DNA of 64,000 nt, taken from Amoebophrya sp. A120. Lineage: Eukaryota > Protista > Dinoflagellata. Both the position numbers and the translations under genes were made by a program. Positions 1 to 64,000 of the stretch are shown here, piece by piece. Location: NCBI GenBank assembly GCA_905178155.1, contig CAJINV010000012.1, positions 2,581,407 to 2,645,406 of the forward strand, given 5' to 3'. Positions within the stretch are counted from its first letter, which is position 1; each line of letters opens with the position of its first letter. The notes below the pieces were generated by a model, which was given only the letters and a program-made list of their open reading frames with translations, did not search any database and had not been told where the DNA came from.

Positions 1-940
1 ATCCTTCGGTGGCAGAAACATAAGTGACGGAGGCGGCGGTCGCGAGGACCGTCCTCCTTAGACGCATTTTACCTATCTGTATTCCCTATTCACACCTGCG
101 CCTACATTTCAATTTCATTCACTTTTTATCGTGTCACGTGGTTGGGAACAGAAGTACATGTAGAGCCGAAGAAGTGAACCATAAAGAAACCAACACGGTT
201 TGAGTTTCTACGACCATGCAATCGTGGTAGTTTTTGTTCAGTCAAATTGAATTCACCGAAGAGAGAAATCAGGACAAAAAAGCAGTGAAACGGATGTTGA
301 GACCCAAAAGATGAACCGAGGAGAGAAACACTGGTCCGGATCTGTTGAGTCTGTCTTCTTTTGGAGAGGAGTTGAAGTCGCGTATTTAGATGAACCGACC
401 ACTCACGAACACTGACGGATTTTCTTTCTTATCAACGACGCAACAAAACACGACCAACATGTGGAGATGTGAGAACCAAGTAGAGGTAGGTAAACTCGGT
501 TCTTCGGGTGATGCTTTTGCAGCAAGCTATCTTAAAGAATCTAAAGGGTCCTCGGCTGACCGCGACAAATCCTGGCGATCGCGCTCCCCGGTACGACAAT
601 TTTGAAAAATTCTTTGACCTAGCATGACATAGTGTAAGAGTTTTAAAGATCACCATCACGATCAGATAAATTGGAAAAACCCATCTGCAAGTGGTGCCTG
701 TACTTCCAATTTCGAAATGGCTGTGCCATCAAAAACCACTCAAAGCGAGGAAACCATGTTCTGGCGCAAGGTGGTCCCGCCCAGTAGTATTTAATTTCAA
801 ACTTATGCAAACTTCTTTGAAAAAGTTTCACACTCCTCGAAATTAGGACCACACCAACAACCACCGCCCGCCCCGTCAGGAGTGGTTGGCTTGTCGTCCT
901 CAGCGGCCCGATCTACGTCTCGCTTTTCCGCGTCGTAAGG

Positions 941-3900
941 CTACTTAAGACCCTGTTTGTTCATCCCTGCTTGTTCTTTCCTTTTTTTGTGCAACGCCAG
1001 AGATTCCGCGACCACTTGGTCTCTCTGCTTCCTGAACCAGGGCTCAAAGTGCGGCGATTTTATGAACTTGGTGTACAGTTTCCTCACTTTTTGGATCGGC
1101 AATTGCTGAAAAACACCCTCCGGTTGCAGTCCATTTAAAAATTCCTGCGACACAAACGCCGGCAGCAGCGTGACGTGGACTTTTTTGGAAGAAGTGGTAG
1201 GCGCAACACCAGAAGCTCCTCCTGACCGGGCTGATGTTGAAGTAGTAGTACTGGGCGAAACAGTAGAAGTTGGATTTATTTTACTGCGGCATTGGCTGTG
1301 GTAGTCGTAGTTGCTGAGTGACAGGTGCAAGTTTTCCGCCTGTTGCTCCAGTATTTGCAAGGATGTACGACTCCCGCGGCCGCCTACGATTAAGTTCATT
1401 TGTCCTCGCGAGGACGATCTAAATTCATTAGCTTCCATCGTGGGTTGGAAGTCGTCTGCTTGTTCGCCGCTCATCTTCTGCAAAGATGTGGTCTCAACTT
1501 CCAAATTCGACTTCATTTTCATTTTTCGGTTTGCTCTAGGATCATCTCCTTTGCTGGTGGTGTTAACTTGTTCCAGCGGCGGCGAGGTGGAGGATGCAGC
1601 AGCAGCGCTACCTGTTCGTGTTCTGCGCACCGCATCTTCTCCTTCGTCGAGGTGGTCAACACCCGGTCTGGAATTTTCACTCTTCTTGCTGCTTTCGCCG
1701 ACTTCTCTTCTACTTAAACTCCTTCCGCCGCCCCCACCGGCATGAGAAGATAGTACGCCAACATTGCTGACCAAGTAGGGTAGAAACGGCTTCAGGAAAA
1801 CACAGGTTAGTTCGTAGAAGTACTGACACAACAAAAAGTTGTTGATCATGATTGCCGAGTGACTGGTGGGTGGCAGTAGTCTCGACAGCAACTCCTCATC
1901 CACTGGCACGATTCTGCTATCCACAAGAAATTCATTTTCCCACGACACGATAGTTCATCACGACGTACGTATCTATGCGGTTTCTGCATGGCCAAAAAAA
2001 TCAAATTTCGTTCGATCACATACGATTAGGATGTTGACTACACTCCTTGTTCAGTTGGCGAAAATATTTGTGATGCCTTTTGTACGACGTGACAGACGTG
2101 CGGATCTGGAAATTCGATGCCCTGCATACCCGCTGTGTTCGGTGTACAAGTAGGAAGTGTCGCTACAGATCAGTTTCGCTTGCCCGAAATTACCCGGCTT
2201 GATCAGATTCTGCGGCGTCGAGGGGGAGAAGGGCAGGGTAGTTGTGTTATTTACGAATGTCGCTGAGGGAGAAGTAGAACTATTGCTGGTTGGGTTAGAA
2301 AATGAGAAATTGGGCCTCAAAGCAGACGACCCTGTAGCACTTCTTCCCGTGCTGCTGGCGGCGCCGACTGTTGCGGATTTCTGCAAGAACGATGAAAACG
2401 CTCTACCAGCATTTTCGCCGTTCTTTTCGGGCACTGCGCCGGGCCTGTAGCTTATGTGGTTGCTAGATTTGTCTCCCACGACCACCTCCATAGCGGAGCC
2501 CGCCGCTCCTGCCGCTGCGGATTGCGCTCTAGCTAACCGCAGCAGTCGTTGCTGCTTTGCGTCGTCAGGGGACGACGTTGCTGTCGCGGGAGTGTTAGCT
2601 GCTGCTGCTGTCTCAGCTTTTTGTTGTCCCCCAGCGGCAGCTACATAATCGGTCGCATTTTTTACGGTCGTGGTACTCGTTGTATTGGAAGACCCGCTAG
2701 TCGACGAAGAGCTAAAACTGCTTGTCCTCGAACAAGACGGCGCGGGCTGGTTTTCACGACCTGATGGCACCACAACAGCTGGTGCAGGTCCTTCCCCACC
2801 AGCAGCCAAGTTTAATCCTGGTAAATCTTCGTTGCTACTCGACGCTCCCCCAGACGAGGAACTTCTACACGATATGACAGTGCACAACTCCCCCTCCCCC
2901 TCATTTGTATCGCATGAAGAGCAAAACAAGCCTAAGCAAGAATGCCGGTTTTGCATGACAAATTTGCACTCCTGTAGTGTAGTGCTATAATTTGGGCAAC
3001 CAGAACTACTTGCCATGCAAACAGTGCTAAGAGTCAAAGGGTGGATTGGGTATGTTGCATGACAAATTATAAGGGGGAGGAGAAGTTGTGCACACTCATA
3101 TACGAAGCAGAGGAACCTGAACTGTTTGTCGCCACCACGTATTTTGCGGAGTGCTGCAACACTAGACTGCTCAGCTGCGACTTAGTTCTGGTCAAATCGA
3201 CAAAAATGGCAGGATTACTGCACCCTAGCACGAGGTTGCACGACGAGGGTAGAACTGGCGGTGATGTACTGGATGAGGTGGAGGTGGCTAGTACAACTCC
3301 GGGTTGATGTCTTGTTTCGCCGTTGTAGGTCATAATTGATGTAGAAGTTCCGCCATTGCTTGTTGCTCCGTGGAAATTATTTGAAGTGGCGGCGGGAGCT
3401 GCGGCCACAACTACCTGATTTCTAATCTCCCGGTAATCAGGATCGTACACGGTGAGGTGCGGCACGTACTGCAGGCCGGTTTTCCTGCTGCCGCTGGAAG
3501 TGGCACTTCCACTACCCTCTGCTCCACTTGTTTCTGTAATAACGAGCGGCGCAATCAGCTGCAAAAACGCCCCGACGGCGTCGTCGACGATGGTGCTGTC
3601 CTGCGAAAAAATCACGATCGGCTCCCCGGTGATGCACAGCTGCCACAGATATGCAATACAAATTTCCCGTGCTGCATGTACATAATGCATCAGGAACTCC
3701 ACCAAGTTGTTCTTGGGTAGAACTTGTCATGCTAAACTAGGTTCGAAGCCAATTTTTGTGATGCACAGACCGCATTTGTACGTGTACGGGAAATTTACTG
3801 TGCTGGATAACAGAGTCCACAAGGCTTCCGGGCCAAATTCCGCGAGTTTGGTCCACAGATTGGTGGCCGCGTTTTCGTGCTGGGTTTGCGTCAGATGTAG

Positions 3901-6900
3901 GGCGAGCTCCCGGGTCGAATTGTTCTTCCGTTGCACCCCGTACTGCACGGAGTGCTTCCGCGGCGAAATGATGCGCGGCCGCGGTTGCGGTTGTACTACA
4001 GTGGACACAACTACTGCGCCGTCGGTTTTCATCTGCTTCCCGTTTGTTCTAATACTACTTCCACCCGCTTTACCTTGTGGTGCTGATAGAGTCTTACCAG
4101 CTACTACTCCACCTCCTCTGTTGATGGATTCAACATCTGCGTCGGGGGCAGTATTGTTTGTAGTTCCCGAAGTACAAGTCGTGTCCTTGTAATCTGTGCC
4201 AATTGAATTTCTTCCGTCCTCGCCTGTTTCACAACTTGTCCGACCAGGGCTGAGTTTCTTGATTTTCGTTTTCATCCCCGCTGCAGCCTCATTCTTGGTA
4301 TTATTTCCTTGCGAAACGACCAGAAGCTCCTCGTCGTGGATGACAGACGTTTTTTGGACGCTGGCAGGGCTGCTGGTGTTTGCGGCAACAAAGGTCCGGA
4401 AAAAATCGCCCATGATATTTATTCCCGATGAAGCAGAATTCGTAGGGACCACGTTTCGGGAAGCGGAAGTAGAGCCAGCTGCGCCGCCGTAAGCAGAAGA
4501 AGTACTAGAGGTGGCATTATTATGAGGATGTTTCGCTGACCCACCGACGCCCCCTGCGTTTTTAGTAAAATTCATTCCGTTGGTCTGTCCTCTGCTTGCC
4601 GGGTTGAAACTGGAAGTCGACGACCCGCACGAGGTGCCCAGCCCCACAGCTGCGCCGGTCTTTGCCTGCAAAATGGCCCACTTGGGAAAGATCCAATCTC
4701 GGAACTGCAGGGTGCTGGCGTCGAAAGTGGAGTGCACGGTCAGTTTGGTTTTGGTTTTCTGTTCGCGATGGTGCAATGACGGAGCAGGGGCAGCACTCGT
4801 CGACACGTTCGATGCTGGGCTCTTTGAGCCGGAGCGCCGTAGTGGAGGTCCGGCTGATGTCAACATACTGGGATGAAGCGGCAGGAGACTCGCCTGGTTT
4901 GTTGTTCGTCCACCGCCGCTGTCATCGCTCTTCACGCTGATGGCGCTGCTGCGCTGCTTCTGGATTTCTCCACTTGTTGCGGGCGTGGTCGCAGATACAA
5001 CTTCAACTTCTCCGTCTCTGGTCGTCATCTTCGTCGTGGCTGCTGCAGATGTGGGTGCAGTAATTATAGCAGCGTTTCTTCCATCGCGGCTACCACTAGT
5101 TTTCGGGGAAGTGGGTGAAGACACGGGTGATGCAGACGTCGAAGAGTTGCTCGTTTTGCTCGCCGTTCTAGTGCGTTGGTGATGTGTAATTAAATCATGA
5201 TTACAGGCCTGCGCCTCCTGCGGAGGTGCCTGAGCGGGAACAAGATGCTCCTGGTCGTGCCCGTGTCCTTGTTGCGATGACTGCAGCTTGTGGGCAAGAC
5301 CAGTATTACCTGCTTGTCGTGAAGAAGACGGAGGCATTTGTTCGTGCGAGAAAAAGTTGGTAATTTTGGACAGTAAGGCGCTGGGACTGGGAGGGATTAT
5401 TAGGGAGCTGCCCCCCTTCGAGGTGGACCGGCGGGCGTTCAAAAAACTTCCACCAGAATCCTCTACTGTAACTGTCTGACACTCCGTGTGCAGCTCCGTC
5501 GGTGTTAAGTCTATCCGCAGGGTCGCGGAGAAAAGTTTCAGCTCCACGGTGAGCTTGCTACTTGATGGCTCATCTGCTTCTGCTTTTTGTTCCTCGCTGT
5601 CACTAGTGATAGTGTCCGCTTGGGGGTCCTCGTCCTCGAGCCGGTCTTCGGCGGGTTGTCCCTTGATATCTTTATTTCCCGGCGCACGTGCTCGCGCAGG
5701 TCTTGTTGTACCATTTTCCGTTGCACCAGGGCCTTGCTCTGCACTGACTTTTGGTGAGGAGGACGCTGGAGAGGAATCTACGGGGGAAGAGCCTGCCATC
5801 ACAGGATGAAGATTTGGGCTCCTCGTACTTCTTGCGCTTGCCGCAGGTTCAACGTTTTTCAAGCAGGGAAAGTGATCATCTTTATCCTTTCCATTTTTTC
5901 CGGCACCTTCTACTTCGCCACCAGTGTCCACCATCAACAAATCGCGCAACTTCGGCCACTCGCTGTTTATCAAACTCCACGCCGTTTGCAGAACCTTCTC
6001 CCCGTTTTCGAAATACAGTGGCCCAAGAACCAGCGCGATTTGTTTTACCAGACATCCGAACACCCGCCAATCGTGGTCCGTAATCACCACAATCGCCTTC
6101 TGGGAGTAACCACGCGGGTTCGTCGGGTCTGACTGCTGCTTGAAAAAGCTGGCCGCGGTGAGGTAGGGATAGGGTGGGCTACTAGTACTTCTGCCTGCTG
6201 CAGCAGTTTCGCCTGTTGTTGATGCCCGCCCCAAAAGTAGTTGCGACGCTGTAGAAGTTTTGGCGCCCACGCCAACATGTGAAATGGAACTGGTTGTAGT
6301 GCCTCCTGTACCACCGACATCTTGACCTTGTTGCGAAGTTAATATTGCCAAATTGCGTGCAGTTCTAGGACCTCCGCCGCCCCCTGCGGGTTTTCTTCGA
6401 AATCGAAAGGAAAAACATGCCTCCTTTTCGTTTGCGGATGTTCTCGAGGAGCTGCTTCGGCTGTTGCGACTCAATAGCTTGTTCGACGGATTCTTCCCCT
6501 CTAGAGGACCTATGCCACCTGTCCACAGTAAATTTCCCGCACGCTTACAAATGTGGCTTCCGCATGACAAGCTTTTTTTTGAAACATCTTCAGAGTGACA
6601 AGTAGGTTTTTCTAAGTTGGTCAAATTTGTGATGCATTTTGTAAGTGTACGGGCAATTTGTATAGCATACCACCATTGAAATTATCTGGCGACGGCGAGA
6701 CGTTGCAACTTGCCGGCAGAGAGTTGCTGTCCGGGAAAGCTTATGCATTGCAAAACTATCTTTGCACTCGTAGTCGTAATAAATTCGCAGCCAAGCATTT
6801 CAATACAAATTGAAATATCATTATCAAGGTCAAGCCGCATAGAGAATTCCATTCCTCAAACTGAGGGAATTTGCTGCCATGCGATTTCTACCACTACACC

Positions 6901-7399
6901 CTAGTACGACAGATGCTTTTTCAGTTGATAAAGCCATCAGTGCGCAGAGCTTCTTTTCCTCCTCCGAGAGCGGTGCGTGATGAAATTCGTTCTCATGCTC
7001 ATCGGCGTACGATCGAAGCTCCTGTTGCCGTTGCACTTCCTCCAGAACGTCATACTCACACACCTGCCCGCATCAACTGCAAATGTGTCTGGGTCTGGAA
7101 GATTGATGCCAGGCTTGTCATGTATATTTTGCATGACCCATGACGCCTGTAATGTTGTATGAGCTAGCATCACAGACTTTTCGAGGGCTTCCTGATGCCT
7201 ATCACGCATGGCAAATGCTCTCCACGCGACGTAACACAAACTGGGCTCATATTGCTGGCCATGCAAGACAGATTCTTTTAGAATCCAAAGACAACATCAC
7301 AAGTTGCAACCTCCCATACGACCCAGACGTAGTTGCAATTGATAGCCCGACATTCAGGTCGAAACGACACACGAGAATCCCACGCAGCCAGTCGGACAT
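941..7399 (-). CDS. DENND6: DENN domain-containing protein 6 (DENND6/FAM116-like Rab GEF), multi-exon, ~1750 aa with long low-complexity inserts
   Basis: Spliced translation gives MSDWLRGILVCRFDLNVG|QVCE, LMA|FPDSNS, ASFFKQQSDPTNPRGYSQKAIVVI, LWTL|WQLCITGEPIV, YFYELTCVFLKP and LYTKFIKSPHFEPWF, matching DENND6 motifs in order. Five introners resolved; one junction near 1950-2150 unresolved. Confidence 0.85.
2873..3100. mobile_element. Introner family C (intron of DENND6)
   Basis: TIR TATGACAGTGCACAACTCCCCCT / AGAAGTTGTGCACACTCATA; DR cacga/tacga; removal restores frame. Confidence 0.85.
3650..3809. mobile_element. Introner family H (intron of DENND6)
   Basis: TATGCAATACAAATTTCCCG...CGGGAAATTTACTGTGCTGGATA; DR acaga; spliced LWTL|WQL. 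Confidence 0.85.
6520..6669. mobile_element. Introner family H (intron of DENND6)
   Basis: TGTCCACAGTAAATTTCCCG...CGGGCAATTTGTATAGCATA; DR ccacc; frame restored. Confidence 0.8.
6742..6930. mobile_element. Degenerate introner family B (intron of DENND6)
   Basis: TATGCATTGCAAAAC...GATGCTTTTTCAGTTGATA; DR aagct/aagcc; spliced LMA|FPDSNS. Confidence 0.75.
7071..7344. mobile_element. Introner family A (intron of DENND6)
   Basis: CATCAACTGCAAATGTGTCTGGGTC...GACCCAGACGTAGTTGCAATTGATA; DR gcccg; spliced NVG|QVCE. Confidence 0.8.
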
Positions 7400-8162
7400 A
7401 ATCTTACAAATAGAAAAACGTTAAGCATACATTCATCAACTGGGAAACAAATAATCGGTATGAAAATTGTAGTGCGGCACTAAACAAGCTATACAAAATC
7501 TTCAAAGTCGTGTGATATGATATAGCAAGAGGCGGGAGGTAAAAATCTGCTGCGGTTCTTTGTAGTCCTACTTCCACGAAGTGAAAACTGGATTACATAA
7601 GGATAAGGCTAGTACTACTGCTAGATGCTGACCAAGAACCAAGAGAAAAAGACGTCGAGTTCTACCTTAACCACTCTAAAGAGGGAAAGAACAACCCTCA
7701 GTCTCAATACCAATAGCCTCCTGTACCTCCTGCAGCTCTGAAGAAACATACAGCCCAACACCCTCAAATACAAGCTAAATAGGCAGCACGACCACGACTT
7801 GGTCCTTGTTATATTGAGTGCTCCTAGAGCAGGTGGACTTTGTGGCGGTCGTCCTCGTCGTGTGAGACTACATCATGATCTCACGTTTTCAACACTCACG
7901 CTTTCTGCTTTGGATTTCATCATGCAACACCAACCATAACTTCAGGGAAAGCAGCACCACATCTACAAGAACAAGAACACGGCAACTGTATACTCTCCTG
8001 TAAGTGCGCCATGATCTGGCGCCCGGGACGAAGCTACGATGGCAACACGTCCTCACCCCTATTCACGTTCAGACTGTTTTGGTATGTTATTTTCGCATCT
8101 AGCTCTTTCCAGTTTAGATTTTTGATGATGAAGCACCCACGTTTGATAGTTTGAAACATTAG

Positions 8163-11100
8163 TCAAAAAAAATCGAAATGTGCCTCCACCAAGTACCCCA
8201 CCACCCGGGGATTCAGGCTGTTGCCAGCCAGGCCCCAAGCTTGCCTATTGGAGATGGCTTGCGGCAAGGAAAACACGTGGTAGTTCTTGGAGCGGTGCGT
8301 TCTTTCCTTTTTGTTTTTCATGTCCTGAAAAGAAGAGCTTTTCTTGCTTCTATTTTGTCTTTGTAGTCCCAGCTGCATGTTGTGTCCTTCTACTTCTAGT
8401 TCGTGTTGAGTCTGTCCGCAAGGAAATCCCATCAGCTTGAACACCTCCAACGGGTGAAAGTACCGGAGTCGCTGGTTGCCAAATTTCGAAAGCATCTCCT
8501 TTGCCTGCGGACTGCAGATCGCGGCCGGGGTCGTGGCATTCTCAACAAGTGCTGTGCCAGTACTTCTCGTAGATGACTTCTGGGATGCTGGGGCTGAGGA
8601 CACCGCAACTAATGCAACATCCGACGCCATTATTGCCCCGGTGTTATTTGGCTCGGTCGTGATTCTCGTGTCCTCGCGTACGTCGAGGTCCTCCATATTC
8701 TGGTGCGTGAGGTCGCGGTTGCTTTCATTTTCATTCGCCTGAGGACTGCGGCTTTCATTTCCAACATCAACAGTAGTAACATCACAAAAGCGCCGGTCAT
8801 GAAGACAGTTGTCGGCTCGACGTTGCGGGAATGTTGATGATGATGATGATGCAGCTCCTGCTCCTGCTCCTCCTGCTCCCTCATCACAAGATCTTGCGGC
8901 ACCACCACAACCAATTGGCGGCTCCGGTTGTTGTCCGCAATACAGTACACTCCCGGTGCCGGTAAAATACCTTCCATAGGCCTTGGTGACGCACATGGAG
9001 TGCTGACAACTCGGGTACACGACGTCCAGGGTCCAGTATCGTATGTAAAAACGTGTCCGCCCCGAATTTTTCATGCAAATCTGCATGCTCAAAGTCAAAA
9101 TGTTTCTCATGCGGAGCCCCACCATGAAGCGCGCTTTTTAGTCGTGTTTTGGAATTTGCAGTGCGCAAATCAGCTAGATTTGTGCTGGTGCTAAACGAGC
9201 TGAACCGGACCACACTACGAGGCCAAGCTTGTCATGCGCAAGCAACAACCAAAGCTGGCGGATTTGTCTAGCAGATTCCGCATTTTGACTCTGGGGTGGG
9301 CACGTTTTTCCTCAGGATATCCAGGCAGCCCGCTTCATCAGTGTCTTGTCGGACAGATACAGGTCGGATAAAAAATCTTCGACAAGAACCGAAGAGGATT
9401 TAGATTTACTTTTCCCGGTATAATTCTTGTCTAGCAAAAAATCCGCAATGCTTCTCATTTGGATCATACGCGAAGATGAAGAAGCCCCAACGTCCCGGGT
9501 GGACGTGGTCGAGGCACAATTCATATTTGTAGAGCTGGGAGATGCAGGCCATGTTATGTGCCGGAAGCCAGCAGGAGCTGCTCCAGCACCATCTACGGAG
9601 CCGGGCGAGGGCGGCTGCTGATCGCTATGATAGTCTCGTTCACACGACCGAGCCTTCTTCAGGAGCTCCACCCCGTGCGGGCAATGGGTTTCCGGCCGGG
9701 AGAAGTCGAGGTCGAAAACCTCGATATGATGACCATGACCTGCTCCACGTTCTACTTGTACTTGCGGTCTACCATTTTCTCCGGTTGCCACTTTCGTTCT
9801 TTCGGAGGCTTCCGCTTCCCCGAGCTGTTGTCCCTCGTCGAATAAATCCACCGCCTTTGATGTCGAGCCGTCTTGTCCATCTTCCCGTGGAGGTGAATGA
9901 AAACCCGTTCTTGACGAAGTTCTGTTTCTTGAGTGGACGATTTTGTCTTTTTTCATGCTTTCATCTTCTCTCTCCTTTCTTCTATCCTGCTGCTCTTCGT
10001 GCTCAGGGCAGCTCGTCTGTTCTGGACCTGCTCGCGGCGATGCAGATAGCCGTGCTGACGAGCAGGCAGTGGAGGTATCCTCCTCGCCCCCTTGTTGTCG
10101 TTCTCGTTGTAAAGCTCCTTCGCAAAGTAGAGCATGATCTCGTCCTCGTCGTGGTCCCATTATGCTCTTCTTGCGCTGCCGCTGCGCACACGCATAATTG
10201 TCGACAACAGCATCTTCCTGATCCTCGTCGCGATCTACAACAAGAACTCCGTCTAATTCTGAACGTGAAGATGTTGATTTTCCCAGTTGTTCTTGTTCGT
10301 TCCCCAGGTTTTGGTTTTGTTCGTGAACCAACATCAAACTTGCGTTTTGGTCATTCATTTTTTCCTCCTGCTCCGTCCCTTCGCCCTGGCTCTCCGCAGC
10401 AACAACAAGATCCTTGCGGTGGAGGTGGTCCAAACGCCGGAACAGATCGACCGAAGACCGGATTTTCAAAGCTTCTTCCGCGGAGCTGCATAGGGACATG
10501 TTGACCACTGGCATTGAAGTGTCATCATGCTTGCAGCTCTGTTGTAGTGCCACTGCTGCTTCAGCTTCATCTTCACGGGCAACTACATTCATTCGCGCCT
10601 GCGACCAGCACTCGTCGACGTGTACAGCAGCAGTAGACCACCCTTCGCGAGGACAACTTTTTCCACCACTGAAAATAGGTGTGGCATTATCAGGAAGAGC
10701 ATCTTCCTGTTGCACCGGAGAAGTTCCTTTTCGCTCGGCCACCAAGAAGAATCGCTGTCTCGAGTTCGGAAACCCAAACTCGTCCGGTGAGAGGAAATAA
10801 CAACAAACTTGAAACCTTCTGGATATCAGCACCTCCACTATGCATTGCAAAAGCATCGTACTATCTAGTACAAATATGCATGAAAAACAAGTTTCATTTG
10901 CAGATAGAAGATGGAAAATAAAATGCAATGAATTTTTTGTATATGCTGTTTCAGGTAACATCAAGCTGTCATGCAGTACTGCGATCATCATACACTAGGA
11001 TAATTAAGTACTTACGATGCAGCACAATACGATGCTTTCACCGAGCATATCCACCAACTCCTGACAAATGCGGCTCTTCTCGAATCCAACGACGTTCTCC

Positions 11101-12149
11101 AGCAGCAGAAACCTGGGCAACAGGTGGTCGGGCAGGAAGCGAAGCACCGACACGATGTTCTTCAGCGCGCCACACCGGTCGTCCGCTCCGTGCTCCTGGT
11201 TTCCCTGTCTTGTAAACGGCTGACAGGGCGGGGACATCGTCCAGATCTCGTACCGACAGCGCTGCGATGCGACTTGTTGCGCCGGCTGCAGATGTTGACT
11301 ACTGCTAGTACTGGTCCTCTCAACACCGCCTCTCTTGCTCCTTCCAGGTGGTCTTGGTCCTTCTGGGTCGATTTTGTCAACACCACGTAGACAACGGGGT
11401 AGCACAACACCATGATCATCTTTATCGACGTTCCCACCTTCTTCCACCCCTGCGAAGTTGCAGACCACCTGTCGGGTAAAAAACTCCGGCTTTGCCGTGG
11501 CCAGATCGACGCTGGCGACAGTTATTTTTAGTTGGTTCCTCTGGTTCTTCTTCTTGTTTGTCGACTTCTTTATCTTGTTCGCTTTTTTCCTCGTCGCTCC
11601 TGAGTCGTAGTCCTGAGTTCCTGGGTCATTTTGTACTTCAGGGGTCGTTCCTGTACTAGCAGGTCGGGCTCCTTCTTCACTACAGTTGTGAAGACCATCG
11701 TCTTTGCAAGCAAGGAGCTCCTCCTCCTCCTCTTCCTCGCTGCGAAGGAAGTTGTGTCTGTACACTTCCAGAGCGTGTTCGTTGATATCGGCCGCGAGAG
11801 AATTTGCCGCGTCAATCTCGACGCCCGCATACTGCAAACCGTACCGCATTCCGCCCACGCCGCAGAAAAGCTCCAGAAGTGTGTAGGACGATGTTTGTGA
11901 CATCGTCGAACTGGTTGTACTACTGCTAGAAGTCCCAAAAGTACCATTTCCCCCCCGCGGTTCAATCTTCTGGGTCTTCGTCTTGCAATTTTTCGTGCGT
12001 GCCGGTTGGACGGGACCACCACCATCAAAGGAGCCATTTCCAAGAAGGCTGCTTGTTCCCTGCTGCGCGGCGGCGGGTGGTACTTCTTTGTCTGGTCGTG
12101 GGTGTGACATCTTCCGTGGAGGTGGACCAAGACTCGGTGTTATCTTCAT
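8163..12149 (-). CDS. TRDMT1: DNMT2/TRDMT1-type cytosine-5 methyltransferase, 3 exons, ~1160 aa
   Basis: C5-MTase motifs in order: ELFCGVGG (I), MSPPCQPFTRQG (IV), LLENVVGF (VI), PNSRQRFF (VIII), CVTKAYG (DNMT2 CFT-like), LRYFHPLEV (IX), LAGNSLN (X). Confidence 0.9.
9037..9319. mobile_element. Introner family F (intron of DNMT2)
   Basis: TATCGTATGTAAAAACGTG...CACGTTTTTCCTCAGGATA; DR tccag; spliced AAW|TLDV. Confidence 0.85.
10839..11049. mobile_element. Introner family B (intron of DNMT2)
   Basis: TATGCATTGCAAAAGCATCGTA...TACGATGCTTTCACCGAGCATA; DR tccac; spliced QELV|EVL. Confidence 0.85.
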
Positions 12150-13532
12150 CAAGGCGTTCGTTGTAGTTGTACGTGCTCCACGACCACGACCTAAAAGTTG
12201 GAGACACGACTAGGAGGTCTAGTCATCCACTATGTTGCTCCTTCTCGCTGGTGCCTTCTTTTTTTCGGACGATTCGGGTACTTAGCCTTAGCCAGGGACG
12301 ACCACACATAAGAGGGAGGGGATTTCGACTGAGAATATCGAACAAAACGAATTATACGAATGTAAGGAGCATACGTGAGGAGAATGTTCACTTATACTTC
12401 TAAAATCTTTCTAGCAGCTGCAGCTAGGCGAAGATAGAAATGCTAGCGATCTTCAAGAGCAGCTTCATCTGGTCGTGACCCAATGATGTTTATCTTGTTA
12501 TCGGATTAGGCGGACCACTGCTTTTGAAATCCAGAGCATGGACGTGAATAAACAGCGACGCCAACGAACTCATCCAACAGCACCGCCACGACTGCAGGTG
12601 GAGGATGCCCGGAGGACCTAGACCTTCTATTCGTATTCACAGATCATGATCAAATAAATCACCGTCATCACACGTCTACTTGGTGATCACACTGTTGATC
12701 CGGAATTTTTCTACTTAGATCTACATATTTTTCTCCGTCGTTCATCTTCTGATCCGATCGGCGCTTGTTGAAGAGCAGAGTCAAATGATAAAGATCTACC
12801 TGCTGCATTTATCAAGAACGGTGCCGATCCTTGTGGTAGAGGTAGTTGCGCGGGAGCCTAAAGAATTTCTCAATCTCTCCATCTAAAGGACTACTTCGAG
12901 TTCGAGTGTTTTTCGCCCGGGCATGGGTATTTAAGCTGCTCTCCCGAAGAATTATGATACAGTCACAGCTGGGATGGAGAGCGATCGACGTCAGCATTTC
13001 TCGTCGAATGACCGATGAGAACGACGTGCCTACTTACAGTCGGGAGAGCCCCTCCAAGGATCTGTTGTTTATCCAGGTCACCGAAACGAAAAAGAAAATT
13101 TTCCCTCCAGACGAAAGCAGGAAGCTCAAACGACAAGTCGCGCACGAAACGACAAAGCCGGAAAAGAGGACGACGGTGGCGCGCATCCAGCACGTTGCAA
13201 CGCCGATGATGTCGGGTTCTTCGTTCTTTCCCGGCGCCGCTGCAAAAATATTGCAAATACCAACCACAAAGACGCGAGTACGAATGCGAATGCGATCGTG
13301 CTAAAATAAAGGACGTTTGTTTGTATTTGTTTCTATAGCGATGAACAGCTGTTTCCTGTAGCGATGTCAGGCGGACCGGGACCAAAAAATATGTTCAGAT
13401 TTTTCATACGTAGCTTTTCGCACCTGCAACGTTTGGCGTGCGCGACGACTACAGCGCCCTAGTGCTGTCGTCGGAGAGATGAAGTCATCTCAGCGGCATA
13501 ATTAATATGATCATCCATCGTTTATTTATTCG

Positions 13533-15905
13533 TCAGAAGTAGTTTCCGTGTACTTTCGTGTAGTGCAGGTACATCAGTGCACCCACCTCGAGCAGCGAGG
13601 GTATTATGCAGAAGACGAATAGAATGTACCAAAAGTAGTCAAAGTGGCTGTCTTATCCAAGAAAAAAACATTGTAGGTGTAACTTTTTTGGAGGAACAGC
13701 ATTACAAATTTGTCGGGCATGACAGCAAAAACCTGTCATGCGAAAATAGTACGTGAAAACGCCGTTTAGTGGACCCTACGATGCATGCCAAGCATGACAG
13801 ACGCAATCGTCTTGCATGTTAAGCATCACAAATTTACACTAACAACGTTTTTTTCTTGGATATGTCTCCATTCAATCCAAACACCATGATGCTCACCACC
13901 CCGGAAAAGTGCAATATGGAAGTGTCAGGTTTGAAATCGTCAAAGTTGAAATAGTTTGTAATGCATAAAATGCATGACCCGAGGCACGTGTGTTGCAGAG
14001 CAGGCAAGTGAGGCCGATTGTAAGCCTGTTTGGGGTTACAGCTCGAGCTGCTAAAGTAACATGAGAAAATCGCTCCTCTTTGCCTAAACAGCATGACAAA
14101 GTGGATTTAGGGACCACCGAAATTTGTCTTGCGCCACTTGGAAACTGGGTTCCAACTGGCATCCATTTTATGCATGACAAATTATTTCAACTTTGTCGAT
14201 TTCAACTCTGACACATCCATATGCAACAGCGTCTGGATAAAGGAGTGCCGGTTAAGGAGGACAGTCAAATATGCATTGCAAAAGGAAAATAACTGTGGCC
14301 CTCGTACTAATTGCAGTCATGCGTGATGATTCTAACTTTCTACCTGATCTAGCATGACAATAAACTCCATTTTTGTATTGGTTCTGGAGAAAATTTGTTC
14401 TACTTGTAATGCAATTTATACTACGCACGATCTTCAGTTTGCAATGCATATTGACCCGACCAAAACCATACTGCTGACTTCGAAGAGGCCACTATCCTGT
14501 GCAAAAGTATCGTACTCGTACAAATTGCTATCATGCATCACAAATATCCCTTTTTAGATGAATCAGCATTACAAATTCCGTTTTTCCTTTTGAAAAAATT
14601 TGTGATGCAATTACTTATACATTATGTTAATGCGAAAAAAGAGGTAGACAGAGGGTAAACAAGAGGTGGCCGAGAGGTCAAAAAGAGGTCAAAAGAGGTA
14701 AAAAAGAGGTCGACAGAGGTGGAGAGGTGGCGCGGGACCCCTTTCGAGAGGGTCGGCGAGAGGGTGCGCGAGTATAGCCCGCCGAAGGCCCCACCTTAAG
14801 GCGGCGCCTAAGTGCCTCAGAGGGTGCAGAGAGGTCAAAAAGAGGGGGCGCGAGAGGTCGACAGAGGTCGAGAGAGGTGGCGCGAATAAGGGGCGACCTC
14901 TCGCGGACCCTCTTGGCCACCTCTCGGCCACCTCTGTCGACCTCTGCCCGCGAGTATAGCCGGATTATTAGCGGGGACCCCCAAAAGAGGTAAAAAAGAG
15001 GGTCTGCGAGAGGTCTGCGAGAGGGTAAAAGCACAAAGTGGCGGGCGCGAATCCGCATGGTACTGCCCATATTTGGCATTGCCGGCCATTCGCGGACTTG
15101 TTTTGTTCGGCGTCTGTCCCCGCCACCCTCGCTCTCGCGCACCCTCTCGCGCCACCCTCTCGCGCCACCCTCTCGCGTCACCCTCTCGCGCCACCCTCTC
15201 GCGCCACCCTCTCGCGCCACCCTCTCGCGCCACCCTCTCGCGCTACCCTCTCGCGCCACCCTCTCGCGCTACCCCCTCCCGCCAGGCGGCTTCTGTTCGC
15301 CCCCGGCGTTCTTTGCAGCTGCTCCCTGCGCAGAGCGCCCGCAGGCGCGGGAAGCGCGCAAGTGGTCCAGCGGGTTGGCGCGGCGCAAACCGGCGGCACG
15401 AAAGCAGTGTGCTTCGTTGTGCATAGGCACGTGGGGATGTGGTCCGATCGGCAAACAGTCTTGCCCCGGCCCAACAGCCTTGCGCTCCGGCGGCAGCCGG
15501 AGCATGGCTGGTTCATACTAGTGCGATACTTTTGCAATGCATAGCCACATATGATCGCCAATACGAGGGCGGCCTGGAACTCCGCATCAAAGGAGGCATA
15601 ATCGTCGGTGTACACGTTGCGGCTCGCCTTCGGATATGAAATAATGCAAAAGCATCGTACTAGTATAAATCGCATGACAAATTCCCTCAGCATGAAAAAT
15701 GAAATTTGTAATGCGGATTTAGGTTAGGAGGGAGATTTGTAATGCATGATTGCGAATTATACTACGAGTACGATACTTTTGCACAGGATATCGGAAGCGC
15801 GGTGAGAACGTAGGGGGCCCGGTCCTGCAGCAGCGTGATGCAAAAAATCAGCTGGGCGGATGTGGTGAGAAAACGCGTCGGAATCACGATGTCTGAGACA
15901 TACAT
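13533..15905 (-). CDS. TMEM107: Transmembrane protein 107 (ciliary transition zone), 6 exons, 147 aa; not visible in ORF track
   Basis: Splicing 5 introners gives MYVSDIVIPTRFLTTSAQLIFCITLLQDR...ALP|KASR...FQAALVLAIICG|LFEV...SFIQTLL|HFSG...D|SHFDYFWYILFVFCIIPSLLEVG..., resembling TMEM107 (VPSRFLTL...YWYIFVFCSALP) in sequence and length. Confidence 0.85.
13654..13862. mobile_element. Introner family E (intron of TMEM107)
   Basis: TATCCAAGAAAAAAAC...GTTTTTTTCTTGGATA; DR tgtct. Confidence 0.9.
13915..14221. mobile_element. Introner family J (intron of TMEM107)
   Basis: ~55-bp TIR TATGGAAGTGTCAGGTTTGAAATCG / CGATTTCAACTCTGACACATCCATA; DR tgcaa. Confidence 0.9.
14270..14450. mobile_element. Degenerate introner family B (intron of TMEM107)
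   Basis: TATGCATTGCAAA...TTTGCAATGCATA; DR decayed (tcaaa/ttgac), but removing element + 5 nt restores frame. Confidence 0.75.
14493..15543. mobile_element. Long (1051 bp) family B introner with GC-rich minisatellite cargo (intron of TMEM107)
   Basis: TATCCTGTGCAAAAGTATCGTACTCGTA...GTGCGATACTTTTGCAATGCATA; DR gccac; second copy inverted at 56477-57565. Confidence 0.9.
15121..15275. repeat. 13-bp tandem repeat (CCCTCTCGCGCCA)n inside long introner
   Basis: About 11-12 near-identical units; source of spurious ARGWRERV repeat ORFs. Confidence 0.9.
15635..15790. mobile_element. Introner family B (intron of TMEM107)
   Basis: TATGAAATAATGCAAAAGCATCG...CGATACTTTTGCACAGGATA; DR tcgga. Confidence 0.9.
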
Positions 15906-16928
15906 TTTCAATCTCTCCACTGAAGTTTGGTCTTTGGTATTCTTGAAGTTTGTTGACGAGTTTCTTCCTTTAATACTTCACTTCTGTAGCCTTCTTGTGC
16001 TGTGATGTGATGAGTCCTCATCACGCACTTATCGGTGCAAGATAGAGTGAAGACGAGCAGTGAAATATGATCGCGAAGTACAACCGCCCGCAGGCGGAGG
16101 TGATGACCTTCATCGTCGAATGAAGTAGTTGTAGGGCACAACTCCTACACGCAGCGCAATGTTGCAGGAGCAACTACATCGATGATTCTTACATAGTTGA
16201 CCCCGACACCACCACGCGTTGGCGTTCTGCTTGTGGAGCTGCCGACGTTGAGATCAAAATGTAAATCATGTGGTCACGTGATTGTACAACCATAAACAAG
16301 ATCGTGTCCTCACACTCAACGTGTTCTTTTCATCTGCTCTCGAGAGTTCTACAGCTGGTGGTCCACCACAGGATACTTACTAAATTGTAGAAGGAGGTGT
16401 TTAAGATTAAGACGCACGGCGTCTGAGCGGTATAGGCTGGTCGTCCTGGCCTGTAGCAGCGCAATATGCTGAAAATAGTGCATCAAAATCGATGCCCATA
16501 AGCAGTCACCAATGTGATCATTCGGCTTCCTCCGTGATGGCTCTCCTCCTCAGGGATGAAGGCTGGAACAAAGATGAAGCGGTCCCTCCACCTGAGTAGA
16601 AACATCAAATCTGTTTCTGAATAATGCCTCTTGCCTTTCATTTTGCAGAAAACCTCCGAAGAGAAATTCTTGTACAAAATCGAGCTCATCGTTCCCGGTT
16701 GGTCATCTCGACCTTGGTGAAGTAGTCGCTGTTTCCTGTTCATTCTTGATGAAAACGCATGCCTACTCGTCTTCCGTAGCAGCTACTCGGTAGATTTTTA
16801 GGACTAAATGGGAGATGTTTTCGAGACTGCAAGGTAACAAAGCGGAGCCGGGGGAGGTATCAGCGTCCTCACCACTATGCACTCATACGGAGTTCCACAA
16901 AAGTTTCTTCGAAATTTCTAATAGATAG

Positions 16929-17419
16929 ATAGAACAAGGTAACAAGGAACCTAGACGTGACCGGGGGGGTCACGTCCGTCCGGCCGGCCGGACGGACGGC
17001 ACGTGACCGGGGGTCGGTCGTGGCGCTAGGAGGTGGTGGCCACTGCGGACCGCGCGCCCGGGCAACTAAAAAAAAAAAAAAAAAGTCATGAGCTCGGCAC
17101 TTCACTGAAGCGCTGCCTCTCTTCGTCACGCTCCGCCCCCGGTCACGAGGCCGGGGGCTGTCAGCTAGCTCGGGCGCCCAACTAAAAAAAAAAGGTCATG
17201 AGTTCGGTCTTTCACGGAAAAAGGCACGACTCTTGCGCCTGGTCCGCCGTCGGTGACGCGGCCGGGGGCTTCTAGCTACCGAGGGCCACAGTTGCTGCGG
17301 CATTCAGCGCCGAACTCGCCCCGAGGCCGGATCACCCCCGGTCACGTGCCGTCCGTCCGGCCGGACGGACGGACGTGACCCCCCCGGTCACGTCTACGTT
17401 CCTTGTTACCCTGTTCATA
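16929..17419. mobile_element. GC-rich MITE with ~80-bp TIRs downstream of the F-box gene
   Basis: GAACAAGGTAACAAGGAACCTAGACGTGACCGGGGGGGTCACGTCCGTCC / GGACGGACGTGACCCCCCCGGTCACGTCTACGTTCCTTGTTACCCTGTTCATA; two internal CAACT(A)nGTCATGAG direct repeats; no clear TSD. Confidence 0.8.
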
Positions 17420-17466
17420 CAGAGCTCGTGTTTTGAAGATGTCCTATTTACAACTCTGCACATCAA

Positions 17467-20400
17467 TCACCTTGGAATCTGCACAAAGTGGCAGCAGCAG
17501 CAGTTGGATTGCCAGAAACCGAACAAGAAGTTGCTGTCCGCTCGGAGCTCGATCCGCATCCACTTTTGAAAGCTGTCCGCGGTCCGGTAGACCGTGATCC
17601 ACTGCTGGATGTCGCTCCATTCGCCGTACAATACGCCCAGCTCCGAGTCGATCATCCGAAACCTTTCCGCCGGGTACTTGGGCACGACGGCGGCCAGGTG
17701 GCCCGCGACGGTGCCGTCGGAGTAAAACCTCGTGCCGAATAGAAACTCATCCTGTGCAAAAGCATCGCAGCTCTCGTATAAATTGCAGTCATGTATGTTG
17801 ATATCTTTGCCACCCTGAGCCCGCATTACAAATTCCGCTTTCGTTCTTGCCAAAATTGGTATATGCAATCCATCCTACTAGTACGATACCGATAAAGTTT
17901 CGCGATGCATAAAAGTGGTTGGGAAACAGTTTCGCGTCGTGGCGGCTGGCGGAAGCGAGGGTCGTGGTGTGCTGTTCTCGCGAAGAAGTGGTGGCACCGC
18001 GGCAACTTTGTGAAGTAGATGTCGACGCATTTTTAGAAGTAGTAGCTGTTGGAGGACCACAAAGCAGGAAAGACCGGTTTTTACTTCGAGGAACTATCCC
18101 CGAAAAACGGTAAGCCGCCTTGACAAACTCCAAGTGCTGATGCTTCAGGTACTCGGCTTTTGCGGTTTCTCTTTCTTGTTCCTCGTGCTCTTCTCTCGTC
18201 GCGACAGGATGGGGATTGAAGGTGGGCATCATCATCATGTGGGCCATACATAAGGCCTCGATGTCCGGGAGTCGGGTCGTGAAAATTCGGGCCGCGAGAA
18301 AAGGCAACAGCTGCTCGTCGGCCTCCACGTTGATGTGTTGGCTATCATCCTCCTCATTTTTGCCTTTCACGCGAATCAGAAACTGCAGGGACGGGTCCTT
18401 CGGGAACCCCATGAGAAGCGCTGTCGCAGCCACGTTTCTCCATCTTTCCATTTGGAAGGAATCAAAGCTCTGTGGCGAACTGGCCCGCAGGGACCATTTG
18501 TAAGAAGGGAGGAGAAATTTTGTACAGGAAGATGAATTCCTTGCGGGAGCACGACCTTGGCGCGCTGGGTGATCCTCACGACCACGAGGACCAGTTATTG
18601 CAGTTGTGCCGATCATGTTGTCGTAGTTGTTCACCACGGTGGAGCCATCGTTGCAGATTTGTTCGCCAGCGGGTGCACCACCTTCTCCCCCACCGCGGCG
18701 GGCGCGAAAGTGCAACACAGCAATGACGTCCGTGACTGCGAGTAGGTACGCTTGCTCGGACGTGTTGCAGACGAGCTGCTGGGCGCAGAGTCTGGGTACG
18801 AATTGGTTAAACGCAGACGGCAACATCATGTCGCGCAACAGCGCGAGAAGAGACTGGAGGAAGGTTTGGCATCTTGGCGAGTGTTCAGAATTTCCGTGCT
18901 TGGCCTGTTCATCATTGCTACGTTCTTCTACTGGCTCAACAAGTTCATCAGGACCACATGCCGCACTTGTTTCCACGTCCAGAAGGCCGTCGCATGGCCC
19001 AAGCGCATGGGTCCTCCTCAGCGCCCCCTGCAAGTCATCAAATAGAAAAGCAGCGGAAATAGAGAGTTGACTACACAGCTGGCGCACGAGGTGCACACCA
19101 CGCCGGCCGCCCGGTCGGCTTTGTACTAGGTCAGCAACATCTTCCTCCTGCTGCAGGGGGTAGTTGATTGACGAATGCTGCACATGATTAGTTCCTGGCT
19201 CCTTTTCTGCTCGGTCTCCTTCCGAAGCCGCAGCTGCCACGGCGGCGAACAGGGAAAAGTCGGCTTTCGTATCCAAGAAAAAAACTGTGTTAGTGTAACT
19301 TTCTTTGGTTGACAGCATCACAAATTTGCCCTACATTGTCATGCGTGGATTGTAAGGGAAAACACACAGGGAAAGAGGACTTCATGGCTGTCTGGCATGA
19401 CAGGCGTAACTCTATTGCATGTTCTGCATTACAGAGTTACACTTACACAGTGTTTTTCTTACATATTTCGCCCAGGAAGTGCACAAGAGCCAGTCGTCGT
19501 CGTCGGAGGTGGCGCGGGCGGCTGGGCCGGAGGTTTTCTCATGGTCTTCATCCCAGTAACTGTAACAAGTCGAAGCTATCGTACTTTTTTGCGCCGTTGT
19601 ACCACCTGCAACTACATTATAATTCGAGGTCGCTTGCGTTGCAGTTCGCGCTGCCGGGAGAAACACGGGCGTGGGAGGAGGTGCTTGAAGGGCAACACCA
19701 ACTAGTTGTACTGCAACTGCACCTTCATGATTGCCTGTCGAGCAAGTCGTTGGTCCGGGAGGTGCAGATATCGCTGTTGCGTGATTTTCCACATCATGCT
19801 GCCCCTGTTCTTGCGCAGCCATCTTCGCATGAATCAGAAGCTGGTGTCTCCTGCGTTCAACGGTAAGATTGTGGTCCATCAGACACGCGTCCGTGGTGCG
19901 CAGAAAGTCCGCACACCAGACAAGACTGCGCGTCACATCTTCCAGAGCGAGCGACAGACTTACTGCATTCTTTTTCGGTGCTGGATTAAACTGCTTATCC
20001 TGCGACCACTGCGTCATCTTCTTGTTGTTCGCATTGGCAGCATGGTGCTTGTTGTGGTGATACCAAAACAGGGTTTTGTAGTACACCCTCCAGGACCTGT
20101 ACAGGCTCAAATAGACGTTGATCCGCCGGAATTCCGTGTCATCCTGGTCAATGTCAGAATACTCGCCACGAGAACCTCGAGAGGGAAGTAGACCGTGTGT
20201 TGCGCCGTTGTTCGCGAGTAAAAACGCGGCTTCCCTGCGTGTGTTAGTTGGGAAGTGCCGCTGGTAGGGGTTCTTTTTCAGTGAAATTATGTGGGTCCTC
20301 TGCGACTGCTGCAGCGACGATGGCGCGGAGAGAACTGCTCCTGCTGCACCAGAGCCACCACTAGAGGACGTACCAGGCCCAACTCCATTTTGCGCCATCA

Positions 20401-21652
20401 TCGAAAGAACGGGTGGTGCAAACAACGCGATGTGCTCTGGGTGAAGGTGAAAGTGTTGGTACTGTCTCATGTGGCGAACGTGTTGCTTGCTCTGCGTCAT
20501 CTCCTCTTGCAGGACGGCACAGGGAGGAAAGACGTTTTGCTTCGGAAAAGTAAACTCCTCGAGGGCGTCGCTCCCACCACACGAACTCATCAACCGCTCG
20601 AAGTGATCGCGCAGAAACAACTCGCGCCAAAACTCGCCCACGGCAAGCTGGGACGCGAAAGTTGTACTATTGGAGTAGGAATTCATTCCCGATCCCGCGC
20701 TTCCTCCTGCACAACTTTGATGCTGGCCCGTCGCGGGGACCGCTCCACAAGCACCAGCGAGTTTGTGGTCTTCACGTTCTTCCTCTTGTTGCCCAAAAAT
20801 CGCCTGGTGCCACTCTTTACACACTAACGAGCACGTCCGCACGATGTCTGCCCCCGAGAGAAACTGGAAGCACAAGTGCCAAATCTCCAACGGAATGAAC
20901 GGATCATCTTCAATGCCGGCCTCAAGAATGACGCCGGCGTTGTTTTTCGAAAGCTTGTTCTGCGCCGTTTTGGGTCCACCCACCTGCCGTGTTGTATTGT
21001 CTAGTACACTGCTGCTGGAGTTAATATTTCCATCCCCCACTTCTGTCTCAACCTTTTGCGTGAACCTTTCCAGATCGCGGTTCAATGACTCCAGCCGATT
21101 ACCGGTGGTCGCACTAGTCCGCTGGAATTTCTGCAGGCCCGACTGCGCGGCCAGGAGCCAGTCCGGCAGCTGCGACTTCGAACTTCCTTTTGTTAATGGT
21201 ACATCAGGTGCAGCGGTTTTCGGTTTGCTCGCACCAGCTTCGACATTTTCTACATCTGAAAGGGATGACGCGGGTGCTGTTTGGACACGTTCTTCTTCGA
21301 CGACTTCCCCGCCCGGTGAATCATGTACGGGTGCTGTTGGAGGTGTGTTCAGTACAGCAACCTCTGCGGCTATGTTGACTGGTGCTTGATGTTCCAGTTT
21401 ATTTTCGGAGCTGTGACCTTCTTGGCGTACTGGTACTTCTACCTGTAGTTCTTCATCAGCACCTTCTTGGCCTTGCTTCCCGTCTTCGCAGCTGTCAGCA
21501 GCTGCATTAGCATTGCCATTCTTGTCCCCGGAAAATGTCAGGCTATCCTTCAGAAGTTCCTCCTCTGCCACCGATGTTGACGTCGAAAGGCCAGAATCTG
21601 TTGCCTCTATCCCCGCAGATGAGGACGCCATGGTCGGCGGGACCACTGTCAT
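17467..21652 (-). CDS. F-box domain protein, 3 exons
   Basis: F-box motif IPLEIWHLCFQFLSGADIVRTCSLVCKEW; ORFs 19412-21652, 17789-19321 and 17467-17868 join in frame after removing two introners. Confidence 0.75.
17748..17911. mobile_element. Degenerate introner family B (intron of F-box gene)
   Basis: CATCCTGTGCAAAAGCATCG...GATGCATA; DR aaact/aaagt; spliced NHF|LFG. Confidence 0.75.
19270..19465. mobile_element. Introner family E (intron of F-box gene)
   Basis: TATCCAAGAAAAAAACTGTGT...ACACAGTGTTTTTCTTACATA; DR tttcg. Confidence 0.85.
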
Positions 21653-23306
21653 TATTACGTCGTTGTTGTATCTGCTGTCGGTACTAGTATCGGCACACCC
21701 TCTTCTTCTTCTTGTATTGTTGTGATTCGGGACGAAGGCACGTTACCGATGAAACAAAATGCCGTATAGCAGATGCAGAAGAATATGTTCTTGCACCATA
21801 AGAAGCTTATTGTTATTCAGCAACGAGTCTAAGAGCACCGATAAGATAGGGGTAGTAGAACATGAGCAACAGATAGATACTTACGAGAAAATAATTGAAA
21901 TTGTGTGCCGCCACGATCGCAATAGAAAGAAAGGCACGTCAGTACTCAACACAGTTTGAAGAATACGGAACCAGGAGAACAACACGACCATATTAACACG
22001 CCTGCCCCTGCACTAACAAAAGACCTCCCACTGCTCCGGCAACAACAGCAAATAGGGCGGGGGCCGGTCCGGGAGGTCGCAGGTTGATCATAAACAGAAG
22101 AGCAGCGCGTTTTTTTTTCAGGTTCATTATTTCTCCCACTTCCAAATCGCATTGATACGAAATTTACATAAGTAGTCGACGTTGTGACCAACATTAGCAA
22201 TTCATTCAAGTTCTTTCCTACTTCCTACCGCAAGCAAAAAAACTACCTGACTGGCAGTAGAGGAGGACGATTGGAATGCACTTAGAAGCGCCGCGTGCGC
22301 GATGAAATACGCGTAAATAGTGGAGGTCCTCGTCCCCAAACCGATCCTAAAATGCCGCTCTGTTCCAGCATGAGCTTTGGATCACTTTGAATCCGCCACC
22401 CCAGCTGAAGATTGACATTGATGTTATCGCCTTGATGACGATTCAGGCTGATACTGACTTTGTTGGGCCTAATATTTTTCGAGAAAGCGAAAGAAATACC
22501 GGCTTCGAAAAAAAGCAGTACATAATCTTTTTACGTAGCTGTTCTATAGTTCAATTGTAATCTATCTCTCGAATCACTTCTGCTTCTTACGGTACCAGTA
22601 GCAGGATTACAGATCGTTGTACTGTACGTAGTTATAAAAAAATCACTTCTTTGATTTCGAGCTTCATGCGTAGTTTGCTATAGTTTGGGTTCTTTGTAAT
22701 TTGAAATATGAGCAATTTTGAGAGGTTTTTTCATCATTCGCGCAAACCGTTCTGACGAATGGTTTCAATTTATTCTTGACTTGTCAACAAAATTTGAAAA
22801 TAAGTGCTGGTCCTACTACGTGTAAAAGCAGGCGCTAAAAAAAATCATGTGGCCGCTTCTTGTTGTTTCACTAGTACCAGCAGCACGAAAACAACCGTGG
22901 TAAGAGTTGTTGTTCTCCTGGTCTTGGATAAGATAGACTCAACGAGGAACACCTCGCTCGTCCACGACCGGCAGCTCCCCATACCCCGAAACCAATTCTT
23001 TGTGGGACCTCCCCCACAGAAAAAAAATCGTGATGGAACTACGGAGGAGCAAGCAGCGCCGTGGACGAGCTACGTATTTCATCATAGTTATTTCGTTTTG
23101 TTCGCAAGGAGGTTGGTGTTGTTCGCAAGTGAAGACAGTTCGTCTGGCTGCAGTAGTTAGCGAAAATCGTGATCGTTCGCCACTTCTACTTTAACTGCCA
23201 CCGTCGGCGGGAGAAGAAACTGCTAGGTCGTGTGGGACGCGGTGTTAGCCAAGGTCGTGTTTGTAGTCGAAGAAGTTGCGAAAAATTACATTTCAGTACT
23301 TAATGC

Positions 23307-26300
23307 TCAAACGTCTTCTTCCTCCTCGTCATAGTCATCCTCCCCCCGCGGCCGCCGGCGCGCGTTCTCTTCTTCTCTTTGCCGCTCCCTCTCGGCTTGT
23401 GCTTGAGCTTCAGCTTCTTCCGCGGCATGTTGTGCCTGCAGCTGGGCGGCCGTTTATGCAATGCAAAAGCATCGTACTAGTATATATAAATTGCATTACA
23501 TATTAGCCCAGCATTATAAATTAGTAAATTTGTAATGCTGAATTAACTTGACGAGGAGATTTGTAATGCATAAATGCAATTACTACGAGTGCGATACTTT
23601 TGCACAGGATACCGTTTGCGGCGGTGCTATTCCAGGATTGTACTCGACGACCAGGGCTGGTTGCTCTACTCCTTGGGTCTGTAGATCCGGGCTCAGCGAC
23701 CGGCACATGTACTGACAGTCTTTGTAGTACTGGTTGGGAATCTGGGCTGTGGAGCGGTCGTCTTTTCGATTCTTCATGAAGGCGTAGTTCTGTCTGGAAT
23801 AATATCCACAAAAAAAGAACCATCCCCAACCCCATCCAATTTGTCATGCAAAACGTCCATAAATTCCACTACTTGCCATGCAAAAAACGGATGGGGGCGG
23901 TTCTTTTTTTGTGGATAAGTAATCTTCAATGTTGCAGGTCCGACGGACGAAGAGCCCATTCATCTTGCGCGGGGTGTTATCGCCAGAAAAAACTGTAGTT
24001 TCACTAATGCGGAAAATGTATGTCACAAGTGTTTGTCTTGCTACACATGCAAGACAGTGGATTTTTAGCGGTGTTTTCCCTTAGGAACCTTGCATGGCAA
24101 ATTTTCTCTGTCATGTAGAACAAACTTGTGATGCAAAACCTGCAGAATCCTTACAGTGTAACACTTTTTTCGTACGATAGGTGTCGTGCGGCTTGAGAAA
24201 GTCCAACATGGGTAAGGGATTTTTCGTCACGTGAAACAGGTCCCGCTTGAATTTGCTGTATGGTGGGGGCTTTCGCTTCCGTGGCGCCGCTCGTTGCTTT
24301 TTTCCGCCCTTTGCTTTGCCCCCTGCTTGGCGCTTTAGGTTCAGCCAGCGCCCTTGCTCCTGCTTATTCAAGAGCGGTGGTGTATGTGCGTGGGTCCGGT
24401 GGGCTTTTTTGCCCCCCATTTTGTCAAATTCCAGCACGGGGTTCTCGATCCAGTTCCGGGGCATCAATATTCCGTGCAAAAACGTCTCCGCCCCAAAGTT
24501 GTGATGCAAGTCTGCAACCCTAAAATGTCTCTCATGCAAAGCCCCATCAGGAGCATTTTCTCATGCTATCTGCGAGTTGGTCATGCTGGAATCAGAATAA
24601 GGTAGTAAATTTGTCATGCGGTTCCACTAGCTCAACAGGACTACAGTACGAATCCAAACTTGTCATGCGCGACAACGAAAACTTGTGGATTTGTGTAGCA
24701 GATTTACCATCATCGATTATGACTTATGGGGTCGTGGGGACGTTTTTCCACAGGATAATCAAGAAGTAGGAGTTTTTGGTCACGTCCTGCATGTTCTTGT
24801 GTTCGCGAGCCCCGCCGGCGCGGGCCTTCTTCATCTTCGTGATCCAAAGCTCGAACCGGTTGTAATTGTTTTCCATCTCGACAGTGGCGCAGTTCGTATA
24901 CTTGTAGTTGTTCATCCGGTTTTGGAAGGGAATCCAGAGTTTGTGATGAATCTCGAAGCCCTATCCTGAGTAAAAACGTACCCACACCAGAGTCAGGATG
25001 AGGATTTTGCAACACAAGCCTAGGAGTTTTGTGAGTCACGCGTGACAAGTTGCGCTATGCAGTGTAGTGCAGGTTAGCAAGTGCAGCCGCGTCACAGATT
25101 CATCTGCTCATCCTGTTCACAACATCACAAATTTCAAAACACGATTGGAAATGGCTCTCATGGGGATGCGCATTACAAGTCTTCCTGTCTTTGCAAATCT
25201 GCATTACAACTCTGGTGAGTGTGGGTACGCTTTTACTCAGGATAACCCCTGCGCGCGACTGGAGATGATGCCATCCGCAAAAAAGCCCTTTCGGGTCGTA
25301 TCAAATGGAAAAATCCCCCCACCCCGTATCGAAAACGAAATTCGTGATGCTGTATTTGAGTACACAAATCGACTTGTAATGCTAGAAGGCCAAGGGCCGC
25401 AGTTGTGGCCACCTCGTTTGCAGGCAATTTGTCATGCTGTTTCCCACTTCCAGTTGCTTCCTGTCATGCTGAAGATGCAAGGCTTCCCCACGCCAACCAG
25501 CACCACAGTCCGCATCTTTTCCCTTTTAGCATGACAAAGCTGATTTGTGACTGCAAATCTGCATCACAGATTTCCGTTTTGATATGGGGAGGGGGGATTT
25601 TTCCTCTCAATAGGTCGGACACAGGTGGTTCTTACTCTCCTCCGCCTGAATCCGGCCTACCGGCCTTTTCGAGCTGTAAATGTAGCTGGGTGTCGGGTCC
25701 TGATATTTCTCATGTTTCAGATGCTGGTCGTAAAGGTCCATCTCGTATCAACTGCAAATATGTCTGGGTCTGCAACAGTGCAAGTTTGTCGTGCTTGTCT
25801 GGCATGAGTCTTAAATCTGCGACGGATGAGCAGAAAAGGGCATCTTGCCTGTCATGCAAGAACGCAGTTTGTCATGCGAAAAACGAAACACACACCAGCG
25901 CAAAAACGTGTCCTCATGCTGGGCTGCGTATTGCAGTGCGCCCACAATTCGTAGACTTGCGTCACAAGTTTCCAGACCCAGACACTTTTGGATTTGATAT
26001 CTCGGCGTCGTCGGCTTTTTTTCCGAGAAGCCAGTCTAGCATCCCGCCGGCCGCACTCTTGCCTATCAAAATGAAAAATCCCCCCTCCCGCCCATATCAA
26101 AACTGGATTTTTGTACACAAATCAGATGCGTCTTGCAGTAGTGGACTGCAGGCCCATATCATGCCAATGTAGAGAGGTAGTTTTGGCCTAGGCGCTTAGC
26201 ATGAGGAACGTTTTTTGTAGGCCCAACAGCATTACAAACTGCCTGCATAATGGGCCCGAGCCTATGCCGTTGCTTTCTTGCAAGACAGATGACGCGACTT

Positions 26301-28663
26301 GTGGCCACAAATCCGCACCACAAATTCTCTGAGGCGTGCCTTTTCGATATGGGGAGGAGGGATTTTTCCTTACGATATTGTCCGCCCCGTCCTTGTTGTA
26401 ACTGCTCTGGTATATCACACAGAAAAAAGCTGCACGCAGGTCATATTTGTAAATGCAGAGTACGAGTGAATAAATAGACTATGTACTGCATGTCCGAAGC
26501 ATAAAAATGCTATATTAAGATTGCCACCCATGACAGATTTTTCTGGTGCGTATAATCCGGGTGCTAATTTATTTTACACATATGCCCTGCCTGCTTTTTT
26601 CTGCGGGATATGGTACGACGATACTTGCTTTTGCAAATCTTGATCTTCGGAACGCCAGGGCCCGACGTAAAACTGCATCCGTTTCATATTAGAGCCGGAC
26701 TTTGCTTTCAGCAGGGTCATATCCTGTGCAAAAGTATCGTACTCGTATTGGAGTCATGCAGTACAAATCTTTTTCTTAAGGTAAATCCGCATTACAAATT
26801 TTATTTCTCATGCTGAGGAAATTTGTAATGCATTTATACGAGTACGATACTTTTGCAATGCATAGGTCACGTAGCCTTCACAGACACACATGAATTCCCG
26901 GTTGTGATTCACATACGACTGCAACAAGTTCTATGGCGTTCTCAAACGTTACATTCTCAACCGTTACATGAAATTTGTCATGCAAGAATGGCAAAAGTGA
27001 AAGGGAAAAGATTGGCCCTTTTGCATTACAGGTTTGGAGCAGATTTTAATGGTATCCAGCGCGTCGAGAAGTTGGCATGCGGAGAAGGCTTGATCGTGTG
27101 CAGAGCGATAGTGTTTTTGCATGACAAATCATGTAACAGTTAAGAATGTAACATTTGAGAACGCCATAAGTTCCTCGCCTCTTCAGGTAAATTCTGTTCT
27201 TTCCAGTGGTCCCAGTAGTTCGCAATATTTTGCGAAGCCTGCTGCCAAACCACGCCCGCCATCGAACTGAAGACTCCTTGCTGGGCTGGTGGCGGAGTTG
27301 CGGGTAGACGTCCGCCGCCGCGCGCGCCCTGTTCTTGTGTAGTAGTTTCTTGCAGTAGTGCGGAAGATGTAGTTGCATCGCCTCCTCGTTGTTGTGCGTC
27401 CTCTGTGTCCTCAGTCGCTTTCCTGCTGTTCTTGCCGGCGGAAGTAACACGATCCCTGTTTCTTGGTGGAGCGAGATCTTGTTCCACTGCCGCATCTAAA
27501 TCATTTTGGTTTTGCGCTTGATCATCATCTTCCTGTTTTCCTCGTGCGTTGTCCGTGCTAACGGTAATTCGTTGTCTGCTAGCAGTAGCAGAGGTGGTAG
27601 TGCCCTCGTCATCCATTACCGGCCTGTAGTTACTGCTCGTCCCGGCGAAATCCAGGTCAAGAAACGCCGTACTAGTATGTTGAGTACTTGTACTGCTACT
27701 ATCAGCTCCTCGTCCTCTGAAATGATTCGTATTGCCGCGTAGTTGATGAACGTCGCGGTCGCGGTCCTCGTGCAGAAGAATTTTGTCGTCCACCGATGAT
27801 GATGTGCTGTCCCCTCGTCGTCCCACCTCGTCTCTGCCTTTATTTTGCTCCACGTCAAGGAGCGTCCTTTGATTGAAAGATGTTCCGGACGATCTGGTTG
27901 AAAGTTCTACTTTGGGAAGATGCTCTACTTGCCCGCGAAGTTTCTCTTCGTGCTCCTTCTGCTGTAATTCTGCCATCGGACGAATAAATTCATCAGCATC
28001 CTCATCTTCCTCCCCTTGTTGTTCTTCTAGTACTTCTGCTCGAGCCTGCGGGTCGTCGTGCAACATTTTCAGCTGCTCGACACCGATATCCTCGTCCCCC
28101 TGATTCTCGATTTCCTCGTACTCTTCATCCGTGAAAAAGGAACCGCTGTCATCTTCTTCCTCTTCAATAAAAGCAGAGCCCGTCGTGGTAGTTCCACCGC
28201 TGGGGACGATGTCGTCCTCGTCGTCCTGCAGATGCTCGTCTTCGAAATAAGCTTCCTGGTCGAGGAACGGCGCCTCTTGTTGCAGCTCCGCGCTACTACT
28301 ACCTGCTTCCTCCGCATAGGAATTATCGCCGGTGCCGGCCGAAGATGCCGAAGTGGTTTCTCTGTTAATATTAGTTCTTGGCGTGGTACTCCTATCTTGA
28401 TCTTCAGGAGCAGCTTCTTGCACGACCGCTGTGGTCGTCCAGACGATGTCCTGGTAGGACGATTGGAGAAACAAGATGCCCAGAAACAGAATCGCTCTAT
28501 TATTATAATTCCGCTTGCGATAATTATATGCTAGGGAAAGTAGAGCGGAAACGGTCAGAATCTGGTGGACGACCCAAAGCAAGACTTGTTGCACAAAAAA
28601 CCGGAACGTGACAACAAAATCCTCAAAAACGTGGTGGTTGCGCGGTTTGTGCGTTCGCCGCAT
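23307..28663 (-). CDS. Hypothetical 930-aa protein, 12 exons: N-terminal hydrophobic segments, acidic low-complexity region, Cys/aromatic-containing C-terminal domain
   Basis: Removing 11 introners plus one 5-bp DR each gives one uninterrupted frame (2793 nt) from ATG 28663 to TGA 23307; no family recognised. Confidence 0.75.
23455..23611. mobile_element. Introner family B
   Basis: TATGCAATGCAAAAGCATCG...CGATACTTTTGCACAGGATA; DR ccgtt. Confidence 0.9.
23803..23917. mobile_element. Introner family E (CCATCCCC subtype)
   Basis: TATCCACAAAAAAAGAACC...GGTTCTTTTTTTGTGGATA; DR aataa/agtaa. Confidence 0.85.
23978..24179. mobile_element. Introner family G
   Basis: TATCGCCAGAAAAAACTG...CACTTTTTTCGTACGATA; DR ggtgt. 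Confidence 0.85.
24468..24757. mobile_element. Introner family F
   Basis: TATTCCGTGCAAAAACGTC...GACGTTTTTCCACAGGATA; DR atcaa. Confidence 0.85.
24962..25244. mobile_element. Introner family F
   Basis: TATCCTGAGTAAAAACGTACCCACAC...GTGTGGGTACGCTTTTACTCAGGATA; DR agccc/acccc. Confidence 0.9.
25299..25612. mobile_element. Introner family I
   Basis: TATCAAATGGAAAAATCCCCCC...GGGGGGATTTTTCCTCTCAATA; DR ggtcg. Confidence 0.85.
25746..25999. mobile_element. Introner family A
   Basis: TATCAACTGCAAATATGTCTGGGTCTG...CAGACCCAGACACTTTTGGATTTGATA; DR tctcg. Confidence 0.9.
26064..26377. mobile_element. Introner family I
   Basis: TATCAAAATGAAAAATCCC...GGGATTTTTCCTTACGATA; DR ttgcc/ttgtc. Confidence 0.85.
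26413..26610. mobile_element. Introner family K
   Basis: TATCACACAGAAAAAAGC...GCTTTTTTCTGCGGGATA; DR tggta. Confidence 0.85.
26720..26864. mobile_element. Introner family B
   Basis: TATCCTGTGCAAAAGTATCGTACTCGTAT...ATACGAGTACGATACTTTTGCAATGCATA; DR ggtca. Confidence 0.9.
26932..27168. mobile_element. Introner family D
   Basis: TATGGCGTTCTCAAACGTTACATTC...GAATGTAACATTTGAGAACGCCATA; DR agttc. Confidence 0.9.
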
Positions 28664-28879
28664 TTTGATTTTCACCACCGGCGACAAGCGCCACGCTGGC
28701 GTTGATCCTGATCTTCCTCCGGAGCGCGGAGGAAGGCACAGTTAATACGACGTGGTGCTTTATCGACTTCAACAATTCCTTGATGTACATGTAGTCGGAA
28801 AAGGAAAGGCTTCTTGTAGCTGCTGTGCTGCATTTTTAACGCCAATCCATTTCCTCACACGAAGATCTTCTTCCAAAAT

Positions 28880-29040
28880 TATCACAGGAAAAAGTGTTAA
28901 CGTTAACGGAATTTGTGATGCAGTAATGCATCGCAAAACGTGCCCAAATTTGTCATGCATAGCATGCATACTAGGCAAAATTTGTCATGCATATTTGCAA
29001 TCCATGAAAACCGTTAACGTTAACACTTTTTTGCTTGATA
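28880..29040. mobile_element. Introner family G, upstream of the 930-aa gene (5' UTR or small ORF)
   Basis: TATCACAGGAAAAAGTGTTAACGTTAACGG...CCGTTAACGTTAACACTTTTTTGCTTGATA; DR aaaat. Confidence 0.85.
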
Positions 29041-30328
29041 AAAATCTGGTCAAAATCATGGTTGGAACGGCGCCGACCCGACCCGCCCGGTCCGGTGGCT
29101 CTCGGCTTCTAGGGTGAGTCATAATTGAAAACAAAAACCAATACTCAGCTTCAGAAAGAAGATCTCGAGAGCAAGACCAGCTGGTGCTGTTTACAACAGT
29201 CGCGCCGCTCGTCCCTCGTTGCTTAGAAGCAATACTGCTCTCAGAGATAATGACAAAAAACCTGTACAATGATGTGAAAGAGTGCTCCACTTTCACAGAT
29301 CATACTTCTTAGCTCTTCGGTTTTGTAGTTTGCTGACGGCGCATGCTCATTCTGCTCTCAGCTACAAGATTTCTTTTTCTTTATCGTTGGCGCAAGAGCT
29401 TCTTGAGGCTCGTCAAAGAAAGCACTGACACTGAACGAAATCAGATGATCATTGAAAAGACGAACAATTTCCGCAAGAAAGTTTCCTACACCTACAGGTG
29501 GAGGAGGTGACCATGATCATTGTTCTCCGATTTGTATATAGTGTGTCAATTGCATTTCGTTCTCTACTTCTTGCTCCTGCGCGTTTCTACTACATGTTGG
29601 TTCGGTTTGTCACTCTTTCTTCCAAAGAAGAAAAAGATTGTCTCTGTGTGGTAGCTATTTGCTGGTGCTAGTCTCGGTCGTGTTGCAATGTGCTCTTGTC
29701 TTTCCGATTTCCACTGCTAGAAGCTGCAAGAACAGATTGCATGATAAAAGTTGATGTGCCGACAGGGAAACATCCTACAACTTAGTTTGCTTCGTGTTCG
29801 TTCAACCATCCAGCCGCACTTCACCAGGAAATGTTGAAGCTGGTCGGAGATGATCAACGACTCTGCTGCTTGTTCATCGTTTTGGTCGATTGCTGCTTGT
29901 TCATCATGCGTGGCCTCCGTGCCGTACTTCATTTTGGTATAATGCAGCGAAGCAGAGCATGATTCCTCGTCGGCTCAACATCTCCACTTCATCTATTCTG
30001 CATCTGCTCCGCGCCTGGCCTATAGAAAATCGGTGCCGAAGTTGTTGGTGCAACATCCACCATCCAGTAGTCTTCTCGTCGTACCTTCTCTAGAACGTGC
30101 AGAGTCGATTACATAGCACACACTAGCACCACGACTTCAACTTCGCTTATGGTCGTCGTGCAGGAGCGCAGCGAAGTGAGATTTGATTGTTGTTTGTTGT
30201 TGTTCATTTTTGTCGGAGTACTAGAAATTGTTCTAGTAGTATTAGAAAGTTTGCTGCTGGTGATGAACTAGTACTTGCTCGCAAAGCCGCCGTAGTAAAA
30301 GCAAACCCTGAGCAGGTGCAGTCAACCT

Positions 30329-31020
30329 CTAGTTCATGTGCTTCTTGATCTGATCCCTCTCCGCGATACCCTCCTCATACAGAAACGCTGCGACGTCGTT
30401 TCTCTTGTCCCCCTGTAGCTGGATGACGGTCCTGATGGAAGATTCACCATAACAGATTTTGATTTTCTTTGTCGAATATTAAACATTAACATTGTCATGC
30501 GATAAAGCAAGCACACAGAATTTTGTCATGCTAAAAATACATCAACGAGACACTAAAAAAAAACTCCCATCATGTATACCCGAAGTTGTCATCCTCTACG
30601 ATGTTGCCGTTGCAGTTGAGACTTTTTTTCAGGTACTTCACGATTTTCTTGTGGTTAAAGCACGCGGGTACGCCCGTGATTAGGGTGAAAGACTTCTTCC
30701 CATTACGCTGCTGGTTTCGGATGTGGATATACTGCCTTGTCACGTCCTCCTCACCCTTATCACCCATGCCCTGTTGATACGATAATTCGACAAATTGAGG
30801 TTTCTTTGATCATATGATTCGAGAAAAAAAATTTGATGGTTCACCGATTTACATAGTTTTATCTAAGTAGTCATTGCTGTTCAGCTTCAGCATGAAGATA
30901 GCAGACTCTTGTCATGCATTTCTAGGCTGATGTACTCGCAAGGCAACAAAAAAAATCCCATTGAAATTATACCCCGCCACTCTGGCCGAAGAGCTCGTCC
31001 TCTGGTTTGAAGCTCGCCAT
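30329..31020 (-). CDS. SUI1: Translation initiation factor eIF1/SUI1, 3 exons; GT-AG introns 30771-30972 and 30432-30579
   Basis: YIHIRNQQRNGKKSFTLITG, KKSLNCNGNIV and G|TVIQLQGDKRN are SUI1 signatures; first exon MASFKPEDELFGQSGG inferred. Confidence 0.9.
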
Positions 31021-34000
31021 CGTGTGTGAAGAAGAAGATGCTGCTGCGAGACTCGCGAATGTCGGTTAGACGCCACACAATCGATGGTTTATGTCAAGGT
31101 GATTTTTTATCGTCCTTTGCACCAAAGAAGTTTATGATCACGTTAAAAATCTTCGAGAAAGTCTACTTACAACTGGGGCAGTAAAAAAACAAGCTTTTCA
31201 AACAAGAAATTATCGAATATTATGGATTCTGGGTCGCGACGAGAACAAATAGAGATGAGCAGTGCAATCTTTCTTGAACATAAGCTTATGGTGATAAAAA
31301 GATGAAACTGTGTCGCGGGCTGCCTGTAGAGCACTGTGGAGAGGTGGTATTTTTATCGACAGCAGTTCGATTATTTGTGGTTCGTCAGCATGAGGTTCTT
31401 GGTCACCATAGAAATAAACACGTTTCATTTATTCAACAAAATTTCTAGGCCGTCTTAATGTCCAGCACGACCTCCGGGTGGTCTACTTAACACTTCAAAT
31501 TTGGATCGAAGTTGCACGAAGATCGTCGAGGCTTTACTATCACGCAGGCACAACGAGCAGTAGTTCGAAATCAATGCCAATACGTGCTGTACATCAGGAT
31601 CGTCAATCTCCTCCTCTTTCGTTTTTCTTTTTTGTTTATGTATATAATTTCACCTTCTCTGCGCAATTCACCCATAGAGTGAACGCGCGCGCAACCAACG
31701 GAAGCGAATGACGTGCAGAAGCGCGTCGCAGTGATAGTCGCAAGACCTCGAGCGACAGTCACAATGGCAGCCAAGAGAGAACCCGGCCGGCACAACGAGC
31801 TACGGGTAGCAGGCCATGCAAGCCAGGCTCTCGGCCCCCACAGAGCCATGCCCCGGACATAGAGGTGGCCCAAGCCGCGAGGCGCGACTGGGACCGCCGA
31901 ATATCTAGGGCGGGCTTGCGAGGGGTGCCGCAAGGGGTCTCGCAACCTCAAGTCGGGTGGGCGGGTGGGAAAAAACGCAAAATCTAGGCGAGCCAAGACA
32001 AAAACGCAAAATCTAGGCTCCCAAATGTGACTAAATAAGTAAGGCCCGGGAGGGTTCCGCGGACTCGTCTCGTGGCGGAAGCAGCACAAAGCACTGCGCA
32101 ACCGACCACGCGTCTCGGTAAGTAGACACTATCTGTCGTGTCTGTGTTTAGTTTAAGTTTCGCAAAGGCCACAAAAGCGTCCCCAGGCCCGTTGGATGAG
32201 TCAGGATCTCCTGGGAGACCCCGAAGCAGGAGAAGAGCGAACCTGTTCACAGAAGCAAAAGTGCATCTATGCAGCGCTCCCTCTCGCCCCCACACCAACC
32301 GCTGAACCCCTCGACTGCGTCGACTGCATTCAAGCAATCAACACCGGCGGACCGACGCCGAGGAGCGAAGGACGGAGTCGCGAAGCCGATAGGCCACGCT
32401 CCTCAGCTCTCCTTCCGTGTCAGCACTCCTGATACTTCCACACGAAGTGCTACCTACAACATGCCGCGCAAGATGCAAGCAAGCATCCATGTGGAAGCTG
32501 CAACGAAGACGTCACGAGCTCCGAAGAGCAGCATGCTAAACATCAGGATCGTCAATCTCCTCATCTTTCGTTTTTCTTTTTTGTTTATGTTGTTATCACG
32601 AGAAAAAGTGTACACGTACACGGTTTCGCGTTTTTCCGAAAAAAATTTTTTGCTTCCTCCCACAAGAAGATCGCTTGTATCATTGAAAGCACTCCCTACG
32701 AAGCTAGCGAGGCTGGGAATCTGCCAGAGCTGGAGCATCTAGCTCACACGCCCAAAGGGCCGTAAGCAAGGCCCAGGATAGCCGGGAAAAATAGACTCAC
32801 TTAGCTTGCCGCCGTTCTTGGCCTCATCTCATAATTGCGACAACAGGGTCGAGATGGCCACCAGCTCTCGCTCTGGTATCTAGAGGCGGGCCGGCGGCGG
32901 CTCCTACACCCAGCGGGCCAGGTTCTCCTGGCACCGACGACAAAAGGCGCCCAACAACGCGCCGCCACCATCAAAACCAGGCGGGGGCCTCCTTTTGGAG
33001 AGGCAAATCGTCCGTGCCATGCTGTCTAGAGATGATGTACACGGTTTTTCTTGGGGTCAAGAAAATCCCCAGGAAAAGAGGCAAATTTTTCTGAATTTCG
33101 AGTGCGGAAATCGCGCAACACCAAAAAACCGTGTACATCGCATCTAGCCTGCATGGTATGATGGATGTACACGGTCTGCAAAGTGGTCGGGCCCGGGGAG
33201 AGGCATTCTGAGCCGTGTACATCGACCATACCGTGGGATCTAGATGCGATGCACACGGTTTTTTTGGGCCCTTTATAAATTTTGTTGCAGATTTGCCACT
33301 TTTGAAACCGTGTACATGGACCATAGCGTGGTGGCTAGGTTCCATGAGCGGCACCATACCTCAGGATCGTCAATCTCCTCATCTTTCGTTTTTCTTTTTT
33401 GTTTTTGTCTTACTGAAAAGGCGACGGGGGGGATCTGTCTGCCTCACACTTTTTCAAAACTTCCAAAAAACTTTCCGCGATCTGTTTCCCGCCCTAAAAT
33501 CATTCGCCCAATTTGGGGCGGGGAAAAGACCGCAACAGTCACACGGGCTGCGCGCTGCCAACACATGGCGCAAGAGGATAGGAAGGTTGCCACGCTACCC
33601 GTCGCGCGCCCTGTGCTATGACATGGCCCGCCTCCCGGGCGGCGCGGCGCAGGGCCCAGCGGCCGCGGGGCCTCTCCTTTCCTCCCGGTCGTGGACTACA
33701 TGAGAGGGGTCTCTCGGGTAATGCCAATCCTGCATCGCCCAGACAAAACAATCCCGGCCAAGGAACGAACATCCACAGCCCGGCGCCGCGATGGCCCCCC
33801 CGGGTGCTGCCAAGTGTGCAAAAAAAGGAGCCGCGCAGCCCCGCGAACACCTCGAAGGGTGCCACACCTCGAAGGGCGGTAGACCGCGCCAAACCTCACG
33901 CGCCCGACGCCATGGCCCCGGAGAGCGCCAACAATTTCCCACAAAAGCAAGCGCCTGAACTTCGTGCACGCGAAGGTATGGCGCATGCACAGAAAAATGG

Positions 34001-34512
34001 GCACGCTCCAAGCTGGCCTCTCGCAACCTCGTGCACGCGACGGCACGGCCCTCCTGAGTGCCAGAAAAAAGACCCCGCCCAACTTCGTGCGCGCGGCGCT
34101 ATGACCCTTCTGGGCGAGGCAGGATTTTGCGAAAAAAAACCCCGCTTCAACTTCGTGCACCACGCGAAGGTATGGTCCACGGAACTGCCAAAAAGAGCGC
34201 GGCAGCTGGCCCATGGCCGAAATACTTTGAAAACACTTTGAAAATACTTTGGAAAACACTTTGTGAATGCTTTGCAAAACTGCCGGCCAACTGGCCGGCT
34301 GAGCGGCACCATACCTTCGCGTGTACATCAGGATCGTCAATCTCCTCCTCTTTCGTTTTTCTTTTTTGTTTATGTCATAGGTATGAGGGTCTTTAAACTT
34401 TGAAAAAAGACTTTTGTCCTTTGATATCACGTGATATCACGTGATATCAAAGAAGAAAAGGAGAAAAGTCGATTGTGCTGTTGATATCACAACACGCGTG
34501 ATATGTAGAAAA

Positions 34513-34735
34513 ATGCAAAAACAGAAGGAATTGATGCAAAAACAGAAGGAATCGATGCTAAGACAGAAGGAATTCATGCTAAAGCAGAAGGATTTGATGC
34601 TGAAGCAGAAGGATTTGATGCCAAAGCAGAAGGAATTGATGCTAAAGCAGAAGGGTTTGATGCTAAAGCAGAAGGATGTGAAGCAAAAACAGAAGGACTT
34701 GCACCAGGATGTGAAGCAAAAACAGAAGGGCTTGC
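34513..34735. repeat. 21-bp tandem repeat (AAA(A/G)CAGAAGGA(A/T)TTGATGCT-like), ~10 units
   Basis: Direct inspection; produces a QKQKELM-type ORF. Confidence 0.85.
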
Positions 34736-34867
34736 ACCCAAACCTTAGCCACCGAGCTCGTCTCCGCTCTGTTTCGCAGTGACGATCAGAAGGAGCTTGC
34801 CTCCACTACGTGTTGACGCGGAGATCAGCGGCCGGCTCCTAAGGAAGAGATTTCCTATAAAGAAACG

Positions 34868-35175
34868 CGGAAAGCCCAGGGGCGAGCGATTTCCTAAAAG
34901 AAATCATGCGGAAAACCCGGACGAAGCGATTTCCCAAAGGAAATCATGCGGAAAGCCCAGGAGAAGGGATGTCCCAAAGAAAATCACGCGGAAAGCCCAG
35001 GAGAAGGGATTTCCCAAAAGAAATCACTTGGAAAGCCCAGGAAAGGGGATTGCCCAAAGGAAATCATGTGGAAAGCCCAGGAGAAGGGATTTCGCAAAGG
35101 AAGTCATGCGAAAAACCCAGGAGAAGGGAATTCCCAAAGGGAATCACGCGGAAAGCCCAGAAGAAGGGATGTCCC
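34868..35175. repeat. ~41-bp tandem repeat (GGAAAGCCCAGGAGAAGGGATTTCCCAAAGGAAATCATGC-like), ~7 units
   Basis: Direct inspection. Confidence 0.85.
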
Positions 35176-36228
35176 CTTCTGAAGGAAATCTCGAGAAGCC
35201 CCGACTGCCTAAGTAAGATGTTTGGAAAAGGGGGCTTCTTATAGAGAAAACGAGGGGCGAATGCGTTCAGGGCACAAAAAAACGGTCTCCGGGAACAGGA
35301 CCACTGCTACGGGGCCTCTCCCTACGCTACACTCACCGACCCCCCGCTACATTCGGAGGCAAAAATCGACCTCAAGACCCACACCTTTCCTGGGCAAGAC
35401 GCGCCCAGGGTAGCCAGAATGCCCTATGCTAAACACTGCGCGACGGGAAAAACGCCCAGCGCCCTGCCCGAAGCCATTCTCTGCGCGAGGCCAATCAAAA
35501 ACGCCTCCGCGGCAAGCCTGGGACTTATGGCAGCGGGTGAGCTGTTCCCAGGGTAGCCAGAGTGCACTATGCTAAACACAGCAATGCGGGAAAAATAAAA
35601 GAAAGCAATGCGGGAAAAATAAAGTGCACTATGCTGTACATCAGGATCGTCAATCTCCTCCTCTTTCGTTTTTCTTTTTTGTTTATGTCGTGAGCGTCAC
35701 ACGAGAAGTAATAAATAACTCACCATCAACATGTTCTTTACAAATTTTCTCTGGAGGACGACAATTTTGATCGCAATTATTTCATCGGAATGGTTCGTCT
35801 TTTCAACTTCTCTCGAACAGCCTGCTGCGATTTCGATCTGCAGGAGAGGACCTGTGTATTTTTGACCTTCCTCTCGATGCAAGTCGTGTATGTGATTTAC
35901 ATTTTCCACGGATCATGTCATGCATGTAGTTTGTGACAAGTGTCACCAAAAAGCAACTCCAGTGTCAGCATGTGCATCTATCTGATGGGAAACCTGAATG
36001 AAACAAGATAAATTTACTATGTATTTAGGATTCTCTGTAGAAAACGAGCTGCTGCTCTTCTGAAAAAAAAAACAGTTGTATGAAAGATGTATTGAGGAAG
36101 TGCACCTTATCTACCTAGTGGCCAGCACCTGGTTGAACTGCTGCTCCTCTCATCTGGCTGTAGGGATGATAAACATAAAACTCATACTCAACCTGAGCTG
36201 CTCTTACTAATATATACAACTGCTTCTA

Positions 36229-39200
36229 TCAAGGCCCTGCGCTGCTCAACGAGTTATGCGCGTCGTGGTCTCCCCCGGTTTTCCGTTGGTAATTTGAGGA
36301 CGCCAAAGACATCGTTGACGCGGCGGGCCGGCCAGAATTACTCGTACTGTGCGAAGTATTGCTCCCGCCTCCCCTCCCGGCTAAGTGCGTCGTGATGACC
36401 TGCGCCTTGCGCGCGAGCTTCTGGAACATCGTGCGTTTCTCGTTTGCCAACCGGAATTTCTGGGACTTGGACCGGTGCTTCCGGAACCGGTCGATCCCCT
36501 CCCGCGGGCGGAGACACCCGTGGGTCTCAAATTCCTCGAACACGGTGACATCGTCGCCCTCCTCGCCGTTAGAGGACGCAGATGCGCCTAGTGGTCTCTT
36601 GATATTGCTAATATCCTCATTGTCGTCGAAGGAAACTGTTGGTCTTCTTTCTTTTTGATGTCCGCCGGCAGCTCTAGTACTCTGTATTGCATGGTCTACT
36701 GGGTCCACTTCCCCACCCGAAGAACTCATCTCTTCCTGCAACAAATCCTGACTACTCGACCGCGCTTTGCTCCCCTGATGCGCTAAGGTACTGAGGTTCG
36801 CTGCGCTCGAGCCTACCACCTGCTCCCCGTCACCTGCAGCGCTGCTATCCCGTCGTCTCACCGCGCGGACCGGACCGGACGGTGTGTCGGACATCGATAG
36901 ACCGTGTCGGGTCCTTTTCGTGAGCATGGTACTGTGATCCTCGATGCGCTGGCCGATGATTTCTACCTCTGGATGAGCGTGGTGGTGGTCACCGCTTGCC
37001 GCGTATCAAATGTAAAAATGTCTGGGTCTGGAAGAGTGCGCGATTTGTCACGCAGCTTTTCCATGACCCATGAGGTCTGGAATGCATGACCTAGCATGAC
37101 AGGTTCTGTGCGATGTCTCTCATGCCTATCCTGCATGAGAAACTCCCTCCCGACTTGGTCAAAACCGGACGACTTTTGGTAATCATGCAACACAGATTTT
37201 TGCATGCTTCAGATTTAGCATGACAAGTTGCATTCTTCCAGACCCAGACATTTTTATATTTGATACCGCGTCGCCGATGGCTATAATCTGTTCGTCCAAG
37301 ATTTGATATCGCAAGAAAAAAGTGTTACAGTTACACATTGTGTTGCAGGAGCCGCAAGACAGACAATCTTTGTCTTGCAGGAAATGCCTGCGAGCCTCGT
37401 TTCCTACGTATTTTCTCCATATGATCTTTGCATTACAAGTTTTCTCTTGCACACAGAGAAAGTTTGTGATGCAGAAAGCTCAACAAATGTGTAACTGTAA
37501 CACTTTTTTCTTGTGATATTTGACCATCAAGACCTACTATGTGGTCCCCGTGCTCGCCACCACCCTCACTTGACGTGGTTTTTGAAGTAGAACCACCGCG
37601 GGGACTAATGCCACTGGTGTCTTCTGCTGACCCCTGAAGAGTCTGCCCGTTTGTTGTATGCATTGCAAACATGTCTTGTGGGCCTGGAAGTAGTTTGATG
37701 GGGGGAGATAATTGCCATGCAAATTGTACATGACCCGCAACGCGTGTGATGCATACTGTATCACACAGCCTTTGGTGCAAAGGCTTCCTCACACTTAAAC
37801 CTATCCCTATTGTGCTTGAGAAATGCCCACCTCTCCGGTTGGAAAACATCTGAGCACCTTTATTTACTGCAGCTCATGCTTTGCCGGCTTTTGTATGAAG
37901 ATCGACAGGCAGCATCACGAATCCCATTCTTTCCAGACCCAGATCGATATAGTAATTTGCAATGCGTATTTAGCATTGAAAAACGACATGTAGCTGAAAT
38001 TCGAAACCACATTTCCCAATTTTTTCGAAGATTTCTTCTGTACCCGCATTCCAAATTTCACCATCATCTCGTCCACGTCGCACAGACAACTGTCATCCAA
38101 CAGTGGTATCATGTCCGAGCGTGGATGCAGCAGCATGCACATGGTCCTGTCCATATCGTCTTGGAAGTGCTCCAGCGGAAGATCGTTATCGTCATCACCG
38201 AACGGGTTCTCCAGTTCTATCGAAATGTGGTTCAACGTATGAGAGTGCACAACTCCCCCTCCCCCTGATTTGTCATGCAAAACCCCAAATCCAAGTGCTT
38301 CCCTGGGGCACTGTCTGCATAACAGATGCCGGAAGCAGCCCAAACAGTACTAAAATAGGCGCGTGAATTTGTCATGCACAGGCTCCACGTGTGCTGGTGT
38401 TCGTGTTTGTATTGCTGTGTATGCAAAAATACAAATGACGGGGAGGGGGAGTAGTAGTTGTGCACTCTCATACAACGCGGCGAGTATCCAGAGCGGAAAG
38501 AAGACGAGGATGCAGGCCAAAACCTTGTTTTTCACCATGCTGGTGATTACGATCGGCGACAGCACCGAGTAGGCGTAGAGCGAAACGATGATCAACTGGA
38601 CGTAGGGAAACGGGAACTTCGTGTTTGTGATCTTCTTCGTGTTCAAAAAGTGCACGAAGCCACGGGATATGGTCTGAAACACACGGGAGAGAATCGGGGA
38701 GGGGACGTCGAGCAACTGGGCGTGGTGCGCGGTGATGATGAGGGATTGCATCAAGTGCAGCACCATTTCCACCTTGTTGAATTTGTACGTCGAGGAGAGC
38801 TCGTTGATGTACTTCAGGAACGGCTTCCCTAACGAGCTCTTGTCCAGCGTCAACACGTCGATGCAGTTCCCACTCATCTCCTCTAGTGCAAACCCGTGCA
38901 GCAAGGACATCAGCCTGACGAGCGTGTGCCGAAATTTCACCACGCGCCAGTGCATCACCGGCGACTTCTATCGCAAGAACAAACTGTCTCACTGTGAACT
39001 TGTGATGCAGCCAATGGAGCACAGAACGATTTGTCTTGCTACACCTGCAAGACGTTGGATTTTTTACCGTGTTTTCACTTGGGAAGTGAGCATGGCAAAT
39101 TTTCTGTGTGGTCATGTGTAACAAACTTGTGACGCAGATCTTGCAAGATCATCACAGTGAAACAGTTTTTTCGTGGGATAACTTCTGCTTCGCGTGGATG

Positions 39201-39529
39201 GAAAAGGAGATACAGTTCGAGACCGTGTCAAACCACTCGGCCCGCATCATGTGCATCAAACCCGTGCCCTCCCAAAACCTTGCAATCCCTCGCGACGTGC
39301 GAAACTGGATCAGCATCAGTAAAACCGCACTGACGGAAGACCAGATTGCCGAGCCGGTCAACGTGTCGAGTTTCAGGGTTTCGCGGTCGTAAAAATTCTC
39401 GTCCTCCAGAATCAACAGAATTAACGCCAAACAGCAGGACGGCAGGGAGAAATAGAGCGCGCGGAGGCCGACGGACCCGTCCCAACGGAACAGGAGCGGA
39501 AAGAACCACTCCTCTGTGTAGTCTATCAT
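36229..39529 (-). CDS. Bestrophin-family (bacterial/plant-type) ion channel, 6 exons
   Basis: LIQFRTSRGIARFWEG, TKFPFPYVQL and AL|NHISIELENPFGDDDNDLPL; frame continuous after removing 5 introners. Confidence 0.85.
37004..37265. mobile_element. Introner family A
   Basis: TATCAAATGTAAAAATGTCTGGGTCTGGAAGA...TCTTCCAGACCCAGACATTTTTATATTTGATA; DR ccgcg. Confidence 0.9.
37307..37518. mobile_element. Introner family G
   Basis: TATCGCAAGAAAAAAGTGTTACAGTTACACATT...AATGTGTAACTGTAACACTTTTTTCTTGTGATA; DR tttga. Confidence 0.9.
37657..37968. mobile_element. Degenerate introner family A (TATGCATTGCA ends)
   Basis: TATGCATTGCAAACATGTC...TTCCAGACCCAGA...TTTGCAATGCGTA; DR tgttg/tttag; spliced NAK|NGQ. Confidence 0.7.
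38238..38472. mobile_element. Introner family C
   Basis: TATGAGAGTGCACAACT...AGTTGTGCACTCTCATA; DR caacg. Confidence 0.9.
38969..39180. mobile_element. Introner family G variant
   Basis: TATCGCAAGAACAAACTGTCTCACTGTGA...TCACAGTGAAACAGTTTTTTCGTGGGATA; DR acttc. Confidence 0.85.
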
Positions 39530-40467
39530 GGTTTAATATTGGAGTTCTCTGGTGAAGATGTACTATTGCCCTGCGTGATCTTCGGAGTAGTAGTTTTCCT
39601 CGTTCTTCGGCGGTCGTGTGGTACTTGCAACGGGGCCGCGGAAAGTCCACCGTTCGACGAGGCTCCACTGCTCCGTTTTTTCTGCGCAGTTCGGAGTTTT
39701 GTTACGATGCGGGATAAACCTCCTTCAGCAGAAGTAGTGCGCCGTCTGCACCACAGGTCGTGGGGGAATTATACCTTGTACTCATTGCTCTTGGAAAAGT
39801 AAAGCAATCTTCAAGACTGCTTTCAGAGTTCTTGCTCAATATGCTATCTCAATTTATGCTTGTATCAAGATGCTACCGAGCAGTAAACTGTTTGTCTGGT
39901 AGTTCTGGATCTGGTGGTGGGGTAAGTAAGTAATACTAGGGTACGTGGGTTGGTGTTGGTCAAAAGTAGAACAAGACAAGGTACTATGATTTTCACAGTG
40001 TTGTAGAAAACAGTTTCGATTTGATGGACCTCGTCCCTATGGTCATCTATGCAGAGCTAGGGGGTGGGGGCCGAACGCCGGATAGATTGGATTTGGAACC
40101 ATTACCATAGTGGTCTTACTGTAGAGAGGTTCGTCGAGTTTTCCACCTTATGAGTAGAAACGAAACAACCACTGAAACACAATCACGAGGACGATTAAGC
40201 TATACGGCTTTGATTGCGCCAAAACTACCGTACGAAATACGTGGGTTGATTGAACGAGTTGCTTTTCATTTGTGGTTGCACGACGGTGAGATTTTCACGG
40301 AGAGGAGCGAAACTTGCACGACAAGACGAGAACGAATTCGCTAAACAAAGAGGACGCGATGAACGAAGCCGGAACAAAAGACTGAAACTTCTGAAGGACG
40401 ACACCAACAGGAGGCATTCTACCGAATCCGAACCCGAAGACTTTTAAACAAAATGAAAATCATGCAA

Positions 40468-40515
40468 GTCAGAATCAAAGAATCACTTCATGTCAGAATC
40501 AAAGAATCACTTCAT
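40468..40515. repeat. Perfect 24-bp tandem duplication (GTCAGAATCAAAGAATCACTTCAT x2), intergenic
   Basis: Direct inspection. Confidence 0.8.
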
Positions 40516-40816
40516 CCTTACAAGGAAACGAGACCGCCTATTTCAAGAGCTGTTGTTGAACATCGTCGACTACATCTTCACTCAGCGCTTTGGCAGGTGG
40601 GTTTGCAGTGTGTGTCTTAGCTTCAAAAGAATAAAGTCCTTCCTCGTGTGGAGGTGATAGTGTAGGCTACTTTTCGTAAATCGCATGATCGTGTCGCTTG
40701 AGGATGCACTTGCGGTCGCAACAGTAAAAACGCAACTTGACTTGCGCTTGAAACAAAGTGAAGAAAGTTGTATTTGCTATACAATGAATTGTTGTACTCA
40801 TCTACACAGTATGTTA

Positions 40817-43026
40817 TCATATCGCTAATTCCAGCACGACGCTTTCCTCCACCACACTTTCCAGCGCCTTGTCGCAATTCTTCCCACAGGTAAAAACGTG
40901 CACCGCCCCGAATTCCAGCACGTTTTCGTTCTTTTCCAGCTTCTTCCGTACATACTTCGGACAGTTCAGCACCATTTGGTACAGAAAAGACGGAAGTAGG
41001 GAAAACTCGTACACCTTTTCTGCGTTGCAAAACTTGCAGCGTTGCGGGACGACCTGCTGCAGCAAAGGGTTTATTTTGCAATTTCCCTTGCTAGAGCTCT
41101 TGCTTCTACTATCGCTTTTGCAATTCGTCCTTCCACTGTAGTTTTTGCTCGCTGTCGCTTTGTTATTTGTCTTGCTGTATACAACGGGTGTGAGCTGCAG
41201 AAACTTCCTGGCGTTGAAGTCGTACCGGAGGATCTGCTATCCTGGGCAAAAGTAACGCACTCGCATAATGGCAATCAAGCATTACAAATCTTTTTCTTAA
41301 GGTAAGTTCCGCATTACAAATCTTATATTCTCATGCTGAGAAAATTATTTGTCATGCATTTATACGAATACGATGCTTTTGCAGTTCATATCTGCTCAGG
41401 GGACCGGTTCAACCGTTTTTGAAACAGGTTGAAGGCGGTCTGCTCCACAGTGGCTTCTTCATCGTCCCCGTCGGAGTCGTTGTGTTTCGCATGGCGCGAG
41501 GACCCCCCATGATCCGTCTCCGAATCTTTATTCTCCTCGTCGGTGGAATTGTCGTCAGACGAGCAGGCGTTGGCTGCTTTGTAGTTCTTCTGCCTCGCAT
41601 TCCTTCGCCGCTTCGTTTCCTCAAACGCTTTCCGCACCTCCGGATCAATGGCGTCGTCGTCATCGAGGGATGGACAGGTCCCCGCCGTTCCGACTGTGCC
41701 AGCAGTGGTACCAGGGGAAGCGGCAGAATTTGTTGTCGTTGCAGCCGTGGAAGCACCAGGGGAGTCGTTCATCTTCGACATAGTTGTCGGCGCTCCATGT
41801 AGTTGCTTCTTCTGCATGGCAAGTTTGCTGTTTTCCTGCACGTACTTTTCCAATAAATGCTCCGCGTGCTGCATTTCTTTTTCGAACAGTTTCGACGAAG
41901 CGTTCCACTTTCCCGGCTCCTGCGCAAACGGCAAGTGGAAGCACGGCCACGGCTGTTGAGCTTGAGCTGCTCTGTCCGCCGGCGCATCAGTAGAAACATT
42001 GATATACGTAAACTGGGGCAAGCAAATCGAGGCCGGCGCGGGCTCGTCATAGTGCTGATTGCCAAAAGTGGTTGATGGCGGCGGCTCGTGGATTCCAGAC
42101 GAGAGGAGCTGCACCGGGTGGTTGGAGGAAAACAGAGTTGTGTAGTCTTGCTCAGGAGTTCTGTTGAAAAGCGACACCGCAGCGGTTTCCGACTGAAACT
42201 GGTCTTCGTCGCAGAGGCCCCAATCGTCGTCGTCTTCTACAACTTCCTCGACGATGGCCTTTTCTGCAAAAATATCTTCTCTGGTACTGGAATCTTCTGC
42301 ACTAGTGTGTGAAAATGCATGATGCTCGGTATTAGTAATTGCATCAGTGGCCTTTCCTGGTGGTTCTAGTCCTCCAGGCTCCATAATTTTCGAGGGCTCT
42401 AGCTCAAGTGGTCGCTCTACTTCTTCGTCCTCTCCTGTCGCAGAACTACAAGATCCGGCTGTAGTAAACCCAAAATCCTGCCCCCCGCCTCGTGGTTCCG
42501 CCTTTACCTTACTCCGAAACACCCGCCATCCCTTCGACCCGAGGCTGCCGCACTGCGCTTTGTTGGTGCAACAAAAAAGGTGCAGCAATCGGTGGTCGCT
42601 GTCAGAAGGGCTGCACGAGCCTGTTGTTTCTGCTGCATTCTTACCGCTGCCATCCGTGGTCTCTGCTGCTGGTGCTGTTCTTCCAGCCTGAAGATTTGTC
42701 GTAGTTTCTATCGGGCAATACAGCTGGCAGACGAACGTCAACGGATCCCCGCAGTTCAGGCACTGGCTCCAGTTCTTGTTAGGTGTCTTCGAAGCTCCTG
42801 CAGCAGTTGTTCTTGTCTCCCCTATCGCCACCCCGTCCGCGGGGCAATTCGCTTCAAACCACTCCGGGTAGCCGCCGATGCGGCTCGTGTAGAGATCCAG
42901 ATCGTAGGGAGCGTACGAGAGGTGCTCCGCCGGGATTTTGCCCTCGTAATTGTCGAAAAGAGGCTCGCCCACGTACCCCAGCCAACAGGAAGAGGTGGAG
43001 GAGGAGGTATGGTTTTTAGTCGGCAT
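40817..43026 (-). CDS. PDCD2/PDCD2L (Tsr4)-like protein, 2 exons
   Basis: SRIGGYPEW, CLNCGDPLTFVCQLYCP, RLLHLFCC, FQKRLNRSPEQ|ILRY, CKFCNAEKVYEFSLLP and EFGAVHVFTC match the PDCD2 N- and C-terminal domains. Confidence 0.85.
41238..41390. mobile_element. Introner family B
   Basis: TATCCTGGGCAAAAG...CTTTTGCAGTTCATA; DR tctgc. Confidence 0.85.
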
Positions 43027-44127
43027 GATGCTGGTAAGTAGATTGATTCAGATTCTTGCGAGCGAGAAGTCAAGAAATAACCTGGACGTACTCAAGTGTT
43101 GCCGGTCGTAGCCATAAAGAAGAAAAGTAAATCAATCAAGTTCAATTCTACTTCCACTTCCTGGTCGTACAGGTACAACTGCGGTCTTTTGCGCAACAGG
43201 ATATTGTCGTATTTCGATGCCGCTGGACCTCCTTCTAGAAGATACAGATAGAAGAGGTAGACTAAGATGACTCCTTCTACTTTTACGAAGAACAGCACCA
43301 ACACCATCGCATTTTCGGATCGATTAGCCTTTGCGGTGAAGAGATTGCATGATGGTGGATCTACTTTAGGATCTGCGTTGGAGCTGCATCAATGGATCGG
43401 CGAAAAAGATCTTGTCTAAGTGTTCACTTGCAGGGCTCGTCATCTTGCGAACGCGATGATCGTTTTCCTGCTTTATTTCAGTTGTCTCGTCTGCTGGATC
43501 TTTGTTCGGATCCTGAATTTGGATCATTTCCATTGTGTCTGTGCGTCATCATGCAAATTGGATTTGCTTGCGGAGCTTTCGGTAATAACCGTGCGTTTGG
43601 CATGTCTTTCTGCACATTTGAATTCGAGAATACAACATATACCGCCGAATGTCCCATGTGCGGCCCTGCTTCCTGCATCGATCTGCACATACTAAAACCA
43701 CAGGTAAAATAAAATATTTTGAAATCGTTTATAGCACACCAGAATACCTTTACCTATCCCAACCACACACTGGCACCTTTCTTGTTCCTCAAACGCATGA
43801 TATAATCTTTTATCGTGTTGATTAATGCCTCCAAAACCTCGTCCAAGCCATTTTTTTGATGTCCTCGCGATGATCTCTAGTTTGATGTTGAAGTTGCTCC
43901 TATTTCTCGTCTTTGTCTTTGTTCTATCAACTCTTGCGGCTTATACTATAGGGACGACCTGCCAGACAAGGACCATCTGGTGTACATCTACATCACACAC
44001 CTCAGCACGGCATGAAACAGAGCCTGAGCTTCAACCTCCTGCAGCAACATCTGTAGTTGTTGTAAAGTGCCACTCGTTCTGCAGCAAGTGAGCGTAAACG
44101 GTGAAGCACCCAGACCCTCGTTCTCGT

Positions 44128-45332
44128 TTACGAAAACTGGTACATGATGAGCAGCCACACCACCTCGACGAAGTGAAAGTAGGTATGCAGTGCCAAAGCA
44201 TTTTGCTCGCAGTCGTACGAAATGCGAATTAGTCATGACACATATCTTTCTTTTACCCTTTCCAGCATGACAAACTTTTCCCTATGTGTTCATCCCGGAG
44301 ATGAAATTTGTATTGTAAATGCGATTCCAGTTCCACCCACGTCGAGAACCGATAGCGATGCTTTTGCAAAAATGCGTAGTAGATGATCGGCAGCAACTTT
44401 TTCGTGTACTGGGCGGTGTTGCGGGTGTGCTGCGAGTATCAAATGCAAAAATGTCTGGGTCTGGAAGGATGCGAACTTGTGATGCGTGTTTCGGATCCTA
44501 CAAAGATCTGTGATGCATAACGTGCAAAAGGTGCCCACTTCTGGCCATGCTGAGAGAGCATTTCTCATGCAGAACACGCGTCACCAAGGAGCTGCAGAAC
44601 CTGTGATGCTAGGCCCTGCATTCCAGACGTGGGGGAACTTGGAAAAACTGCATGACAAAGCTCGGAATCTCCCAGACCCAGACTTTTTTGCATTTGATAG
44701 CGAGTTCACCAGGTGCCCGTGCCGGTACCCGTGGGGCACGTCGCCGAACCGCCGCATGTCATTGTTCGGCGTCCCGATCGGATTGTCGTACTGTGGCACG
44801 TTCGGGTTCTGCGCCAGCCCGGCCAGGATGATGCAGCGCTGCGCCTCCGTTATCCTGTGTAAAAACGTCCGCACCCCAGAGTTGTCATGCAAATGTGCAA
44901 TGGCAGGAGCATCTGTAATGCGCATTCCCATGACAGGCGTTTCCAGTCGTGTTTTGGCTTTTGTAATGCTGTAAACAGCATGAGAAAATGGCTTTCCCAT
45001 GCGGCTTCCCTTGCCAAGCACCACAATACTGCAGATGAAAACTTGTCATGCACAACTCCCAAAACTTGAAGATTTGTGTTGCAGATTTACAAGCTTAACT
45101 ATGGGGTGGGGACGTTTTTGCTCAGCATATCCGTGAGGATGTTCCTCTGCACTTGCGAAATCAGCTTCAGCGGTGCGGTCGGGCTGGTCGTCGTCACGGA
45201 GGAAGCCGGGGCCACCGCGGTCGCAAAGTTGCGGTTGAAAGCGAAGGGTGAACTGTAGAACGCCGGTTTGGTTGATTGGTGCTGCAGAGCAGCCTTGTAC
45301 TGGCCGCGAATCGCGCGGCCCAGGAGCGTCAT
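44128..45332 (-). CDS. cox3: Putative nucleus-encoded, mitochondrion-targeted cytochrome c oxidase subunit 3 C-terminal fragment (last TM helix), 4 exons, 150 aa
   Basis: Spliced: MTLLGRAIRGQYKAALQHQSTKPAFYSSPFAFNRNFATAV...ILTE|AQRC...LVNS|QHTRNTAQYTKKLLPIIY|FHFVEVVWLLIMYQFS*. N-terminus is acid-free and R/K/S/A-rich; C-terminus resembles COX3 YWHFV(D/E)(V/I)(V/I)WL. Confidence 0.65.
44184..44378. mobile_element. Degenerate introner family B (intron of cox3 fragment gene)
   Basis: TATGCAGTGCCAAAGCAT...ATGCTTTTGCAAAAATGCGTA; DR gtagg/gtaga. Confidence 0.75.
44437..44699. mobile_element. Introner family A
   Basis: TATCAAATGCAAAAATGTCTGGGTCTGG...CCAGACCCAGACTTTTTTGCATTTGATA; DR gcgag. Confidence 0.9.
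44851..45129. mobile_element. Introner family F
   Basis: TATCCTGTGTAAAAACGTCCGCACCCCA...TGGGGTGGGGACGTTTTTGCTCAGCATA; DR tccgt. Confidence 0.9.
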
Positions 45333-46019
45333 GGTTGGTGGGTCGTGCTAGCAGTGCTAGTGCCGCGACAATGAACTGCAGTCTTTGTCGTGCGATGAAT
45401 TGTCGTCCAAAACAGACGGCGTCTTCGACATCCAGAGGGCGAAAACAACTAGTTAGTACAATCAAGGATGTCGATTTTAAGTAGAGAGTAGACCAACGAA
45501 TAGAGTAGACGCGTCGAAGTCGTGCCGGGGATAATTCTTTCACCTTGCGGAAGAGCTTCTCTTTAGCACTCGGTTGTTGATGCAGCCACGTTTAGCACTC
45601 GAGTGATACAGCTATCTCGTTGCAGGAGCAACCTCAACAAACGGCTGGAGGAAAAGCAAAAAAATAAGCCACTCGCAATAGAAACAGTTACACCTCCTCT
45701 GCGTCTCTCGTATTTCTCCATAGCTGCCCACAGAAGGGGGCGAGCTGCGCAGTCCAGTGCGAGCACCGGAACTCGGCAGCTTCGACGGCGTTCTTATTGC
45801 CGCTACCGACACGTACAGTGGAATGACGTGGCATCAAATCAGCCAAGTAAGTTCTTTACAACATGCGCCATAAAAGTCGAACAAGAAAGACGGTTGCCCG
45901 CAAACGCATCTTGCGATGCAGATATGCAGCTGTCACAGAGGAGAGGCAGTTCGTACGGTACGATTCGATATCTGCAAGTGTTCGTTCGTAAGAATTACGG
46001 CTGTTTCTCGATTTCCTGT

Positions 46020-47634
46020 TCACCTCACCAGCTCCCAGCTGGAGCTGTCCATACCGCCGGCGTTGCTGGTGTTCAGGACCAGTTGCACACTGTTCTCGAT
46101 GAATCGACCATGTTTCTGAACATGATTTTCTTGTGCGTTACAACCGGCATCAGAACTTTTTTGATGTTGCTCCACCCCGTCCGCGTCCTCAATACCGACG
46201 TTTGCAGCATCATCATCACTAAGATAGCCGCCCGCAACGTGTCCAAACGCCCTCAATTCCACCTGGTTCGGAATGAATTTCACCAAAACTACAGAGCCCC
46301 TGTCCGTCTCAGATGAAGTTCCTCCGCTACTTCTGGAATAGTTCAGTCTGTAGTAATCCACCAGCTCAGAGTCATCCACCACGACTAATCGCCCGTTTAA
46401 CGTGCAAGACGCCTGTCGCAGAGTGCTCGGGTAGAACAAAGCGCCTTGGCGGTCGGCCGGGAGCTGGGCGGAAACAGTTTTACTGCTAACGGCGGCTTGT
46501 TTCGTTGGTCCGGGTCCGCTGGAAGATGCTAATATAGTTTCATTTTCATTCTCGCTCATCCCGTTGTTCTCAAGACTCATCCAGAAATAGATTTGCCTGA
46601 ACGCCCTCTTTGGCTGATTCACGTCCACCGTATGGGAAAACAACGTTGCGATGTCGGACGTCAGTGGCTCGGAAAAGGTCTGGAGCTGCTCCAAAGTCTC
46701 CTGTGACTGTGGTACGACGCGCTGCGACTCTGGGGGGAGAGGCTTCACGCGTTTCAGCTGGATAGCATTTGCCGTGGCGCTTCGGCGAGCACCAGGACCA
46801 GACGTTGAAGTTGGGTTTGAATTATTCGTGGGTGCGACGAGGAAAACGTCTTGGGAAGAGTTCATCACACCTGTTTTGTATTCCGCAATGAGATTTCATC
46901 GAGACAAGCGGTTCGCACAGCACAGATGCACTTCCACTTTTGGTACTGCTCATCATTCTGAAATTCATGTCGGCCCACCTATACAGATCTATCTTCCAGT
47001 GTTGCATTCACTCAATCCAGAAACAAATCAAGAACTCATCAGTACGCAAAACTTCCTCGACCACTGCCTGTGGGTTGTCAGGTATGACCATCAAAGAGTT
47101 CGCGATTCTTTCCAGCTTCCTTTTCCGGAAGTATTTGATCGCAGCTGCCACCGGTACTGCGTGGCAGAGGAAAAACAGTAAGAGAATTTTCGCCGTGAAG
47201 TAATTCTTTTTCGGTTTCTGTAGAATCGGCTCGGGTTTTGGGAGAAAGCCCGCGAGCTGCTGTGCGGTTGGGTAGTTTATTTGAAGCTGATTCGGACCAC
47301 TTGCAGCTGCATGTAGTAGTCCTCCGGATGGAGTTGTAGAGGTGTCGTAATCCACCAGCTGGCTTGAGGATGAGGTGGTTCTCGTTGCTGTAGGGGCTAG
47401 GTGACTTGCTGCTCCGCTTCTGTTGGCCGCAAACAACCAAGAGAGTTGCTGCGCTCCGGGGAATGACGCCGTTGCCGCTTTTCGCAGTGTTGGAGAGGAC
47501 GAGAAAGTTGCAAATGCTGCTCTGCTTGTTTTCCCATGTGGCAATAGCAAACGGAAAGACGAAGACCTGTTCCTCGTGCAGGCTGACGGTATTCTGGCCC
47601 GCCACAGGGGCGAGGACGAGACTGAGATTGTCAT
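46020..47634 (-). CDS. Hypothetical, probably mitochondrial single-TM protein, weakly resembling an FMN split-barrel fold; GT-AG intron 46871-47045; 3' end uncertain
   Basis: R/S/A-rich N-terminus; TM ILLLFFLCHAVPVAAAI; in-frame join EEVL|RVMNSS; IYFWM...ALFY...LNGRLVVVDD...VLVKFIP pattern judged by eye. Confidence 0.5.
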
Positions 47635-48392
47635 TGTGAAGATGGTCACAGTCAATCACTAAAAGAAAAAAAAAACAACTCAGGTATGAGTAACGCAATA
47701 AAGTGACGAGAACTTCGCCTTTGCATATAATGGCTGATGAGTGAGCTACTGTTATATCAAAAACAGCATGAATAAAAGCCAGCCGACATTTATTTTTTTT
47801 CCAGGAACGAAAACGACAGCAACAAAATGACCTCCTGCGCTTTAGAGATCCGTGCTGATTTAAATAAAAGATTTCTTATCCCTTGTGTTGCCACGAATGA
47901 GCTGGACCTTGCATAGCCTACTTCAAAAAGAAACAAAACAAAAACGCGACGTCTCATGAAACTCATTTCTATGCCAATACCGAAGCCTGTATGCAAAAGT
48001 AAGTACACTGGTAGCGCAATATTGTTGTGACACAGATCTTCGCATGTCAGTAGACAACACCATCAACTCCGAATAAACAGCACCCAAACACTTTTCTAAC
48101 GCGATGACTAGTAATTAAAAGCGGTGACAATGACACGAACATTAATAGAAACATTCCTAAAAACTGCATGCGTCAGAAATCGGATCCTTTCAACCTCTAG
48201 CATTCTTGCTTTTCTTCTAACATTGACATCATTCTCATTGCTCTTCTTCTTGGTTTTTGTACAGTACCTCTTTACATGTTGCGTTTGGATTTTGTTTTCA
48301 GGCAAGGAAGGTGAACGCTTTCGCCTCTTTTTCTTTTAAAGTCCACCAAACCGAAAGACCCATCCTTGGCCAAGATGACCTCTTTACCATTC

Positions 48393-50116
48393 TCATTCAG
48401 CTTCTTTTTCGTCTTTATTCGCCCGCCTTGCAACTTCTGTCTCTCTCGCCCGCCTTGCATCCATCTCTTGTAGCGCTTGTCTCGCAGATCTTAGCTGCGG
48501 CTGGACCCTCCTCCTCTCCCGGATGACGCCCCACACTGGGTCCTCCTCTGGGTTTTCAGAAGGTGGATAATTGAGAACGATGGAGTCCGGGCCGTTCTGG
48601 TTTAGCCGCCTCATCATGGGGGTTCCCCTCATGCGGCTCTGGGATTCCGGGGTGTACCTGCCAGATGCTTCTTGCACTTGCTGCTCAACATCGTATCCTT
48701 GTTCGTGCACCGGCTGCTCCACGATCTCATTCGCGTCAATGCCTGTTCGAGAAGGACAGAGACACGACCGCAACCTGTCGAAAATCCTGATCGCCATGCT
48801 TTCGCGCGTTTGCAACGCAGAAGCAGGTGTAGTGGAGGGCGACGGACTCCCGGTTGTAGTACTGCTAGTAACACCCTCCTCGTCATAATCACCGACCTGT
48901 TTTTCGTCCACGGACGGGATCAAGTAATCGTGGAGCTCGATAACACTAAACCTCCCGTCCTGATTCAAATCCGCCTCCGCCGGACAGGTATTTCCTCCCT
49001 CCGCTCGTTCCAACACCCCGCTGCCGTTACAGTCGCACTTCTCAAACGCGGCCAGCATCCCCGACTCGTACATTTTTTGAAAAGCAGCCCAACTACCCGT
49101 ATCAACTGCAAATATGTCTGGGTCTGGAGACTTGTGATGCAAACCAGGGAATACAGGGCGCGCTGTCATACGTGGCCAAGCATGACAAGTTTTTGAGGTG
49201 CTATGTGTCGCGTATTCTGCATGGCAGACTGCGCTTTTGCATGACAGACAAAACGATCTTTTTGCACCTACGCATGACAGAGGTCCGAGTCATGATCTCA
49301 ATCTCATGTCAGACACGCATAACAAATTTGGCAATCTTCCAGACCCAGACATATTTGCAATGCATACCCCGTTTCCTGGTACGATTTCATCCCCTGGTTG
49401 ACCGCGTACGGGGACAGGCCGGCGAAGGACAGTTGCTTCAGCAACAGCACGCGTTGGGCCTGAGGAGTTGTGAGTGTTTTATTCTTGTACTTATGCGACA
49501 ACTTCTTCTTTATCAAGGATCATAACAAGTCATGCCTGCCAGAACAAGTTGCATAGCAGCACCAAAAACGCAGCTGCCTGCAAAACAAAGCATCGCTATA
49601 CCTTTAAATGGTTCGCTGCCACGTGGTTCTCCCATAGTACGTTCATTCTGAAGAGCACGGTGTCCATCGCCGGGGGGGGGGGGTACCGTCGTAATATTCG
49701 TCGCGGCTGCAGCTTGGTTTTCGACCTCAATGGAAATGAAAGAAAGCATATCGTAGACCATCGACGTGGTGGAACAAACTCGTCCGTGAAGGAAAACTTT
49801 AGCAAGCACGTGTGAGTGCCACACATCGACAGGTTCTCTGATGATGGCATGCTGTTGATGCACAAAAATTTTAATAAATATAATTGGCTGCCTACAATAA
49901 GTAAGAGCATACGTAACTGCGTATAGGGAGTACCAACATCTGCACTTGTTCACGCGCCTCCGCCAGCGTGATGATCGTCATGGCGTAGTCGTACACCGCG
50001 GAAGAAAACGATGTGACGACGCCAAGAAGCGCGAAGTTGTTCCGATTCGCGTGTCGGGTCAAGCCGCGCCGGGCGGACCGGCTGGATTTTATCGCTTTCT
50101 TGTCGTGGCCACGCAT
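48393..50116 (-). CDS. Hypothetical protein with two EF-hand-like loops; 5' exons uncertain
   Basis: DCNGSGVLERAE and DLNQDGRFSVIE loops; introner join ETG|SWA; probable GT-AG intron 49460-49601; G13 run near 49671 makes upstream frame ambiguous. Confidence 0.45.
49100..49366. mobile_element. Introner family A
   Basis: TATCAACTGCAAATATGTCTGGGTCTGGA...TCCAGACCCAGACATATTTGCAATGCATA; DR acccg/ccccg. Confidence 0.85.
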
Positions 50117-50736
50117 GATTTAGATTTATGTTGGGGGTGTGTCTCAATGTCAAATGCAATGGAAATAACAATAAGTAAGTAGCCCTAAATTTAAGTCATC
50201 AAGTGCAAAAACAAGAAAACGAATGATACGTGCATATCTCGTCACTAAATGCGGTTTGTCTAGACCTACGTCGTGCCCTCGTTTATTTCAATCTCAGTAA
50301 CTCGCCACCCCTCGCGTTCTAGATCACCCAAGTGTAGTACAACTACCACGTCGTCAAGAGCCACTTTTTTCCCCAGATCAAACGAACACACTTGTTGCTT
50401 CAGAGAAACTATGACACTCATCGACTACGCGATAGCTCTGCTACGACCCACGACACATGTTTATGTTCGACGAATTCGTAGTACTGGTATTAAATTGCTT
50501 GAGGTTCTTGTGGAAGGAGCACAGCTTCAGCGTATCGAAGAAATGGCCATCGGTGCACCAGTTTTCAAAATGTTCAAATCTTACACGAGCAAACGAGCCC
50601 CGACGGTTACTATATTGCTTCTCGTATATCAAGCGAACTGCGAAACGAAACCAGAATGACATTTTTGAAGTTGTGGCACGTAGCTCTACAGATCATGCGG
50701 AGAAACATCAACGAAGTTGTAGGAAGGTCTAAAACC

Positions 50737-52225
50737 TCAACTCCACGACTCTCCTACACCAGACTCAACAGCCAGCTCCGTCTTCAGCCTTGCCACCTTG
50801 GCCCGCAGCAACTGCCGCAACTTCGGCACGAAGACCGGAAGTGCGGGAACAGAATTTCGGAGCATTTCTTCACCGCTTCGCGTTTGCCAGAAGTCGTGTA
50901 AGCGCAGAAATTCCGCCTCGATTTTTTCCAGCAAAAGTTCGTTTTCTTCTGCCGTGTTTCTGTTGCTGCTGAGTTTCTGCTGCAGCTGCTCGAGTGGTAG
51001 GTCGAGGAGGACCTGGAAAGCGGATTGTTTTACAGAATCAGGTCGAAGCTATTCATGATCTTCACGATTCTGCATCACAAACTTCTCCACATTTTGAGAT
51101 CTTGCACGACAAAAACCAACAATCAAATAAAGCTTCCAGGTTTGTGCAGATCTGAATGTATGTGGATGCCTATTAAAGAACTTCAATCAGACAAAAATAT
51201 GGGAATTTGTCTTTCCGCCGATGTTGTCGTGACAACGCCATCAGTGCGAAAGACTAATTTGTAATTCCGTGTCATCATGAAATTTTGATCTTGTACGGTT
51301 CTGTTGGAGAAGCAGCAACAGTACGATATTTCGTATTGCTGAGGCAGGTCGGATGTAAAAATGGATCAGCACACATGCTGCTACTTGTGAGTCAACTTTA
51401 TCTATACCTCATGCTCCTCCCAGGAAAAGGCGAACAATTTCGGCGGCTCCGCATTTTTCGCATACTCCACGTCGAAGAAGCAGTGCAAACAGTACAACAC
51501 CGACGCGGTTAACGCGGCGACCTTGCTATTCAGGTCGTACCGGATAAAAGAAGAACTCGACGTGATGTTGGACAGAGAAGGGGCAGCTCCACTACTATTC
51601 ACTTTGTTCTTTCCCATAACTTCATTTGCCGCTACCTGAAGCAGACTGCTAGATGAGTTGGTGCGGCTCGTGGTGCCAAAATAACCCCCCGAAGATGCTG
51701 CTGCGCTTGTCGTGAAAGGTGTAGCTGACGTGCCTCCACCAGGGCTTTTTGTTTTTGATGCAGCGAATGAACTTGTAATACAATTTGATGAGCTACTGGA
51801 GGAGCTACCATGATGCCGGCTGTCATCGTCGTACAAGGCCACTTTGGCGTGCACGAGATCCTCCTTCTCGATTGCGTCCCACGCGATCCGGACTAATTTC
51901 TCCAGTGGATTGCTGTTATATGCATTGCAAATAAAGCTGCATCGTGCTAGTACTAGTTATAAACTGCATGACAAATTTTCCTACAGAAGAGAAGTGGAAT
52001 TTGTAAATGCCGATTTATTACCTAATGTCGAGGATTTATCATGCATGATCACTGTAATTACTACGAGCATGATACTTTTGCAGTGCATATGGTGCCGACT
52101 GCGTTGATCCCGTTGCCCGCCGGATCATGGTGGCGGTTTGTTCTCTCTGCCGTTGCGTGAAGGTTGACCTGCTGTGTGGCGTGCTCCGCACCGCCGGTCA
52201 CGAGGCTGGATTTAGAGGAGGGCAT
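50737..52225 (-). CDS. Hypothetical protein; internal exon structure partly unresolved
   Basis: ATG 52225 joins ORF 51402-51854 in frame after introner removal; GT donor after WEEHE; ORF 50737-50934 is a likely last exon. Confidence 0.45.
51919..52089. mobile_element. Degenerate introner family B
   Basis: TATGCATTGCAAA...GATACTTTTGCAGTGCATA; DR tgtta/tggtg; frame restored. Confidence 0.75.
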
Positions 52226-52913
52226 TGTTGCGTTTTAGTACTCTCGTCTCTGCGTGGTTTCTTCTTTTCTTGTTCTTCCCACCGCCGCGATTGACGCTGA
52301 CCATTGCAATAATATATCGAACGGTTGTGCTTTCAAAGCGAAATCGCAAACTGTGAGAACTAAGAAAGCACATCACGCACCCAGCGCCACACGTTCGGTC
52401 AAAGTTTCCTCAAAAATCCACAACCACAACACCCCGTGTGTTTGTTCCTTATGCCGTTTATTCGTTGAACACAGAAAAGACTACACAAAAACGAGCTGCA
52501 GCGAATGACGCTAGCTGCATTCAACTACAGCATGTGCTACGCACTACACCACGGCGTAGAGCAGGACTGCTTATGGCACTACCAGCAATGTTGTTTGTTG
52601 CTGTTGTTGCTGGATGAACTAGAACTCAACTACTTGGTTATGTCAACAACAGGAGTCTTAGTTTTTCAGGGATTTTGGTTTTTCTTCCTCGGGAGTCACA
52701 CACTGACGCTGAGATCTGAACTGTAGTAAGCTCATCTGAAGATGCTCAAAGTAAAGTATTCTTCAGGAACACCTGAGAAAAGAGTAAATCCGTTCTTAGT
52801 GAGCAGAACGCGACAGCATAGTATTCTCAAAAGTAAAACCATTTGTTCGTCCCCGTCAATACTAATCCCACCGCGACTGGTGGTCCACTCGCGCATGCTC
52901 TTGGTCACATTGT

Positions 52914-55900
52914 TCACGAAATCTCCTCGACACTGAGCCTTTCTGCGTCGTCTTCCTCTTCCGTGTTTCTTTTCCTCTCTTCAACTCCAGTGGCTGCTGC
53001 TCCTCCCATCGGTCCCTCCAATCTGAAGTCCTCAAAGCTGTCCCGCGCATTTTCATCGCCCATGTTGCCGCTGTCGTCCTCGCCAACATCTCCACCAACT
53101 AGGTTCCCCGACAAAACCGCACCAACATCTCCTGCTCCTGTGCCACTGACGACCCCAGGCGGCTGTATATCTCCTGCTGCATTCGTCGAACCTCCTCCTG
53201 CTATTATACTCCCTGCTTTCCCAATAATACTATCCACTGGTCCTTTCTGGGGTGAAAACGCGTTGTAATTGACCGATTTCCGTCTCTTCGGGTCCAGTTT
53301 CACCTTCGGCAGGTGCAGGGCCCGGTGCACCGGAGAAAATTCCTCAACCTGGTCCTCCTGCGACCCCTCGGGGATGGGGTTCAAGGAGCCAGGTGCAACT
53401 GCGTTTGATGCTGCTCCCACCGCTGAGGAAAGGACGGAGGTTTTGTTCTCGTTGTTCATCATAGAGCTATTTTTTCTGCTCGGCCGCACCATCGCCTCCG
53501 TCTCCTCCCCCGGGTTGCCCATGTCGGTCATCAGATTTGGCACCGGGTGTGGGATGTCCGGCAGGGGTAACTCCAGATGATGAGACATCTCCAGGCCGGT
53601 AGAGTTTGCTTTCCTGAGCTGCTCCACGAACTCGTCATGAACCCCGTCTGCCGCTCCTGCTTCAGTGGTTTTGCGCTGCTCTCCCTGTCCAAACGCGGAG
53701 AACATTGGTGGACCCCCAGCCGCGCCTTGTGGAGGTACAACACCTTGGCCTTGGTTTTGGTACATCATCTCAGTCGTTTTCATGTCGTCGTCGATGTGCA
53801 CCGCTCTTTGTTTCTGCTTGATAAACCGCCGGCGCTTGCTCCGTTCCGCGATCTGCGACCAGGTCAGGACTTGCGTCAGCCCGGGCTTCATCATGCCCGG
53901 CTCTTCAATCGTCGACACCTTTTCCATCAGAAAGTCTCGCCCGGCCTCCCGGTAGTGCTCGAACTTTTTCTGCCGCTTGTTGCACAGGTTCTGCAACTTC
54001 GTCAGCTGCCGCATGAAGAGCTTGTGCTCCTCGTGGAACACGTAGATGTTCTCCGGGGAGGAGACGGAGGAAACCGTGTTGCGCTGCTGGAAAATCTTCT
54101 CCATCTTCTTGAAGCGGCTGTCCTCCCGGATTTTCGGCAAGATTTCCTGCTTGAAATACGCCCGCCGGCTGTCGATGATCCGCTTCTCCACGCTCGTCTG
54201 CGTGTCGATCAGCTTGTGGGTCATCAGCGCAACGGACTTTTTCGCCTTCGAGGTGGGCGACAGCTGGTATGGTGTTCTCAACTGTTACATTCTCAACTGT
54301 TACATGGATTTGCGATGCAAAAGCCGCAACAGTCAAAGGTGCAAGCTTGCTGCTTTCGCATCACAGATTTGGCACCGATTTAGATGCTGTTTAGCCCTTC
54401 GGATATTTGTCATGCGAAGCAGCTTGATCATCTACCGGCTCAAGGTTGTTTTGCATGAGAAATTCATGTAACAGTTGAGAATGTAACGTTTGAGAACACC
54501 ATAGCTGGAGATCAAGGTGGTCATCCTCTACGTTGGCCGTGTATGACAGTGCACAACTACAACTCCACCCTCATTTGTCATGCAAGCCATCAAATCCACC
54601 CTTTGATGCCCCTTCGCACCTTTTGCATGACAGGTTGTGGTAGATCAAACAGCACTACAATCGTCCTGGGTGAATTTGTCATGGAAAACCCGCACTCTTG
54701 CCAACGCTTGTATTGCTGTACATGCAATACAAATGAGGGGGAGGCGGAGTTTTGCACTCTCATACCATGTCAACGTCGTCGTGTAGATTGTCCAAATTCG
54801 CCATGTTCATTTCTGGTCCGCTGGTTGCGGCGGAACTGCTGCCGCTCGGATTGTTATCGTCGTCGTTCGCGGAGGAAGCGGCCGCGGAGAGAGTGTTTTA
54901 TGCGCTGCAAAAGTATCGTACTCGTACTAATTGCAAATCTGCATGACAACTCTTCTTCCAAACGTAAAACAGCATTACGAGTTGCATTCTTCATGCTGAG
55001 CAAATTTGTAATGCAATTCATACTAGTACGATGCTTTTGCATTGCATATGTTTGTTCCCCCGTTGACTCCGTCGTCCACGAGCTCCTGTCGCGGCTCAAT
55101 ATTCAAATGCTTTTCCAACTCGGAGATTGTGTTGCAGTTCGACACCAAGTCGAGCTTCTCTTCCCACGCGTGCACTTTTGAATTTGGGGTTAACGCAGAT
55201 TGCTTCGACGAGGTTTTATTCGGTCGATGATTTTTCGTGAAAGATGTCATCGTGGTCCCATGTTTTGCGAGATTCGCCGCCTTGGCCTTCGCAGAGGTGG
55301 TCTTCGCAGCGGGAGGTGCGCCGCCGGCTTTGCTGGTGCTCTTCCCACCACCTCCCACGGCGGCGGAAAACCGGGAATAGGTCGGGTTTGCGGTCGTGTG
55401 CGTCACGCGAACATTTGTCCCCGGCACAATGGGATTATTTGCCATCGCTCCTGCGGAGGTGGCTGGTTTGTGTCCGGACAACTGGCTATTCACATCCGAA
55501 TTGTCTCCCTCATCCGCGGAGGAACAGCTGGACATGGCCAAATCGGATTCCATCGGGTCCGGAATGACTTCCGACGGGAGAAAGCCGTGCTCCCGCAGCA
55601 ACTGCAGGTAGTTTTGCCGGGCCAACCGATCCTCCCGGACCGCGGGGTGGAGCATGCCGCGGGCGCCCGGCATGTATGAGAGTGCACAACTCCCCCTCCC
55701 CCTCATTTGTAATGCAAAATACCAAATCCGCCACCCTGTGCCTCTTGGCACTTTTTGCATGACAAGTTCTGGCAGCCCAATAGCACTACACTCCTGTGCA
55801 AATTTGTCATGCAAGACCTGCATTCTTGCTGACACTTGTATTGCCGTTCATGCTATACAAATGAGGGGGAGGGGGAGTTGTGCACTGTGATAGCATGTTC

Positions 55901-58900
55901 TGCATTTCCAAAAAGATTTTCCACAATTTCAGCGATTCCAATTGCCCAAGCTCGGACACAAATCTTCTTCCCTTCGCGTCGTTTTCGATGATCTGAAACG
56001 CCTCCTCCCAGGTCAAACTGCCGGTCAACTTTTCGTGTTGACAGAGGAATGCGTGGAACTGGGGGATGAGAATTTGCTGCCGCTTTTGCTGGCGTTTGTC
56101 GCGTTTTTGCAAGAATTTGTTGAACGCCTGGTCGAAAATTTCCTCCTTGGAAACGTCCTTCACGTTGTCCCAGGACGGAAAATCGATCGGATTTAGATCT
56201 GCGAACTCCAGAAACTGGACCTGGGGTTTAGATGATGTATAGCATAATTATCTGACATAGGTACTAGTACTACATTCACGTAGTACAGAGCACGGTGTGC
56301 AACCACATCAAAGTATACGTAGTGAGCGAAAAGTTATTGTACCTGAACTTCGTCAATGTTCGTCCCCGTTTCAAGTTCGTCGCGTTCCAAGCACTCCAAG
56401 TATTTCCGCATTTCCTTCCCGAGTAGAAAGACCGCGTTTTTCCGTCTCTCCTCGCCCTCGACCTCCTGCTGCACCCTGTGCATTGCAAAAGTATCGCACT
56501 AGTATAAACCAGCCATGCTCCGGCTACCGCCGGAGCGCAAGGCTGTTTGGCCGGGTCTGAACTGCTTGCGGACCGGACCACAGCGACATACATACTCATG
56601 CCCCCACAGAACTCTCTGCGCGCTTCTCGCGCCTAAGGGCGCTCTGCGCAGGGAGGAGCTACCGCGAGCACTGGGGCAGAACAGGACGCACCTAGGTGCC
56701 ACACCAATCCGCTACGCATGCCTTTCGTTAATCAAGATGAACCACGAACCCCGCCCCATTCCCCGGCTTCGCTACTTTTTCAATGGCTTCAGTGTGGGAG
56801 GGCGGCGCGGGAGGGTAGCGCGAGAGGGTGGCGCGAGAGGGTGCGCGAGAGGGTAGCGCGAGAGGGTGGCGCGAGAGGGTGGCGCGAGAGGGTGACGCGA
56901 GAGGGTGGCGCGAGAGGGTGGCGCGAGAGGGTGCGCGAGAGGGTGGCGGGGACAAACGCCGTCCGCGAAGAGCCTGCAATGCTAAATATGAGCACTACCA
57001 TGCGGATTCGCGCCAGCCACTTTGTGTTTTTACCCTCTCGCAGACCTCTCGCAGACCCTCTTTTTTACCTCTTTTGGGGGTCCCCGCTAATAGTCCGGCT
57101 ATACTCGCGGGTAGAGGTCGACAGAGGTGGCCCAGAGGTGGCCGAGAGGGTGCGCGAGAGGTTGGCCCTTATTCGCGCCACCTCTCTCGACCTCTGTCGA
57201 CCTCTCGCGCCCCCTCTTTTTGACCTCTCTGCACCCTCTGAGGCACTTAGGCGCCGCCTTAAGGTGGGTCCTTCGGCGGGCTATACTCGCGCACCCTCTC
57301 GCCGACCCTCTCGAAAGGGGTCCCGCGCCACCTCTCCACCTCTGTCGACCTCTTTTTTACCTCTTTTGACCTCTTTTTGACCTCTCGGCCACCTCTTGTT
57401 TACCCTCTGTCTACCTCTTTTTTCGCATGAATATAATATATAAGTAATTGCATCACAAATTTTGGCAAGAAGGAAAGTGGAATTTGTAATGCTGTTTTAC
57501 CTCAGGAAGGGAATTTGTCATGCGTATTTGCAATTAGTACGACTACGATACTTTTGCACAGGATACACCCGGTTTTTCAGCAAATACTCCGCGTAGCACT
57601 GCTTCCGGTGCTTCTCCTCCGGCAGTAACACCACCTCCTCAATGTGGAAGTTCTGGTTCTGCTTGTTCTGTGGCTGGATGTTCACTTGGTTCTCATCGAT
57701 CGTCGCTAAAGCGGTGGAATTCGACGCGGGGCCCTTTTTTCTCACTTTCACCTTGTTCTCCACCATACTGTCGACGGAGGAAAAGTGGTACGAAGTGTCG
57801 CCGTCGAGTGTGCGCTCGAGTTTCTGCGTGTACAGTCGAAGCCGCTCTTGCTGCACCAAAGGCTCGTCGAGAGGAGCTGGTGTTTTATTTTTTCGCTCTT
57901 CTTCAATTTGTGACGCAGAAGCAGAATCGATGAAGAACTACAACTACGCAGCACAAATGCATCACTAAAGAGATGATGCTTGTTATAAGTACTTCAAGCG
58001 CTGCCTCTGTCATGCAGCTAGTGCAATAGCAGGAGCACGACAAGAGGTATCTGTGATGCATAAAGCACATCTTGACAAGATGAGGATGACTTAAGTACCG
58101 TCGTCGCTGCCCTCGTAAGGGTCCTTCCCCTCGCGTATCCTGTGCAAAAGTATCGTACTCGTATAGCAATCATGCATTACAAATCATCTTGTCAAAGCAA
58201 ATCAGCAGTACAAATTCAATTTCTCATGCTGAGGAAATTTGTAATGCATTTATACGAGTACAACGATACTTTTGCAACGCATATCGCGAATGCGCCTGAC
58301 GGCATCCGGCTCTCGCCAACATGTCACTCTCGTCTCGGAATTGTAGTAATACAGACGATCGCCCCAAAGCGACATCCTGAATAAGTTTTTGATGTATATA
58401 TGAAGTTCCATCTACGACTCAGCAAGCTGGACATACGTCATCTTCAGCGCGCAAAAAATCTTCAGTATCCTACACAAATTCCGAAGGACAAGGAACTACT
58501 TCAACTTCTAGAACTTGAACTTCCATTTCTATTTTATAGAAAAATCGTGTGCGACGAAAAAGATTCATTGGTAGTATGTAAGTACTCTCGCCACGGGGTT
58601 AATTTCGCGATTTTCAACTGCATATCGCTCATCAGTTCCTTCGGACACAGCCACTGTGCCTTCCCCGTCTCGAGATTAAAGTAATATTTCGACCCATCGT
58701 TCCTTGATTGCGTCGTCCAAGGGTATATCTTGCTATTCATATTCTCTGGGTTGTTCTGGTGTTGCTGTTGGTGATAATTTGACCCAGCACCTTGGTGACC
58801 TTGCTGATGGTGTTGCCCGAATGATGTTGGTCCCTTTCCGCCGGGGCCAGAATATTGTTGGTGGTGCTGTGGGTAAAAATTCGTGCCACCTGCTCCATGT

Positions 58901-59888
58901 TGCTGGTGTTGGGGACCTTGGTTGTATCCACCATGATGCTGCTGCTGCGGACCTGGTGCAGCTCCTGGGTGCGATTGTGGACCACCTGCTCCCGGGAGAG
59001 GACCACCTGGTGGACCACCACTTCCGGGAGGACCTCCACCTCCTCCGGCGCTGTTGTTATAGAATTGCTGGTGATGTGGCGGAGGTCCTCCAGAAGGAGC
59101 TCCTCCTGCTGGTACTACCCCGTCATGATGAGGTCCGCCCGCCCCGTGAGGTCCGCCCGGAGGACCACCGTGGTGCATCATCATGTTGCCTCCCCCAGAA
59201 CCTCCACCACCCAGCGGTATGGCGTTCGCCGAGGTTCCCGGCGGGGGTCCGCGCGGCGGGGGCCCACTTATACCACCGCCCGCGGGGCCGGAAGCCGGCG
59301 ACCTCCCGGGGGGATGTGGTCCTACACCAGGACCACCGCCTCCGACGGCGCTGTGCGGAGAGCCCTGAACTCCGACGAGGGGATTAATATGAGGCCCCCC
59401 GCCCTGCGGGTGCGGGATTTGCAGTTGTTGGCCGTCGCGAGGGCTTGGCTGCTGATGATGTTGTTGCCCGGCAGTGCCCGGCGGTCCGCCTGCTCCGGGA
59501 GCTTGCATGAACCGATTCGCCGCCGCGAGGGCTGCTTGCTCCGCACTCGTCGCTTCGTTAATGTTGCTGTAATTCGGGTTGTTGTAGGGATTCGGTGGGT
59601 ATCCTCTGCAAAAGTATCGTACTCGTAGCGCAAGCATGCATTACAAATATTTTTCTTAACGTAAATCAGCATTACAATTTCATTTCTCATCATGCTGAGG
59701 AAATTTGTAATGCATTTACACGAGTGCGATACTTTTGCACGGCATAGTGGGGGATTGCTGTTCGGTGGGCCGCCGCCAGGGAGTGCAGCTGGGGGTCCAC
59801 CGGGTGGTGGGCCGCCGTTATTGCCAAAGCCAGGATACCCGCCGGGGGGCCCGCCGGGGGGGCCCTTACTGTTGAAATTGCCGTACAT
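52914..59888 (-). CDS. PRP40: PRP40-like U1 snRNP protein (Pro/Gly-rich N-terminus, 2 WW, FF repeats), about 11 exons
   Basis: WW1 PWTTQSRNDGSKYYFNLETGKAQWLCP; WW2 PWRE|MSLWGDRLYYYNSETRVTCWREP; FF-like HRKQCYAEYL, LTWEEAFQII, REDRLARQNYLQLLRE and ILPKIREDSRFKKM...SSPENIY. Seven introners plus GT-AG introns 58377-58585 and 56221-56342; one junction near 57930-58098 unresolved. Confidence 0.8.
54268..54503. mobile_element. Introner family D
   Basis: TATGGTGTTCTCAA...TTGAGAACACCATA; DR gctgg. Confidence 0.9.
54542..54764. mobile_element. Introner family C
   Basis: TATGACAGTGCACAAC...GTTTTGCACTCTCATA; DR ccgtg/ccatg. Confidence 0.85.
54899..55048. mobile_element. Introner family B
   Basis: TATGCGCTGCAAAAGTATCGTAC...GTACGATGCTTTTGCATTGCATA; DR tgttt. 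Confidence 0.9.
55675..55892. mobile_element. Introner family C
   Basis: TATGAGAGTGCACAACTCCCCCTCCCCCTCATTTGTA...TACAAATGAGGGGGAGGGGGAGTTGTGCACTGTGATA; DR gcatg. Confidence 0.9.
56477..57565. mobile_element. Long (1089 bp) family B introner with minisatellite cargo (intron of PRP40)
   Basis: TGTGCATTGCAAAAGTATCGCAC...CGATACTTTTGCACAGGATA; DR caccc; inverted homolog of 14493-15543; spliced NRV|QQE. Confidence 0.9.
58136..58283. mobile_element. Introner family B
   Basis: TATCCTGTGCAAAAGTATCG...CGATACTTTTGCAACGCATA; DR tcgcg. Confidence 0.9.
59600..59746. mobile_element. Introner family B
   Basis: TATCCTCTGCAAAAGTATCG...CGATACTTTTGCACGGCATA; DR gtggg. Confidence 0.9.
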
Positions 59889-60796
59889 GGTGTTGTTGCT
59901 ATGGTACGCTATGAAGAACTTTACGATTAACAGGAAAGAGACAATAATTGTCCTTCCCAAGGGTGAAACAGAAAGTATTGTTAGTTCTAGCACGATGCTA
60001 TCATTTTTGCTTTGAATTCCAATATCAATATGTTCCTGTAGTACATCGTGAGCGCAATACGATTTGTTGTTGTCCTACTATGTGTTCGCTGTTCAACATA
60101 CCCGTCATCCAGATCGGTCCTCTAGGGTCCTCGTTAGGGCAGAACAATACAAAGGCACTACATCCAAAAATGACAAAAAAGTCCGTGTAGCTGGTGGAAC
60201 GAAATCCAAATTTCAATTTCTGTGATGATAAGAGAGATACAAGATCGTGAAAAAGATCCGCGGGGTTCTGCGTAAAGTATCAGCTATGTACAGATCTTTT
60301 TACTGGAGGTCCTCGACCAATTTCATTGCAGGCAGCTATAACAAATTGACATTGATCATATAGAAGATCCTTGTCTTTGCTTCCCTATCGGTCGCGTAAG
60401 TATCTAAAAAAGTGGACAGCGCTTTTGTGACAAGAGCAGAGGGGAAAGGCGGGCTCGTCGTCTATCTCTTATCTACAAGCTGTGTTGAACAGATTCGGAC
60501 GTAACTAGTCGACGAGGACCTTTCTACAGTATCTAAAACCGCGCCACGACTTTTCTCCGTGAGTTTGCTTTTGCGGGTTTCAAGTTCGATCTCATGCTTA
60601 CGTGTATTGTCCACATTTGTTCGTGCTCGTCGTGGTAGTACTGCGAATCATACTCATAGTGTACACATCTTCACCAACTACATAGGCTGCAAACGCATTC
60701 TTTTTCGTGATTGCAAAAGAATTCGAAATGTGTTCGTTCCTGTTCCTCGTAGGTCGTATATGATCTATAGAAGCTACAAACTTCTCCTTCATTCTA

Positions 60797-63700
60797 TCAG
60801 TCAAATTCGTCCCAAAACGCGTCCTCCGCTTCTTTTTTCAATTCTTCCGCCTTTTTCAAGGGCACCGGTTCCTTTCGCGGCGGTGGCTTCTCCAATTTCG
60901 CAAACATCGCACTCGGGCCCTGTTTTGGACTACCCGTGCTCTGCTTGGACGAGTTCGGCGACGAGGGGACTGATGGCGGGCGAGAGTTGCTTTTCGGCGT
61001 TGGAGGTTTATCTTTATTACTCATTGCGCTTATGCAATACAAATTTGCTGTACATGTACAAAATGCATCACAAATTTCACCAACTTGGAGCATGCCACTT
61101 GTCATGCTGAATAGAATTAAAAGAAAAATTTGTCATGCAGAAACCGAATTTGTACATGTACAGGAAATTTACTGTGGATAGCGCTATAATTGTTCGCACT
61201 CGCAGGGACCACGACGAGGTGGCTAGAGCTAGAGGACGGAGAAGGAGCCCCTGCTGGGATGATATTCGTTTTATTCGTGGTAGTTGTCGTTGGGGTCGTT
61301 CTTGCGCTACTATCCAGGATGAAATCATCCCCAAAAAAGTCATCGCCCCAAGGGTCGCTCTGCTTCGACAAATTGCTCTTGGAGCCGAGAGGCGATAGCT
61401 GCTGTTTCAACATCTGGGTTGATGTATTGTTGATCTTCGGGGCCGCCGCGAAGCTGCTGTTTTTGTGAGGACTCGTCGAGGAACCCACTGGCGCGGAAGA
61501 AGATGGATTGTTACCGACAGTCGGCAAGCTCAACAGCGAGTTGGCCGAGGCCCTACTAGTTCCCGAGCCTCTTCCCGGAGGCAAAAATTGCGACGCCGGC
61601 GATTCCATCCCCAAATTTAATTCCGCGAAGAGCATTTCGTCCTGCTCTTCCGCCAATTTCTTGGCCGCGGAATTCGTGGAGCCAAAAATGGATTTGGGCA
61701 CGGGATTCCTCGATTTCGATTGCGCTTGTTGTTGAAACACCGCGGAAGTAGTCGTGTTAGAAGGTGGAACTGCCGGGGTTATAATTTTTGGCGGCTGGGA
61801 AAATGATGCTGATGGTAATGATGTTGCAGCTCCAGCACCAAAAGATGCTCCAGTCGGCGTAGTTCCACCGCTACTGATTGTGTTTAAAATCGGTGGAGCC
61901 GGTGGCGGCGCGGGGACTGGCACGACCACGCCAGGAGCATTTGACGTACCACCACCAACACTCGCTGTAGAGGTCGTCGGTGTGAGACCTCCTGGTGTGC
62001 TGTTGTTATTCGCCGGCGCGCCCGATGTTGTTGAAATGCTTCCCTGCAAATCTGCGATCTTGGAGAACGCCCAGCCGCCCCAGCCGGAAGACGAGGAATT
62101 TGAATTCCTGCTAGCTGGAACAGACCTAGAATCTGTACTGTTCCCAGGCTGCGAAACGCTACTTGCCGACCCCGACCCCGACGTCGTAGAGGTTACAACG
62201 CTGCTCACCATCTCACTCTTCAACTTCTGAATCTGCGACACGACCGCCTGCAAAACCTCCATCGCCAGATCCGACACCTGTTGCGCGACCAATTCGTTAT
62301 TCTTCTGCTCCTCTTGCTGCGCCTGCTGTTCCGCAGGGGTGACGGCGGTGTTTAATCCGGGTTTATTTTGCTCGACGGGTGAAAGAATCACTTTCGCTGC
62401 GACGAGAGGGCAAACCGTGTTGCACAAATCCACCATGGTGAAATAATTCAAACACGCCCGCACTGCTTGCAGCGTCGCTAACCGACATATCCTGAGTAAA
62501 AACGTCCCCACCCCAATTATAGCCAAGTAGATGGCGAATCGACTAGAAAAATCCACAAGCTTTGGCTGTCGTGCATGAGAAATTTGGACTCGTAATGTAG
62601 TACTGTTTGAGCTAGCTCAACAGCATCACAGATCTAGTATATCATGCTGATTGGAGCATGACAAATTGCAAAACACGACTAGAAAATGCTTCTCATGGGG
62701 CTCCGCATGAGAAACATTTCTAGCATGCAGATTTGCATTACAACTATAGGATGGGGACGTTTTTAAATACGATACGACACGGCATGAAACTGTCGTTGAT
62801 CGAGACGGAAAATGCGGCTTTCAGAATGCGGCTGGTGTTATGCATTACAAAAGTATCGCACTCGTATAAATGCGAGTCTAGCATTACAGATCTGCTTTCT
62901 TAGCTGAACCTGCATGACAAGTTTCACTTTTCTTCTAGGAAAAATTTGTAAAGCATTTATACGAGTACGATACTTTTGCATTTCATAGGTGACCGGTAAA
63001 TCGCTTCCGGGATTCAGTTCCGGGTTCCCAAACCCGTTCAGCGTCGCAATCTTTCCGAAACAGATGCACACGTTGGTCCGCAAACTGGGTTCCGGATCTC
63101 TTAGCCTTTGCTGTAGCTGTTTCGCGACCTTTATCCAGGAAAAAACACCCATCCCCATCCATTTTTTGCATGACAAACACAGGAAACAATGCACGTTTTG
63201 CATGACAAACTGGATGGGGATGGGTGTTTTTTCCTGGATAACCTTGTCTTGGATGGTTTGGATTGGGATCAAGGGTGTGCTAGTCGTGGGCTGGCTCGCC
63301 GGGTCGGAAGATAGGCTTTGTCTACTGTTGTTATCAAATGTAAAAATGTCTGGGTCTGGAAGAGTCATGCTGTTTTTGCATGACAAAGAAGGTCTGGCGT
63401 AGAAGCTCTAGCATCACAGGTTTCGAGAAGCTTCCGCGATGCCGAACCCGCATGAGAAATCCGCCATTTTGGTGACAGAAAGTGGGCAGCTTTTGCTACC
63501 TATGCATGAGAGATCTTTCTGTGTTCTAAAATGCGCATCACAAGTTCGGATCCTTCCAGACCCAGACATATTTGCATTTGATAGTTGTCCGTCATGCACA
63601 GAACCACCATCGCTTTCACTGTCGCTTCGCGTATGGCGTTCTCAAACGTTACATTCTCAACTGTTACATGAATTTGTGATGCAAGAATGGCAAAAGTGAA

Positions 63701-64000
63701 AGGAAGGGCCTTGCGCTTCTTGCGTGACAGATTTGGCGCAGATTCTCAGCCTGTTTGGCCGTCTGAGGATTTGTCATGCGAAGCAGCTTGATGGCGTTGA
63801 TAGTCAAAGCAATTTTGCATGACAAATCATGTAACAGTTGAGAGTGTAACAGTTGAGAGCGCCATATCGCGGATGCTGGCATTCTGGTCGTTGAACCCGT
63901 TCTGCAAACTGTCGAAGATGGTCGTGCGCACGATCGTCTCTTCCATCTTGAAGACGTATCCGAACAGCGCGGTCAACAGCCTGTAGCGAATCGCCCGGTC
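60797..64000 (-). CDS. SCYL1: SCY1-like pseudokinase (SCYL1/Cex1), HEAT region and C-terminal tail; 5' part lies beyond the window
   Basis: DRAIRYRLL...IFDSLQNGFNDQNASIRE|ATVKAM, DPEPSLRTNVCICFGKIA and KAAFSVSINDSFMPCR|LA match SCYL1 HEAT motifs; six introners restore the frame. Confidence 0.85.
61031..61180. mobile_element. Introner family H
   Basis: TATGCAATACAAATTTGCTGTACATGTACA...TGTACATGTACAGGAAATTTACTGTGGATA; DR gcgct. Confidence 0.9.
62488..62774. mobile_element. Introner family F
   Basis: TATCCTGAGTAAAAACGTCCCCA...TGGGGACGTTTTTAAATACGATA; DR cgaca. Confidence 0.9.
62839..62987. mobile_element. Introner family B
   Basis: TATGCATTACAAAAGTATCG...CGATACTTTTGCATTTCATA; DR ggtgt/ggtga. 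Confidence 0.85.
63132..63240. mobile_element. Introner family E (CCATCCCC subtype), 109 bp
   Basis: Perfect 30-bp TIR TATCCAGGAAAAAACACCCATCCCCATCCA; DR acctt. Confidence 0.9.
63332..63583. mobile_element. Introner family A
   Basis: TATCAAATGTAAAAATGTCTGGGTCTGGAAG...CTTCCAGACCCAGACATATTTGCATTTGATA; DR gttgt. Confidence 0.9.
63632..63866. mobile_element. Introner family D
   Basis: TATGGCGTTCTCAA...TTGAGAGCGCCATA; DR tcgcg; spliced SIRE|ATVK. Confidence 0.9.

Follow-up and report, generated by a model that had tools for sequence, protein, structure and literature searches.

The minus strand of the 64-kb window (the whole stretch of Amoebophrya sp. A120 DNA that was analysed, 64,000 nucleotides) carries a nuclear gene of four exons that is real, spliced, and strongly conserved. 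Judged from its sequence, the 150-residue product is probably a COX3 helix-7 subunit of complex IV (cytochrome c oxidase) encoded in the nucleus; we treat it as a candidate for that role. In published work, coxIII was concluded to have been lost outright in strain AT5 (PMC6482013), cox3 was listed as missing in strains A25 and A120 (PMC7789003), and it is disputed whether these strains have a mitochondrial genome and how their complex IV works without cox3. An earlier interpretation of the window, made from its letters alone (the sequence-only reading), had proposed that the gene encodes only the last helix of COX3 behind a mitochondrial presequence. Our analysis confirms the splicing pattern, supports the helix and the leader, and corrects parts of the proposal.

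Gene structure and splicing

The removal of three introns had been predicted to leave a clean frame of 453 nt; the sum of the four minus-strand exons and their translation into an open 150-residue frame agree with this prediction, and its end points stand. The features, in window coordinates and in the direction of transcription, are as follows.

46377–47265 and 51417–51899, minus strand: coding pieces of the upstream neighbour, matching the front of AT5 g8588 at 36–59% identity
45333–45449, minus strand: 5′ untranslated part, covered by spliced contigs
45130–45332, minus strand: exon 1, with the ATG, the predicted presequence, an S/T/A/P-rich linker, and the start of the conserved part
44846–45129, minus strand: intron 1, 284 nt, an introner with TAT...ATA inverted ends and one copy of a 5-bp direct repeat
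44700–44845, minus strand: exon 2, a conserved, mostly hydrophilic segment of no known family, predicted to face the matrix
44432–44699, minus strand: intron 2, 268 nt, an introner whose inverted arms measure 42 nt and whose direct repeat measures 6 bp
44379–44431, minus strand: exon 3, a loop, two lysines, and the beginning of the membrane helix
44179–44378, minus strand: intron 3, 200 nt, degenerate and non-canonical, with a 5-bp direct repeat, present as a single copy in the window
44128–44178, minus strand: exon 4, 51 nt, the COX3 helix-7-like motif and the stop codon
43700–44127, minus strand: 3′ untranslated region; contigs extend to 43753–43700 or beyond

All three introns (284, 268, and 200 nt) were skipped exactly, with zero mismatches, in 4 of 4 RNA-like runs (X1, X2, X3, and X4), each of which yielded one spliced contig of 933–1009 nt; the predicted joints and frame are thereby confirmed in a single sample, whose runs are RNA by the tool's guess and whose contigs give no information on strand or on rare forms. 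The contigs span the gene's own 5′ region onward with no foreign piece joined, and their 5′ ends lie at 45449 in X1 and X2 and at 45437 in X3 and X4, a contig end not being the same as a mapped start. None of the three joints was present in runs X5, X6, and X7 from another study, and X5 and X6 contained a contiguous piece through intron 3; the skips are therefore absent as DNA in those runs. The one recorded RNA run analysed, X8, gave just partial reads on introner ends and contributes no evidence.

The direct repeats at the junctions are exact over 5, 6, and 5 bp for introns 1, 2, and 3, respectively. Introns 1 and 2 have related copies elsewhere in the window, the arms of intron 1 being 33 nt long and 85% complementary, and both match the published A120 introners in their TAT-starting inverted ends, short direct repeat, and repetition in the genome (PMC7789003). 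Intron 3 has a repeat and short arms, with no other copy found in the window; its description as degenerate and non-canonical stands. Its coordinates as first given lay one base off the exact repeat, and the same mRNA results. On the plus strand, antisense to the gene, the intron-3 joint (44178–44382) also permits a GT..AG reading, which probably arises from the inverted ends together with the repeat.

When intron 3 is retained, the predicted product has 175 residues and is thus as long as the public A120 model P0002; that model runs into intron 3 and does not contain the helix-7 motif. The suggestion that the odd intron hides the gene from searches thus applies to A120 but not to A25 and AT5, whose models already contain the motif; in these two strains, the gene has likely gone unrecognised through the shortness of its COX3 match. 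The coding sequence has a GC content of 0.61 and a GC3 of 0.86, which is typical of a long-resident nuclear gene.

Two observations concern the surroundings of the gene. A multi-exon gene lies on the minus strand at 37750–39532 and, judged by its motifs, appears to encode a bestrophin-type membrane protein. COX6B of A120 is gene model 7306 and the present gene is model 7317, 11 numbers apart; three COX6B motifs sought in the 64-kb window were not found. Complex IV genes reach their peak 30–36 h into infection.

Orthologues and conservation

A protein named for Amoebophrya sp. A120 matches the exon 2 product at 100% identity. The orthologues are the stand-alone A25 protein P0004 (145 residues, gene model GSA25T00016954001) and the last part of the AT5 protein P0003 (g8588, 475 residues), and both end in the same motif, as would be expected if the motif were conserved. 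The counterpart of the front of P0003 in the window is the upstream neighbour, and gene order is conserved between A120 and AT5. Since the A120 contigs cover the present gene alone and the front part corresponds to the upstream neighbour, we reject the 475-residue AT5 fusion as a true protein; it is most likely a gene-model artefact.

Over the last 90 residues, which form the predicted mature part, pairwise comparisons of the three strains give 78, 81, and 79 identical residues (87–90% identity), with 75 of 90 positions, and 22 of the 24 terminal ones, invariant in all three. The mean identity of orthologues among A120, A25, and AT5 is reported as 48.2–51.2% (PMC7789003). Invariance at 75 of 90 positions against a genome mean of about 50% argues against a pseudogene, and the gene shares with nuclear split complex IV subunits the property of being expressed, nuclear, and under purifying selection. 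By contrast, the leader is weakly kept (17 of 60 residues identical to A25).

A search of 1.84 billion representative sequences returned 5 matches at E ≤ 0.001. Three of them are the Amoebophrya proteins; the other two (P0125 and P0126) are rich in repeats and were rejected as homologues because their matches are repeat-driven. No other myzozoan homologue was found among these representatives, a library in which the coverage of Syndiniales is uncertain. When metagenomes were scanned for relatives, 126 pattern matches resulted, of which 0 were confirmed, and an ESM Atlas search with the AT5 stretch gave no usable match. The homologues found are confined to the three strains reported without cox3 (A120, A25, and AT5).

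Domain organization of the product

The leader is acid-free, as the sequence-only reading had stated: the first 67 residues contain no D or E and seven R or K. From its composition, the leader looks like a cleavable mitochondrial presequence, predicted to comprise approximately residues 1–36 in A120 with an R-x-F site at residues 34–36; an amphipathic start and an R-x-F site occur within the first 36 residues in all three strains. Residues 61–126 form a mostly hydrophilic extension of about 65 residues, of which 53 of 66 are invariant, that matches no known family and fits no part of a seven-helix COX3. The product is therefore not merely the last helix of COX3 behind a presequence, since this conserved non-COX3 segment precedes the helix, and similarity to COX3 is absent from about 85% of the protein. 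A single hydrophobic segment (residues 129–147), preceded by two lysines, ends three residues before the stop. Compared with the five- to seven-helix COX3 bundle, this one segment makes the protein at most a fragment of COX3, not a full member of PF00510.

A single-sequence AlphaFold model had a mean pLDDT of 58 and was uninformative. The 0 matches obtained in Foldseek are likewise uninformative, as is a wide structural search that returned generic helical hairpins alone (best Z 6.7).

Similarity to COX3 helix 7

In sequence comparisons, the C-terminal helix fits best on helix 7 of COX3. (i) In PDB sequence searches, 5 of 5 matches of the 23-residue end and 3 of 3 matches of a 96-residue AT5 stretch were COX3 chains, with the best stretch on the last helix in each search; these matches have E values of 1.1–8.1. 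(ii) With a profile of 36 bacterial COX3 rows, the score was 11.1 bits (P 1.3e-5) for the spliced product, 11.4 bits for the A25 protein, 9.0 bits for the AT5 protein, and −2.0 bits for the intron-retaining model. When the whole protein was shuffled 20,000 times, none of the shuffles reached 11.1 bits; when shuffling was confined to the last 23 residues, 6 of 20,000 did. The best non-COX3 domain among 2,911 decoy ORFs scored 8.6 bits. The domain score of this protein is 10.5 bits, compared with 2.9–6.4 bits for chance loci bearing the motif. (iii) HHalign gave 68% with E 4.8e-5 over 23 columns. (iv) The last 17 residues fit a seven-helix COX3 at helix 7 with a score of 46, the next register scoring 14; alternative placements on helix 6 (1.8 versus 9.0 bits) and at the end of helix 1 (0.7 versus 10.0 bits) were rejected. 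(v) The motif lies 17 residues from the C-terminus, where about 20 would be expected and the 36 bacterial rows have 19–37.

The helix departs from its bacterial counterparts at three positions that do not vary among the 36 rows, having F for W, E for D, and M for F. Within the motif, the H and the second W are kept, the first W being F and the D being E; the comparison rows are bacterial and none is myzozoan. The dinoflagellate cox3H7 primers read W-H-F-V/L-E by hand translation (PMC3577742) and thus encode E at this position, which gives the E of the Amoebophrya motif a dinoflagellate parallel. In a seven-helix COX3 at L015:1330-2253, the H of the helix-7 motif, usually invariant, is replaced by D; core motif positions can thus change in full-length members.

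The similarity stays below the level of family recognition. No match was found in Pfam, including COX3 (PF00510), at E ≤ 10, nor at E ≤ 1 in one further scan, so that the product does not reach the family score of PF00510. A PDB search with the whole A25 protein gave 0 matches, and one with a three-row profile gave 2 unrelated matches. On a helix-7 PSSM of 14 columns, the helix scored 21.5 bits, compared with at least 40.3 bits for the rows used in building it. The per-position P of this score (2e-8 to 6e-7) corresponds, by our estimate, to about one chance match per proteome when the leader and the end position are not counted. The exact eight-residue motif occurs at 12 public loci, of which 0 are COX3. 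A small conserved metagenome family (L004, L010, L012, and L013), unrelated to COX3, carries the same eight-residue motif close to the N-terminus. In a viral contig (L050), a string that looked COX3-like and dinoflagellate-like lies antisense and was dismissed as a chance match.

A search with E. coli CyoC returned close bacterial relatives alone. As a calibration, our own 20-row COX3 profile listed no COX3 chain of Perkinsus or Tetrahymena at E ≤ 10 in a library that holds the COX1 chains of these structures and in which the presence of their COX3 chains is unconfirmed. The proposed homology to COX3 helix 7 is thus supported by profile, HHalign, and register but falls below significance in Pfam and the PDB. 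Because the motif has chance matches, it proves little by itself, and the case for COX3 rests on the conjunction of the motif, its distance from the stop, the mitochondrial-type leader, the near-invariance, and the occurrence in strains lacking a recognised cox3.

Comparison with known split core subunits

A nuclear C-terminal piece of COX3 is already known, namely COXEG1 of Euglena gracilis (PDB 8iuf chain 4A), a nuclear subunit with terminal extensions whose helices complete a shortened COX3 (PMC10884005). Described as filling absent COX3 helices, this chain looks like a transferred cox3 fragment. In our sequence searches, COXEG1 matched the C-terminal part of COX3 at E 4.3e-9 and E 4.2e-14. 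The Amoebophrya protein resembles COXEG1 as a nuclear piece that would stand for the C-terminal part of COX3 and bears an extension. It differs in that COXEG1 has three helices, a known mitochondrial partner, and a solved structure, whereas the Amoebophrya protein has one helix recognised from sequence alone; the two lineages are unrelated. In Tetrahymena, COX3 consists of two polypeptides (COX3a and COX3b, or Ymf67 and Ymf68), one supplying a single helix and both bearing large extensions (PMC10060162), and ciliate cox3 was formerly called absent (PMC6482013, PMC10060162). Unlike the Amoebophrya gene, both Tetrahymena COX3 genes are mitochondrial, and the break falls after helix 1, not helix 6.

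The position of the break, between helices 6 and 7, and the acidic E in the helix-7 motif are shared with core dinoflagellates, in which the mitochondrial exons cox3H1-6 and cox3H7 are put together at the RNA level to form one message (PMC3577742). By contrast with cox3H7, the Amoebophrya gene is a nuclear locus with introners, a GC content of 0.61, and its own start and leader. The sequence-only reading implied descent from the trans-spliced cox3H7. This descent is weakly founded: Hematodinium and Oxyrrhis are without the helix 6/7 split (PMC3577742), so that a common origin with the core dinoflagellate break is unsupported, and in Amoebophrya ex Karlodinium coxI, coxIII, and cytb are mitochondrial, coxIII being present in full and fragmented copies (PMC12005148). 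Convergence is probably the more likely origin of the helix 6/7 break.

The same three strains have nuclear cox1 pieces (ncox1a and ncox1b) with transit peptides, in which 39–48% of the length is COX1-like (PMC8136515, PMC9478091), and the present gene is similarly arranged, with a leader, an extension, and a short block that resembles a core subunit. In Perkinsus, COX2 is encoded by the nuclear pieces COX2A, COX2B, and COX2C, of which COX2A is a single helix (Perkinsus preprint). Unlike the present gene, these pieces were found by ordinary homology search, and they concern COX1 and COX2. For both cox2 and cox1, it has been proposed that a hydrophobic core subunit was divided into pieces that can be imported (PMC6482013; Perkinsus preprint).

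In the full-text literature available to us, to which subscription papers contribute little, we found no report of a single-helix nuclear COX3 piece in a myzozoan. The identifiers of this gene are absent from the published supplements searched, where g8588 appears just as a bare sequence. The gene was not seen in the 13 of 51 places of the complex IV table of PMC9478091 that were covered, and the accessible parts of PMC7793755, PMC10809612, PMC13631411, PMC9550989, PMC8554336, and PMC11346449 contain no report of it.

Proposed import and partner helices

We propose that the predicted presequence would drive import into the mitochondrion and then be cleaved off, and that the single C-terminal helix would stop transfer in the inner membrane, leaving the N-terminus in the matrix. 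COX3 has its N-terminus in the matrix and seven helices, and helix 7 therefore runs from the matrix to the intermembrane space. Such import would give the same orientation, and the two lysines before the helix fit the matrix side. The roughly 65-residue extension is predicted to face the matrix and may bind neighbouring subunits, like the extensions of the split COX3 of Euglena and Tetrahymena. The other COX3 helices would more plausibly come from further unrecognised nuclear or mitochondrial pieces than have been lost, loss retaining a considerable share of this case. No COX3-like sequence was found elsewhere in the 64-kb window. A helix-6 motif gave 7 matches in the part of the AT5 proteome searched, none seen in a short, leader-bearing, COX3-like protein; this was a weak search for partners, since the same part did not show the present gene's own motif.

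Alternative explanations

Within the COX3 reading, helices 1–6 could be gone altogether, so that helix 7 and its extension would make up the whole of subunit III in a shrunken complex IV. Three groups found no cox3 in genomes, reads, or transcriptomes (including PMC7789003 and PMC6482013), mtDNA-like contigs carry a cox1 piece alone (PMC8136515), and no fitting candidate was seen among the 7 helix-6 matches in AT5. Against these absences, alveolate COX3 is very hard to detect, as the failure of our own profile to list a Perkinsus or Tetrahymena chain at E ≤ 10 illustrates, and the part of the AT5 proteome searched missed even the motif of this gene; moreover, the strongly kept residues of helix 7 suggest that it still packs against something. 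We consider such a sole relic rather unlikely.

The likeness to COX3 could also be fortuitous, the product being a lineage-specific mitochondrial membrane protein that passes the membrane once, possibly one of the accessory subunits of complex IV or V. This would account for the lack of a significant database match, the replacement of an invariant W, the failure of all 12 exact motif loci to be COX3, the antisense chance match, and an expected number of chance matches per proteome estimated to be near one. But chance would have to supply in addition the leader, a stop 17 residues past the motif, and near-invariance, precisely in strains lacking cox3, and the chance motif loci score 2.9–6.4 bits against 10.5 for this domain; furthermore, with no homologue found in other myzozoans among the representatives searched, the protein is not a detectably conserved accessory subunit. 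We regard coincidence as improbable. Far less probable still is an inert, transcribed fragment of mitochondrial cox3 in the nucleus. The nuclear cox1 pieces of these strains have been flagged as possible NUMTs (PMC7789003, PMC6482013), but for the present gene this explanation is largely refuted by conservation (87–90% identity against an orthologue mean of about 50%), and the GC content of 0.61, the GC3 of 0.86, the gene's own ATG and leader, and the precise splicing stand against it as well. A nucleus-encoded helix-7 subunit of COX3 is thus the reading that we prefer.

Implications

If true, a helix-7 subunit would overturn the published view that cox3 is lost in A120, A25, and AT5: COX3 would have been split and moved, not simply lost. 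We further raise, tentatively and with more doubt than confidence, the possibility that no COX3 is left on the mtDNA of the three strains and that subunit III is reduced or cut to imported single helices. Were this so, (i) the helix-7 protein would be the first imported COX3 piece found; (ii) given the loss of cob and the nuclear location of most recognised cox1, the mtDNA would encode no more than one fragment of one protein; and (iii) dinoflagellates would have broken the loop between helices 6 and 7 on two independent occasions. The A25 model GSA25T00016954001 provides a bait for the remaining COX3 pieces. The candidate supports the idea that hydrophobic mitochondrial genes can reach the nucleus as cut helices that are importable, and it illustrates that a call of gene absence can conceal a homology of 17 residues.
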